A stretch of DNA of 64,000 bases from Oikopleura dioica (Eukaryota > Animalia > Chordata), in assembly GCA_907165135.1 (NCBI GenBank), contig OU015566.1, positions 10,416,001-10,480,000 on the forward strand. The letters are read 5' to 3'. Positions 1 to 64,000 of this stretch are shown piece by piece. The position numbers and the translations under genes are program-made. Numbering within the stretch: the stretch's first letter is position 1; every line of letters begins with the position of its first letter. The notes beneath the pieces were generated by a model. That model did no database searches. It saw only the letters and a list, made by a program, of their open reading frames with translations, and was not told the origin of the DNA.

Positions 1-1
1 A

Positions 2-407
2 GGCTCCATGAAAAACCCCGCAAAAGTGGAACAAGAAGTCCTCCAAGATTTGGAGCAGTTCGCAGAAGGCAGCGAAACCATCAACAAAGATCAGCTTCAG
101 GACTGGCTCTTCAAAATTCACCCAGAATTCGACGATGACCTTCTTGACGGTGGAACGCTATAACACCAAGATTTTAATGAAAGTTTTAGCGCTCGCGGAG
201 GGGGCTGATTTAGACGGTGATGATGAGATCAACTACATTGCTTACGTCCAGCTCGTCACTCGACAGATCCTCAAACTTCGAAAGGTAAAAGAGAACTTGA
301 TCGAGGCTTTTCTTCTCTTACTTCACTTTTCAATGACTGAAAAAATATTCAGTAAGGTGCCAAAAAGCGTTTACGGTGGCTACAATTTCAAAACAAATCG
401 AGGTTAA
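2..407 (+). CDS. 3' part of a calmodulin/myosin-light-chain-like EF-hand protein (5' end lies outside the window)
   Basis: Frame from nt 2 reads GSMKNPAKVEQEVLQDLEQF...FDDDLLD. A 40-nt GT-AG intron (150-189) joins it to ALAEGADLDGDDEINYIAYVQLVT, a canonical EF-hand loop. The last exon and stop codon are uncertain. Confidence 0.7.
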
Positions 408-538
408 AAATGATTTCGCCACTAAAATTCCTATTTATCCTGTTCAAGTTCAATAAGTACCAAACAAATACGCCACTTTCTGTTCATTTCATTTTTGCGT
501 GTTTATTAGATAATAAAGAAACTTTCATTCTGCTATTC

Positions 539-2450
539 TTATATTCTTGAGGTTCCCATGTTTTCATCGGTTACCAACTGTACGCTGTTTTCAAAAAATA
601 ATCTGTTTGCGAGAATTTCTGCGTGGTCGAAGGCGTTCTTTATAAGATTTTTGCTGCTAGAATGAATCTCTTTGTCTGTCCACGGTTGAATTTCTTCATT
701 CCAAAGGGTACTAGTGCTCTGTTCTCTTTGATTTCCGCGTTTAAAATAGACAGGGACGAAAGATGTTTCCTCGAGTTGCATGGTTTTCTCATTCGCAATG
801 GTCGCATCAGGGTCAATTTCGGCATCGTTTATCAAAGCCTCTGTTCTATCAGATGCCTTTTCCGAAACTTCACTGCTTTCAACGGACTCAATTCTTTGCC
901 GCTTTTGATTTTGTTGGTTCTCGTTCTCTGTCGACTCCCTAGGCAAAGATCTCTTCAGAGCATTTTCCGGTATGATGATGTCTTTCTCCACTAGTTCTGA
1001 GAACTCGTCGATTTTACATGCATCATCGTCGGAAAGCGTCTTGTCACTTAAGTTTGAAAGTTCATCTAATTCAGGTAAAGTATCTTCTTCGGGAAAAGAA
1101 GTAGCCCAATCTATTGTTTCTTGTCTGAAAACGGTCTTTTTCGTTGACGTTTCCCCAATCACCTAAATTTCGTCAATGAAAATCTTCGGTTATTTTTTCG
1201 TCTTACCGAAAATCCAACTTCTTGACCAAGTAATGGTCTCTCATGAAGTTGGTTTTTGATCATCTTTACTAACTCATCTGCGTTTTCCTTCGACGGTGGA
1301 CTTAGCTTCGGAAGATCCGTCAATACCATCGTAAGCGGCAACTGAATTTTTTGACCATCTGGATCCTCGACAAGACCACACATTTCAGCCTCATCGTCCA
1401 GAAGAATGCCATGAACTCTCCGACACTCTCTTCGAATCGTCTTCCACGATTTGTATCCTTTTCCTTCCTCATTGTACTCTTTTACACCTAATACCTTCTT
1501 GAAGACACATTCTTTCAAGCTTGGCATGATGTAGCACTTTTGGTCTTTTAGCTTTTTTCGCTTCTTTCTTGTCGGAAGAATATACTCAGTAAAAATCGAT
1601 TGCAACCGGATGAATGATACTCTCATCTTTATATCAAGCGTCCCATTGAACTAGAAAAGGGTTATTATTGAAAAAAATTGTAAAAAAAATACTCACAAGA
1701 TTAACTTGAGTACAAGCGACCGGTCGCTGTTTTTCAGGAACGTAGTGATAAGAGTAACGATGGAAATGAACGTAGTTGAGGAAAAAAAGGTTGTCGTGGA
1801 GTTTGATAAACTTCGGAACCAGGTGGAATTGTATCCATAGACAAATGCCTTGTCTGAGAGTAGCGCTATCTGTCATTCCAGATTTTTTGATCTTCAGACC
1901 GAAAACCTTCAAATAATGATGAACAGTCAACTCTAGTTATGAGAGACTTACAGATGAAACGACAAACATCGTATCCTTGTCGTAGTCTTCTCTTTTCATC
2001 GTAAGAATCAGTTCGCCTTTATTTTCGGGTTCCTGATCGTTCTCTTCGTTCGAATTCGACCATTCATTTCTGTTCAATATACTCTGAGCTGACAACAGAC
2101 GAGGTCGTCTGCGTGGTTTCACTGGTTTCTCTTTATCAAGGTTACAACTGGCTCTCAAGTATCTATCTTCGATTTACCGGTATATTGTTAACCCTAACCT
2201 TTGTAGGAAATGGTCGGAATAATTCTTCCTTTGCACTCACTGATTATTAATCTGCAGAGTTCGATGCCCCTGTTGGGCCACGTCATATCTGTAGTCTCAA
2301 ATTTTTCACTGATCTCTGCAACGCAGGAAATCAAGTCCTTCTCTAACGGAATTTTCGCTGTTAGACATCTTTTTCAAGTCTCAACGATGCTTTCAAATTG
2401 AAAATAACTACATTTGGGACCTTCCTAAATTCATCTCCGTAGTAAGCCAT
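539..2450 (-). CDS. C18orf63/DUF4708-like protein with acidic low-complexity C-terminus (multi-exon)
   Basis: Joined exons contain IELCRLII, LRQGICLWIQFHLVPKF, KCYIMPSLK, YKSWKTIRRECRRVHGILL and QLPLTMV. These resemble recalled C18orf63 motifs (MCRQLL, CYVLPSMK, FQRHWDALYGYKL, YPLSCI). GT-AG introns lie near 1905-1950 and 1650-1695. The start ATG at 2450 is inferred. Confidence 0.55.
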
Positions 2451-3077
2451 GGAAAAATCTCTCAAGTCTCGTGATTCCTGATCGGGAATAGTTTATTCTG
2501 AGCTCGATCATTGTCGTAGACTCGATCAGTAGCATTCTAGTAATGGAAAAATTTATCGAATAAGTCTTTCAGACGTTTTATCTCTCAATAAGGGCATTTG
2601 ATCTAGAGAAAATATTTTCACTAATAAATTAAAGGAAATGGTCTTTGTTTTAACAACTTTACATTCAAATAAAGTGATTTCTGTATATTAATTTATAAAA
2701 ATTTATTGCATATATATTGAATAAATAGAGTGCATAATGCAATTTGTAAACATGCAGAAGGTGTTCTACTGCATCAGTATCGAACGCTTTCGCTGAGTAG
2801 TCACCTGATCGAAAATCAATAAGAAGGAGGTTGTCTTCTCTATACGGGCACAGAGCCGACGCCGGCTCTTTTTCGGAACACGGCTGCGGCGAGAAAGAAT
2901 AAGAAATACAAGCAGATTAATCAAGCACCTCTTTTTTCGACGCTAAAATGGCCTGAAACAAGCCAATTACGACAGCTAAGAGCTCGATTTGAATAAGGAA
3001 GAGCGGGATAATTGAAGAGACAGAGAATGTTTTCGGACTACGCGTCAATTAAAGACAAGTGCACAAGGTAAGCAAAT

Positions 3078-3973
3078 CTAGTTTAGCAAAGTCACATTCC
3101 AAGTGATATTCCCGGATCCGATTTTATGAACCGTTATCGACTCCCATCTTCCGACCGAGACACTTGTCTCATTTGAAATCTCGTATTTTCCTTTTGCGGC
3201 TTGTTGAACCACTCTTGCATCAAATCGAACTCCTCCATCTATGAATTAAAATATCCACAACATCTTCTAAAGTTTAAGATGTACCTTTATTACGTATCCT
3301 AAGTGAAGAAGTTCCTCTATCACTTTTGAGTTCTAGCTCCCAGCCTTGAGCCTGGATATTCAGGTCTTGATTACCGGGAAACTAAGATTCAATAATTATA
3401 AATAATTTTTGAAAAACCTACCCTAAAATTAACCCGTAGCTGACCCATTGAAATCATCTTTAGAATGTTTTTCACGTCACTTTTGAACATAGGACGTCTT
3501 AGATCCTCTTCTGTAAAATGGTCGGCTCCGTTCTTCGGTCCAAGGTCTCTGACCATCTTTGCGAGTTCAGAATCAGGATTAGGCTGGTTTTCTAGGGATG
3601 GAACAATCCCATTTCTATTAGTGGCTGAGTTATCGAGAAGTTGCTTTACCGATAACTTAGTATCTTCAAGTTGGGACTGGAGTAGCTGAATGAGTTTGCC
3701 CTGCGTTTCAACTTGTCCAAAGATTTGGGTTGTTTGATGTATCTTTTTTTCTAGTTCAGATGTTCGAGTGATTGATTTCTGTAGTTCAATTTTCGTGGCC
3801 AAGTTCGACTTTTCCATCACAGCAACTCTTGCTTGCAAGTTTTCTAACAGTTCAAGTGATCTGTTATTATCTTCCGGGAACTGCATCCCATCGATGTTTT
3901 GATTTTGACGGTCACATCCGCGATAATCACTTAAAAACGACTCGGAGTATACTCCGGATTCTCGTTCAGACAT
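3078..3973 (-). CDS. Unknown protein: N-terminal coiled coil plus small beta-rich C-terminal domain
   Basis: The 194-aa ORF has heptad character and continues through two further exons (FPGNQDLNIQAQGWELELK...; DGGVRFDARVV...VGRWESITVHK...TLLN*). It lies head-to-head with SLC7A14. Confidence 0.55.
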
Positions 3974-4112
3974 TTTTCTCTGCAGTTAAATTAGATGGTT
4001 TTGACGAAACTCGAATTTCTGGAGTAAAAAATCAACAAGAAGTGACTTTGTAAAAGTCAAGCATATTTGAACTTTACGTCAATCTATTCTTCATAACTTC
4101 CTAAATCTTTCG

Positions 4113-7037
4113 ATGGTCTCACACTCATTTTGTAGGAAAAAAGACATTTCCCAAGTCACTGGCTCTGCTGGCGATAAAATCAGCCTCAAGAAACTCCTCA
4201 CAACCCTGGATTTGACTTCGCTCGGTGTTGGAAGCTGTAATGGAACAGGAATGTACGTGGTTGCCGGGCTGATCGCCAAAGAACTCGCTGGTCCGGGTGT
4301 CGTCTTTTCGTTTCTCATCGCTGGCTTAGCCTCGCTGCTTTCAGGTTTGTCTATCTTGCTTATCATCGCTAAGTAATTTGGGCCCCCAATTTGGGGGGAT
4401 TATTTTCGATACCCAAAAATCATCAGTTTTTCAAATCGCTATTGGCGATCAACTTAGCATCGATTCAAAATCTTCTTCTGACAGTCCAATTTCCAAATTA
4501 TGTCAATTTAGGCATCTGTTATGCAGAGTTCGGCGTGCGTGTGCCAAAAACATCTGGCTCTGCATATACTTACAGTTATGTGACGATAGGCGAGTGTACT
4601 GCATTTTTCATCGGTTGGAACTTGATCCTCGAGTATCTTATTGGAACTGCTTCTGGTGCTTCAGCGCTGAGTTCGATGCTCGACTCGTTGTCTAATCGAG
4701 CTATTTCTAAGTGGTCTTTGGAGAATTTGGGAAAACTTCACGGAGTCTGGCAGAGTCCCGACGAGGAAAGGGCTTGTTTGTCTGTCTATACAGTGGTTGC
4801 ATTAATCAATTATGCGTAGCGGTGTGAAAGGGTTGTCTTATTTTTCGCAACAGCGAAAATAGGAAAGCGTACGCATATTTCAAGCCCGAATGAAGGTCTC
4901 GTACCCAGACTTGGTCGCCATGGGCATTTGCATGGTAATGGTGATGATCGTTGGAGCTGGACTGAAGAACTCGATGCTTTTGAACAACCTTCTCAACGCT
5001 GCTAACATTGTCGTCTGGGCGGTCATCATGGTTGGAGGCTTGTTTACTCTCAATGCAGAAAACTGGAACCTGAGTCCTCCAAATGGCACGGATGCTTCCT
5101 CAGCTGAGATCAAAAAGTACGGAGATGGTGGATTCTTGCCATACGGCTGGGAAGGTGTCATGCGAGGAGCAGCAACAGCTTTTTACGCTTATATTGGCTT
5201 CGACATCATTGCAACTACTGGAGAAGAGTGCAAAAAGGAACCGAGTTGAAGATTTTTTTTAAATAAGGAGCTTGGTTTATCTTTTATTGGGGCGTCCTAA
5301 ATACTGTTTTATGGGCGCACTGACAGTAAAATAGTTTACAACTCGGTGCAAGCCACATAAATCGATTCCGAAGGCGATTGTTTCCTCGCTAGTCATCTGT
5401 TTAGTGGTGAGTTTAGCAGTTTTGTATTTGATGAGCTTAAAACCGTAAACATCAAATTGTATCGAAAAATAAATTTCTTATAAATCTACGAACTTTTGAC
5501 GATTTTTACGTATTGACAACGTTCTTCTGATTGTTATGATTCTGTTTTTCTAGTGCTACATCTCCACCGCCATGATGCTAACTCTGGTCGACAAATACTG
5601 GGAAATCGACTCAGAAGCTCCCTTGACCGAAATGTTTGACCGCTGTGAAGGAGATACGTGCCACCCATTTATGAAAAAGGTAAAAACAGTCACTGGTGAT
5701 TAGGCTAACTCCTCTTTGTCTTTAGGCTAAATATTTGATCAGTGTGGGTTCATTTTGTGCCCTAACTGCTTCACTTCTTGGATCGTTGTTTCCCATGCCA
5801 CGAATTATTTACGCGATGGCGTCTGATGGCTTGCTCTTTCACTTCTTGAGCGTTATCTTTCCCCCAACTGGTTTGTACTAGCGTAATGAATAAATAATTA
5901 TCGAAATAAGGAACACCCTTGATTGCAACTATCATCGCCGGATTGTTCGCATCAGTTCTGGCGTTGGTCGTGTCTCTTCGAGATCTGATAGAAATGATGT
6001 CCATCGGAACACTTTTGGCTTATACACTCGTGGCAGTCTCGGTTCTTGTTCTGAGATACCAACCAACTATTACCTTGGACAGAAGTTTGGCCGATGAAGA
6101 TGACGAAGAGTATCAACAGGTACGTTTTTATGACATCAATTCTTGTGACAATCTTTCTAGAGAGAAGCAAACAGAGCATTTGATATGGACGATCGCTCTG
6201 TTCTCGTTGAGGACTCTCGCCCGACACCTGGTTACGGAACTGTAGTTGAAGGAGAAGAGCCACCACCGAGAAAACCATGCTTCCTCGACCCACTGACAGA
6301 TCGCCTTGCTCCAGCTATTCATTTCGGAAAAGTAACATTCGGTCTTCCAGTGGAGACTGACAAGCCCACGGAAGAAACAGGAAAAATTGCTTACAAGAAA
6401 GTCATTCACTTCGGTTCGTACTCTTCCTTGATTTCTAAGAACTAATTTTTTCCAAAGTTATTTACACTTTTATTTACAACGTGTTTCATGTTGTGAAGCT
6501 TCCATTTTGGATGAAAGCAGTTGGCTTTCTTCCTTCCACTGCGGTGCTGCTTTACTTGATGCTCAAAATTGCTCAGCTTCCACCTAACAGGTTAATTTTA
6601 CCTCGCCAACGGGTTTCAACACTGTCTTTAGGACAAAACTTCCCTTCATGGTTCCTTTTGTTCCCCTCCTGCCTATGTCAGCTATTCTCGCAAACATCTT
6701 TCTGATGTGCAGACTTTCAACTCTTACGTGGATACGATTCACCATTTGGTGCATTATCGGTGAGTTTTCTCTGTCCATATAATATGGACCATATTATCAT
6801 TCTTGCTAATTTTAATATTTAGGCGCTGTTATTTATTTTGGATACGGAATGAGGTTTTCTAATTTGGAGCTGCGAGCTCATCAGCCCGCCACTTATAAAG
6901 TTGGACTTGACCTGGATTCTGACTTTGATCCTAATTTCCAGACACAGGTAATCATCGACTATCAAAGAGTTGACTCAATTCTTCATTAGCCAAAGACGAA
7001 GAAGGGTGGTTACTCGGAGTTCCACAACGAGGAATAA
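4113..7037 (+). CDS. SLC7A14: Cationic amino acid transporter, SLC7A14-like (multi-exon)
   Basis: Contains [68 protein letters not shown] and [20 protein letters not shown], which match recalled SLC7A14-specific motifs. Includes a GA-AG intron at 5238-5352. Confidence 0.88.
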
Positions 7038-7243
7038 CTTCTGTATCATTTTGTATTTCAACAACTGTACCAAGACCTTGTCGATGCCATATTTTTCGTA
7101 TCATATCCATACTCTAGTTTAATATCCATATTATATTATTATTTGAAGTTCTCAATCACTGCTCGCTACAATCATCTTCAATCGGTGAAGTGCAATAAAA
7201 CTGATTAAAAATCTCAAAACCATCTTTTCATTCAAACAAGTGT

Positions 7244-10200
7244 TTATTTCTGAAACTGTTCTTCGAGCGACTTCAGGAGAAGAATCGTATTTCCTCGGCG
7301 AATTCGCTTGAAAAAGAGGTTAAATTAAGGCTCAGTTCGAAAAAAGGGGTTCTTACATCTCTGGTCATTGACTGGTAGACAACTGGTTTCTTTTCGATGG
7401 ATTGAGAGTTAGAACGTTCATGTTTACCTTCTAGCTTCTTCAGTATTGATGGAAAACAGGTTAAATTTCTACTCTTGACTTCAGGGGTAATTTTGGTATA
7501 AATAATATCCGATCACGTTCCTTCAACGATTCATATCGTTCAACCCGACGGGCGAGATCGTTAGGGTCAGCCTTTGGAATCATCTCTCGGAGAATTCGAT
7601 ACTAAAAGTGCGCTTAAGACACGACAGCCGCTTATTTCAACTTTTTCCAACGAAAAGGGAGTCGTTGGAAAAATTTGTTTACCTGACTGAGTGTCCGAGT
7701 AGCTTCGCGATCGATTCGCTGGATGTTTTCACGTAGTCGAACGATCTCACCTTCGTAAATATCCTTTTCATTTTGCATTCTGTCCAACTTATCGCTCAAG
7801 TTCTTAAAAATATGATGAAGAAGATCTCGGGCATCTTACTTTCCGGTCTTCTTCAAGCTCGGAGATGAGATTATTCTGCACTTGAAAGTGCCTTTTTGTT
7901 TGAGAAATTTCTTCTCGTTTGAAGATCTTTGATTTTTCCTCTTCGTCGGCTACGATCTTCAAAAAGGATAGAGTAGATTCTAACGGTAATTCTAGATTTC
8001 TAAGACAATCCCCTCCTTGAGCCGCTCCACCTGAGGAGACGGAGGCGCCTCCATCATCACTGATAAGAGCTAAAACAACGTGATAATTATTATGTCTAAG
8101 TTCCGAAAGAGTAGGAAAAACTCTTATCATCCCTTTCGCGCTACCTTATAATTCTGGATTAAGTCAACCACTCGTTTCGCTTCGGAAGAATTCTTCGCAG
8201 TGAGGCTCTTCTCCCGCCCGCTCCTAAATCTTGTTGTAATTACAGATTTCATGATCGTCGCTAGAGACCGAAGTTTAATTGTTATTTTCTTGTCGACTTG
8301 CGCGGCTGAGCGAATCTCCGCCCATCGGAAGCTGGGATTGATGACTAAGTTCGTAGGGACTAGGTTCGTGGGACTAGGTTCGTAGGTGGTTATGCCAAAG
8401 TATGCAAGATGGGGTATGGTTTCCTTTCTATAAGGAACAATGTGGTGCGACTAGGTTCGTGGGACTAGGTTCGTAGGGGTGCTAGGTTCGTGGGTTTTGA
8501 AAATGATATTTTCTATAAGTATTATAAAAATTATAAATTTTTTTATAAGGAACAATTGAGTGCGACTAGGTTCGTGGGACTAGGTTCGTGAGTTTTGAAA
8601 TTTTTTTATAAGGAACAATTGAGTGCGACTAGGTTCGTGGGACTAGGTTCGTGAGTTTTGAAATTTTTTCATAAGGAACAATTGAGTGCGACTAGGTTCG
8701 TGGGACTAGGTTCGTGGGTTTTGAAATTTTTTATAAGAAAAAGGAGGGTGGGACTAGGTTCGTGGGACTAGGTTCGTGGGTTTTGAAATTTTTTTATAAG
8801 GAAAAGGAGGGTGCGACTAGGTTCGTGGGACTAGGTTCGTGGGTTTTGAAATTTTTTTATAAGGAAAAGGGGGTGCGACTAGGTTCGTGGGACTAGGTTC
8901 GTGAAGACTAGGTTCGTGAAGACTAGGTTCGTGAAGACTAGGTTCGTGGGACTAGGTTCGTGAAGATTAGGTTCGTGAAGACTAGGTTCGTGAGACTAGG
9001 TTCGTGGGACTAAGTTCGTGGGTTTTGAAATTTTTTTTTATAAGGAACAATTGAGTGCGAATAGGTTCGTGGGACTAGGTTCGTGGGTTGTAAAATTGGG
9101 TAAAGTTGAATGGTAAAAAAATGACTTCCCCACCCCCCACCCCCCCCCCCAAAATAAGCCGCTAGGCTCTTTAACTGAATTTCTATGTTAGCGCTGAATA
9201 ACAATGGTTGCCTTAGAAGAGTTGGTGATAACTATAACGGAAATATTTAGCAAGATAATTTTTTGAAACACGATTCTAGTCCCACGAACCTAGTCGCACT
9301 ACACTTTTCCTTATAAAAAAATTTCAAAACCCACGAACCTAGTCCCACGAACCTAGTCGCACCCCACTTTTCCTTATAAAAAATTTCAAAACCCACGAAC
9401 TTAGTCCCACGAACCTAGTCGCCCCCTCCTTTTCCTTATTAAAAAAATTCAAAACCCACGAACCTAGTCCCACGAACCTAGTCGCACATAATTTCTCCTT
9501 ATAGAATAAAAATAATTACCAATTAAAAACTCACGAACCTAGTCCCACGAACCTAGTCGCACATATTTTTTCCTTATAGAATAAAAATTCTAACCAATCA
9601 AAAACCCCCGAACCTATATTTAGATAACAATATTATAATATATGATCATATATTTACAATACATATTTATAAATATATATATACTTATAAATAGCACTTA
9701 ATCATTATAAATAAAAATATACATATAAAATCAAAAACTCACGAACCTAGTCCCACGAACCACGTTTTCCAGCCAGCCACCCACGAACCTAGTCCCACGA
9801 ACCTAGTCCCCACGAACTTAGTCATCCCACACCGGAAGCTCTCCTCATCCTTGAAATCAGCTGTGCTCAGCGTTATCGAGCTCGGGCTGACGCTAAGTAA
9901 TTTGTGGGGCTCAAACTTGGTGCCGATTTCAAAGAGCGCAGTTCCGTATCCACGCACATCACGTTCTGCTGTTTTCAAGTAAAACATCATCGCGTCTTCT
10001 CTTTATTTCGGGCTCATTTCCGTGGTGCGAAAGAAAATCAAATTAATTTATCTGAACTTTATTCAGCCCGGAACTGAGCATAGTCCCGCGTTCTTTATGC
10101 ATCTTCTTGACTTTTTCTTCCAAGATCGATTTTGGAAACCCAGTCGAGTTGAGAAAGCTCTCCGGAAAAAGCTCCTCGATTTTCAAATAGCGATCTTAAT

Positions 10201-10807
10201 TACCTTTTTTATTCGAAAAAGCTACTCTCTTACCAAGGAAAGAGTCATGAATCTCCGGTAAAAATGGACCGAATCGCTCTTGAGCTTGATATCCCGCTAG
10301 AGAGACAAGCGAGTCAACATCAGCATCATAGAATCCTGATAAAACCTTTGCCTTCGTATGCAAGTAGAAGAGACGAACAGTGATATCTTGAATTAGATCT
10401 GTTTTATGTTCTAAAATAACTTCTTGAAAGAAAAACTGAATGATGACGTAACATGTCCTTCAACCCTCAGCGGGTAAATTTTCACATCAAAGCTCAATTC
10501 GACGGGTTCCGTATTGAAGGGCACTTGAAGACCGAGTTTCTTCTTGTTCTTGACCCACACTTTGTGCCCATCAAAATCAGTACCCGAAAGTCCAAACCAC
10601 CAAGTTTCCTCTACGCCTAATGCGGCAACCACTTCATCGAATATTTGCTGGCCTGTTACAGCGTAAGGAACGGCAATTTCAAATCTTGTGACGGCGGTTT
10701 CTACTGCGATTACTACAGAGGTCTTCTGCAACTTTTAAAAACCTTTGAGAGTCTTAAATGCTTCAGTATCATACCTGGGCTTTTCTCTTAGTCTGCAAGC
10801 ATTCCAT
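7244..10807 (-). CDS. ERM/merlin-like FERM protein (FERM, coiled coil, ERM-like C-terminal tail), interrupted by a Foldback-like insertion
   Basis: FERM-N: VTGQQIFDEVVAALGVEETWWFGL. FERM-M: DLIQDITVRLFYLHTK, AGYQAQERFG, DAMMFYLK...GYG. FERM-C: EESF|RWAEIRSAAQVDKKITIK, joined across 8334-9832 and comparable to ERM FPWSEIRNISFNDKKFVIK. A coiled coil follows (7804-8130), then the C-terminal RIRRGNT motif, comparable to QIRQGNT. Confidence 0.8.
8334..9832. mobile_element. Non-autonomous Foldback-like DNA element, 1499 bp, with long modular inverted arms and 8-bp TSD CGGAAGCT
   Basis: The direct repeat CGGAAGCT occurs at 8326-8333 and 9833-9840. About 50 bp of near-perfect terminal inverted repeat follow the outermost 6 nt (GATGACTAAGTTCGT.GGGACTAGGTTCGTGGGACTAGGTTCGT.GGTGG). 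The left arm (to about 9090) has about 28 copies of the GACTAGGTTCGTG motif and the right arm (from about 9276) about 15 inverted copies, often as 58-60-bp units. No transposase ORF is present. Confidence 0.9.
9128..9150 (-). repeat. G-tract (potential G-quadruplex) in the non-palindromic centre of the Foldback element
   Basis: The plus strand reads CCCCACCCCCCACCCCCCCCCCC, so the G-runs are on the FERM gene's sense strand. Confidence 0.55.
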
Positions 10808-11006
10808 GATCTATTTCTAATGCTCTGTCAAGACAAAAATGATGCGCGATTCCATGTGAACGGGAGTTTTAAGTAGTTTCATTAATTTTGTTATTTTTGG
10901 CGAAGGGTTTATTATTTTTCGTCAGAAAAGTAGCAAAGTGGCAGAAATCAAACAGCGGAGGGTAGTATTTACAGTATTTTGACGATGTGATAGGTAAGAG
11001 GATAAA

Positions 11007-12725
11007 TTAGTGGCTCCAGTTATTTTGGACTTTTTGGAGAAAGTGGAGATAGGTTTCGCGATCCATCGTCGATTTCTGATCTTCCCATAAATTGGGCTCA
11101 AGATTCAATGGCGTCATTTTTGTCTTCTCTCGACCGAGTTTGTCGAGACGGGAGAGGAGTTTGCCGCTTGATCTTTTTAGCGTCTCGTAGTATTTTGCTT
11201 GAGAACGTCTGTGAGAAATCTTGTGTTGAACAATTAGAGAAACGTAATCAGCAGGAGTTTGTGTGGTCCAAGGCTCGTGGATTTGCTCATCAGTAAGTTC
11301 TCTTACTTCGGGGACCCATTTTCTGATGTATTCCGCGTCGACTTTTGGACATTTGTGAGCCACGTCGTTTTCACACCACGCACCAGTTCCGCTTGCCCAG
11401 GCGGCATAGCCCTTCGCAAGTGGCAGATCTAAGAGGCAGAATTCTGACATAAACTGAACAGCAATATCCGGAGTTTGCCAGAGAACACCTCGGGTAAGGA
11501 ACCAAAGAACTGCTTGACGGAGAGTTGGAGCGACCCAGCCTTCTGTTCGGAATTGACGCATGACCGCATCAACCCACGGGAAACCAGTATTTCCTTCGAG
11601 CCAGGTACGGATTCGAGCTTCGTCACAGTCGAAATTCACGTCAAGATTGAGATCTTCGCCAGGGACGACAGCAAGGTTATAGAGGAAATCGCGGTGGAGC
11701 GATGAAAAATGAAGCTTGAGAGTTGCTTTTTCTCCGAAAATCTCTTCGTAGACTCTGTTCACGTCGTGATAAACCTGGCGGACGGACAGACAGCCTTGGA
11801 CGATGTACGGAGTGACAGCACGGAGATCCGGGACAGCTTGCGTCTCGCGGTTGATCAACCAATGTCGCAGGGAAGACATGAAACGTGCGCGCGCTTCTGT
11901 CTCACCGCCGGCCCAAGGAAAGTCCAGATCTTTTTTGGCGAGAATTTCGTTTTGCGGTGCTTCATCGTGGTCTTCTGAAACTGAGCACATGACAATGTCA
12001 CTTTCTGGCACGGAGATTGGCTTTTCTGGTTCAGGAAGTTGCGAGGCAACTCCGACAAAGCTGGGGAAAGTAAGTGGGGGCATGCCGCCGGCTGCTTTTA
12101 TTATTTCGCGTGGAGGGTACAAGCACTGCGGCGCATCTCGGTAAACAACTTCCACTCCATGTCGAAGAGCAAGAGACACAATGGCTCTGTCTCGTCGACG
12201 CATTTCAGTACAACCGGGATGTGCAGAAAAACCAAGACGGACGACGTTCCAGTCCGAAAATATCTGCGGAAGTCGTTCAGAAGGCTGGCCTGAGAGAACA
12301 TGAAGACGGGAACCGAGCTTTTTCAATTGCTCGTCAAGATCTGACAGAGCAGATTTGATAAATTTCCACCGTGGGCTGGATTCGTTGATAAATCGCTCGT
12401 CAAGGAAGTAGCAAAATCGGACTGCCTTGCAATCTTTCATCGCTGCTTTTAGCCCGAGGTTGTCATTCAGCCTGAGTGCAGCTTCGGTAAACCAAAATAA
12501 TGTCACGTGTTCCGGGCTGCTGAGTCCGTCGATATCTGATCTGTCCGATCCAGTCGAGGCTGGCTCCGGGGTCGCGGAAGAATTGGATGATTTTATCTCG
12601 TCATTGGATTCTGTCGATTCTCTTTTGGATTCTTTCTGCGACTCTTTGCGCAAATCGGTGGCGGGTCGTTTTCTTTGGAGACGCATTGGCGATTCGCACC
12701 GCGATGTCGATTCTTCTTTTTCCAT
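11007..12725 (-). CDS. Divergent animal cryptochrome/(6-4) photolyase-family protein, single exon, 572 aa
   Basis: Contains LFWFTEAALRLNDN, GGETEARAR, TPYIVQGCLS, WLEGNTGFPWVDAVMRQFRTEGW, FLTRG.LW and YIRKWVPE. The N-terminal Ser/acidic extension carries a basic RLQRKRP motif. Confidence 0.9.
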   Translation of the reverse strand: MEKEESTSRCESPMRLQRKRPATDLRKESQKESKRESTESNDEIKSSNSSATPEPASTGSDRSDIDGLSSPEHVTLFWFTEAALRLNDNLGLKAAMKDCKAVRFCYFLDERFINESSPRWKFIKSALSDLDEQLKKLGSRLHVLSGQPSERLPQIFSDWNVVRLGFSAHPGCTEMRRRDRAIVSLALRHGVEVVYRDAPQCLYPPREIIKAAGGMPPLTFPSFVGVASQLPEPEKPISVPESDIVMCSVSEDHDEAPQNEILAKKDLDFPWAGGETEARARFMSSLRHWLINRETQAVPDLRAVTPYIVQGCLSVRQVYHDVNRVYEEIFGEKATLKLHFSSLHRDFLYNLAVVPGEDLNLDVNFDCDEARIRTWLEGNTGFPWVDAVMRQFRTEGWVAPTLRQAVLWFLTRGVLWQTPDIAVQFMSEFCLLDLPLAKGYAAWASGTGAWCENDVAHKCPKVDAEYIRKWVPEVRELTDEQIHEPWTTQTPADYVSLIVQHKISHRRSQAKYYETLKRSSGKLLSRLDKLGREKTKMTPLNLEPNLWEDQKSTMDRETYLHFLQKVQNNWSH

Positions 12726-12858
12726 CGCTTTTTCTCTTTTTATAAATTTTTGCTCTTGGTAAAACTTTTGTTAAAAAAATTACAAAATATTTTTTCACGC
12801 TCTGGGTTAGACTACTGGAGCGAGGGTTTTAAGAAATGGGGAGTTCGGAGTAAGAGAG

Positions 12859-13068
12859 TTATGTAAGTTAAGATTGGCGATTGGCAGCCGCGAGCGGTCT
12901 TACGACACCACCGCCGAGTACCACACCGTTTGAAGGAGAGCGACGGCGCTCTATCCTGGTGCTCGGCCCATTGCGCCAAACACCACACCACCATAATTGG
13001 TGATGTAAGATCGGCAAGGCAACGCAAAGACCCAAAGGCGAAGGCCGTCTCACGTTTAGTGTAACGTG
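12859..13068 (-). promoter_or_regulatory. Putative cryptochrome promoter: D-box, two CCAAT boxes and paired E'-boxes
   Basis: TTATGTAA at 12859-12866, ATTGG at 12873-12877 and 12880-12884, and CACGTT-N6-AACGTG at 13051-13068. A canonical CACGTG lies further upstream at 13606-13611. These are motif matches only. Confidence 0.45.
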
Positions 13069-14238
13069 AAATCTTCGAAGTTATTTCGCAAAATGAAGAA
13101 AATTTTTAGTAGATTTCATGCTGCATCAAAGTCAGTTTTGATAATTTCCAGTGACGGGCAATAAATATTCGTTCGAGCTTTATTGCTGAAAGATGGGAAT
13201 TTTCGAAAACATTTATTGAATTCTGACCGAAGGAGAAAAAAAAACGAAAAATAGTGGCTAAATGACCAAATTAATGAGGGAAGTTGCACTGAAAATAATG
13301 AATGTCTAACTGTGCTTTTTTAATCGACTGTGTTCTCGCAGTAAAAGTCGGCATATCCAGCCTGGATAATCCAGGTATCGATCCCTAAAATCCCTCTATC
13401 CCGAGACTTGATCGTTTGTAAAGCTTTTCGCTAGAGAATATGAGAACTTATTTTGGGCGGATGTGAGAGCTATTGGAAACAAATCGTTACGGAAATTGGG
13501 AGTCAAGTTCAAAGGGCGGAATGCGAGGGGGAACACGTTGCTGGAGGATTTTCCGCTTCAATGCGTAGATAGCCTCATGGACAGCTGCGACGCCAATGTC
13601 AAGGCCACGTGATGCACGGTGATTACTTACACTTGTACAAGAAATATTCCGAACTGAGACCTGTAACTTCGAAGCTTTATCAATGCATCATGAATTTCTA
13701 CAAAAAGAAATATCATGTTGAATTTATCCTTATTAATTTATTCGTCGAATACATGAAATCATTTTCTCTCGAAAAGATCGTTGAAATTGCCATGTTTAAT
13801 GTTTAACTTGCCATTGACATGAAACATTAAAACGTAACAACTAAGTTTTGCCGAGCATTTTAAACATATCATGCAGGTACAGACTTGGCATTATTACCTA
13901 TTAGATAAACATGGATTCCTACTTATGAATCAAAACAAAAATGATGCCTTTACTTGCTGCTCGATTACTACGATCATTGTTTGATGATGAACAAGCGCCC
14001 GTTTAGTTGGGGTCTGCGGTAGTCGCGGGCAGATTGGTGGTGTCATTGGCGGTGTAGTGCGCTATCGACACTTTTTTCGCGCAGGGTGGTGCCCCGCTGC
14101 TCCACCGCCGCTGCTCAAGACTTCCAAGAAGGAGTCCTCCAAGGCCATGTGAGCGACTAGCCGCAATTATTTCGTCATATCAAAACCGCATCACATTTGA
14201 TAAAACGGAAATAAAATCAACATAGAAAGCCTTTGAAT

Positions 14239-15471
<1,233 letters not shown>

Positions 15472-15860
15472 GATGAGTTCTCTTGGTTCCTTTTCAAGAA
15501 GAAGAATAAGGACCAAAACGTGAATTGTTGTAAAACTTTTTTGTTCAAATATTAGACCAAGAGCTTGCAAGAGCCACACCCAGGGTCAGCATAGAGCAAA
15601 GGAGTGTTACTACGAGTCCTTGAAATTATGTTGTCTCTTTCCATTGTTACAACAAAAAATAGTATCTGTCAAATGACATGGAAACAGAAATAAGTAAGGG
15701 GCGATTTTGAGTACTCGCAAACAATCCTACAACCATCCTGCGACTCGTGTAGAAACGTCAATAAATACGTGCTTGACAATAGATAAGAGTCAACAATCTG
15801 TAGGAATCGACAGTTATTCTGTTGACCATTCGGCCAGTTCTTACTTAGGAACCAGAGAAA

Positions 15861-18800
15861 ATGGCAGAGGACTCGATTAAAGTGGCCATCCGGCTACGGC
15901 CGTTCAATACGCGGGAAAAGAAACAACCTGGTGGGCCGAAGCTTGTTATTGGAATGGAAGGACCGAATCTTGTTATAAGCGAACCTTCAAAAAGGGACAA
16001 GGTGTTCAAATTCGATCATTGGTAAGAGTCAATGTCTAAAATCAACATACGAGTAATTTTGTAGTTTATGGTCGCATGATGGATTTAAAGAACAGCAAGG
16101 GGGATATTTTGCTCCATCAGGATTTAAGTCAAAATATGCCGATCAAAACTATGTTTATAAAGAATTGGGAGCACCCCTTCTCGAAAATGCTTTGAAAGGA
16201 TTTAATTGTGCGATCTTTGCTTATGGTCAAACTGGATCAGGAAAGTCATACTCGATCTTCGGAAATGAGAAAAATAAGGGCATCATTCCTATGATCATAA
16301 ATAACTTATATGAACATATAAACAAAACGCGATCAACTGGTGCTATCGATTTCTCTGTTCGTGTAACGATGCTTGAAATATACAATGAAGAAGTTCGCGA
16401 TTTACTTTCTAAATCAGGGGAAAAGAAGAAATTACAAATACGGGAGAATAAGAAAGAATTCTTTGTTCCAGGTCTTCAAGACAAACCAGTTTTTTCATAC
16501 GCTGATGTTGATTCGTGGCTAAAAATTGGCGAAAAAAACAGAACAATTGGAGCGACAAAAATGAATGAAACATCCAGTCGCGCGCATACTATTTTTACGA
16601 TAAAAATAACCCAAAATGTGGTAGAAAGCGGAGACGTAAAGAATTCAGAAATGGTTTTGGTTGATCTTGCTGGCTCTGAACGCACTGGGAAAGCTGAAAC
16701 TACAGGAATTCGACAAAAAGAAGGAATAGGCATCAATAAATCACTAACAACTCTTGGCTTAGTATTTCAAAGCTTATACGATATGCAGAAAGGTAAACCA
16801 AATGTCGTGATTCCTTGGCGTGATTCTTCCTTAACAAAACTTCTGAAAAAAGCGCTTTCTGGAAACTCTAAAACTGTTATGGTTGCCGCGATTTCACCAG
16901 ATTTTAATAATTATGAAGAAACAATGAGCACACTCTGGTACGCTGATAAAGTAAAATCATTAAAAACAAAAGCTGTTGTGAATGTTCAAACCAGTCACCG
17001 TGCTGTTGATGAATTAGAACGAGAGCTTGCGCGGCTAAGACAAGAACAAGCAAATCAGCCGAAGATAGTTGAGGAGCAAATCATTAACCTATCCGACGAG
17101 GAAAGAAAAGAGCTTGAGGATGAAATCGAACGTCAGCGACAAGAGCTAGAAACACAGATTAAAAACACAGAAGCACGAATTAACGACCTAACTTCAGACT
17201 ATGAAAAACGGCTCAAAAATCATCGAGCTGAGTCTGAGGCAAGAATCAAAGAGCTTGCCGACTTTGAACAGAAAAAACGCACGGAACCACACTTATGGAA
17301 TCTTGCTAAAGACAGCAGAGAGACCGGAAATATTGTTTATTTTTTACATCGAGGTAGATTTCAAACTATGTCGGACTCTACTTTTTATTTTTTTTAAAGG
17401 AGTTACAATGGGTGGATCACAAGATAATAGCGGAATTCAACTAAAGTTTCCCGGAATTCGACCTCAGGAAATTGAAAAAAATATTTATTTCAATCAATTG
17501 ATTATATTTGATTAAATCAATCAAAAAGCATATACGAATTACAAATACAAAGAACAAGCTCATCACTTTAGAATTCACTCAACAAGGACAACAATCAAGA
17601 TTTCCTGTCCATATCAATGGCAAGTCAGTTTCAACCAAAGTCAAGCACACTTTGTATCATGGTGATCAGATCTCTTTTGGAATGGCACTTGTTTTCGTTC
17701 TTCATCACCCTCAAGACCTTGCCACAAGGATTGAAGAAGGAGAAAATGCAAATCGTATGAATTTTAGAGTTTTTAGTTAATATTTTGATATAAGGTGAAC
17801 ATAAAAGCTATGATGAAATCATGGAGGAAATCGCGGACTTTGGAGAACAGATAGAGAAGAATAAACAAACAATTGCTGACAGCAATGAGAGAATTCAACT
17901 TATGCAACAAGTTGCGAAGGCTAATTTTATCGGTCGAGAATTGTTCAAAAATGTCTTCTACGAAATTGTCTACCCATCAAAAAAATTAACTGATAATCCA
18001 CATTGTGGCATCAAAAAAACATATATCTATGCACAAAATGATGATGGAGTTGGCTACTACCTCGAAAAAGAGAAGTTCGAAGATAATTTTGAGCACATGG
18101 AAGAAATGTACACTGATTTTCAAGAAGGAAAAGATGTCGACCTTGAGCCTGGAACGGATCCCTTCGTGAAAGATAGCCTTGCTTGTAATCTTGTGGGCAT
18201 GGCTTCTATCAAATTAAACCCGATCGGATATGTTGGTGAAAAGTGGCAGTCGATAAAAATTAAAAATCTTTCCGGCGAAGACCTCGGAATCGGAGGAGTG
18301 AAGCATGGACCATGCGATGAAGTCGGAAACAGACAGGATGTTTTCCGAGGCCACGTGAATTATAGTGTTGAGTTCAATAAACTTCGATTCTCAAAGCTCA
18401 AGTAAATATCTTTTGATTCCGATTACTAATTCGATTATGTTTTTAGGCCTAAAACAACGGAAATTCGATTTGTTCTTCTTGACAAGGAAGAGAGAAAAAC
18501 GAGGCCGAAGGCAAAGGAAATTCCTGACTTTGAAGGTGATAAGAAAATAGTACCTCTTGGTCCAGAAACAAAAAACCTGAGAGATCAACTTGCAGGAGGT
18601 ACTCTTTGGATCCAGGTTCATGGAATTATCAAAGGAAGAGAAAGACTTGGCCGTGAGATGACTGGGTTGGAAGAACCTCAGGTTGATGAAGAAAAGGAAA
18701 ACATGAGAGTACTTCTTGAAGAGTTGAAAATAAAAATTTCTGATCAAGATGGGCAAATAAATGATCAGCAGAAAATAATTGAAGATCAGAAACGTTCACA

Positions 18801-19958
18801 AGAAGAACAACAGCGGCGCATGAATGATCAACAGAGAATGCTCGACGAGCTGCTAACTGGACAAAAGAAAATGATGGAGGCTATTGAACGCGAAAAAGCT
18901 AACCCACCATCTCCACCGAAAAACTATGATTCTAAATTTGAAGCTATTAATAAAAGGCTTGATGATATCCCTCGTCAGCAAGCAAGTATTACCAATTTCA
19001 ACCAAACGATCATTAATCGAATGCACCAGGACAATAGATACATCCACAACAAGTTAAACTTTCTCATTCAAGACCAAAAAATTTCAGGTTATGAGATTTA
19101 TTCGTAAAATAAATCAAACCGTTCTAGTGGCAATGCGTAACGATGTGACTCGATTCATTTCAAGTACTCGAGGATGCCTTCAATGGCTGAACCCTGAATT
19201 CTTCCGAAAATTGATGCAGGAGATTTTGATGATCCACGCTAAGGTCGACAAGTTGCTCAAGTGCGCTTGCAAATGTGATGAAAAAGAAATCAAAGAAGTG
19301 GTCGCTGCGATCAACGGATTCACTTTTCCAGATATTGATTCAACAGAATCAATTGTTCTAGAGGTCTGGTTTTAATTATATTTTTCGGTAGATAATAATT
19401 TAGACACCGACGGTGGAAAACGAAGTGAAGACTGACCAAGAGAAGCTGAAAATACAGATTAATCAAGCAAATGGATACGAGCAAATGTCATATGAAGAAC
19501 TTCGTCGAGCGCAAGAATCAGGTCATTCTGAAGTAACAACTGGCTTTACGACTTATGAGCAAATTCCAAATCCAACTCCTCGTCCAAAGAGTGCAAAAAA
19601 GGCAACGACTCATAAAGAGCCACAAAAAGCTTCGCCAAAAACGAAACCACTTGCGATCGAAACTGTACCAGATGAATCTCTTTCAAAAATAACTCCTGCT
19701 TACGAAAACATACCTCAGAGGCCTTCTTCGACGAAATCTTCTGAAAGCTCCCCGCCAAAAGATCCTTCGACTAAGGACAAAAAGGAAGACAAGAAGTCAA
19801 AGAAGAGCGACCCAACTAAAGAATCAAAGAAGAAGCCAAAAAGCGCCAGCAAAGAAAAAGACCTCCGAAGTTCTACTCGTGCCGTTTCCCCTCCCCCAAA
19901 TCCTCCTCTTTCTACTGATCAACAAAATCCTCAATCAGAAGCCTGTGCTATTATGTAA
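15861..19958 (+). CDS. Kinesin-3 family motor (KIF28/KLP-6-like) with FHA domain, coiled coil, basic tail and C-terminal CAIM
   Basis: Motor motifs IKVAIRLRPFN, WSHDGF, AYGQTGSGKSYS, NETSSRAH, DLAGSE and HVIPWRDSSLT-type; FHA region 17400-17750. Exons join in frame to the ORF ending EACAIM* at 19958. The junction near 19030-19087 needs a GA-AG intron and is the least certain. Confidence 0.8.
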
Positions 19959-22216
19959 TCGCCTTCTTGATTCAGTAATTGAAAATAAAATTTATATTCT
20001 GTTTTGCTACCGAGTTGCCCTCTTCTTACATAAGACCATTGTAAATTGAAGAAGAGAATGTGCAGAGATAGAGGTAATTGTATTCAGTAATCTGAAGGGT
20101 CATAAACTTAATTCGTTTTCTGAAAGGTATGAAATTACCTTACAGTATTGATGAGCGGCCTTGGAGCGACACGTTCAATAAATTCAAACGACTAAGATAG
20201 AGGAATCTAAAAAAAAGCGAGAGAAAAACTTTTTCGACGAAAACAAAACCATTAGCTTTTGGTAATCCAATAATTCTGCAATAAACGATGACCTCGATGA
20301 TCCCGTTTCCGTCAACTGGCGAGGTGGCGATCAGATGACCACCGAGACGATTTTTGCTTTTCAAGTTTTCCGTTTTGTTGCCCAGCGTGTCGCTGGATAG
20401 AGATGGTCGTCCCTGCGCAGATCCCAAAAACGCGCGTTTATCGCAAAGCTCGCGATTCTGATAAAGAAGTTGAAATTGAAGCAAAGCGAAATGCGAGAAA
20501 TCGAGCAAGGAAATGATGATCACGTTTTCTTCACTTTTCTATCCTCTCTTCCAAATTAACCCCCCAGCGGATTATCCGGACTATAAGTAGTTCTCAATGA
20601 ACGCAGTTATTCAATTTGAAATACAATATTCACGTGCTTATAAATGTCCCATTTGAAACCAAACGGCTTCTCTGCGTTTTTCGATTTTTTTGTCTTTGTT
20701 TTTGAATTCTGCGAATTTTTCATGAGAGGTAACGCTGTAAATAATGAAAGAGGGCTGAGAAAATTAGCTTTGACCGAGATGCCCGTCTCGTCTTTTTCCT
20801 CTTTTTTTTTTCTTTGAGAGTGAGTTTGAAAGAAAGTTCTTAGAGAGCCACTTGTCCGAAAGACTGGGAGCATGTGATCATCAGTATGGAATCAGCAAGC
20901 CAATGCCGGACGATGTTATACTAGAGAGGATCCGACGAGCTTCCGGAATCTCCGAAAACACGAAGCTCAACATGGAATACATGTTCAGAAAACGGGTAAG
21001 CGATAAAAAAAATTGTGTTTCTCGTTGACAATGAACCCATTCCCGAATTAAAAAGAGAGAATCAGAACATGTTAAATTACCGAGCAAAATGAATGTAAAT
21101 GGGCTCTTTAAAATAAGCCAGAATCAACAGTTCTTTATTCAGAGAAAAAGGATCAAATGAGGGTGACAAGTAATTTTGATGAATTTCTGAAAAGGAATTC
21201 TTTCCCTTTTCCGAATATTCAAAATTTTTACACGCTTCCCATACAATCTGCAAGCGTAACGAGCAAACTCAATGATGTAAGTTATCAGTTGCAATTTCAA
21301 TTGAAACTTGACCTTGTAATCGCTTAAATCAGCTCAGTCAATCAAACTTATCAGAGTACAACATAAAAGATGCGTTACAGTCAAAGCTGACTGTACTATC
21401 GTTCTGAGCGTCTTCATAAAGTGACAAGTTAATCAATTACCAATCTCTATCAGCCACCATAAAAAGCTTTGTGCGAGATGGAACCCGGGTTTTATTTTCT
21501 CGTCGAGATCATTTTCTTAATTCGCCCTAGCTGAAATAAAAAAAACAGCAAGTATCGAAATATTTTCACCTGATTTTTGCGGACAACAAAGAGAATCTTC
21601 TAAAATGCTCTTAACCTGATTACTCGGTCATAGTCTTAGTCGATAGCAAGATTCTGATCATCAGAATACATTTGCTTACCACGAAAAAACAATAAGCATC
21701 TCTCGTATTCTATTTTATCTATCTCGGCCCTAACGAAAATTAAAAATTAAGAGAGCGCGCAGATCGAATTTTTTCGCGTGTCTTCGTTCCTTTGAAATGG
21801 ACGGAAGGGAAATTTAACTGGCTCAAGAGAGAACACAACGCAAGAAATAGTAGCCATGGGAAGAAGGCTTTTCAAGTGTAAAGGGTTGACGATGATCTGC
21901 TGGTTCTTGGCTTTAGAAATCTAGGAGCATAATTAATATTTGAAGGGTGGCAATTTTCGAGCAAAGAAATCTAGCAAAGGGATTCGGATGATTCAGTACC
22001 AGTCTGTTCAAGAATCGATAAACCGCTTTTATCAGTACCTAACGCAGCTCGATTCGCGCTCCTTATGCTCATCTTGAAAATAGACAATGAGTTTATTTAA
22101 AGAGTCGCTTACAGAATAGAGAGTTCACAAAAAGAGTCTTCGTTGATTTCATTTTTTGAATGACAGTCAGTCAAAATAGCAAATTCTTGTCCGTTGTCGA
22201 CCCTTTTCAAAAGGGG

Positions 22217-25200
22217 ATGATGGACGAGGATCGACTCGAAGCCATAGTCCACGAAAAGCAGCGCCTTCTTAGGCATAATCCCTCGCCTAACCCTCAGGTA
22301 TTTTTCATCATTATTTCATGCCCAAGATCTCTAAGATCATCTGCCGTGGCTCAAGAACTCATTTATAAACGCCGTTCTGGCTTATTTTTTTGCTAATAAT
22401 TAGAAATGATGAAGAGCACAAGGCAGATGCGAGTTCAAACAAAAATTATACCAGTGATTTTTTCTGCAAATTAAAAAATTTTTTACTGAACTCTTATTTT
22501 TGACCGGAATTGGTATTCCCCTCCCGATTTTCATGCCGATGATAGCATACAACCCAAAACGCCGCCTTGATGTAAGTTTTTTTTCTTTCAAAGAGGAAGT
22601 TTGTTAAAAAGTGTTAATTAATTCCGTTTCTTCATTTTCCATGTGCGAGCGAAGCTTTATCTTTATCAATAATTAACTTTTTTTTGCGTTTCAACAATAT
22701 ATCCAGCCACATTTGCGTATTCAATACACGATGAAATTTAACAATTAAACTCAAATCTATTTTTGATGAGAAAATAATTTTTATATAGAAAAAATATCAT
22801 AACTTAGGGTTCATTAATTTTTGACAGTTCAAAGAAAATGAGAAAGAGAGGAGTTTTTCTTCGTAAAGAAGAACGATTAGCGGTAAAGTAACTTCAATCA
22901 ATTGAGAGATTCATTTGAGTTCAAGAGCTCCACTTACTTTTTAATCAGAGGAATAGCGGTATATGAGCTCATTAGAGTGCAAATCTGCTTACAGTCTTGT
23001 CTACCTGCGATTGGACTTATCTCTAAGACCCTACAGTAGTTGTTTCAGAAACACAGTAAATTCCAATTGGCGATTTACAATCAGCAGAGCAGAATGCTAA
23101 TTTGATTTTGTCGCAAATTCGCATCGACTCATTGACATATCAAGCAGCTAGTTTAATCCGACATGCCCTGAGGGATGTGCATTGTTCAGTAAGCCAAGTC
23201 GGCAATTACTCTTTGATCTCTCAATACAGACTTAGAGTCCAGAAAACTCGGTTTATCGGATTTTGGATTATTGGATCAGGGAAATCGAGAGAATCCCTCT
23301 GATGGGGAACGCGAATGCTGGGTACAAATCGAGACTCGATCGTAGAGAAAAAAGGTCGAAATTTTATCGTCTCGCCAAAATTCAGGTTTTCTTTCTTTTT
23401 CTTCAGTGCATGAGATACAGAAAAAATGGGAATAAGAGGCCATTTTATGCAAATAGAGGTAAAAATAGATTTTTATCATTAAAATCCGGAATCGAATTAT
23501 ATTAAATCAGCAAATCTAGCTTTATAAGATAAAATCCATAGAATAAACTTGATAGATTAAACCGTTTGACCCGTGTTAATTTATCAAAAAAGGTCAGTAT
23601 TTGTCTTTTCGAAAGCAAATTATTTTCTTTCCCTCCCTTAGAGATTGAAAACATCGATCACCGAGCAATCACCTGGTTGGCGATTTCATTTTAATTAAAA
23701 AAAACGGGATTATTTTAAATCCCTTATTTCTGATTTTTGAGCTTGAGGATGTTTTCCAGTGGCTCATTACCAGAATCCAAAAAGCCAAGTCCAAAAGAGA
23801 GTGATTTTTCGACGCCTAAAAGGAGGAACCCGAGAAGGAGGGTTGTGAATATTCCGGCTTTGAATGAAATGAGCGCTTTGTCTAGAGAGAAAAGCTCAAA
23901 GTGCCATAACAAAGCTGTTTTCACGAGGCCAAGTCATCTGCAGGTCGAGACCTTTTCCCTCGATTTTCATAAGGTATTAACCTCTGCAATTAAGGTTCTA
24001 TCGCTGGGCGCTGATGTCCTACCAGAGTACAAGCTTCAAAAGCCTCAAATTTCTCCATTCACGATTCTTCACTACTCGCCTTTCAAGGCAATATGGGACT
24101 GGGTCATACTGCTTCTGGTCATTTACACTGCCATCATTACAGTAAGCGCTTCGATCCGCCTTGATACTTGAGTTCTAAGCCTTTCATCGCCGTCTTCTAT
24201 CTCAACCTGGATCACGAGAATATGCCCTGGCAAGCGATGAATTTGAATTATCTCAATGGCCTCAATAATCCGATCGTCATCATAGAGCTCATCGTCGATA
24301 TTATGTTCATCATTGATATCGTGATCAACTTTAGGTTTGAAAGAACAACCATGAGGAATTAAAACCCTTCTAGGACAACATATGTTAATCAAAACGATGA
24401 AGTGATTTCCAATTCCTGGAAAATAGCAATCCATTATTTCAAAGGCTGGTTTCTGATCGACCTCGTCGCCGCGGTCCCTTTCGATCTTCTTGTTCAAAAC
24501 CAGGATCAAGGAAGTGACTCGAGGTAGATTTTTCTTTCCAAGGCAAAGAATAAACCTTATTTCAGCCCCGAACAAACGACACTGATCATCACCCTTTTGA
24601 AAACTGCCCGTCTTTTGCGACTTGTCAGAGTAGCGCGCAAATTAGATCGCTACTCCGAATACGGTGCTGCCGTGCTATTCTTGCTGATGGCAGGATTTGC
24701 GCTGGTTGCGCACTGGCTGGCGTGCATTTGGTATGCAATCGCAAATGCCGAACGGCCTGGCTTGACAAATAGGTAGGTTTAGGTTGAAAAAGTTCATTTC
24801 TTTTTGACGTCAAATAATTTTAAAAATAGAATCGGCTGGCTCGATCAACTTGCGAACACAACGTTGCAGCCCTTCAATGACATCGTCGATCATACTGGGA
24901 AGATTTCGAATTCCTCTGGAGGACCTCCACTTAGCGACAGGTATCTCCACTCAAAACAGATCAAAGATAATCAAATGATCAAAGGTATATCACGGCTCTT
25001 TACTTCACGTTTTCTTCGTTGACTTCTGTTGGCTTTGGAAACGTCAGTCCGAACACGAACAATGAGAAAGTTTGTTCGGTCCTCATTATGCTCATTGGAT
25101 GTGAGTTAATAATCCTTTTGCCGTGAAATGATGTTTTCTTAGCGTTGATGTACGCTTCCATCTTTGGAAACGTCTCGGCAATCATTCAACGACTCTATTC

Positions 25201-26343
25201 TGGAACCGCTCGGTATCATGCTCAGATGAACCGCGTTCGAGAGTTCATCCGATTCCACCAAATTCCGAATCCTCTCCGACAGCGACTAGAAGAGTACTTT
25301 CAACACGCATGGTCGTACACAAACGGAATCGACATGACAATGGTTCTCAAGGGATTTCCTGAATGTCTCCAGGCAGACATTGCTCTTCATTTGAATCGAA
25401 ATTTGCTCAAAGGATGCGAGGCCTTTGCTGGCATGTCGCCTGGATGTCTTAGGTATAATTGATCATCGAGAGCCTATTTATACTTTTTAGGACCTTGTCA
25501 CTGAAGTTTCGAACCACACATGCACCACCCGGCGATACTCTTGTGCATACAGGAGATGTTCTTACTGCGATTTACTTCATCTCAAGGGGGAGCTTGGAGA
25601 TCTTGAAAGATGATCAAGTTGTGGCCATTCTTGGTAAATACTCACTTTCATCAAAAATTTAACCGTTTCTTTAGGAAAGAATGATACCTTCGGTGAAATA
25701 ATGAAGAACAATATCAGAGGCAAATCAAGCTCCACTGTTCGAGCGCTGACTTATTGCGACCTTCATAAAATCCACGCGGACGACATTGCGAGCGTTCTGA
25801 ATATGTATCCAGAACATGCTTGTGATTTCTGGGAGAACTTAGACCTGACTTACAATCTTCGAAAGGTAGAGTCAAATGATCATTCGAATGCGAAGGGATT
25901 AATTTCAGGACTCAACTGACCCATCGTTTCAATCAACTCCTGTCGGTTCACCAAAATCATCTGTTTATAACTTGATTAACAGCTCGATCGATATTGATAA
26001 AGGTGATAGAACTGAATTCTGCATTTTCTCATATGTTCAGATGATAAAATATCAATTACAGAGGAAGATGAGCCAGTGAAGAAAGTAACTGGAGAAGAAA
26101 AATACATAGAACTATCACCAAGCGTATCTGAAACCCCGCAAAAAGAAAACTCTGATACTCTTTCAACAAGAATTGCAGTCATTGAGGATAGACTTCAGCG
26201 ACTTGAGTGAGTTCCCTTCGAATTATTACCTTGCTAATAGAAATTTTAGCTCGAAACTAAGCAGTGAGTTGAGCTCTATAAAACTGTTACTGCTTGAGCT
26301 CACTCAAAAAGAAGTGACAAAAAGTTCAGAAGAAAAAGGATAA
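22217..26343 (+). CDS. ERG-type voltage-gated K+ channel (KCNH2/6/7 family), 5' end uncertain
   Basis: Contains [88 protein letters not shown] and the cyclic-nucleotide-binding homology domain ([25 protein letters not shown]). Confidence 0.9.
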
Positions 26344-26541
26344 AGCCTGCTTTGATCAAATAACGATTTTTAAATTATATTCATCAATTTTCGTTCACTG
26401 CCGATTTCTGTTTATAGTCTTGTTTATAAATTATTATTTTAATAAACTTTTGGTATGATAAAATCTGACTCATTTTCTTGACTTCCTGCCTGCTTCTTCT
26501 CGCAATAGTTCTCAAAAGGAAATCAGTGAGAGACTTTGAGC

Positions 26542-27456
26542 ATGCCACATCAAGTGCCACAGTGTGGCGAAGGTAAATGATAATAGAAAAGCCAAAAAGT
26601 AAGCGCTAGGTTCTGGAGATTTCGACGAGGGATGGCTCTATTATTTGCCCGATAGAACTCATGGTACTGCATGGGTTTGCGAGGAAAATCGAGATGTCAT
26701 TTTGGCGATCTTCTGGATTTCTTTAATCCAATTGATTTTCGCCTCGTTCTCGTTCTTGAGCTCTTTCTGGGATGAACAAGCGGATCTCTTCTCGGTAAAA
26801 ATCAAATTTGAAATGATTCTTGAGCATAAAAGGATGATGACGTCTCAAGAACAGTTCACATGGAAGATCCAGAGATTGAAATCAGCACAACACAGACGAA
26901 CATCAGCAATACTCCAGTTATCATTGTCAACCGAAGGCAACGGAAAATCGTTCAAATTTATCATCGCATTCATACCAGGTTATTTCCGCTTTGCAAAAAA
27001 ATGCATCCAACGGTGTTTTTAGCTATGGCCCAAGAATTCATGAAGTCATAAATGTTATTGCTCCTATCCTTGGTATTTGCGCCATAAAAGGAACGGATGT
27101 TTGCCGATTTTTTAACTATTCAAGCGATTGATCTACTGAATTATATTCTAAAGCGGTCTTATAACATTCGTTGAAAGTGAACTCGCTAGAAATTCTTGAG
27201 GCTTTCTTTGTATTCACTCTATTTGCCCTATTTATCGGACTCATTGTTGGCTGTCTCAGTGGACTTGAAGTAAGATTAAATGGCAACAAAAGAGCTATTG
27301 ATTCTTTAGGCTTGCGAACGAACTGAGCGTATTCATGGTCCAGATGCTGCAAGCTGGTTAACCGCCTGCATCAGTATTGCAATCATTATCATGGTCGTTC
27401 TCAACCTTGCTATGATTGCGCTTAGCGGATCTGTACTCACTACTCGTCTATACTAA
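26542..27456 (+). CDS. Unknown multi-pass (about 4 TM) membrane protein
   Basis: Exons join in frame through short introns (one needs GA-AG, 27091-27189) and give four hydrophobic segments ending LSGSVLTTRLY*. No family was recognised. Confidence 0.45.
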
Positions 27457-27504
27457 GCAATAAAATATAATATTTTAAATATTGATTCAAACTCGGAGTT
27501 TTAT

Positions 27505-27853
27505 TCACTGAATGACAAAAAGAACAGCAGTAAATGCAGCAGACGCAAGAGCAGCTTCTGCTCCACTTTCCCCAAGAGCTTCGTTAACAGCATCGTTAAC
27601 AGCATCGTTAACGCCTTCCAAGTTGATTCCATTCAAGGAGTCAAGAGCACCGTTTGCAGCGTCGATGATATTGTCAGTGTTGATTGAGCCGAGAGCATCT
27701 GATGCTGCATCCAAGGCATCACTAAGGAATAATTATCATAATAGAATAGTTATCAAATTAGACAAAAAACTTCTTTTACCTGATATCCTGAGAGTCGGGA
27801 AGGATCTGGCCGAAAGTGCCCGCAACTAGGCAAAAAAAGTTGGAGAGCTTCAT
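27505..27853 (-). CDS. Small secreted acidic D/N/A-rich protein with GPI-type tail, paralog A
   Basis: Signal peptide MKLSNFFCLVAGTFGQ, one intron, DALGSINTDNIID unit and hydrophobic C-terminus ASAAFTAVLFVIQ*. Clearly homologous to 32839-33358 and 33568-34050. Confidence 0.75.
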
Positions 27854-28274
27854 TTTCTCGAAACCCTGATGATTTAATGAAGACTTCTTTATTGCCGCTC
27901 AAAGTGAAGTGTTTAGTCAAGCATTGATGGACACAAAGATATGTTATTCCTGCGCTCTTTTGTTAATTTTTTCTGGGATTTTCTATGAATAACTAGATGA
28001 TACCTCTATTATCTGTGTGAGTTCGATAAATACGGTTTATTCGCTGACGGTCGCAGATGATACCGTAGTTCCGTCTTAGCCAAGGGCGAATAGCCTTCAA
28101 CAGGAAGTTCGTTCACAATTACAGCTATTCAAGCGCAATGCCGGGTAAATTTGACTTCTACCTGGTTTGAAAGGATCTTGAGATAATACAGTAACGATGG
28201 TCACAATATAATTTAGCTTTGTCTGCCGATTCTGGTCTCCAGTCGACTTACCGGGCAGACGAAGTGTTTTCGAC

Positions 28275-30149
28275 ATGAGCATACCGGCTTTCGCTGTGTC
28301 CTCGGCGTTGAAAGCCTCCAATGTCCTGATCGACAAAAAAGAGACTTTCACGATAAAGGCCATTTTTAAAACTGATCGGTTTGTTACAAATACCCTGACT
28401 GCTCTTCCTGCCATTGCTTTGGCCTCTCTTCTGGTAAGAAATAATTTTATTGACAGGCAAAATAAATTTAGATCATTAAACCCTCGAGTTTTACGGTGGA
28501 CATAGTCACCTGTACCATCAGAGCAAAGCCTGATGCAAAGTCACTTTCTGGAGTTCTTATCCATGACAACTCACAACTCGCCGATCAAAATTTCATCAAC
28601 GCCTACTGTAATGCCAATTTGTACAATTATACAGTCGCCCCAGATGGAACTGTCGGTGCAAACAAGCCAATGTCTTACAAATTCGTCAAAATGTTTCCCT
28701 TTTGCTTGCTAACGTTGATTATTCTTGGCGTCTGGGTAAGTTCTTCGACTACTTTCATATTTTACTCAATTCAAGACCGGGCTTTGCTGGGAAATAACAA
28801 GTAGAAAACGATTGAGCCAGGCTGAGTATCTTTTCGATGGCTTGGAAGAAGCAGCAGGAGATCTTATAAATGCGTTGCGGTCGATTTCGAGTCTCTTGGC
28901 AGCAGGGCCAACGAAGAAAGTGATCAAAGCTCCTCAAGATGGTGGATCGACTAAAATGAGGATTAAAGCAAATCGTAATGCTACGGGTTCGAAGCTTTAG
29001 TTAGAGGGAAATGAAGTTTTTCATCACTGAGACTAGAAAAGGTCGTGACTAACCCAGAAAAGCAAGAGCCTCGCATCGAATAAGTCAAGCTATGAATCTC
29101 GGAAAACTTGACTCTTTTGGCCCGTCTGATGTTCCAGCAAGACCAACTATTACAAGACGAAACAATAATAATGGCTATGACTTCGATTCTGATAAAGATT
29201 CCGACAAGTTTATCGTCAGTTTCATTTTTATTGAATAACCTTCGTAAAGTGGATTTCAGAACAGAGATGCTCAAGTGGATATGAACAACAAAGAAATTCA
29301 GTCCTACAAAAATCTTTCCCATAGCATTCAGGAATTGAAGGTCAAATTCACTAGCAAAGATCTTTTTTACATGATTTTTACCTTCAAAAAGGTGTCTCTT
29401 GACAAATACTTCGCGGAAAATAATATTTACGCAAAGTTCATTGAGTTTGAGGAATATCTTGAAATCCGTGCTTCATCAAAGCAATTTATACGGACTGTCA
29501 GATTCAACAGATTGAATACGTTTCTGGTGACTTTGATTTGCGCCGGTACTTTGGGGTATTACTACATTTGGAGACTTCACTGTAAGCACACGACCTGTTA
29601 TCACAAATAAAAGTCTTTTAGGGGTCTCAAATGCTATCAACTGCAAGTTACCTGAGGTTTACTGGTATAAATACGCGCCTAAAGTGGAACCTTTAGAAGA
29701 GCAAATTTGGACAACCACGAAGTGCTACTTCAAAAACTTGGGGACTTGGGAACGATTCGCACAGATTCTGTTTGTCCTCTACGTTTTCATGGCTCTGTTT
29801 CAGATCATTTTTGCACTGAGCTCTTCAATTAAATGGAAGAAGGCTGACAGACTGATCAAATACCTTCCCTTGAACTGCGCTCTCAATCGGAATTCGATTT
29901 CTGATCTTCATCTTTTGGTCTCAAAAGTTTCAGAAAACGAAGGTGCTAGAAAGGTAATGGATAAAAATGACTTGTAAAGAAAATTCTTTTTAGTCCCTTG
30001 CAATGTGCGACAAAGTGCTGTCAGCGCTAGAAAAATTTGAGCACGAAGAAAAATTCCTGCCAGTATTGATGGAAGTAATTGTTTGGAGCGAGACAGACGA
30101 ACGAGTCGGTGACATTGTCAAGAAAGTCCTTCAGCCAAAGAGCAATTAG
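28275..30149 (+). CDS. Pannexin/innexin-family channel (multi-exon)
   Basis: TDRFVTNTLTALP (Panx VDKMVT...LP), NFINAYC (AFVDSYC), VKMFPFCLL (HKFFPYILL), FEEYLEIRASSK...GTLGYYY (EQYLKTKKNS...YLGYY), two Cys in extracellular loop 2, and LP...SDLHLL..SEN tail. The junction near 28975-29062 is inferred. Confidence 0.75.
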
Positions 30150-30387
30150 AACAACTATTTCAAGTTGAAATTTTCAACCTTCAATTTTTATCCTGACTCT
30201 AGAATAGTACTAACTTTTATAAGGACGCATATTTGTGATCACAATTTTGTTTTTATATTTGTTAGTAAGAATCTTGGATAAATTAGCAATTTACAGTGAG
30301 GGGTTTGAGTACAATTAGTAATAATCCCTGCATAATTTTGTTGTTTTTCAACTTATGGCAGTTCTTGAGGCTGGCGAGATGGGTTGT

Positions 30388-31864
30388 TTAGTATCCAGAA
30401 GGAGCGGTGTATCCCCAACCGGGTCGATCAGTTGGATACCAGTCTTTTGTGCAGCTATCTGTCTCACAGCATTGTCGGCAGACTAAAAGATAGTCAGGGA
30501 TGTTTCATTATTGAAAAGAAGTACCAGAGTGAGTGTATCCTGGCTCAGGTCGGCACTGGGTCCAAGCGGCAGGGTTCGGTAATTTGAGCTCAAGCTAAAA
30601 CTCATTTTGGCTAGACGCTCAAATTTCCTCAAATTGAGAACTCAAAGTGACTTGAGAAATCATTTTGAGAAGATTTGAGAGTTTCGAGAGTTTTGAGTTT
30701 TTGGGAGATTTGAGAGTTTTGAGTTTTCAAAACTCAAATTAAGCGAGCGCTTCCTTGATTGGCTCATGGATCGCCAGAATTGATTTCTCACGTGAGCTCT
30801 CATCTCTGAGTTCTCAAAACTCAAATTAAAAAACGTGAGTCTCAAGCTTTGTTTCCTTGAGTTTTAGCGTGAGCTCAAATTACCGAACCCTGCCAAGCGG
30901 GATTGTTGCCCCAGAAATTCTGCATCTTGTTGTTTTCACATGCCATCTTTTGCTTGCATCCCATTCGGATCTGCTCGGTCTTTCCTTGTCGCTCTCGGAT
31001 TTCAAGCTCGCAAGATTCCTAGAAAGAGCTTTCGAAAAGAATATATCAGCAAGTTTTACCTGGTTAGACTGGCAAGCAACGAGAGAGCCCTGAGCATTGC
31101 AGTCAGCCATGGAGTAAGCGTGGCAAGTCCAGCAGCTCAATTTCGCAGCAGGAGCTGGGTAGTTGTCCTTTCCATAGGCAGCATTGTTTCCATTGTAGCC
31201 AGTGTTGGTATTGTACGTGTTGCCTCCGCTGTAGGCCGTATTGGTGTTGTAAGCAGTGCCGCTGTTGTAGGCGCTGTTTTGATTGTTGTAGTTGTTGCTG
31301 TAGGTCTGGCTGTTAGCGCTCGGCCAGGTGTTCTTAGAAGCAGCAGGTTTCTTGTTATTGACAGCGAAGTTGTTTTTGCCCTTTCCAGCTGGAGCGACAG
31401 TTGTAGTTGTTGTCGTCGTAGTTGAACTAGTAGTCGTTGTAGTCGTCGCTGTTGTTGTCGTGGTGGTTGTTGTTGTGGTCTTTACAGAGTTAAAGAAATA
31501 AGCTAAATATCAGACAGTAAAATTATTTCAACTCTTTCGCTGTGCAGTGGTAGTTGTTGGGAAAGTTGTAGTGGTGGGTTCTTCAGTGGTTGTTGGAGCA
31601 GGAGTCGTTGTTCTTGGCTTTCTCTTCTTTTTCTTGTTTTTCTTGAATCCAGCTCTGGCATCGATGTTGAATCCACCATCGTCTGGCTGAAGCCCGTAAG
31701 CACTGTCGGCATAGCTATCTAAGCTGTAGTCGCTATCGTAGTAGGAGTCGTACTCGTATTCATCTTGAGCGAGGACAACTAGAAAAGGTTAACTAATAAT
31801 TCTCTTATTTACTATCAATACCAGTAGCAGACAAGGCAGCGATTGTGAGGCTAGAGAAAATCAT
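30388..31864 (-). CDS. Secreted protein: Tyr/Asp-rich N-terminus, Thr-rich mucin stalk and 10-Cys Ly6/uPAR-like domain, with a MITE in a coding exon
   Basis: Signal peptide MIFSSLTIAALSAT|VVLAQ, then DEYEYDSYYDSDY, KKNKKKKRK and poly-Thr runs. The Cys domain reads CWTC...C...C...C...GC...C...|TQC...VCRQCCETDSC, and its last Cys cluster lies beyond the insertion. Confidence 0.7.
30570..30892. mobile_element. hAT-type MITE, 323 bp, 35-bp TIR, 8-bp TSD CCAAGCGG
   Basis: TSD at 30562-30569 and 30893-30900. TIRs CAGGGTTCGGTAATTTGAGCTCA(A/C)GCTAAAACTCA differ by one mismatch. The interior has many TTTGAG/CTCAAA motifs. CAG termini with an 8-bp TSD are typical of hAT elements. Confidence 0.9.
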
Positions 31865-32838
31865 ATCGATTTTTTGTGCATACTTCGACTGCAGAAAGAC
31901 CTTTTATAGATAAGAGAAGATGGCGCTGTTTCATTCTTTCCGAGCGCTTCGCGACGGCGATCCAATTATCGGCAATCAAAAGCGAGTAATATCGGAAAGG
32001 TAGCGCTTTCTTCGCCTGCAGAATTCATAAGTTTCTACTTATCATGATCTTTACATCAATTGTTTTTCGTGATTTGATAATTCTATTTTGCCATTGATTG
32101 ATGGGTTATTTGTTAAAGCTTTTGGCTAACACCATCATTATTAAATTGAAAGTATTGAGAAGAATCAAATACTGTGTTAAGCAAAATACAGACTTTATTA
32201 GCTATTATATTTGAAATGCAACTGCAGCAATTTTATCAAAAAACTGCGAATTCTAAAAAAAGTGCGCAAAATATTTAGATTCCCATTTTTTTCTAATTCC
32301 CGTCGAATATCGGTAGTTATCGGAATTTACTCGACCACGTCGCCTGTGAGAGCCGTTACAAACTTTGTTAAATTATTGCGATCTTATAGCGTCAGGGCAA
32401 TCTCATAGAATTAGGGGCGAACAAAAAGCAACAGGAGCACGAAAACAAATGAAGCAAAGGTCATTTCAAAGAAGTGTCCGCATTTCCTTCAAGAAAACTG
32501 ACCTTGCAGAACGGAAAAGGTCAATTTCGACGGAGCGATCGTCGGAATTAGGACGAACCTTCATTTTCATGGAAATCCGTATTTGCTCGAAAATTGAAAA
32601 CTAAATAACTTTTGATACTCTCTCAATTTGCATTTACCAATAAATATAGAAAATGACGCAAGTAGAGAAATATAATAATTTTATTTCGACTTCGATTGAA
32701 GTTTTGCAAAGTTAACAAAAACTTAAGTTTTACAAGAGTATAAATGTTATGTTTCTTGCTATAAAATTTTATGGAAACGCACTTCACTTTGAGCAGCAAT
32801 CAAAAAAAGCCTCATTCTAACATCAAGGTTTCGAGAGA

Positions 32839-33358
32839 ATGAAACTTTCCAAGTTTTTTTGCATAGTTGCGAGCAGCTTCGGGCAGATCCTCCCGGGCTC
32901 ACAGACCATCAGGTAAAGGGATGTATATATTTTTCAACAATTTATGCCTAAGTGATGCTTTTGGTGCTGTACCAGATGCTCTCGGTTCGGTCAACACCGA
33001 CAACTTTTTCGACGTTGCGAACGATGCCCTTGGCTCGATCAACACTGACAACTTTTTCGACGTTGGGAACGATGCTCTTGACTCCTTGGATGGAATCGAC
33101 TTGGATGGCACATTTGATGATGCGCTTAATCTGGCTCAAGAAACTATTGTTGAAAACGGAGCAGAAGCTGCCGCTGCTGCTGATGCACTCACTGATACTG
33201 CTGCGAACGATGCTCCTGTTGACACCTTGGAAGAAACCAACTTGGAAGACGTCATTAACGATGCGGTCGATCTGGCTGACGAAGCTGCTGGAGAAAGTGG
33301 ATCAAAAGCTGTTGCTTTCTCAGCTGCAATCACTTCACTTCTATTTCTCTTTCAATAA
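32839..33358 (+). CDS. Small secreted acidic D/N/A-rich protein with GPI-type tail, paralog B
   Basis: Signal peptide MKLSKFFCIVASSFGQ, intron ending GCCTAAG, tandem 16-aa units (DALGSVNTDNFFDVAN/DALGSINTDNFFDVGN) and tail SAAITSLLFLFQ*. Confidence 0.8.
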
Positions 33359-33567
33359 ATATAACGCAGGAGCTGAATCAATTATTTTACGCTCAGGAAA
33401 GACAAGTTGTGAGAGCAGTTCCGCTACAATTAAAAGGTCTTTTTCGACAAGTTGTCGACAAATTGTCAAAAAGCACACGGTTTACGAGAGTGAACTTGTA
33501 TGTTCAATGCACTTCCCTTTGAGCCACCATAAAAAAGGCCTCATTCAAACATCGAGGTTTCGAGAAA

Positions 33568-34050
33568 ATGAAGTTTTTCAAGGTTTTTTGTTCTGTCGCA
33601 GGCGCTCTCGGGCTAGTTTTTCCCAACTTTCAGAATATCAGGTGAAATAGAAGTTTATAATGTCCAATTCATAAACGATATATGCCTAAGTAATGCTATT
33701 GGCTCAATCAACATTGACAATCTCGTCGATGCTCTTGACAGGTAAAAAAGAACGTCAATCTATTAAACGAATTGCGACTAAGTGACCCGATCGATACAGC
33801 TTTAGACGATGTTGGCTTGATCAACATTGGCAATGTTATCAACGCTACTGCCAATGATACTCTTGACCTCGTGAATGAGATTGACTTCGAAGGCCTAGTT
33901 AACGATGTTGTTAATCTGACCGAGAAAGCTATTGAAGAAAGTGGAGAAAAGGCTGGCGAAGAAATTGGAGCAGAAACCGTTGGAAACGATGGAGCAAAGG
34001 CTGCTATTCCTTCTGCTGCATGCACTGCAGTTCTATTACTTCTTTATTGA
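33568..34050 (+). CDS. Small secreted acidic D/N/A-rich protein with GPI-type tail, paralog C
   Basis: Signal peptide MKFFKVFCSVAGALG, two introns, AIGSINIDNLVDALD unit and tail SAACTAVLLLLY*. Confidence 0.75.
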
Positions 34051-34631
34051 AACTCAATAAATAATCTCTAGGAATCAATAGACAACTGACAATAGTTTAA
34101 GTGCTGCTGTAAAATTTGCAGTGTAAATTCAACAAAAACGAAAACTATGATCATAAAAATCATGAGATTCTCTTCCCCACTTTTTCTTTCAAAAAATTTT
34201 AAAGTCAATAAACTTTGGCCTAAAAAGAAAATGTATTCGTCAAAAATCTCAGATTCATTTTGAGATCTTGACAAAATCGAGATGCAGTGCTGCGGCTGCC
34301 CACAAGTTCAGTGGCGATATGTAGCAATGTTCATTGTGTCGTGGCTTTTTATCTTTTTCTCAGGTAAAAAAGAAAGTGGAAAATTGATAAATATTTTAAC
34401 TAGGCGTTCTTTTCGGCTACTTCATAATTCCAGATTGGATAGAAAGAGACTGGCTTGAAAACGATTCCGCACATGATTGAAAAAAACAGAACTGAAAATA
34501 AAATTCATTTTAGAACTGAGATTTTTAATTAAACTATTTATTTATCCAACCATCGATTCTCTAGAACTTTCTTTTCTCAAGATTTACAAAATCAGCATTT
34601 GCTCATTAGGCGAGAACAAAAAAAAGAAGAG

Positions 34632-35333
34632 ATGAGCGACTACAAGTAACAAATTAATAAATTTATCAAGGAAAATAAAAGTATTTCAGTTTCCGTACAT
34701 CGATCGCTCTGAAGCCTAACAAGAGCTTCATGGAGCTAGAAGAGGAAAAGGAGAATTTTAGTCGAGCAATGACGAATATCATCACTACTGACTTGGAAGT
34801 ACTTGAGCCTGAAGAAGTAAGAGTCCTGAAATTTATCCTATTTTTCAATATAATTTATATTATTTATATATTATAGATGGAACGATCAGAATCAGCAATC
34901 AAATGGGAAACAAGGGTTGAGATTTTTTGGTCACTGCTTATCAACGGAGCTATCGCTGTGTAAGTCTCAAAATAAGGCTAGAAAAGAAAGCGAAAGAGGA
35001 AATTTTTAGTTTTCTTTCGCTGATAATTTACATCTACTCAACTCGCGAATTCGAGCCAATTCCACCGCCACATGTCGAATACACTCCAAGAGAGACGATT
35101 TTCTTGAAATGCGCTATTCACGTGGACAGGGATTTCCTAGAGGGTAAGTTCTATTTGCTCAAAGAACAGTAAAAAGACTCCTTTCTTTAGGAATTTGGAA
35201 CACTACGGAAGAAATGCCGCCAACATTGCACAGCGACTACCGCGAAACACTCACCTTAGGGGCGATCACGGTCGAACAACTCATCACAAACTACACTTGC
35301 GAATACTGGCCAGAACACAAAGTCATGACATGA
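34632..35333 (+). CDS. Unknown type II membrane protein with possible single Ig-like domain
   Basis: Joined exons give a TM segment (IFWSLLINGAIA|FLSLIIYIY) followed by IFLKC...GIW...ITNYTCEY, an Ig-like C-W-YxC spacing. Confidence 0.4.
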
Positions 35334-35833
35334 AGAAACGATTTTACGCTTTTAAGAGAATATCACTGTTTTAAATATATTTTTTCACATGTAATAATAA
35401 ATTTTCTCAGTTTTTATGGGTGCAATAATTTCTGCGGGTGTCGGTGTAGACGCTTCATTTGATGAAATAATGTGGAATATAGGGTAATTTGAAAGTTCAG
35501 GAAAGGAAATTTTCAGATTTAATGAATTCTCATACTTTTAAAAGAGATGGGGATTGTTGCTAGCATTACTGTAGTAGGACTCGCTCTATTTTATAAAAAA
35601 TCATTCTTCATCTTATTTATTCTCATGAAAAGGAGGGCAGACCGCCGCGAGCCAATCCGCGCGGCGGAATTTTTGTTAGAAACGCGATTGAACCCGTCTA
35701 AATAAGAGGATCTTAGCAGAAGAAAATTAATCAAGAATAGCGCTATAAAAAGACTAACGTATTATTTCATGTTAAAAAATCTTATTGTCTCTTAGAATAA
35801 CAATTTTACAATGAAAATTGTTTGTCTTTCAGA

Positions 35834-37756
35834 ATGGTATTTGGAATATCAATCGGCTCGACAACCCTATCGAACGCAGTTGTCGCTTCGGGGCGTGCCC
35901 AACTGGTAGCAAACGCGGACGGACACCACAGGCCCCGAGCTGTCGTGGCAAAAGTGGAGAACGAGTTTTGCGTTGGAACTGCCGCGCTCAGTGCCAGAAA
36001 TACTCCCCTCTTCAAGAATATTCTCAAGGAATTTATACAAAATGGGCCAACTCACATGATTCAGTGTCAGGTAAAGTTTATTCAATAAAATTCCATTAAA
36101 GTCGATCAAGCATGGTAGACAATTTTTTGGCTCATTTTACAATTATCCTCTAGTGAAATCATTTAATACTGGGCTTGGCGCAGTGGCCACTCGCATTTAT
36201 AACAGATGATTTTCCTTTCTCTGAAGAAGTTTCATTTAGGTCGATCAAATATTGTCCGAAATAGGCAAATATTGTTCCAGTCTCTAACTAGGTTATCTTC
36301 AAAAGAAGGATAAAGATCTTCGTTGTGAGTTTATTTAGTTGAATACAGTACAATATATAGATATTTTAAGCTCGAATGGCAATAGAAAAAGAGGACACAA
36401 TTATTGAATCATTTTTCCCTTTCATTTCATAAAAATGACATGCAGCAGTTCTCTTTATACCATCTCCGCTATTTTCATGAAGGAAGTGTTTTCAGGCCAA
36501 CCAAATATTTATTAAAGATTTTACATCGTCTGATTCTGTTTCTTCAGGGAAAAGATCTGCGAGTGGACGTCTGCCTAGCTGCCTTAATCCGCGAATGCAT
36601 CGCAACCTGCCGAAATTTCAATACATCGGCAGAAAACGTCAGCCTTGTCATTCCCGATGAGTTCAGCGAAGAGCAGGAAAAGCAGTTCGTGAAGATATTC
36701 GAAACAGTTTCCGAAATGAAAGTGAACAGAGCGATTAGACGGTCGGCCGCTGCCCTGGTCGCTGCCAGACAGAATGGATCACTGGAAGAGCAGGAGATTC
36801 AGAAAGGATCGAAGAATGTTTTGGTTGTCAGGATTGGAGGGTTAACTACGACAGGTACAATTTTTAAATACCTTTTTGTACGTTTTTTAATACCTCTCTA
36901 CCACAAGCAGCTAAACGTGTCTTCGAAGAAATGCGCTAAAATCCCTCTTTTAGGAACTTTATACCGAGAAACAAACGGGCTGTTAACAAAACTAAAGCAA
37001 AGTCACAATCAAAGCGGAGCGGACGTCATCGTCAAGCATCTCACAGACTATCTGGTGCGCGAAGCCAATCGAAAATTTCGCTGCGATCTGAGCGAGTCCA
37101 AAAAATCAATGAACAAAGTCGAGCAAGAGGCCCGCCGAGCGATTGAAGTGTTGAGCAACAAGGACTCCGTCAATGTCCAAATTGACTCGTGCTTCGAGGG
37201 CATGGACTTTCAAATGGTCGTCAATAGAAGTCGAGTGACTGCGACGGCCCCTTACAAGCCAGTCTTGGAGGGAATTTTTAGTGATTTTGAAGGAGAAACT
37301 GTCGATGAAGTTTTGATGTGCGGAGGTGCTGCGAAATCGCCTCCATTCCAGGTAAAATTAGGGAATAAAAGGATTGGATTAAAGCGTTTTTTTCTTTAGA
37401 AAATCGTGCAAGGAAAATACCAAAACGTTATTGCGCTGCCAAACGCGGAAGAACTCATTCCCCTCGGCGCTGCAATCCAATGCCACATCACATCGAGTGG
37501 GAACAAGCTGTCCATCAACGAAATTCCGCGCAAAATCGCCCTCTCTTCCTTCTCCCTTCGCAACGGTTCCGAAACTGTGATCGAAAAGGGAACGCCACTG
37601 CCATTTTCGTTCACGACGAACAGCGAGAGCAGCTTCACTATCCCCGAGCTCGGCGAAGACGTCATCTTCTCCTCCGACGGTCATGTGACTGGGAATCTTA
37701 ACGAAAAAGGACTCTTCTTTACCTCCGGCGAAAAGAGTTTCGAGCTGCTCTTCTGA
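35834..37756 (+). CDS. HSPA14: Atypical Hsp70, HSPA14-like (ribosome-associated complex subunit)
   Basis: Contains GRAQLVANADG, VGTAA, IDSCFEGMDF...VNRSR, VLMCGGAAKSP, EELIPLGAAIQ and KGTPLP. The C-terminus is short and lidless. A TTTCAG acceptor lies just before the ATG. Confidence 0.7.
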
Positions 37757-37902
37757 AAATAGTCATAATTTATACAAATACAGTACCTTTTCTTTTTCTC
37801 GCTTCGGCTGAGAAATTACCCCAAAAACAGCAAAGGAAACAATCTCTGCTTTTAGAACAAACATGACAGAATGAGAAATCGAATAAGTAAAAAGTCGAGA
37901 AA

Positions 37903-39300
37903 TGGAAGGATTTCCGAAGATACCGAGATTTTTAAAGAATCCAGGTGGATGGATTGACTTTGAGATTCACTTTTCCGATGACCTGGTTCATTGCGCCAGA
38001 TACCGGTAAGTTATTATTTGAATTTCTCTGAATAACAAGTTCCTCAGCCGCTTGGGCAAGCTGTACATAGATTGTGTGCGCTCCGTCCGAATCAATGCCA
38101 AACTACGCCAAGAAAATACGAGCATCGCCGGTCTACCTCCTTTTCCTCCGAAAATCGTCTTCATCAACCACCAAAAGCTCGAACGCCGCCGCGCGCTGCT
38201 CGAAGAGTGGCTCCAAGCAATTTCATCGCTTCCTCAAACTAGCTGTATCTACCAACAATATGCCAATTTTGTCAGGTAACGCATTAAAACATTACAAAGG
38301 ATGTGAAAAACCAACAAACATCTCTTGTCTATCTCCCCTCTCTTCTGGCTTTAAAAGTAACATGAAGATTAGCGAGTGCAAGGCGAAATCATCCTCTTGT
38401 GTGGAGAAAAAAGAGATTCAGGTGTTTTTCTTGGATGGAAGCTTTGTATCGATTGTTACAAATGGAAAACGATTAGCTGGTAAAGTTCCCCTGTCAATGT
38501 CTTGTTCAGTTTAAAATTTTAGAGAGCGTGTCAAAAGCGTTGAACTTCCCACCCAATCTCTGTCGAAAATTTGCCATCTACCTCCAAATCAATACTTCCA
38601 CTTCCTGGCAGTTGCATAAAAAGCTCAGATCTTTCGATAACGCCCTCGATTATCTGAAGCCGAGGACGAGACTTTGTTTCACGAGAGATTTCTTCTGTCC
38701 TTCGATTGATTATGAGCTTGGTCAATTCGGTAACCATCGATTCAGTCTCATTTTTGCTTACTTTTTCTTAGAGGAGGGATTCCGCTTCTTGTTCAACGAA
38801 GCCAAGCATAACTATTTATCTGGTACCTTGATTCCGCGAACCCAGCTCGACGATGACTATTTCAAAAGGTTTCTTGGAGAGCAAAAGGAGGAAAACTTTC
38901 TCGAGCTTGCAAAATGCCAGCCATACTATGGCTGCTTCACTTTTGGACCTCTTCTTTGGTGAGATCCCGTCAAATCTTTCACTTTGACTAATTTATATCC
39001 AGCTCTCTGCCGAATGAAGAGACAAAGTGTATTCTGACCATTGGTGATTTCAAAGTACGAATACGGATCTTTCTCCACAATGCCTTAGAAGCGACAATTT
39101 CCATTCGCCATATTGCCTACACAAGCGTTTCAACTGATTCCATGAGCCTGAAGCTTCATTTGAAACAAGTGAGAGCTTCAAAGTCGACTGAAATTAACGC
39201 TCTCTTTCAGGACTTTCCAAAAGTCTCGTCAATAATTTTTACTACATCTGATGCTCAACTTATTTCTTCGATGATATCTTCAATGCTGGATCCTTTCTGA
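37903..39300 (+). CDS. Sorting nexin, SNX17/SNX31-like (PX plus FERM-like)
   Basis: PX motifs HCARY|SRL, LPPFPPK and LERRRALLEEWLQ, followed by EIQVFFLDGS (RA/FERM-like F1). Confidence 0.7.
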
Positions 39301-39552
39301 GTCCCCTTATTTCATCTTATCTTGTATATAAAAAAAGCTTTTAAAATCCTTAAACTCCTCGCTCCATTGTCACATCTTTCTTATCTTCAAGTACCCCTTT
39401 CTTTATGTTCAATCTCAGATTTAATGAGATCCTTTTTCGAGTTTCTTCTGTCGGTATTATTGCACTGTATTGTGAGAGTAAAATTATTTATTAAACTTAT
39501 TCAAATAAAGTGTTCTTTTTGGTATCTTTTTCTTTTTTTTGCAGATCAGTCG

Positions 39553-41214
39553 ATGGGTAATTCGAACAGTCTCCCGGAGATTCCTGGCGGTGGGTACGAC
39601 GGATATCATGTCCTTCGAGTCCAGGTAGACTTTATTTTGGTGACAGCAAGGGTAATTCAGTTTAGGAAAACTCCCCCGGACACAAGGCAGGCCTAGAGCC
39701 CTTTTTTGACTTCATAATTTGCATCGGCAACATTCGACTTGATCGTGACGATGATCGGCTCAAAGAAATGCTCAAGCAAAATGTCGAGAAGCCGATTCAA
39801 CTTCTTGTCTCTAGCAGTAAAACCTTGACTGTAAGATCGATTTTGCTTTATTCAGACTTATTTATTTCCATTTTAGGTTCGAGAACTGACCCTGACACCT
39901 TCAGGGATTTGGGGAGGACAAGGATTGCTCGGTGTTTCCATTAGATTTTGCAGTTTTGAAGGTGCTAATGAAAATGTTTGGCATGTTTTGGTAAGATCAT
40001 TAATTTTTCTCATGTCATTTATTTCATTCTAACTTTAGGAAGTTGAATCAAACTCACCTGCTTACCTCGCTGGTCTGCGGCCCTTCACAGACTACGTTAT
40101 TGGCGCAGACTCGATTCTTTCCGAGCAAGAAGATCTCTTCACGCTGATCGAATCAAATGAAGGAAAACCGTTGAAACTTTACGTCTACAACTCAGAAACC
40201 GACGCCAGCCGCGAAGTGATTCTTACTCCTAACTCTGGCTGGGGAGGCGATGGATCCATCGGATGTGGTATCGGATACGGATATCTTCATAGAATTCCAG
40301 TTGAAGAAATCGCCGCTGCAAATCAAGCTCCAAAGCCCACACCATCTGTCGCTGTTCCCGCGGCCACTACTGTTGGTTTGACACCAACAGCAGCTTCGCC
40401 AGCGATTCCAGCAGTTCCAGTTGCCTCGGCTGTTCCATCCGCGACGACTTCTGTTCCTGGTGGAGCTGTTCCTGCTATTCCTACTCTCGGTAGATTTTAA
40501 TTCAGAAACTGTCCCCTAATTGATTTCTAAGGAGGCCTTCCCTCGACTGGAGCACCAGCAGTCTCCGCTGTTGGCTTGCCAACAATTCCAACTCTCGCCA
40601 CCCCAACCCTTCCAACTCTTGGAGCTGTTCCCACCCTTGGCGGACTTCCTACGGCCTCTGCTGCAGCTCCGCAACTCTCTACTGGATTGCCCACTGCTTC
40701 TACAAGCACTGGTTCGTCCTCTCCAATTGTTTGTTTTATAAATTTCTCCTAAGGTCTTCCCCCGATCTCCGTCCCAACCTTGCCTCCTCTCTCACTTCCG
40801 TCTCTCAACTTGCCCACTTTGAATACAGCAAACTCGACTGCACCGTAAGTATCAACTAGTTTTCTCTTTCTGAAATAATTCACCAGATCAATTATTTCAC
40901 GTTGAATTTATCAATCATTTATCAATGTCGTTTATTTGCATGTTGATTATTCTAGCAGTTTGACCTTGCCGTCAACTTCCTTCAGCTCAACGTTGCCTCC
41001 ATTGAGCCTTCCCTCGTTGAACCTCCCCACACTCAATCTGCCAAGGTTTGATGATTACTGCATGATTTCTGTTTGATTCAACATGGAGCATTGGTTTAAA
41101 ATCTTCTCTTACTCTTTTTTTAGTTTGACAACAACTGCTCCAATCACTACTCCAGATTTGAGCAAGCTCAACTTGAACATACCAAGCTTGAACCCAACCC
41201 CACAGGCTGAGTAA
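39553..41214 (+). CDS. GORASP2: Golgi reassembly-stacking protein GRASP55/65
   Basis: MGNSNS myristoylation start, GYHVLRVQ|[32 protein letters not shown] and [13 protein letters not shown], followed by a Pro/Thr/Leu-rich tail. Confidence 0.9.
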
Positions 41215-41341
41215 ACGGTAAGACATCACAATCTTTCTTGTTGCTGATCACAGTTTAGGACCGAGGATAAATTTTCAATTGTGAAAATTACCAAACAGAG
41301 AATCAGCTTATTTTCTATAGAAGAAATATTTAGACCAAGTA

Positions 41342-41747
41342 CCGTGGTTTTCCATCTTAAGAGCGCCCAACTTAAGAGCGTTTTTGCCAATATTTTCCAT
41401 ATTTTGTCATCTGAAAAAATCCCAACTTTAGAGCGTTTTTATGAATTTTTAATAAATAATTAGAATAACGTTTATTTCAACCTGAAAAATCATTGAAAAA
41501 AATTGTTTTCTACGCTTTTTTACAGGTAAAATCATAGCCTCTGATTCAAAGATCGAAATTTTTTATCATAAATAGGTAAAAATGACCTCAGATGCATTTT
41601 TGGAGTTTTGGAAAAAATTCATTTTATGCATTTTCATTCATCATTTTTTCCCACTGTCATCCAAGTTTGATCGTAAATTTTCCAACTTAAGAGCGTTTTG
41701 GTCTACCCTTGTCATCTGAAAAACGCTCTAAAGATGGAAAACGACGG
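41342..41747. mobile_element. Tc1/mariner-type (TA-targeting) MITE, 406 bp
   Basis: TA flanks at 41340-41341 and 41748-41749. TIR CCGT(G/C)GTTTTCCATCTT(A/T)AGAGCG is 24 bp with 2 mismatches. Internal subrepeats are AACTTAAGAGCGTTTT and TGTCATCTGAAAAA. Confidence 0.8.
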
Positions 41748-42443
41748 TATATATAAAAAACAGTATTAAAAAGCAAATAAAAAGTTCTGTGCAATAAAAT
41801 TCCTTATCATCTGCTTATTCTATCTAGCTGTTTCCTATCTCCACTCTTTTACGTGTGAAAACAGAAATCAACAAGCAATAATTCCGTTTATTAACTGAAA
41901 TAACTTTTTTTTATAATAATATGAGAATCCGTCGCCATTTCGCGAGGTGCGAGGTTTCCCTTACCTTCGTCCCTTAAACTCCCTGTTTACCTAATATAGT
42001 TTGGTTCTTACATGGAATGGCTCTATCACTGTTTTTTTTAGGTTTACTCCCACTTTGTCCCAACCGTATTCAAAATCCTTAGGAGGAAACCCCATACAAC
42101 TATACGTTTTTAGATAGCCTAGACCCTGCTGCGTGTCCTCGTCGGAGTCTCATGACCTCGGCGAGGTCACGTGACCTCGAATAGCTCATTTGAAGAGAGG
42201 TTATGCCCAAAATGGCCTATTTTATATGTAAAACCGAAGAAATTTTCTCTAACTCTAGCATAGGCAGATCCTTGTATAATATAGTTTTAGAATCCCCAGA
42301 TGACGGGGATCATTTTGACTATTGATGATAAGGGGTACCTCATGCCCTGAGGCAAATAAATGGGGTCTGAAAAAGTGGGAGCGAACCTAAAAAAAACAGT
42401 GTTTCTTTCATAAATCATATTTGATTTTTCATTTTTTAAAGAA

Positions 42444-44343
42444 ATGCTGCGGACTTTTCGAAATCGGCTTTGGAAAAGCTCGCTTAGATATTCCAGCGGG
42501 AAGTTTTCAAATCTTCCTAAAGATCTTGAACCAGAAGAAACCGTCGATTTCGATCTTACAGTTGAATATCCTGGCGATTTCGAAATAGCTTTAGATAAGA
42601 TTCGTGAAGAAACTTCAGGCATGGATGAACAATTTGAGCGCTAGAAAGCAGTTTCCCTTTTTCTAAGTCTCTTAATAAATTGCCATCCAAAACTCGGATG
42701 AGGAAAATCTCCTCAAAATCTTCATGGACAAAAGCTACGCGAATGAAATGGAAGCCTACCTGGCCGATGCTGAGCATTCATACATCCAAGAAGCCGACAA
42801 ACGAGCATTTTACATGGCAGTGGAGCTTTGGAAAAAAGAAGCAGGGCCCGGCAGACAAGGACATAAAGATTTCATCGTGATGGCGATTCCCACTATCTCT
42901 CAGCTCGGCTTATCCAAGGATACCAAGGCTTACATGACGCTTCTCGATTGCTGGCCAGATGCAAACTACGTCTTCGCCGAAAAAAGCCCTATCTACAAGC
43001 AAACAACTTCGCAGTCGACCTTCTTCATCGAAAAATTCGAGTGGACTTCAGACGCGAATCTCTGCAAGCATCTTTTACGCACAATGGAGCGCAATGGATG
43101 TCCTTGTACGAATGAGATTTACGCCAAAGTCACTGATCTGTTCGGTATCTACAGCGATGCGAGTGTTTTGGCGAGACAGCAAATGCTGTTCAACAAAAGA
43201 TTAATGGAACGAAATCCGTTTCCTATTGAAATCCCAAAGGATCCGACAGAACTTGCTGCAGCCACTTTGAGACAGGCTTCCCCTGGCTTGGATCGGCAGT
43301 ACCACAGATTCCCGATCAAACAAAGAGACGGGAAATGGATCAGAAGCGAGAAAGATGGCGAGTTTTATGAGTCTCACGACTCCGTGATCGTTTCTCAGTC
43401 GCCCGAACAACTTGATAATCTTCGAAATCACGATCCAGACGAACCAGTTCTCATCGAAGGACCGATTTCTATCTTCATGAATGGAAAAGCGACAGAAATC
43501 TTTGTCCTGAGGAGCGAAAATCAAGTTGAGAAGACAGCTCGCGAAAAGAGAAACGAAAAGTTTGATAAAAAGTACACAACCGTCATATCCAATAAAGAAT
43601 GGTTCGCCGATTTCTATGGTAAAGACTTAGAAACAGGAATGGAATTGCATGGTGGAAGACAAAGGACAATGAGAGCCTTCGGAGCGCAAGGAGCGATGGA
43701 TCAATTAGATAAAAGGTAGGAGAGAAAATTCCTCCTACGGTCTGACTTATTTGAGCAGCGTTCTAGAGCTCGAAGCAACACACGAAAAACGCCTCATCTT
43801 TCCAAAAGAAGAAGAGCCAATCTATGAGCAAATCGAGTACGATCTCTCCTGGAAACCGATCACGGACTTTCGCGGAGACTCCATCCCTGAGTTGCTGAAA
43901 AGCGGCCACTTGAGATCGGAAGAGTTCGCCGATGAAGTCCAACTTGGCAGGAGAACAGAAGCTAAAGTATTCTGCCTCGCTCATATTGATTGTGAACAGA
44001 AACTTTTGCCAGATGCATATTCGGTGAGTTCTTGAGTTTATGAGATTGATAAACAGCTGTCTTTCAGACTTGGATTCGTGGAATAGCAGAAACAGTCGAA
44101 CCAAAGGTTCAAAACTTCACAGTCGTTCTCCGAGAAGACTGGACACCGGAAAATTCTGACCATCTAACAATCGACCCAAGCCCTGGCAATCGCGGGTACA
44201 ATCAAATCGAAGAGGTGCTGGAGTCAGAGCAGTTCGACGAAGAACTTGAAGAAGAAATCAGACGCGAACAGATTGAGCGCGAAAAAGCGAAAGAAAACAA
44301 AAAGTCGTTCTTTTCATTTTTCAAAAAGAAGGATGATAATTAG
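42444..44343 (+). CDS. ECSIT: ECSIT (complex I assembly / Toll pathway adaptor)
   Basis: Contains RQGHKDFI, LLRTMERNG, ERNPFPIEIPKDPTELA and QSPEQ...HDPDEPVLIEGP. The N-terminus resembles a mitochondrial presequence. Confidence 0.8.
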
Positions 44344-44539
44344 TATTTAATAAATTATTTGTAAATAGATAACTATAAAATGCACTTTTTCGTATTTGAA
44401 AATTGCATTTTTTTGTTCTTCTTTTGAATGCTTGTTGGAAATTTATTGAAGAAAATATTGAAGAATCTTGAACAAGTAAAATCTTGATGATTTTGAAAGA
44501 ACAGAAATTGATGAAAAATCAACGTGGGTAGAAGCAATT

Positions 44540-47478
44540 CTAAGACGCATATCTAGCAGTGATTTCATTAGCTTGAGCAGCGTCACCCGCTTGTTGCGCA
44601 AGTTTGTGGCATTTGGCAATTAGGTCGAAATCACCAAGTTGATGAGCTACAGTAGCTGCTTGAACAAAGGATTTGAGATTGATGTGAGCCTTGACTTTCG
44701 TTCGGCCTTGGCATTTTGGAAGCCACTTTTCGGCTTCGGGCTTGTTGCCAGAGTCGTTGATGATTTTGATTATCTGATCAGGAGCTAGGGGACGATTATG
44801 TCTTTGAATTCAAGAGAGGACTTACGCAAAGAAGCGTTTCTTTTCGTTTTGGCGAGCATTTTGTCTAGTTCTTCGTATTTAGCATTGCCTGCCAAGAAGA
44901 CAGCTTTCATCCTCGTGTAAAATTTTTCATTGAACTAAACTCAAGTCAGATTTTGAAACAGAAAAATAACACAAACCTTTAGCTCCCGAGCAAGCTTATC
45001 CGCCGCCGCCTGATCTAGAGGAATGAGGATTTCAAGCGTTGTTTTTAACGGTTTTCCGATAAAGTTCAAATGCTGGTAGACCTTCTCCAGTTCTTTCTGC
45101 GCCATCAGAAGCTGCTTTTGGCTGGAGATATTGACCAAAGCGTTGTCATCGACGGCAGCCATTCTGAGACTGCGTTCCGCTCCTTCGAGGGAAGCGATTT
45201 TACGCTCCACGTCGGCTTTTGCTTCTTTGGCGCTGGAAAGGTGACCCATCGCGAGATAAACGGAGTGCTCGGTGGGATCCTAAAGATTTTTTTTTTTGAT
45301 TATTGGTAGAAAATAATATCCGTGACATTGGAAGAAGATAAAAAAGCTGAGTGAATTCCCAAGTCATCATTTTTCAAATGAACTTTCTCGATAGTTTGTC
45401 GCAATAACAGGAACCCTTTCTTTATTTACTCGTATATTATGTATAACAAACCTGTAATTCTCCCAACATTCGTTTGTTATGTTCCTTGCAATAAATAGCA
45501 TACTGAGCAGCTGCTGCGGGATATTTCTTCAAAACTTGTGAGTACTCTTCCTTCGGCCTCTTCGCATGAATATGAAGCAAGCAGAGATAGATCAGATCAG
45601 GATCTCGGGATTCGAGAGCACATTCAAGAGCTCTGTCGCCTTTTGGACTTATTTCCAGCTAAATATCCCTTATTTTCATGCAAAAAGATTTATGATTTAC
45701 CAGTAGCTCTACTCGAGGTCTAAATCGGGGTTCAAGCTCGACCAAATTCAGCCCTAATTCTTTCTTTCCACTTCTTGAAGCTTCTCTAGCGATGTCAATA
45801 AAAGAAACGGAGCACTACAAATCCTTTAGCAAAATGATACCCTAAGTTTTTAAACCTTGAGCTGATCAACTTTCATCGAAATTTTCCTCGTGACTTTCTC
45901 ATACTCATGCTCTGCACAGTCTCTTACGAGCGTTCTCGCCCAATTTGTGAGCAGATCTTTCTTGATGTTTGGAAATTTTCTTTCAAGATGAAGATAGTCC
46001 ATCACCGTCCAGCAGAGTTGATAAAGCCCTCGAGATTGGAGTCTTCCGACAATTCCCATTGGACCTAATTCGCGGAATTGGTCGATGGAGATGGCCAGAC
46101 CAGGGGCGGCGCGAAGTTGGTTCAAGACTCGCATTATTCTTGTTATTGATATCAAACTTTACCGACAAGAAAGCGGTTTTTGCAAAAGCAACTAAATAGT
46201 AAAGATTTGCTATCAGTTCCTGTTTGTGTTAGCAAAGACATTCGGGTCAAAATCTTCCGTCAGAACAAGCCCAAAACTCGCTGCTTTCAGATACTTCTTC
46301 TGCATTGCCGGGTCGTATTCATAAGTAGCAGCTGTCATGCACTGTTCAATCCCGTCAACGAGAGAGCACTCTGGAGAGTTTTCATCTCTCAAAACAGCGA
46401 TTATTTCTTCGCCCCTTTCGTTGTTGGCCGCAATCATTTCGTATCCATCAACCAGCATCGCTCCAGCGCCAGTTGGCAAAGTAACTTGTTTGGTTGATTC
46501 AGAAACAGCGGTCAGGAAATCTTGAAATCTGCTTCCAACGATTCTTATTCCATCTTTCTCTTCAAAGATCGTTGCGAAACTTTCCAAGTCGTAAATGGCC
46601 CAATTCTTATCGCAATCGAGCAAAACCAGGAATTCCGTCCAAAGAAGTGCGGCAACCGGTCCGAGATTTTCACTCCCTTGAGTGAGTAAAGCCGCGGCTA
46701 GCGGAACAGACTTTATTTTGGCCGCAGTATTGAGTTCCGTGATGATTTCGAGTGTCTTCGAGTTCAAGATGAGCTGAATGCCAGAATCGGTCGTTCCAGC
46801 GCAGAAAGATCCGCAAAGAGAGGAGGTTATTTGGAGAAGATTGTTGAAAGGCTTGGAAACGCTGATCGGGTGTACTTCTATTCGACTTGAGCCGTCTGTA
46901 GCGACTGTGTAAAAGTTTGTCTTTACCGCAGAAAGAATGTAGCTGCGCTTTTTAGAAGTTATGACAGTCCAGCAATCCGGAACATTCTGTGTAATCGGCC
47001 CGATATCAAGTCGCTTCAACGAGTTTTCATAATTCGGCAAAACTGAGAAATTTCCGCTCATCGTCAAAATCACCAGACCAAGAGTGGAATCCGTTCTGAA
47101 CGTCTGCGCCTCAAGAATTTCCTCAGAACTAACTGAAAAGCTCGTGAGAAGTTTCAGCAGCAAGTCGTATTGGTACAACTTTCCATCTTCAGTCACGATA
47201 TTCAAAAGCTCCAAATCGAGCGCGAAGAACATGAAAACGATTCTTCCGGATTTCCAGAGCTCTTCGGAAAGAAGAGATCCATCAGGGTTGAAAAGACGGA
47301 CTTTAGGGCGATTCGCAAGAGTAATCGTATCTGGCTCGATTTCGGAAGTGGCAAAGACTCCAGAACAGGAGCAAATCGCTGTGTGACATCCTCGAAGATC
47401 CGTCTTTCTAGCGAAGGATTTCAAGCGCTGTCGGCGTATTTCTCGCTGTCCGAGGGGCTTCCAGTCGTCTTCGTTCAT
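44540..47478 (-). CDS. VPS16: Vacuolar protein sorting 16 (HOPS/CORVET subunit)
   Basis: Contains DWKPLG, GAMLVDG, GIEQCMTAATYEYDPAMQKKYLKAASFG and MRVLNQLR...GI. C-terminal helical exons continue to ARYAS*. Confidence 0.85.
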
Positions 47479-48391
47479 TTTTTACGACTCTGAAAGATTT
47501 ATTACTAAAAAGAGTGTCTTCAGAAAACGTTCTTTGAAAACTCTTGCTGTTGAATAATTCAAATTCACACAGAAGGAAATATTTACATTTCCCCTTGACG
47601 GGAGTATTTATTGAGTAAACAGATGAGTTACTATCAAATTTGATAGTTGATATTTTCCTTTTTTGGAATGTCAAGAAAGTTTTCATAAGAAGGGATTGAA
47701 TGGTTTAGGTCGAAAAGATCCCATTAGCCAGTTTAGGTAAGAAAAATTTAATAATAATTTTTGAACTTTGTTGAACTTTGAATTTGGCTCTTGCCTCAAG
47801 CTCATCCCTTTTGAAGGATGATTTTTCTAGAGGTTGCTTCACTATCAGCCGTTGCGTCGCACCGCTGGCCAAATCTGGCAGCGGCGGCACGTGATTGGGC
47901 GAGCCCGCACGTGAAAATATGGTCCGATATTCTTCACAGAACTGAAATCACCCAATACATCGAACCATGCTCTCATTCTGCTTCTTGCTTGAATCGCGTA
48001 CACCCAGAGTTTTCTCTCCCCAAATTTTTAACCCCTGATTAATTGACTTTTTCATCCCCTTTTTTCGAACGTAACCTTGAGAGTCAAACAAAATGCCGAA
48101 GCTCTTGATGCAACCAGAAGAACACCGATTTTTGGTAAGAAATTTTTCATCGGTCAAACGAGTTCGAAAATTGAAAATTTTTTAAAAATCATTGAGAAAG
48201 AACAAGTCTGAAATGATTTTATGAATCGTTCCTGCCGCTAGTACTAAATAACGTAAATCTCGATAGATTTTTAAGAACTCTTATTTTCACTCAATAATAC
48301 CGTAATTTACTCAAGTTTTTTTTAGAAATTCTTGACATAAAAAATACTGTAAAAATGTATGTTCCGTATTTATAAACTTTTTCATTTCTAG

Positions 48392-49664
48392 GCCGGACGA
48401 TACCCAGAAGAAAAGAAAGATTCCCCTAAAAATTCTGATGGTTTCCTGATTTACAAACTTTCCCTCGCCATCTTGTGCTCTAGCATGATGGCCTACGGTT
48501 GGTGGGACCAGAAGACGAACCCTAAAGATGTGCACGGTGAGTTCATTTTTTAAACTGCTGATGCTGCATCAAACCGCGACGCTCAGACAGCGTTTCTCGC
48601 CGCCTTTCTCCTGGGAGGATCACTGGTTCATTCGAAAGAATTCAGAGCGATTTTCGTGACTTAGAGCATCATAAAGACTTTGAGTTCTTTCTGATCGTAA
48701 AAAAGCTTTATAGACTTCGGTCTAATTATTTGACTATTCTTTTTGGTTTATGTTTTTCTTACATTAATTTTCAGGCTCTCACTCCTACACCGACTACGTT
48801 TCTAATTGGAACGACATTAGCTGCACCGCCTGGTCGATCATGAACGCGATTGTCGCCTTTCAACCTGCCATGCCCGCCGCTGCTTACGGTCTTCTCTCTG
48901 GAATGAACGCCATCGCTCCAACTTTCTCCTGCGGAGTTGCCTTTGCCTTCTGGACCCTTCTTCCCGCCGATCGACAGTCTACCGACTTGGTCTCTCTTCA
49001 CCAGCATGCCTTCCTCGCCATTATAACAGTTGTCGATTTGTTCCTCGTCGCTGCTCCGATTCGATACTTTCACATCATCAGCACCTGGATCTTCGCTGGC
49101 TGCTACGCTATAAACACTATGATCGTCTACTTCCTCTTTGGTAAGGGCACTAAATAGTTGCGTGTTAACATGTAACAACTTGTAATCAACGAAGAAAATC
49201 ACCAAGAGATCAAAACATTTCGTCGACAGTCGCACGTAAGGGGTGGCTTCTGATGGAAAGACAGATTTTCCTCGGGAAGCTTCTTCTTTCGAGCAACTGT
49301 TGAACCCAAATCGACAGCTATCTATTCCACAATTAGCCATGTGTGATTCCGTGTGCGCTAACCCTGAAACAATGACTGTAATTTAGGTGAAGACCGCGAT
49401 GATGTCTACCCATTCCTCAACTACTCCGACAAGTTCTCTAACGCCGTCAAGTTCGACCTGGCCATGACCTTTGGCCTCCAGACAATCATGTTCTCGCTGA
49501 TGTACCTCTTCTCCAAGACGAAGTTCTGGGTGCATCGAAAGATCACCACCGTCCCAGAAGTCGACAGCCCCGGCGAGTCGAAGACTGAACTCTTGGAAAA
49601 AGGAGATGGTCGTGCAACTCCCAAAAAGCAACTTAGACTTCGAAAAGTTCGAAAGGCCGACTAA
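48392..49664 (+). CDS. Rolling-stone-like (FAR-17a/AIG1-related) multi-pass membrane protein; first exon not resolved
   Basis: Contains YVSNWN, LHQHAFL...VDLFLVAAPIRYFH and VYPFLNY, which are recalled rolling-stone family motifs, plus about six hydrophobic segments. Confidence 0.6.
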
Positions 49665-50330
49665 GCCCTCAACAAAATTTAGGCTGAATCTTTTTTCTCA
49701 AAAGTCAAGTCCACATTTTCTCTCCTGATATTTATTTATTGGATTATATACAGTTTATACCTTGCTAGTTTCAGTTTTCTGCCCTGAGTTTCCCTCCACA
49801 ACCGTTCGAAAAAAATACATGTTATACACTCTCAAACTCGCTTTTGTCTACTTTTTTTTGCACAACCAGGATCAAAGACATCGTCAATTACGAAGCATAA
49901 ACCGCATCTGCAGCACTTCAAGAAAATAGCCGAGCTTTGTTTTAGGAAAGGGAATATTTCAGCGCAGGAAGATATCGTCAGAACTTTTCCATTGGGTGGA
50001 AAAAATATTAATTTCACGAAATTGCAAAATCATTTCTTCGTTAATTTTTTAAAAATCTGACTGGATGTCGTGATAGAGTAGGTCAAGTTCTATATACTCA
50101 AAGAAAAAAATCAAAATCGAAAATTTTTTTTTTGCCGTCTAGAGGACATTGAAGTAAATTTCTGCTGACAGCGATTGTGCAAAAAGTACCCATTAGGGAC
50201 TCCTATTTTTCGACGGAAATATTTTCTAGAGAGTCTGAACTAGGGCGCCAGCTATTTTCTTGTCCATTCTGATTAGTTTATCACCGGTTTATCAGCAATC
50301 AAAGTTAGGTGAAAATTTCGCTGTGGCGAT

Positions 50331-50476
50331 GAGCGCGGCGGTGACTAAGCGGCGTGGTGGCGCTGTTGCCCACCCTACCCTGTTCCTCGAATCGAAATCG
50401 CTTGAATGAGATTTTCACTCGTGCCTGGCTAGGGTGCGCCACAGCGTCACCGTGCCGCATTGTCATTGCCGCGCTC
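50331..50476 (+). other. Long GC-rich inverted repeat/hairpin (36-bp core stem)
   Basis: 50331-50366 pairs with 50441-50476 by 29 Watson-Crick pairs, 5 G-U pairs and 2 mismatches. The stem extends about 14 bp further with mismatches. Confidence 0.75.
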
Positions 50477-52109
50477 CCCGTCTCATCACGATTTTCGTCT
50501 GACTTTGATCGCCGCCCTCTTCACAGCTACTGTTATGCTGCCATTATTTCTTTATATAAACTGTTTCCGGAAGTTATGCCTGCTTGCGGGTATAGCTTGC
50601 CACTCACTTTCAAAACTGCATCCAATAAAATACCAAAAAAAAAATAAGAGAAGGATCGCGTAATCAAAACGAAATAAAAAATAGCCGGCGTCTTACTTCA
50701 GACGCTCAAGAATATATTTCCGTCAAAAAATATGCCGGTCCAATGAATACTTTTTACGCTAGAGCCGTCAGTAGAAATGTACTTCAATTGCCGTTAGACA
50801 GCTTTAGGACTTTTAAATTTCAGATTTTTTCCTCGGAGAATATAAGACTTGACGGGTTTTATTAACACGTCTAGTCAAAGTTTGAAAATATTTAGAGAGA
50901 AAAGATTTTGTAATTTCGTTAAATTTATATTTTTTCCACCCATTCGCTTTATGGCACTCCTTTTGACTATGAAAAATTTCCCTCGCAGCAGGCTTCAATA
51001 TAAATCGAGCTTTTTGCAACATGACCTAGCCATCAGGTCAAACCAGGATCGTCTAGTTCTGACTTCAACGCCCCTGTCAACCCCACCCCTCGACCTCTTC
51101 AACAAACTCCCGAATTCTTACATCTAGCGAAATTCACACATCATTGCCATAATATTTATTTATTTCACGATAATCTACAATCCTAGCGCTACGATCTTAG
51201 GTTACTGTACCCGTTTTGTGCCTTTCATACCTTTCAGCTTTATACAAATCTTCTATTTATTCAAAACCAGGTTCGTTTTTGAGTCCTAATAAACTTTTTA
51301 TCTAAATCATGTGTCGTTGTTCAAATATTTTTGCAGGTATTCTGCTGAATCAAGCAACACTACTCTCTTCCTTGATTTCAACTCTTGAGGAAGTCTGTGA
51401 GTCAGCTCAAGGACACGTTCTCGCTAAGCTCTCTTTTGTCCAAAATGGCACGATCATTACTGGGAACAACTCATTTCGCCTAAAATAATAAAATCCACCA
51501 TTGTTCCTACCTTTTCTCCATGAGGTCATTACTTTCCTATTCAAATCTCTCGTGGAAAATCCACAAGCTGTTTTGCCCCCGATAGACAGCTCAAACAGCC
51601 AGATCATAACTGGCCAAAGAAACTTGCAAGGTTACGAAATTTCTGATACAAAATCAGATTTGGCGCTCCTTGTCCAGCGCGTTAAAATTATCTGCAAATC
51701 GCAAATCTCGGACTAAGAGAAACTAAAAAGTGAACGACTCTACTCCCTTATTGCGTAAGAGGACATTTCCGGTTTGTTTAATTAAATAACGTCTATGTTG
51801 ATTGCCGTTAATTGACTTTGATCCGTCGAGAGAAATATGGTGTTGGAGAATTCCAAGTACGTAATTGTCAAGTGCGCTAAAGGCTAGAATTATTACATTA
51901 TTGAAGTAGCATAATCTTGCATGTCATTTGCTTCTTATAATAATAATAATTATAATGAATTGCTAAAATACCACTTGATCGCCAACAACAATGATGGTCT
52001 TTTCTGACGTTTACTCAGAAACAATTATAAATTTATAAGCACCTGCAATTTTCATCTTTGCACGCTATATTTTATTATACATTAATGACAGCATTCTAGC
52101 TCCGTTTAC

Positions 52110-55100
52110 ATGGCGTCCATGCTTTCCACAGCGGATTGGGTCATGCTCTGTGCTTACTTTGTTGCAATGGGTGGCATGACCTTTCTTGCGTACAGAAAAC
52201 AAAAAGGCCCGGCTCGATTATCTCTATTACCAGAAACTGCCACATAAGATCGAGCCGTTATAAGATCAGGACAACTCAGACGGTTACTTTCTGGGAGGTC
52301 GCACGATGAACTGGGCGGTGGTCGGTTTATCCCTCTTCGTGTCGAATATCGGATCCGAGGTGAGCTAAAACAAGCCGATTAAATTAGAAGCAACCTTGAA
52401 CTAGCCAGAAAAGGAAACCTCTTTTGTAGCACTTGATCGGCTTAGCGGGATCAGGTGCGTCGTCAGGCATTTCAGGAACACGCGGTTTCTGAACACACAT
52501 TAACCGGAACTAACCTTGAGAGGCCTAGGGTAGCTCTAAAAATTTGAATTGCTCAAAATCTTTAAATCTGATCTCTGTTGAAGAGAGACTCTTTGTTTTT
52601 GGCTGAGTTAATCCCTAGTTTCTAATAGTACACGCTTTGGACAACCGTCTTTCTTGAGTTTGTACTGTATATTAATTTTAATGCAATAATTGTGCATTCA
52701 CGAGCGTTTTCTTCGCAAGTCCTGTGCTCACTGCCATAAATTATGGCCCATCATTGACTTAACGGAATAATTGGCCCAGCAATTGTCTCTACAAACATTC
52801 GGTTAACTCACTTGTCGCCAATTAAGGTTTGCATAAATATAATGATCGATTCTTTGATTTGTACCATGTCGGCCAATGAGATTGATACAACATTGATAAC
52901 CTTCGTAAGTGAGCTTCGAATTATAATGTTTCGGAAAGCAGCAATTTATACAAACGCTCACATTCCTACTTTTGCAATATCATAAACCCGCAAACAGTCG
53001 CGTCGTATGAGCTGAACGCGGTTATTATTCTCCAACTGCTCGGCCACGTATTTGTGCCTGTTTATATCGCTTCCGGAGTGACCACTTTGCCCGAATACCT
53101 CGAGAAGAGGTTAAAGAGTAGAAGATTGCCCGTGGTGTTTTCAATTATGTCGCTGGTCATGTATGTTTTAACGAAGATTTCTGTGAACCTTTATTCGGGT
53201 AGTTCCTTTTTCTAGCCTTTTTTATATCCTTCTAAGGCTCAATATTCATGGAAATGGCTCTCGGCTGGAATAAAATGGCCTCTTGCGGACTGTTGCTTAT
53301 TCTGACTGCTCTTCTGACCGTGGCTGGCGGACTGTCCGCAGTTATGTATACAGATGCAGCTCAAGGAACGAGTTTCTTTCTAATCTGTGAACCGAAAACA
53401 CCGAATTTTCTTCTAACAAAACGTTGAGCTTTACTTAACTCAAGAAACAGCTTTCATCATGGTAACGGGAATGGTTCTAATGACCGTTTTATCGTGGAGA
53501 CATACCGGATTGAGCAGCATTGAGTAAAGGGTGCAAATTTTATAGGATCTTCGAACTTGAGTTTATACCCGCTAGAATCAAATCTACGCGTCAATTAATC
53601 TCCCAAATTTACACCCGAATGTCAGAGGAACTGCAATCCGCCTTCTTATCAGCGCATAATAACGTTAGCTCCGTGTCGGGCGAGATTTGCGCACAAAATT
53701 TACCTTCGGAAGCGTCCTTCAAACTTTTGCGGTCCAATTCTGACCCTGAAATGCCGTGGATGCCCTTCATCTTTGGCCAGACTTTTTCAAGCATTTGGTA
53801 TTGGTGTACTGATCAAGTGATTGTCCAGCGCTCTTTATCTGCTAAGAACTTGGCGCATTCTCAAGGAGGCTCGATTTTGGCCGGCGTCTTGAAATTTCTA
53901 CCTGCATTAATAATGGTCTTCCCGGGGATGTTGGCAAGAGTACTCTTCCCTGAAATCTTGGGCTGTGTTGCTGGAACTGATTGCTTTGAAAAATGCGGAG
54001 AAGTAGCGAGCTGTGCAAATCATGCATTTCCACTCGTAGTCCTTCATATTCTACCATCTGGTGTTCGAGGACTTATGTTCTCCGTTGTCATTGCTGCTCT
54101 GATGTCGGGACTTGACTCAATCTTCAACTCTGCCTCAACTCTATTTACAATCGACATTTGGCTCAAGTTCCGTCCGAGTTCTTCTGAGCGCCAACTGATT
54201 CTGACTGGAAGAATTGTGGTTGTTGCTGTTGCTCTTCTTTCGATACTGTGGGTGAGTCTTGTACAAAAAGATGCCCCCTTTCAGCCTACTTAGTACTTTC
54301 TGAAAGGAACTTGGCTCTTGAGACACTTGTAACATACTAAGCCTTTTAAAAAGCACTCTTCTTAGGCGACTATTTCCACCGGCACGCGTTTTTAGTTCCG
54401 TCTTAACGATATCTCCGAGTATTTATGTTATTGTATTTGTAGCTTCTTTGTTCGTTTAACTTTTAAACTCGAGTTCTCAAAATACGCAAAGAGATAAGCC
54501 GTCCGTTTTACGTAAGTCCGTAATAATTTAATAACAGTAGCATGCTTGCGATTTCCGATCCTTTAATCCCTAGCGCAAGTCAACCCCTATCTTCCAGCGA
54601 ATCTGGAAGATTCCTCAAACGGTTTTCCGACCTCAGAATGATTTTAGAAATTCCAGCTCATTTATTTTAATTTTCGATTTCAGATTCCAATGGTGGAGAG
54701 TCAGGGGTCAGGGCGATTATTTTATTATGTTAACGAAGTTTCCAACCATTTTTCGCCAGTCATCGCTGCTGTTTTTGTTTTGGCTGTCTTATGGGATGGG
54801 CTCAAGGAAACGGGTTTGAAGTAATTTGAAAGAACAAATTATTTCGCGTTCTGAAACGTGGCGCAGAATCATATTGAGTTAGACCTTTCAACCGCTCCCA
54901 AATCGTAGCTTAAAATTACGCTAGAAAACTTGGTTTACCGAACAGTATATTTTATCGAAAAATACAGAAGTTCTGTGTTTCAACCTAAGATAAAGGAACG
55001 CGGAGCGTTTTGGGGCTCGATGATAGGCTTCTCGGTCGGTTTGCTTCGTTTGATCCTGCTTTTCGCTTACCCAGCTGACCCTTGTGTCGACTCTGATAAG

Positions 55101-55548
55101 GTAACCCGTCTGTTCACATTTCTTTTTACCTGCTCCTGTAATTGTCACCCTTCTTTCATGTAAATTTCCAGCCCTGGCTTATTGAAAATGTGCACTACAT
55201 GACGTATACGGCGGTTATTTTCGTGGTGACACTTGTTTCTACTCTGGTGATTTCGCTTGTTTCTCCCGGCGCTGGAGAGTGTAGCAAAGGGCTCACGTTT
55301 TTTAACAGGAGTGGGTCGGATACATGTTACGTTGTTTCATGCATCATAAGAAAATTGTTACCCCTGAAAGGTATGAAGGCGTAAAAGAAGACAGAAGAGA
55401 CCAAGATTGCTTTGAGAAGGAAGAGTTTCTTGATAAACCGAATTCAGACCTACTGTACATTCCATCAGCTGGCCGCTATCTCATCAATTCTGTTAGCATC
55501 GGTTTATGTTTACTAGCCACATTTCTGTTTGCATATTATTCTATCTGA
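52110..55548 (+). CDS. Sodium/solute symporter, SLC5A3 (SMIT1)-like
   Basis: Contains YFLGGRTM, SLFVSNIGSE|HLIGLAGSG, ELNAVIILQLLG, WYWCTDQVIVQRSLSAKN, AALMSGLDSIFNSASTLFT and ERGAFWG. LQLLG and LDSIFNSAST favour SLC5A3 over SGLT1/2. Confidence 0.85.
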
Positions 55549-56869
55549 GTTTCAACATGCGCAATTCAATTCTACTGAAAGAAATAAACACTGAATATCT
55601 TCAATATGCATTTTCGGACATTTTTCGAGTTGTTGATGGTTTTTTTTCACGGGAGAAGAATGTTATGAGAAATGCTTGGCAATGAAATAATATGCAGATA
55701 AACTCAACCTTTGGTGAACGACTTGGAAATTCTTTAGTGCGTTGTGGCGACGCGCTTCGGAATTTAGAAGTCGTCGACCTAGTTGCTATTCATTGTCTGA
55801 ATTCTTACGTTATTGAGCTATTCTGAGATTAACCTTTTATTAATACGGCAAGTTTTATTGAGCCTCGAAATACTAATCTGTGCAAAATTTCGATCATTTC
55901 AAAATAAATTTACGATTTCCAAAAGAATTATAGTCTATAATTTATAGAACGCATGTGTACATTTTGGAATGACGATTAGGCCAAGTCACGACACGTGATT
56001 ACGGTGCCAGTGCCCTGCGAGCGGTTGTTTGATTGCAAAGGTCAAGCAAGTGAGCGACTTGCGGCTCCAGCCACTCATCAAGACAAAGTAAATCTGCGGT
56101 CAGTCCTGATGAACTTGTTTAAAGTCGCCGAAAGAAACCCGCGTCTCAAATAACCAACTCGATCAACCGAAAACTGCGGTATCTACTCTTTCATAAATAA
56201 ACGAAATCAAGCATTTTCAAGAAAAAAAAACGTGGTCGAAATCTAAATTACCGCTAATTTGGTTTGAAGACTCGTAAAAATCGTAATGTCGATTTGCACG
56301 ATTGATTACACTGTCGTACTTCAGCGGGAGCTAATATTTTCCGCGAAATCTCGACACTTTTGACATTTTTTCTTTGCGCGTTTTAGAAATTTGAGATTTG
56401 GATTTTGTCATTTTAGTTCTAAAAAAGTAACTTGTAACAGGATGAATTACGGAAGTTGGATTGCGAAGTGAATTCCCTTCCAAGTGTCCACGTTCATCTG
56501 TTTCTATTTTCAAGGAGCCCTCTTTTTAGTGATAAGGACTGATAAGCGGTTTTTGTGAAAATTATTGCAACGGAATTTTCTCGGAGCCGCTCACCCGAAG
56601 AAACAGCGAGGAAGGGAGGTTCTAAGGGCAAATATATGCAAAAATGCGTCTTGCTTGACGCACAGGGTAAACAAAACGTAAATTTGGTTTAAACAAAAGT
56701 GCGTAGATAGCTTTTAGCATAGAGGAGATTTAAATATGATGAGGATGAAGAAAGTGCCAGTGCCTTGGGTTAGAAAATAAGAAAAAACTGATTATTCAGA
56801 TTTTTTTTCGAAAAACAAGAATTCTTGGTTTTTGGATTTGTAAAACATATTTTCTTAAGTTCGGTATTT

Positions 56870-58735
56870 CAGGGGAACCTGGCTGTATATCATTGGGGAA
56901 GACCATTAGGGAGGGGTCAGGAATCTAACCACATCCGGCCCGGTTATGAACACGTGAGGCCTATTTTTGACCCTTTTCTTGAGATGATGCAAATGTTCCA
57001 AGAGTTTGTCTCACTCCTGGCGTTATGAGGGACGGATAAAAATAACGTCTTTTGCCCTCAATCCTGTTCTTAAAATAACAGCTATTTTATCCAGAAATGA
57101 GCTCAGGGGCAAACTTTAAATTCCTAGCAGAAAAACTCGTTGATCTCGAGGACGTTTCAGTCGTTTCTTGGGATTATCCTGGACAAGGCATGGGCTACAG
57201 ATTACAATGAAATCGGTTCCATTAGAAGCGAGCTCTTAGAACAACGAAATTTATTATTCGAGTAAACCTTTTGTAATAACTGCGTTAAATCGCGTACCCA
57301 AATAATCCCCGTCGTGGGACACGTGCTCCTGCGGTTTTTTGATTTTTCTTATTCACTGTAGCCAAAACCCAAGGTCGATCTGATTCTCCAGCAATACATT
57401 TTCCAGCGACCGGAGTTGTTCCATTCGCCCTCAGGAGATGGTTATAAATCGATGATGTCCATTTTTCATCACTAGAAGGACCACAAAGTGGCTTTGCCTC
57501 CACGAGCGTAATTTTGTTAACTTTTAGATAGCACACTTGACGTAAAACCCTCCAAGTCAATTAACAGATATAGAAAATTTACATTTACGAAGTCACAAAC
57601 ACTTGTTAGCACTCGTAACAACAGCGAAACCCTTGTAATATATATCTACCCCATCAATATTCAAAACCACGAAACAAGACTCCTCCTGAAGGAGCTAAAC
57701 TGGACCGAGGAGATAAACATGGTTGGACATAGCATGGGCGCTTATTTATCAACAAATGTAAGTCCATAAAATACGAAAAAAAAAATATTCCTGGAAATGA
57801 TAGAATCCAACTATTAGCAAATCGGCAATTAAAAAAAAAAGATCAAAGAATGTCGAAATACTTGAGGACTCTTAAGGTCTTGAAGAGGGAATAATGCTTC
57901 ACTTTGTACAGCTCACCGGGTGCCGCAGCAATATTCACGACTCTTCTAATCTCTTATTCAGTACTCTCTTCTCTACTCGGAAGAAATCGCCAGTTTGACT
58001 AATATCGCCAACGGTTTACTCTCCATTTTATGATTAGCATCGAAAACTTGACAAATAGAAAACCGTAATTTGAAGATGGATTCTTCAATTTCGCCATGTC
58101 CTCGCAACGCGGCCCCCTTTCAAAATACCTCAGAAACGAAATGAACGAGATCGTATCACAAGCTCCATCAAAACGAACTCGACCCAGCTCACCAGAAAAG
58201 ATTCGCGCAGCGCTTCATCATAATTTCGAACTATCTCAAGTGCCACAGGACGTGGCAAATGACATTATCGGTACGATTCTGATACTTGGTGTAAAAATTC
58301 GCTACTTGTGGTTAAGATCACGTTCTGGAAAATGACTTTGAATTAGACGAAGAAGGACTAATGCGGCAAAGATGGAACCCGCTCATGGCGAAAATTGGCT
58401 ACAATTACGAACCAAACGTCTTTGAAGAGCTAGCGAAACGAGTTCGTTTTCCAATTCTTCACGTTACCAGCAAAATTTTCAATAGGACTGGGTTCAGATT
58501 CAGAAAGTTCAAAAAGAGACAAAGATTTCTAAGCAGAAAACAATCGTTATCCCGTACTCCGGTATATAATTTCCATCAACCCGTCAAGTCCTCAATCAAT
58601 ATTTTCTTACTCTCATCCGCCGTTTCCGGTTGATATGGATGCATGCTTATCCTCTGTGGATGTGATGGAAGATGCAGCTGTTAATAACGACGTGAACTTC
58701 GAGAAAGAGTATCTTGATGGATCGCATAATGTAAG
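56870..58735 (+). CDS. Alpha/beta hydrolase, SERHL-like (both ends uncertain)
   Basis: Contains GNLAVYHWG, SWDYPGQ|GRSD, the nucleophile motif MVGHSMG, RFPILHV and the catalytic-His-like LDGSHN. Joining needs a GC-AG intron (57188-57373) and a GA-AG intron (57435-57678). Confidence 0.7.
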
Positions 58736-60599
58736 TTCTTTCTTTTTTAGATTCTTTCTTGGAAATATTCATTATTTTAATCATTGAAAACTGAGTGTTA
58801 CTGACTCATATTTTTGCGAAATGAGAACTTATGAACATCCTCTAATCCTAATTCTACAAGGCAAAAGTACAAACCACGTCTCTTGTACAAGTACCTTCCC
58901 AGAGCCAAATCTGGATTTCAGAATCAAGCCGCCGACACAGCTTTAGAAGATTTTTGTTTGGACTTTAATTCCCAAAAGCATCCACAAGTAGCTCTATGCC
59001 GCTGCACTTACGTGGTTTATTCTAGTATTTACAGTCCTGCCAAGTGAAGGGCGGAACTCTTGAAAAACAATTGTCGAGTTTGAGGCTTGACGTGTCAAGA
59101 AAATAACAAAGATTTTGGGCGTTTTGAGGCAGATAAAAATGCTAGGACTAGTAACCACTTATGTAACAATTAGCGGGGCAAATTTTAAACGCCTTAGCCT
59201 TCTAAACATTTGCTCCGAGTCATTTCTTACAAGCTCCTGATTTTCAGTCATTATCGGGCCCCTGAACTTCCAAGTTTGATAATTTTCGAAAAATGGAGCC
59301 GATGTTTTTGAGTCAAATTACTCTAGTGAAACCACAATCAAATTCAACCCCTTAAAAATGAGACATGTCAAATGTTTGACTTTATCTGTTTTCTCAAGGC
59401 CAATAATCTCGTTCAGTTGCACCTGACGCACGCGGCTGAACTGGCCGCTCTCCTCCGCCGCCAGCTTCAGCTTGATTCAACGAAGTAGTATTTATTTTAT
59501 TTCTGTCAAAACACAACCTAAAATCATCATGATTGGCGGCCCAGCACTCGCTTGCCTCTCCTGTGAATATGGTTTTTGAAAATAAACGAATTCATAGCCG
59601 ATTTCAACAAACTCAAGACCTACTGTTACTTCAAAGAAAAAAACATCAACAGACAAAAATTTGAAGTTATCAACGAATAACTTTCTCAAAACCACAAGTC
59701 CTATTCGAGGTACTTCTTCCCTTGCCACTCTGTCTAGCGAGCTTGCGTTGGTTAAAACAAATCCAAATCTAAAAAATATTTCAATTTTTCATAAATTATG
59801 AAGAATTTAAATATTAAGACGCTCTAAGCCGCGTTTACACCAACACTCGGTCGGTTTATTGCTTCTAGCTTGTTAAATTCACGAGTTACTTTAGTAGTCA
59901 TACTCTCAGTTTTGACGTTAGTTTTTGAATTTTTTTAATTGTTGAGTACCTTGTAACGAAAGGAACGATTGTTTTTGGTGATGAAGAATGGAATGACAAT
60001 TGTGCACGCGACGTATTCGCACCAGTTTTCGGCAACAAATGCTTTTGGTTGGATAAATCTCATTTTCTTTTGGTTATGGTTGGATTAACTCTTATAATAA
60101 GTAAGAATTTCCTTTCCTGATATAGAAACTTTGTATCCAGAAACATGCGGGCTGCCTTTCATTTTCTTTTAGAGAACAAGTTATCAATTACTAATTTAAA
60201 ATTAGAAATTCTAGTTTTTAAGAGTTTATTTTATAAACGAGAGCTTCAGTAATATTCTAAGCAAGAAAACTATCAGGTGCCTGCAAGAGGCGACCGCTAG
60301 CTACATTCCACGCTCTGAAAAATGACAAGTTGTAACTCGAAGATGGGGCATTCTTTCATCCCGCTTTTTAAGACGGAATCTAGGGGAGATTCTACGCTCC
60401 AATGTTCTCAAGACTAGAATTTACCGTAGGCGAATAACTTATCCGGAAAACTGAATTTATCTCAGTTATCAATGATAAAGTATCATTTTTCAAAATCGAT
60501 ACTGAAATATCCAGATAACTAATCTTTAGTCCTTGTCTCCAGCTGTAAGCGCAGATGTTAGAGCAGATGTTTCATCTTTTTTGACAGTGAGACACTTTG

Positions 60600-63231
60600 C
60601 GCCCTCTTTTGGCAGAATCCCACATAAATACTCATTTAGCCGTCCAAAAAGTCATCAATCATAAAATGATACAATAATGTCAAAGCAATATCGACATTCG
60701 CATTCAGCCTTTTCCATGTTCGAGATATGCAAAAATAAAAATTCAATGTGAAAAACTGAATTGTTATTCTAATAATTGGCGAAAAAGAGTTCCTGGTTCT
60801 CGTTTCCTGACGGGACGTAGTTGGTGCACTCTTCTGCGCAAAACACCATCCAGAGACCGACTATCATCTTCGGCAGAAAAAACAACAGACTGATTCCGAC
60901 AGAAAACGCTAGAATAATATCAATTTCCAATTTACTTCTAGTTTGCGTCCGACTCGCCCTTTTAATCAAATTTGACCCGGTTCGAGCGAAATTTACCTTA
61001 TTTGCATATTTTCGCGTTTCAACCCGCGAGTTACAGATTTAGAGCTTTATTACCAGAGTTGAACGCAGTTTGGACACTTGGTTCAAACATACCTAGTGAC
61101 CTCAGATATCGCCGCTCGTGGTTGATTTGTGAAATTCTTGCGGCAGAAATCTTTCGCAGTTTGCTCACCGAGATCATCATTCGGGCGGGTTGGGGCTTGG
61201 TCTTTGCTTTTTAAGAATTTTTCGAAAAGCATAATGCTGATTTTTTCATGAAGTTATTGAAATTTAATTTTCCGAAAAACATGATGTTAGCATTTTACCA
61301 ATTACAAGACAGTCATCGACGTACCTTAAGAAGCTAGACCGCTATTTATAAATTGTTATCATAATGGTGGATAAATAATCTTAAAAATATACTTATTATC
61401 GAAAAACTCTCCTGAAACAATTTCAGGTAGTTCAGCTGCGTACGGCTCCACTTAATATCAAGTTAATTACTTTTGTAAAACATGCGGCGGAATTCCGCAG
61501 CTATTATAACCCCGTAAGAACCCGCGTGTAATCATTACCGTGGGTCACTAAGGTTTACCTTGAATGATATCGTCTGAGGACGTGCTTGGCCGCTCCAGCA
61601 TATCAAGCGAATTCATCCGGCTTTCTTGACTCAAGGTTGATAATTCTGGTTCTAGGAAGTATTCAGCGAGCGGTTTTAGATCTATTCAGAAATTCCGTGC
61701 TTCAAATTAACTCCACTTCTTTCAATTTCAACCCTTTGTCAGTGTTGTTATCAGCAGGGATAAATTTCGCTCTATCTAACTCTCGAGTTCCTCAACACGA
61801 AATTATCTACATCAGAGATAACTAAATCCTTTGTTCCCTCTTTGCTTAGCCCTCTTTAGAAGACGAAGAACGGTAACTTCAGCTGAAGGCTCTCCGTACC
61901 CACGTGCCGCAGGTATTTTTACAGATAACGTATTATGATGTTAGAACTCGGATCTTTTCTTGCTTTCAGGAATTTGTAAACAATCGTCGTTCGTCGCTGG
62001 CTGGGTCCACCTTTGTTGTTGTGATACTGGGGCTTCTTTCTTTTGGTACCGACGCTTTTCTTGCGTTTTCGTTTTTGGAGAACTTGACTGGGATTTTAAC
62101 CATACTGTGAGAATGTTAAAGAACGTATGTTAAAGATTCTTGTGCGAGTCGCTTTTTGAAAGGCGATTATTATCGTATTGTTCTTAAAGAATTTAAGCCA
62201 CCACGTAAATGTCTGCCGAAAATCTGACTGCGGCTGGTAAAATCCCTTCTTTGGCATAAGTTTCGCTCTTTTTGTTGAGTTCCTTAAAACGCGTAAATTG
62301 GATGAGAGATGAAACGCAGCCGCAGACCCAACCTTGCGGAGGAATAATCCGACGACGAACGTGATCGCAGATGGTATGATCAGCGCTAGAATATAATAGC
62401 AGAATAGGCCCCATTGGTTTACATGGCTTTTTCGAGGGATCAAGAAGGCTCTTATTGCCGCTTTTATTGAAAATCGTAGTAATGACTCTCCCCTGAATGG
62501 GAGCAAGATCGATTACTAGGGCCCTTAGTCTAGCGGTCATTTATATAAACAAATTATGTTGATTATTATGGGAGGTGCTCAAGAGTTGCTCTTGATCCCC
62601 TAAGTAAGAATAAGATGTCCATTAGAAATCGTGGCATTGTGATAACAATATCCTGAAAAGGACTCAATAATTGATTCCTGAAGAAAAAAGATTAACGGTT
62701 TTTCTGGCATAAATATCAATCTTCCCTCGTATTGATAAAAGTCATAAATAGCAGCTGCCAAAAGAGTGATTCCAGCGATGCAAATACTCCACCCAACTTT
62801 GTGTCAAGTAATAACATTGGTGCATTGAATTATTAATGTTCGACAAAAGCAGAGAAACCTTCAACTAACTCAGTTCGAAAGACTCGAAAAAATTTCTACA
62901 GACATGACAAAATTATCAATAATTGAGATTCATGTTTAACCCCTTGTATAACAAGGATCGTAGGTCAACAGTGAGCTTTATCAACAAAGTAATAGTACTA
63001 TTACTGTAATACTCTTCCTATAAGAAAAGAGTGAGTCAACGTTCTGGAGCTGTGGAACTTCTTTATTCCAAAAGTGATGGGATGTTTGATTATCTTAAAT
63101 TTCGACTGGAGTTTTCTTCTGAACGAATTTTCTATTTTATTTACCTTGTACTTTACAGCGACGATAACAGTCGGCATGTAAGTGGCAGTCCGAGGGGATA
63201 GAAATTCTAATCTTTCGATTTCGGTACTCAA
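60600..63231 (-). CDS. Probable divergent rhodopsin-type 7TM receptor; exon structure unresolved
   Basis: Fragments occur in the expected order: TM1/2-like (YMPTVIVAV..GIKKFHSSRTLTHSFLIG), TM3-like ESLFLAAAIYDFY (DRY position), TM5-like YYILALIIPSAITFVVG, a long basic loop, and TM6-like IILAFSVGISLLFFLPKMIVG. Confidence 0.4.
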
Positions 63232-64000
63232 TCCTTTTATCCCTTCCTATAGGTAAACAAACGTACTGTAATGTCATTGCGCAAATGCATTCGTAGACGG
63301 AAATGTTTTGCCTGAATCATAAATAAAGAAACGTGGAAGTAAAGTTTTTAAGACATAAAATTGGCTAAACGGGAAGGGGCATGTTTTCAGGCAATTTTGA
63401 ATATCCGAACAACTCCTTTACCATGTTTACGCCCAAAACAAAGCGGTCACAAAAGAATGTTATAGTTATTTTTCGACCTAAATTCTTTCCACACTCAAAA
63501 ATTTTAAGAATATAAAAATAGAAACAGCATGAGCTGTACTTCATGAAATTCTTTAGAAAGAGCACTTGAAAACCTGAGAACGAAGCGCCACATAAAAACA
63601 GGAATCGGGTAAAGAACAAGAATTAAATTCGCCAAGCTAACAAATAAAATGTAAATCCACCCTGGACCAATATCTCTCCTGACTTTTCTGAGGTTCTAAA
63701 CTTTTCACTTTTATGCTGATAAAACTCCTCTTAGAACCAATCATTTAGTGCCGATAAAAATAATATAACTGTTTAAAAACGCTGCAGCGAATTCAATCAT
63801 CATCAGAACGGTCAATCCGAAGGGATAGGTCTCCATTTCTCTCATTTTTATATGTTTTAGTTGACTGTTAAAAATCTCGATTTTGAATAACTGTTCAACT
63901 TAGCATTTTGTCTAGTAAAAAGAAAAATGAAATGACAGATGTCTGGCACTTGTGACACATTATGCTGCTCTAAGAAGATCCTTGATAATGTTTCATTTTA

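Follow-up and report, generated by a model that had tools for sequence, protein, structure and literature searches.

A foldback-structured, non-autonomous cut-and-paste DNA transposon has inserted into the FERM-C coding exon of an ERM/merlin-like gene in Oikopleura dioica, a larvacean; the entire element may be productively spliced from the transcript as a newborn intron. We place the probability of this latter reading at roughly 0.45. The insert, 1499 bp in length, occupies positions 8334-9832 of the window (the whole 64-kb stretch of DNA that was analysed) on contig OU015566.1 of the O. dioica Okinawa assembly, GCA_907165135.1. In this species most ancestral introns have given way to new ones, and at this one locus an insertion allele from a laboratory lineage can be set beside an empty allele from wild samples. 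The locus bears on whether a single step can turn a large transposon into a chordate intron; an element left unspliced would be just another recent deleterious insertion in a genome densely packed with genes.

About 12% of O. dioica introns are non-canonical, the spliceosome is permissive and 76% of introns are found at new positions (PMC4122922). Transposon insertion has been listed among the sources of intron gain in Oikopleura that are backed by indirect evidence (PMC3443670).

The host gene and its split exon

The features of the locus are collected in Table 1. The deposited annotation describes the host gene by two models, 10807..10043 (207 aa) and 9990..7244 (271 aa). A sequence-only reading of this DNA had proposed that a foldback-like transposon interrupts a coding exon, and that the reading frame is regained once 8334-9832 and one copy of the target-site duplication are removed. 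Both proposals hold: the excision restores ...DFKDEESF|RWAEIRSAAQVDKKITIK, and the segment removed has inverted subrepeat arms, a flanking CGGAAGCT duplication and exact empty sites in other haplotypes. Every other exon of the host gene is open in the insertion allele. The gene, of a conserved ERM-like cell-cortex type, is under strong purifying selection: dN/dS comes to 0.03-0.14 in comparisons with three wild haplotypes and to 0.04 in comparison with a diverged lineage. Its introns are short (~37-81 nt), in keeping with the genome-wide median of 49 nt (PMC8008620) and with the short-intron genome assumed in the sequence-only reading. Searched with exon 1, representative proteins yielded only a genomic ORF of 112 aa; nothing of full length was among the matches.

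Table 1. Features of the host gene, the inserted element and the candidate intron (window coordinates)
Feature	Position	Strand	Description
ERM/merlin-like FERM-domain gene	7244..10807	-	Divergent, ~12 exons
Upstream half of split exon	9833..10000	-	REDAMMFYLK...DFKDEESF
Target-site duplication, copy 2	9833..9840		CGGAAGCT on +; final 8 bases of upstream half-exon
Foldback-like non-autonomous DNA transposon	8334..9832	- (host-gene orientation)	Recognised by arms, subrepeats and its exact absence from four further haplotypes
Candidate 5' splice site GT	9831..9832	-	CCG|GTGTGG; element's first two bases on gene strand
Arm 2	9269..9823	-	Same modules as arm 1, inverted; interrupted by AT-rich block at ~9600-9735
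Central low-copy spacer	9098..9268		G-run on gene strand; word depth in DNA run X25 ~3x single copy
Arm 1	8358..9097	+	~9 modules of 63 nt, two 14-nt units each; 15-nt-unit run at 8877-9020
Candidate 3' splice site AG	8332..8333	-	AATCCCAG|CTT; first two gene-strand bases of duplication
Target-site duplication, copy 1	8326..8333		CGGAAGCT on +, AGCTTCCG on gene strand
Downstream half of split exon	8269..8331	-	(F)RWAEIRSAAQVDKKITIKL; ends at donor CG|GTCTCT

Architecture of the element

The insert is bounded by two identical copies of an 8-bp target-site duplication and contains a 13-nt unit, GACTAGGTTCGTG, which occurs 39 times (allowing one mismatch or fewer), always within the insert, against a chance expectation of 0.03. 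Twenty-six of these copies, at 8358-9085, are in + orientation; the remaining 13, at 9283-9823, are in - orientation. The resulting arms, ~740 and ~555 bp long and 87-93% complementary, are built of 14/15-nt units arranged in 63-nt modules. In host-gene RNA, arm 2 forms the 5' arm and reads GACTAGGTTCGTG, and arm 1 forms the 3' arm and reads CACGAACCTAGTC. Assignment to the foldback type rests on subrepeat arms around a unique centre, a duplication with its empty site, and the presence of multiple copies.

On the gene strand, the insert begins with GTGTGG at 9832 and ends with ...AATCCC before AGCTTCCG, as had been read previously. The earlier observation that the terminal repeats differ mainly in their outer 6 nt is also borne out, the two agreeing from position 7 inward. 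At its opposite end this copy reads GGGATTGATGAC, without a terminal GT. The element's ORFs are short and repeat-derived, with no transposase ORF among them. An 8-bp duplication fits the hAT, MULE or P superfamilies, and the GGG... termini give a weak hint in the same matter.

The insertion is recent and polymorphic

The sequence-only reading had called for a search of other haplotypes for an empty site with a single duplication copy, and four independent wild haplotypes carry exactly that. Three are represented by contigs from ENA marine metagenomes (L001, L002 and L003, at 96-97.5% identity) and the fourth by a contig from run X31; in each, 9833 is joined to 8333/8325, one copy of the duplication is present and 1507 bases are skipped. 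In more diverged lineages, the exon is likewise uninterrupted, and the element is found in none of those sampled.

The insertion allele is recovered from a DNA run, X25, whose Logan short-read contigs (7510-8363 and 9805-10900) cross both junctions between flank and element with zero mismatches. These contigs are unbroken from the unique flank to the point at which 31-mers become repeated, and extend 30 and 28 nt into the element, just short of the 31-nt bridging threshold. No empty allele is seen in X25, the depth at the empty-site joint being 0. Because empty sites occur in wild contigs, and the X25 junctions occur without an empty allele, the insertion is real, polymorphic within the species, very recent in the Okinawa lineage and, with zygosity deduced from contig topology rather than reads, apparently the only allele in the X25 sample.

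Misplacement of a repeat block in the Nanopore assembly might be suspected, given the long internal repetition of the element, within which short-read contigs break. The perfect 8-bp duplication, coupled with exact empty sites in four haplotypes, is nonetheless a signature of transposition, and both junctions recur without mismatch in short-read contigs. These observations contradict the artefact that the sequence-only reading had named as a possible outcome and leave that explanation scarcely credible.

A candidate intron spanning the element

In the reading that we prefer, a foldback transposon recently inserted into the FERM-C exon, duplicating 8 bp of target, and the whole element would leave the pre-mRNA as a single intron of ~1.5 kb, such that the allele stays usable. 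The donor would be the element's terminal GT (9832) and the acceptor the AG with which the duplicated target opens (8332). Both dinucleotides are present in this copy, as is the 1501-nt GT-AG interval between them, all three having been recognized in the sequence-only reading. Removal of this interval leaves 6 additional nucleotides, introduces no stop and gives EESFRFRWAEIR; the predicted junction is ...GAGAGCTTCCG|CTTCCGATGGGC (9833 joined to 8331), also written ...AGCTTCCG|CTTCCGATGG. The mRNA would thus gain six duplication bases, encoding Phe-Arg, within the conserved strand F-R-W-A-E-I. The foldback stem is envisaged as bringing donor and acceptor within ~12 unpaired nucleotides of one another; the predicted fold, one hairpin with 6 free nucleotides at each end, counts in this respect for the intron reading. 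Such an intron would be an accident accommodated by a permissive spliceosome and not necessarily a selected property of the transposon.

A usable allele is favoured because the gene is constrained, its other exons are open and no empty allele is detected in X25; a null as the sole allele of so constrained a gene would be unexpected. The splice sites of the candidate were compared with those of the host gene's own introns, whose donors (GTAAGA, GTCTCT, GTAGCG and GTAAAC, in addition to one GA-AG intron) are just as loose as that of the element. A splice-site weight matrix derived from introns of the window was dropped in favour of this comparison, the candidate sets being mostly false positives.

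Several properties of the candidate weigh against the intron reading. Within 70 nt of the element ends, 14 of the 40 possible GT x AG pairs are in frame and stop-free, where chance predicts one-third, so the in-frame option, which the sequence-only reading had put forward, is at chance level and on its own means little. Preservation of frame is set by the element and its duplication only, irrespective of the landing site. The candidate donor GT lies in an odd GTGT that is absent from both other readable termini of the family. The candidate intron is ~30 times the usual intron length, and the two added residues would fall in a conserved strand. The RNA fold predicted for the element is a single hairpin (-731 kcal/mol) with a stem of ~700 bp, in which only the outer 6 nt at each end are unpaired; everything upstream of the AG is paired save the last 6 nt, and the branch-site and pyrimidine region would be locked in the stem.

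Much of this evidence speaks for a plain gene-disrupting insertion, an alternative that we regard as a serious possibility while giving it something less than an even chance. Here, the element would be kept in the mRNA or removed aberrantly, through cryptic sites in the arms or by skipping of the 64-nt downstream half-exon (for example 9833 to 8223), and the allele would be null or hypomorphic. Its persistence might reflect extreme youth, dispensability of the gene in culture, or a rise in frequency through drift where the founding or laboratory population was small. Disruption is in line with the chance-level frame, the unshared donor GT, the burial of the branch region and the absence of the element from all the wild haplotypes and diverged lineages that were sampled, this absence also counting against the intron. 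Read-through reaches a stop 27 codons into the element, and the genome is so gene-dense, at one gene per 3.7 kb (PMC8008620), that chance insertions into exons should be frequent. Against disruption stands the lack of an empty allele in X25 despite strong constraint on the gene, as does the deposited annotation, whose pipeline places an intron over the element.

Transcript, protein and annotation data

Two bulk RNA runs labelled with the species name, X4 and X5, contribute 8 and 1 partial reads on the gene, respectively. Because these reads show 90-95% likeness, the RNA evidently derives from another cryptic lineage and is hence uninformative on splicing. The spliced ORF was not encountered in a protein collection queried with the empty-site exon, an element ORF and an alignment padded to 340 aa; the searches gave only genomic ORFs with an uninterrupted exon, one other copy of the element and generic ERM proteins. 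An exact look-up of the read-through ORF found it not on record.

The deposited 271-aa model spans the element as an intron, in an annotation built with AUGUSTUS and RNA-seq hints (PMC8008620). The annotated splice sites were deduced from product length alone: a restricted enumeration, in which a single intron spans the element and the following intron is optional, yields 248 GT-AG models giving exactly 271 aa, among which the 9832-8332 model covers the most conserved exon sequence. The annotation over the element may be ab initio. Because the 207-aa length of the 5' model is best fitted by GC-AG and GA-AG introns, the annotation suggests that RNA hints existed at the host-gene locus.

Other members of the family

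The element belongs to a highly repeated family. The depth of arm words relative to single-copy sequence rises to ~200x in X25 and ~100x in X31, peaking at 13540 where single-copy sequence stands at ~60, and short-read data show flanks other than the host gene joined to the element at 8334. A second copy, L004, was recovered; its terminus, GGGAATGTTGAC, has no terminal GT and its surroundings are AT-rich and non-coding in appearance.

This abundance could signify a dedicated introner family, in which foldbacks with GACTAGGTTCGTG arms have become adapted to making introns and survive preferentially in exons, inserted GT-first. Splice signals would come from the arm units, each of which reads AG|GTTCGT on one of its strands and CCTAG| on the opposite one. 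Since CTAG is a palindrome, a donor-like site is available in the 5' arm, and an acceptor-like one in the 3' arm, whichever way round the unit lies; the pairing of one site with a target duplication also fits the introner model (PMC11282704). Conversely, the 64-kb window holds a single copy, the only other copy lies in apparently non-coding DNA without a terminal GT, and scans of JGI metagenome contigs with a double arm unit and with the terminus gave 0 matches each. We consider such specialization very doubtful. As the sequence-only reading proposed in likening the element to an introner, this copy would draw one candidate splice site from the element and the other from the duplication; neither of the two further termini seen has the terminal GT.

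A broader proposition, which we judge improbable, is that foldback and other hairpin-forming DNA transposons landing in coding exons are routinely neutralised in Okinawan O. dioica, the stem juxtaposing the ends and a permissive spliceosome excising them. Were this true, presence/absence polymorphisms such as 8334-9832 would be introns caught at birth and the route would explain much of the extreme intron turnover of the species. With a donor (AG|GT) on one of its strands and an acceptor (CTAG|) on the opposite strand, the 14-nt arm unit would be usable in either orientation.

Comparison with known systems

None of the papers searched connects Oikopleura with foldback elements. The Foldback (FB) elements of Drosophila share with 8334-9832 long inverted arms of tandem subrepeats on either side of a non-repeated centre; a transposase is lacking in most copies. 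FB elements make 9-bp target duplications. The present element differs in its 8-bp duplication, its lack of sequence similarity to FB and the absence of a known autonomous partner; the likeness is a structural resemblance rather than demonstrated ancestry.

The introners of Micromonas and Aureococcus, as summarised in PMC11282704 (after Huff, Zilberman & Roy 2016), are also non-autonomous DNA transposons with terminal inverted repeats and target duplications, taking one splice site from the element end and the other from the duplicated target, with extra duplication bases in the mRNA. They are short elements whose spliced copies number from hundreds to thousands, whereas 8334-9832 is a single copy of 1.5 kb in which the arms are long and modular, the terminal GT is not shared by the other termini seen and the intron is a candidate.

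Fritillaria borealis is likewise a larvacean tunicate with a compact genome, and carries non-canonical introns derived from MITEs (Henriet et al. 2019, as cited in PMC11282704 and PMC13326754). Inverted-repeat transposons are described there at species-specific intron positions, and the idea put forward is that a permissive spliceosome neutralises insertions into exons. Introns of this kind in Fritillaria are reported to be short and fixed, to have AG-AC or AG-AT borders in most cases, and to be demonstrably spliced, in contrast to the long, polymorphic GT-AG interval reported here, which is a candidate only. The nonconventional introns of euglenids resemble the element in that pairing joins their ends (a pairing that is predicted in our case), in their duplication-like border repeats and in a suspected MITE origin, but differ in their non-canonical borders and in the pathway by which they are excised (PMC11282704).

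The transposon-derived introns proposed for O. dioica itself (Denoeud et al. 2010, as entered in Table 1 of PMC3443670) share with 8334-9832 the species and the proposed route of gain. The element studied here is distinguished from them by its presence/absence polymorphism and by the candidate status of its intron. The cases of Denoeud and colleagues are reportedly fixed introns with EST support.

Structure and allelic status of the insertion

The sequence-only reading placed a foldback-like transposon inside a coding exon, and this stands: a 1499-bp insert with inverted arm units and flanking 8-bp direct repeats splits a FERM exon (see table). The 13-nt unit GACTAGGTTCGTG occurs in 39 copies, against 0.03 expected by chance, and all 39 lie inside the insert, 26 in plus orientation (8358-9085) and 13 in minus (9283-9823). 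The arm units are held in 63-nt modules, a run of 15-nt units occupies 8877-9020, and the centre is low-copy with a G-run. On the gene strand this run measures about 25 nt (G11 T G6 T G4, 9125-9150) and might fold as a G-quadruplex in the loop of the hairpin. The insert holds no ORF other than short repeat-derived ones and is thus a non-autonomous element. In X25, a DNA run filed under the same species label, arm words reach up to ~200 times the depth of the flanks, and other flanks join exactly at 8334; with a second family member, 80-87% similar, on the ENA contig L004, these data show the element family to be abundant.

Features of the host gene, the insertion and a second element
Feature	Position	Strand	Remarks
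5' model, 207 aa	10807..10043	-	deposited annotation; FERM_N + FERM_M
Apparent GC-AG intron, 55 nt	10780-10726	-	after first small exon of host gene
Apparent GA-AG intron, 47 nt	10457-10411	-	between FERM_N and FERM_M
Intron between ...ERGTML and REDAMM...	10001-10073	-	no canonical boundaries keep the conserved Arg
3' model, 271 aa	9990..7244	-	deposited annotation; spans element
Split exon, upstream half	ends 9833	-	translation REDAMMFYLK...DFKDEESF
Foldback insert, 1499 bp	8334-9832		between exon halves; perfect 8-bp direct repeat on both sides
8-bp direct repeat CGGAAGCT	8326-8333 and 9833-9840	+	exact copies
Split exon, downstream half	starts 8331	-	translation (F)RWAEIRSAAQVDKKITIKL
Unrelated element, ~950 bp	49993-50942		120-nt terminal inverted repeats, 77% complementary

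Comparison with other haplotypes recovered the empty site. A 112-aa ORF matched by exon 1 of the host gene led to three contigs from ENA marine metagenomes (L001-L003; Tara Oceans samples supplied two), all of which follow the window at 96-97.5% identity to 9833 and pick up again at 8333; the overlap at the insertion point is exactly 8 bases, a single copy of the target duplication. A 942-nt contig from the marine metagenome run X31 makes the identical 1507-base skip. Diverged lineages, 80-86% identical in the split exon, keep an uninterrupted DEES[F/I]RWAEIR, and one of them (L005) retains the neighbouring amino-acid permease gene. The repeat block also withstood comparison with short reads: X25 contigs at 7510-8363 and 9805-10900 start in unique flank on either side and enter the element with zero mismatches, ending 30 and 28 nt inside it, where 31-mers turn repeated. 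The depth of the empty-site joint in X25 is 0, and contig topology suggests that the insertion is the sole allele in that sample, which may come from the individual used for the assembly (GCA_907165135.1, the Okinawa OKI2018_I69 genome, built from a single male with ~3.6% heterozygosity; PMC8008620). The element is a genuine, recent and polymorphic insertion.

The host gene and its deposited annotation

By exon translation, the minus-strand, multi-exon host gene encodes all three lobes of a FERM domain (N-terminal, middle and C-terminal) and then a coiled-coil tail. Its nearest relatives outside O. dioica are ERM/merlin proteins, at ~35-45% identity. The 12 conserved coding blocks defined by comparison with L005 are all open in the window allele, and dN/dS is 0.03, 0.14 and 0.05 against L001, L002 and L003, and 0.04 against L005, where dS is saturated; by these sequence comparisons the gene is strongly constrained. 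Within the FERM-C lobe, the insertion point falls in the conserved F-x-W-x-E-I strand. A photolyase-like ORF neighbours the gene, and its 90% cluster includes O. dioica CBY38333.1.

The gene's own introns measure 37-81 nt, in a species with a median of 49 nt (PMC8008620) and 11-12% non-canonical introns (PMC4122922), and their donors are very loose (GTAAGA, GTCTCT, GTAGCG, GTCTTA, GTAAAC). At 10001-10073, TT-AG, GT-AA or AG-AA boundaries give an identical mRNA, and a GC-AG alternative gives SSG instead. The deposited annotation, made by AUGUSTUS with RNA-seq hints (PMC8008620), breaks the gene into two models at this intron. Among models keeping the conserved blocks, only one with ordinary-sized introns (55, 47 and 39 nt; GC-AG, GA-AG and GT-AG) has the 207-aa length of the 5' model. 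Since AUGUSTUS would call GC-AG and GA-AG introns only with RNA hints, RNA-seq coverage of the locus is probable.

The 3' model spans the element, which is thus annotated as intronic. Of the GT-AG models tested, each placing a single intron over the element and either including or omitting the one that follows, 248 give exactly 271 aa. The best conserved coverage among them (791 of 813 bases) belongs to a model with the 9832-8332 intron, with 9830-8345 or 9817-8332 as runners-up. From product length alone we infer that 9832-8332 is the annotated intron; an ab initio predictor without RNA would pick the same one.

A candidate intron created by the element

The proposed GT-AG intron is present as a site pair: a candidate donor CCG/GTGTGG at 9832 and a candidate acceptor AATCCCAG/CTT at 8332 (slashes mark splice boundaries) span 1501 nt, and their removal adds 6 nt to the mRNA in frame, yielding EESFRFRWAEIR. 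Its frame carries less weight than first supposed, as 14 of the 40 pairs formed by 10 GT and 4 AG within 70 nt of the element ends are in frame and stop-free, which is the chance expectation. Whether frame is kept is set solely by the element and the 8-bp duplication, independently of target codon phase. The GT of the candidate donor is part of a GTGT at the outer edge that is peculiar to one terminus; the opposite terminus of this copy starts GGGATTGATGAC and that of the L004 copy GGGAATGTTGAC. The predicted transcript fold is one hairpin of -731 kcal/mol that leaves only the outer six nt at each end free; it would set both candidate splice sites side by side, yet bury any branch site and pyrimidine tract. 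Chance-level frame, terminus-specific GT and hairpin fold each weaken the significance of the candidate intron.

Other features favour it. Given the loose host-gene donors, the GA-AG intron and the junction with no canonical solution, GTGTGG and CCCAG fall within range, and in either insertion orientation the 5' arm presents each unit as AG/GTTCGT and the 3' arm as CCTAG/.

No RNA run containing the host gene was found among those listed by the run search, nor a spliced product in the protein collection. Two bulk RNA runs under the same species label (X4 and X5) gave 8 and 1 partial reads on 7300-10900, nearly all 90-95% alike, and derive from another cryptic lineage; RNA filed as O. dioica can thus stem from a different lineage, and such data cannot test Okinawa-specific alleles.

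Weighing these lines, we put the probability that the candidate intron is productively spliced at roughly 45%. In its favour are its canonical boundaries, a spliceosome already known to be permissive, the annotated intron over the element, and the apparent status of the insertion as sole X25 allele of a strongly constrained gene. Against it stand the frame statistics, the extreme intron length, the branch region buried in the predicted stem, the lack of family-level design and the absence of the element from all wild haplotypes. A plain disruptive or hypomorphic allele is only slightly less likely, at somewhat under even odds; that the elements form a dedicated introner family, a stronger claim, is improbable.

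Relation to known systems and other elements

The element is best described as an inserted transposon that may have given rise to an intron. It matches the Micromonas introner model (PMC11282704) in its terminal inverted repeats, its target duplication and, for this copy, the pairing of one candidate splice site from the element with one from the duplication. Fritillaria borealis MITE-derived introns (PMC11282704, PMC13326754) are alike in host and in the idea that splicing neutralises insertions. The present element differs from both in size, modular foldback arms and presence/absence polymorphism, and its splicing and any family-wide behaviour are putative.

Beside the second family copy, the AT-rich flanking DNA (L004:1-367) carries a further short inverted repeat, CCCTTACCGGTC ... 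GGCCGGTAAGGG, possibly another small MITE. The unrelated element in the window has termini GGGTGGAAAAAATATT... and ...AATATTTTTTCCACCC, a GC-rich palindromic block in its centre and possibly a 3-bp ATT duplication.
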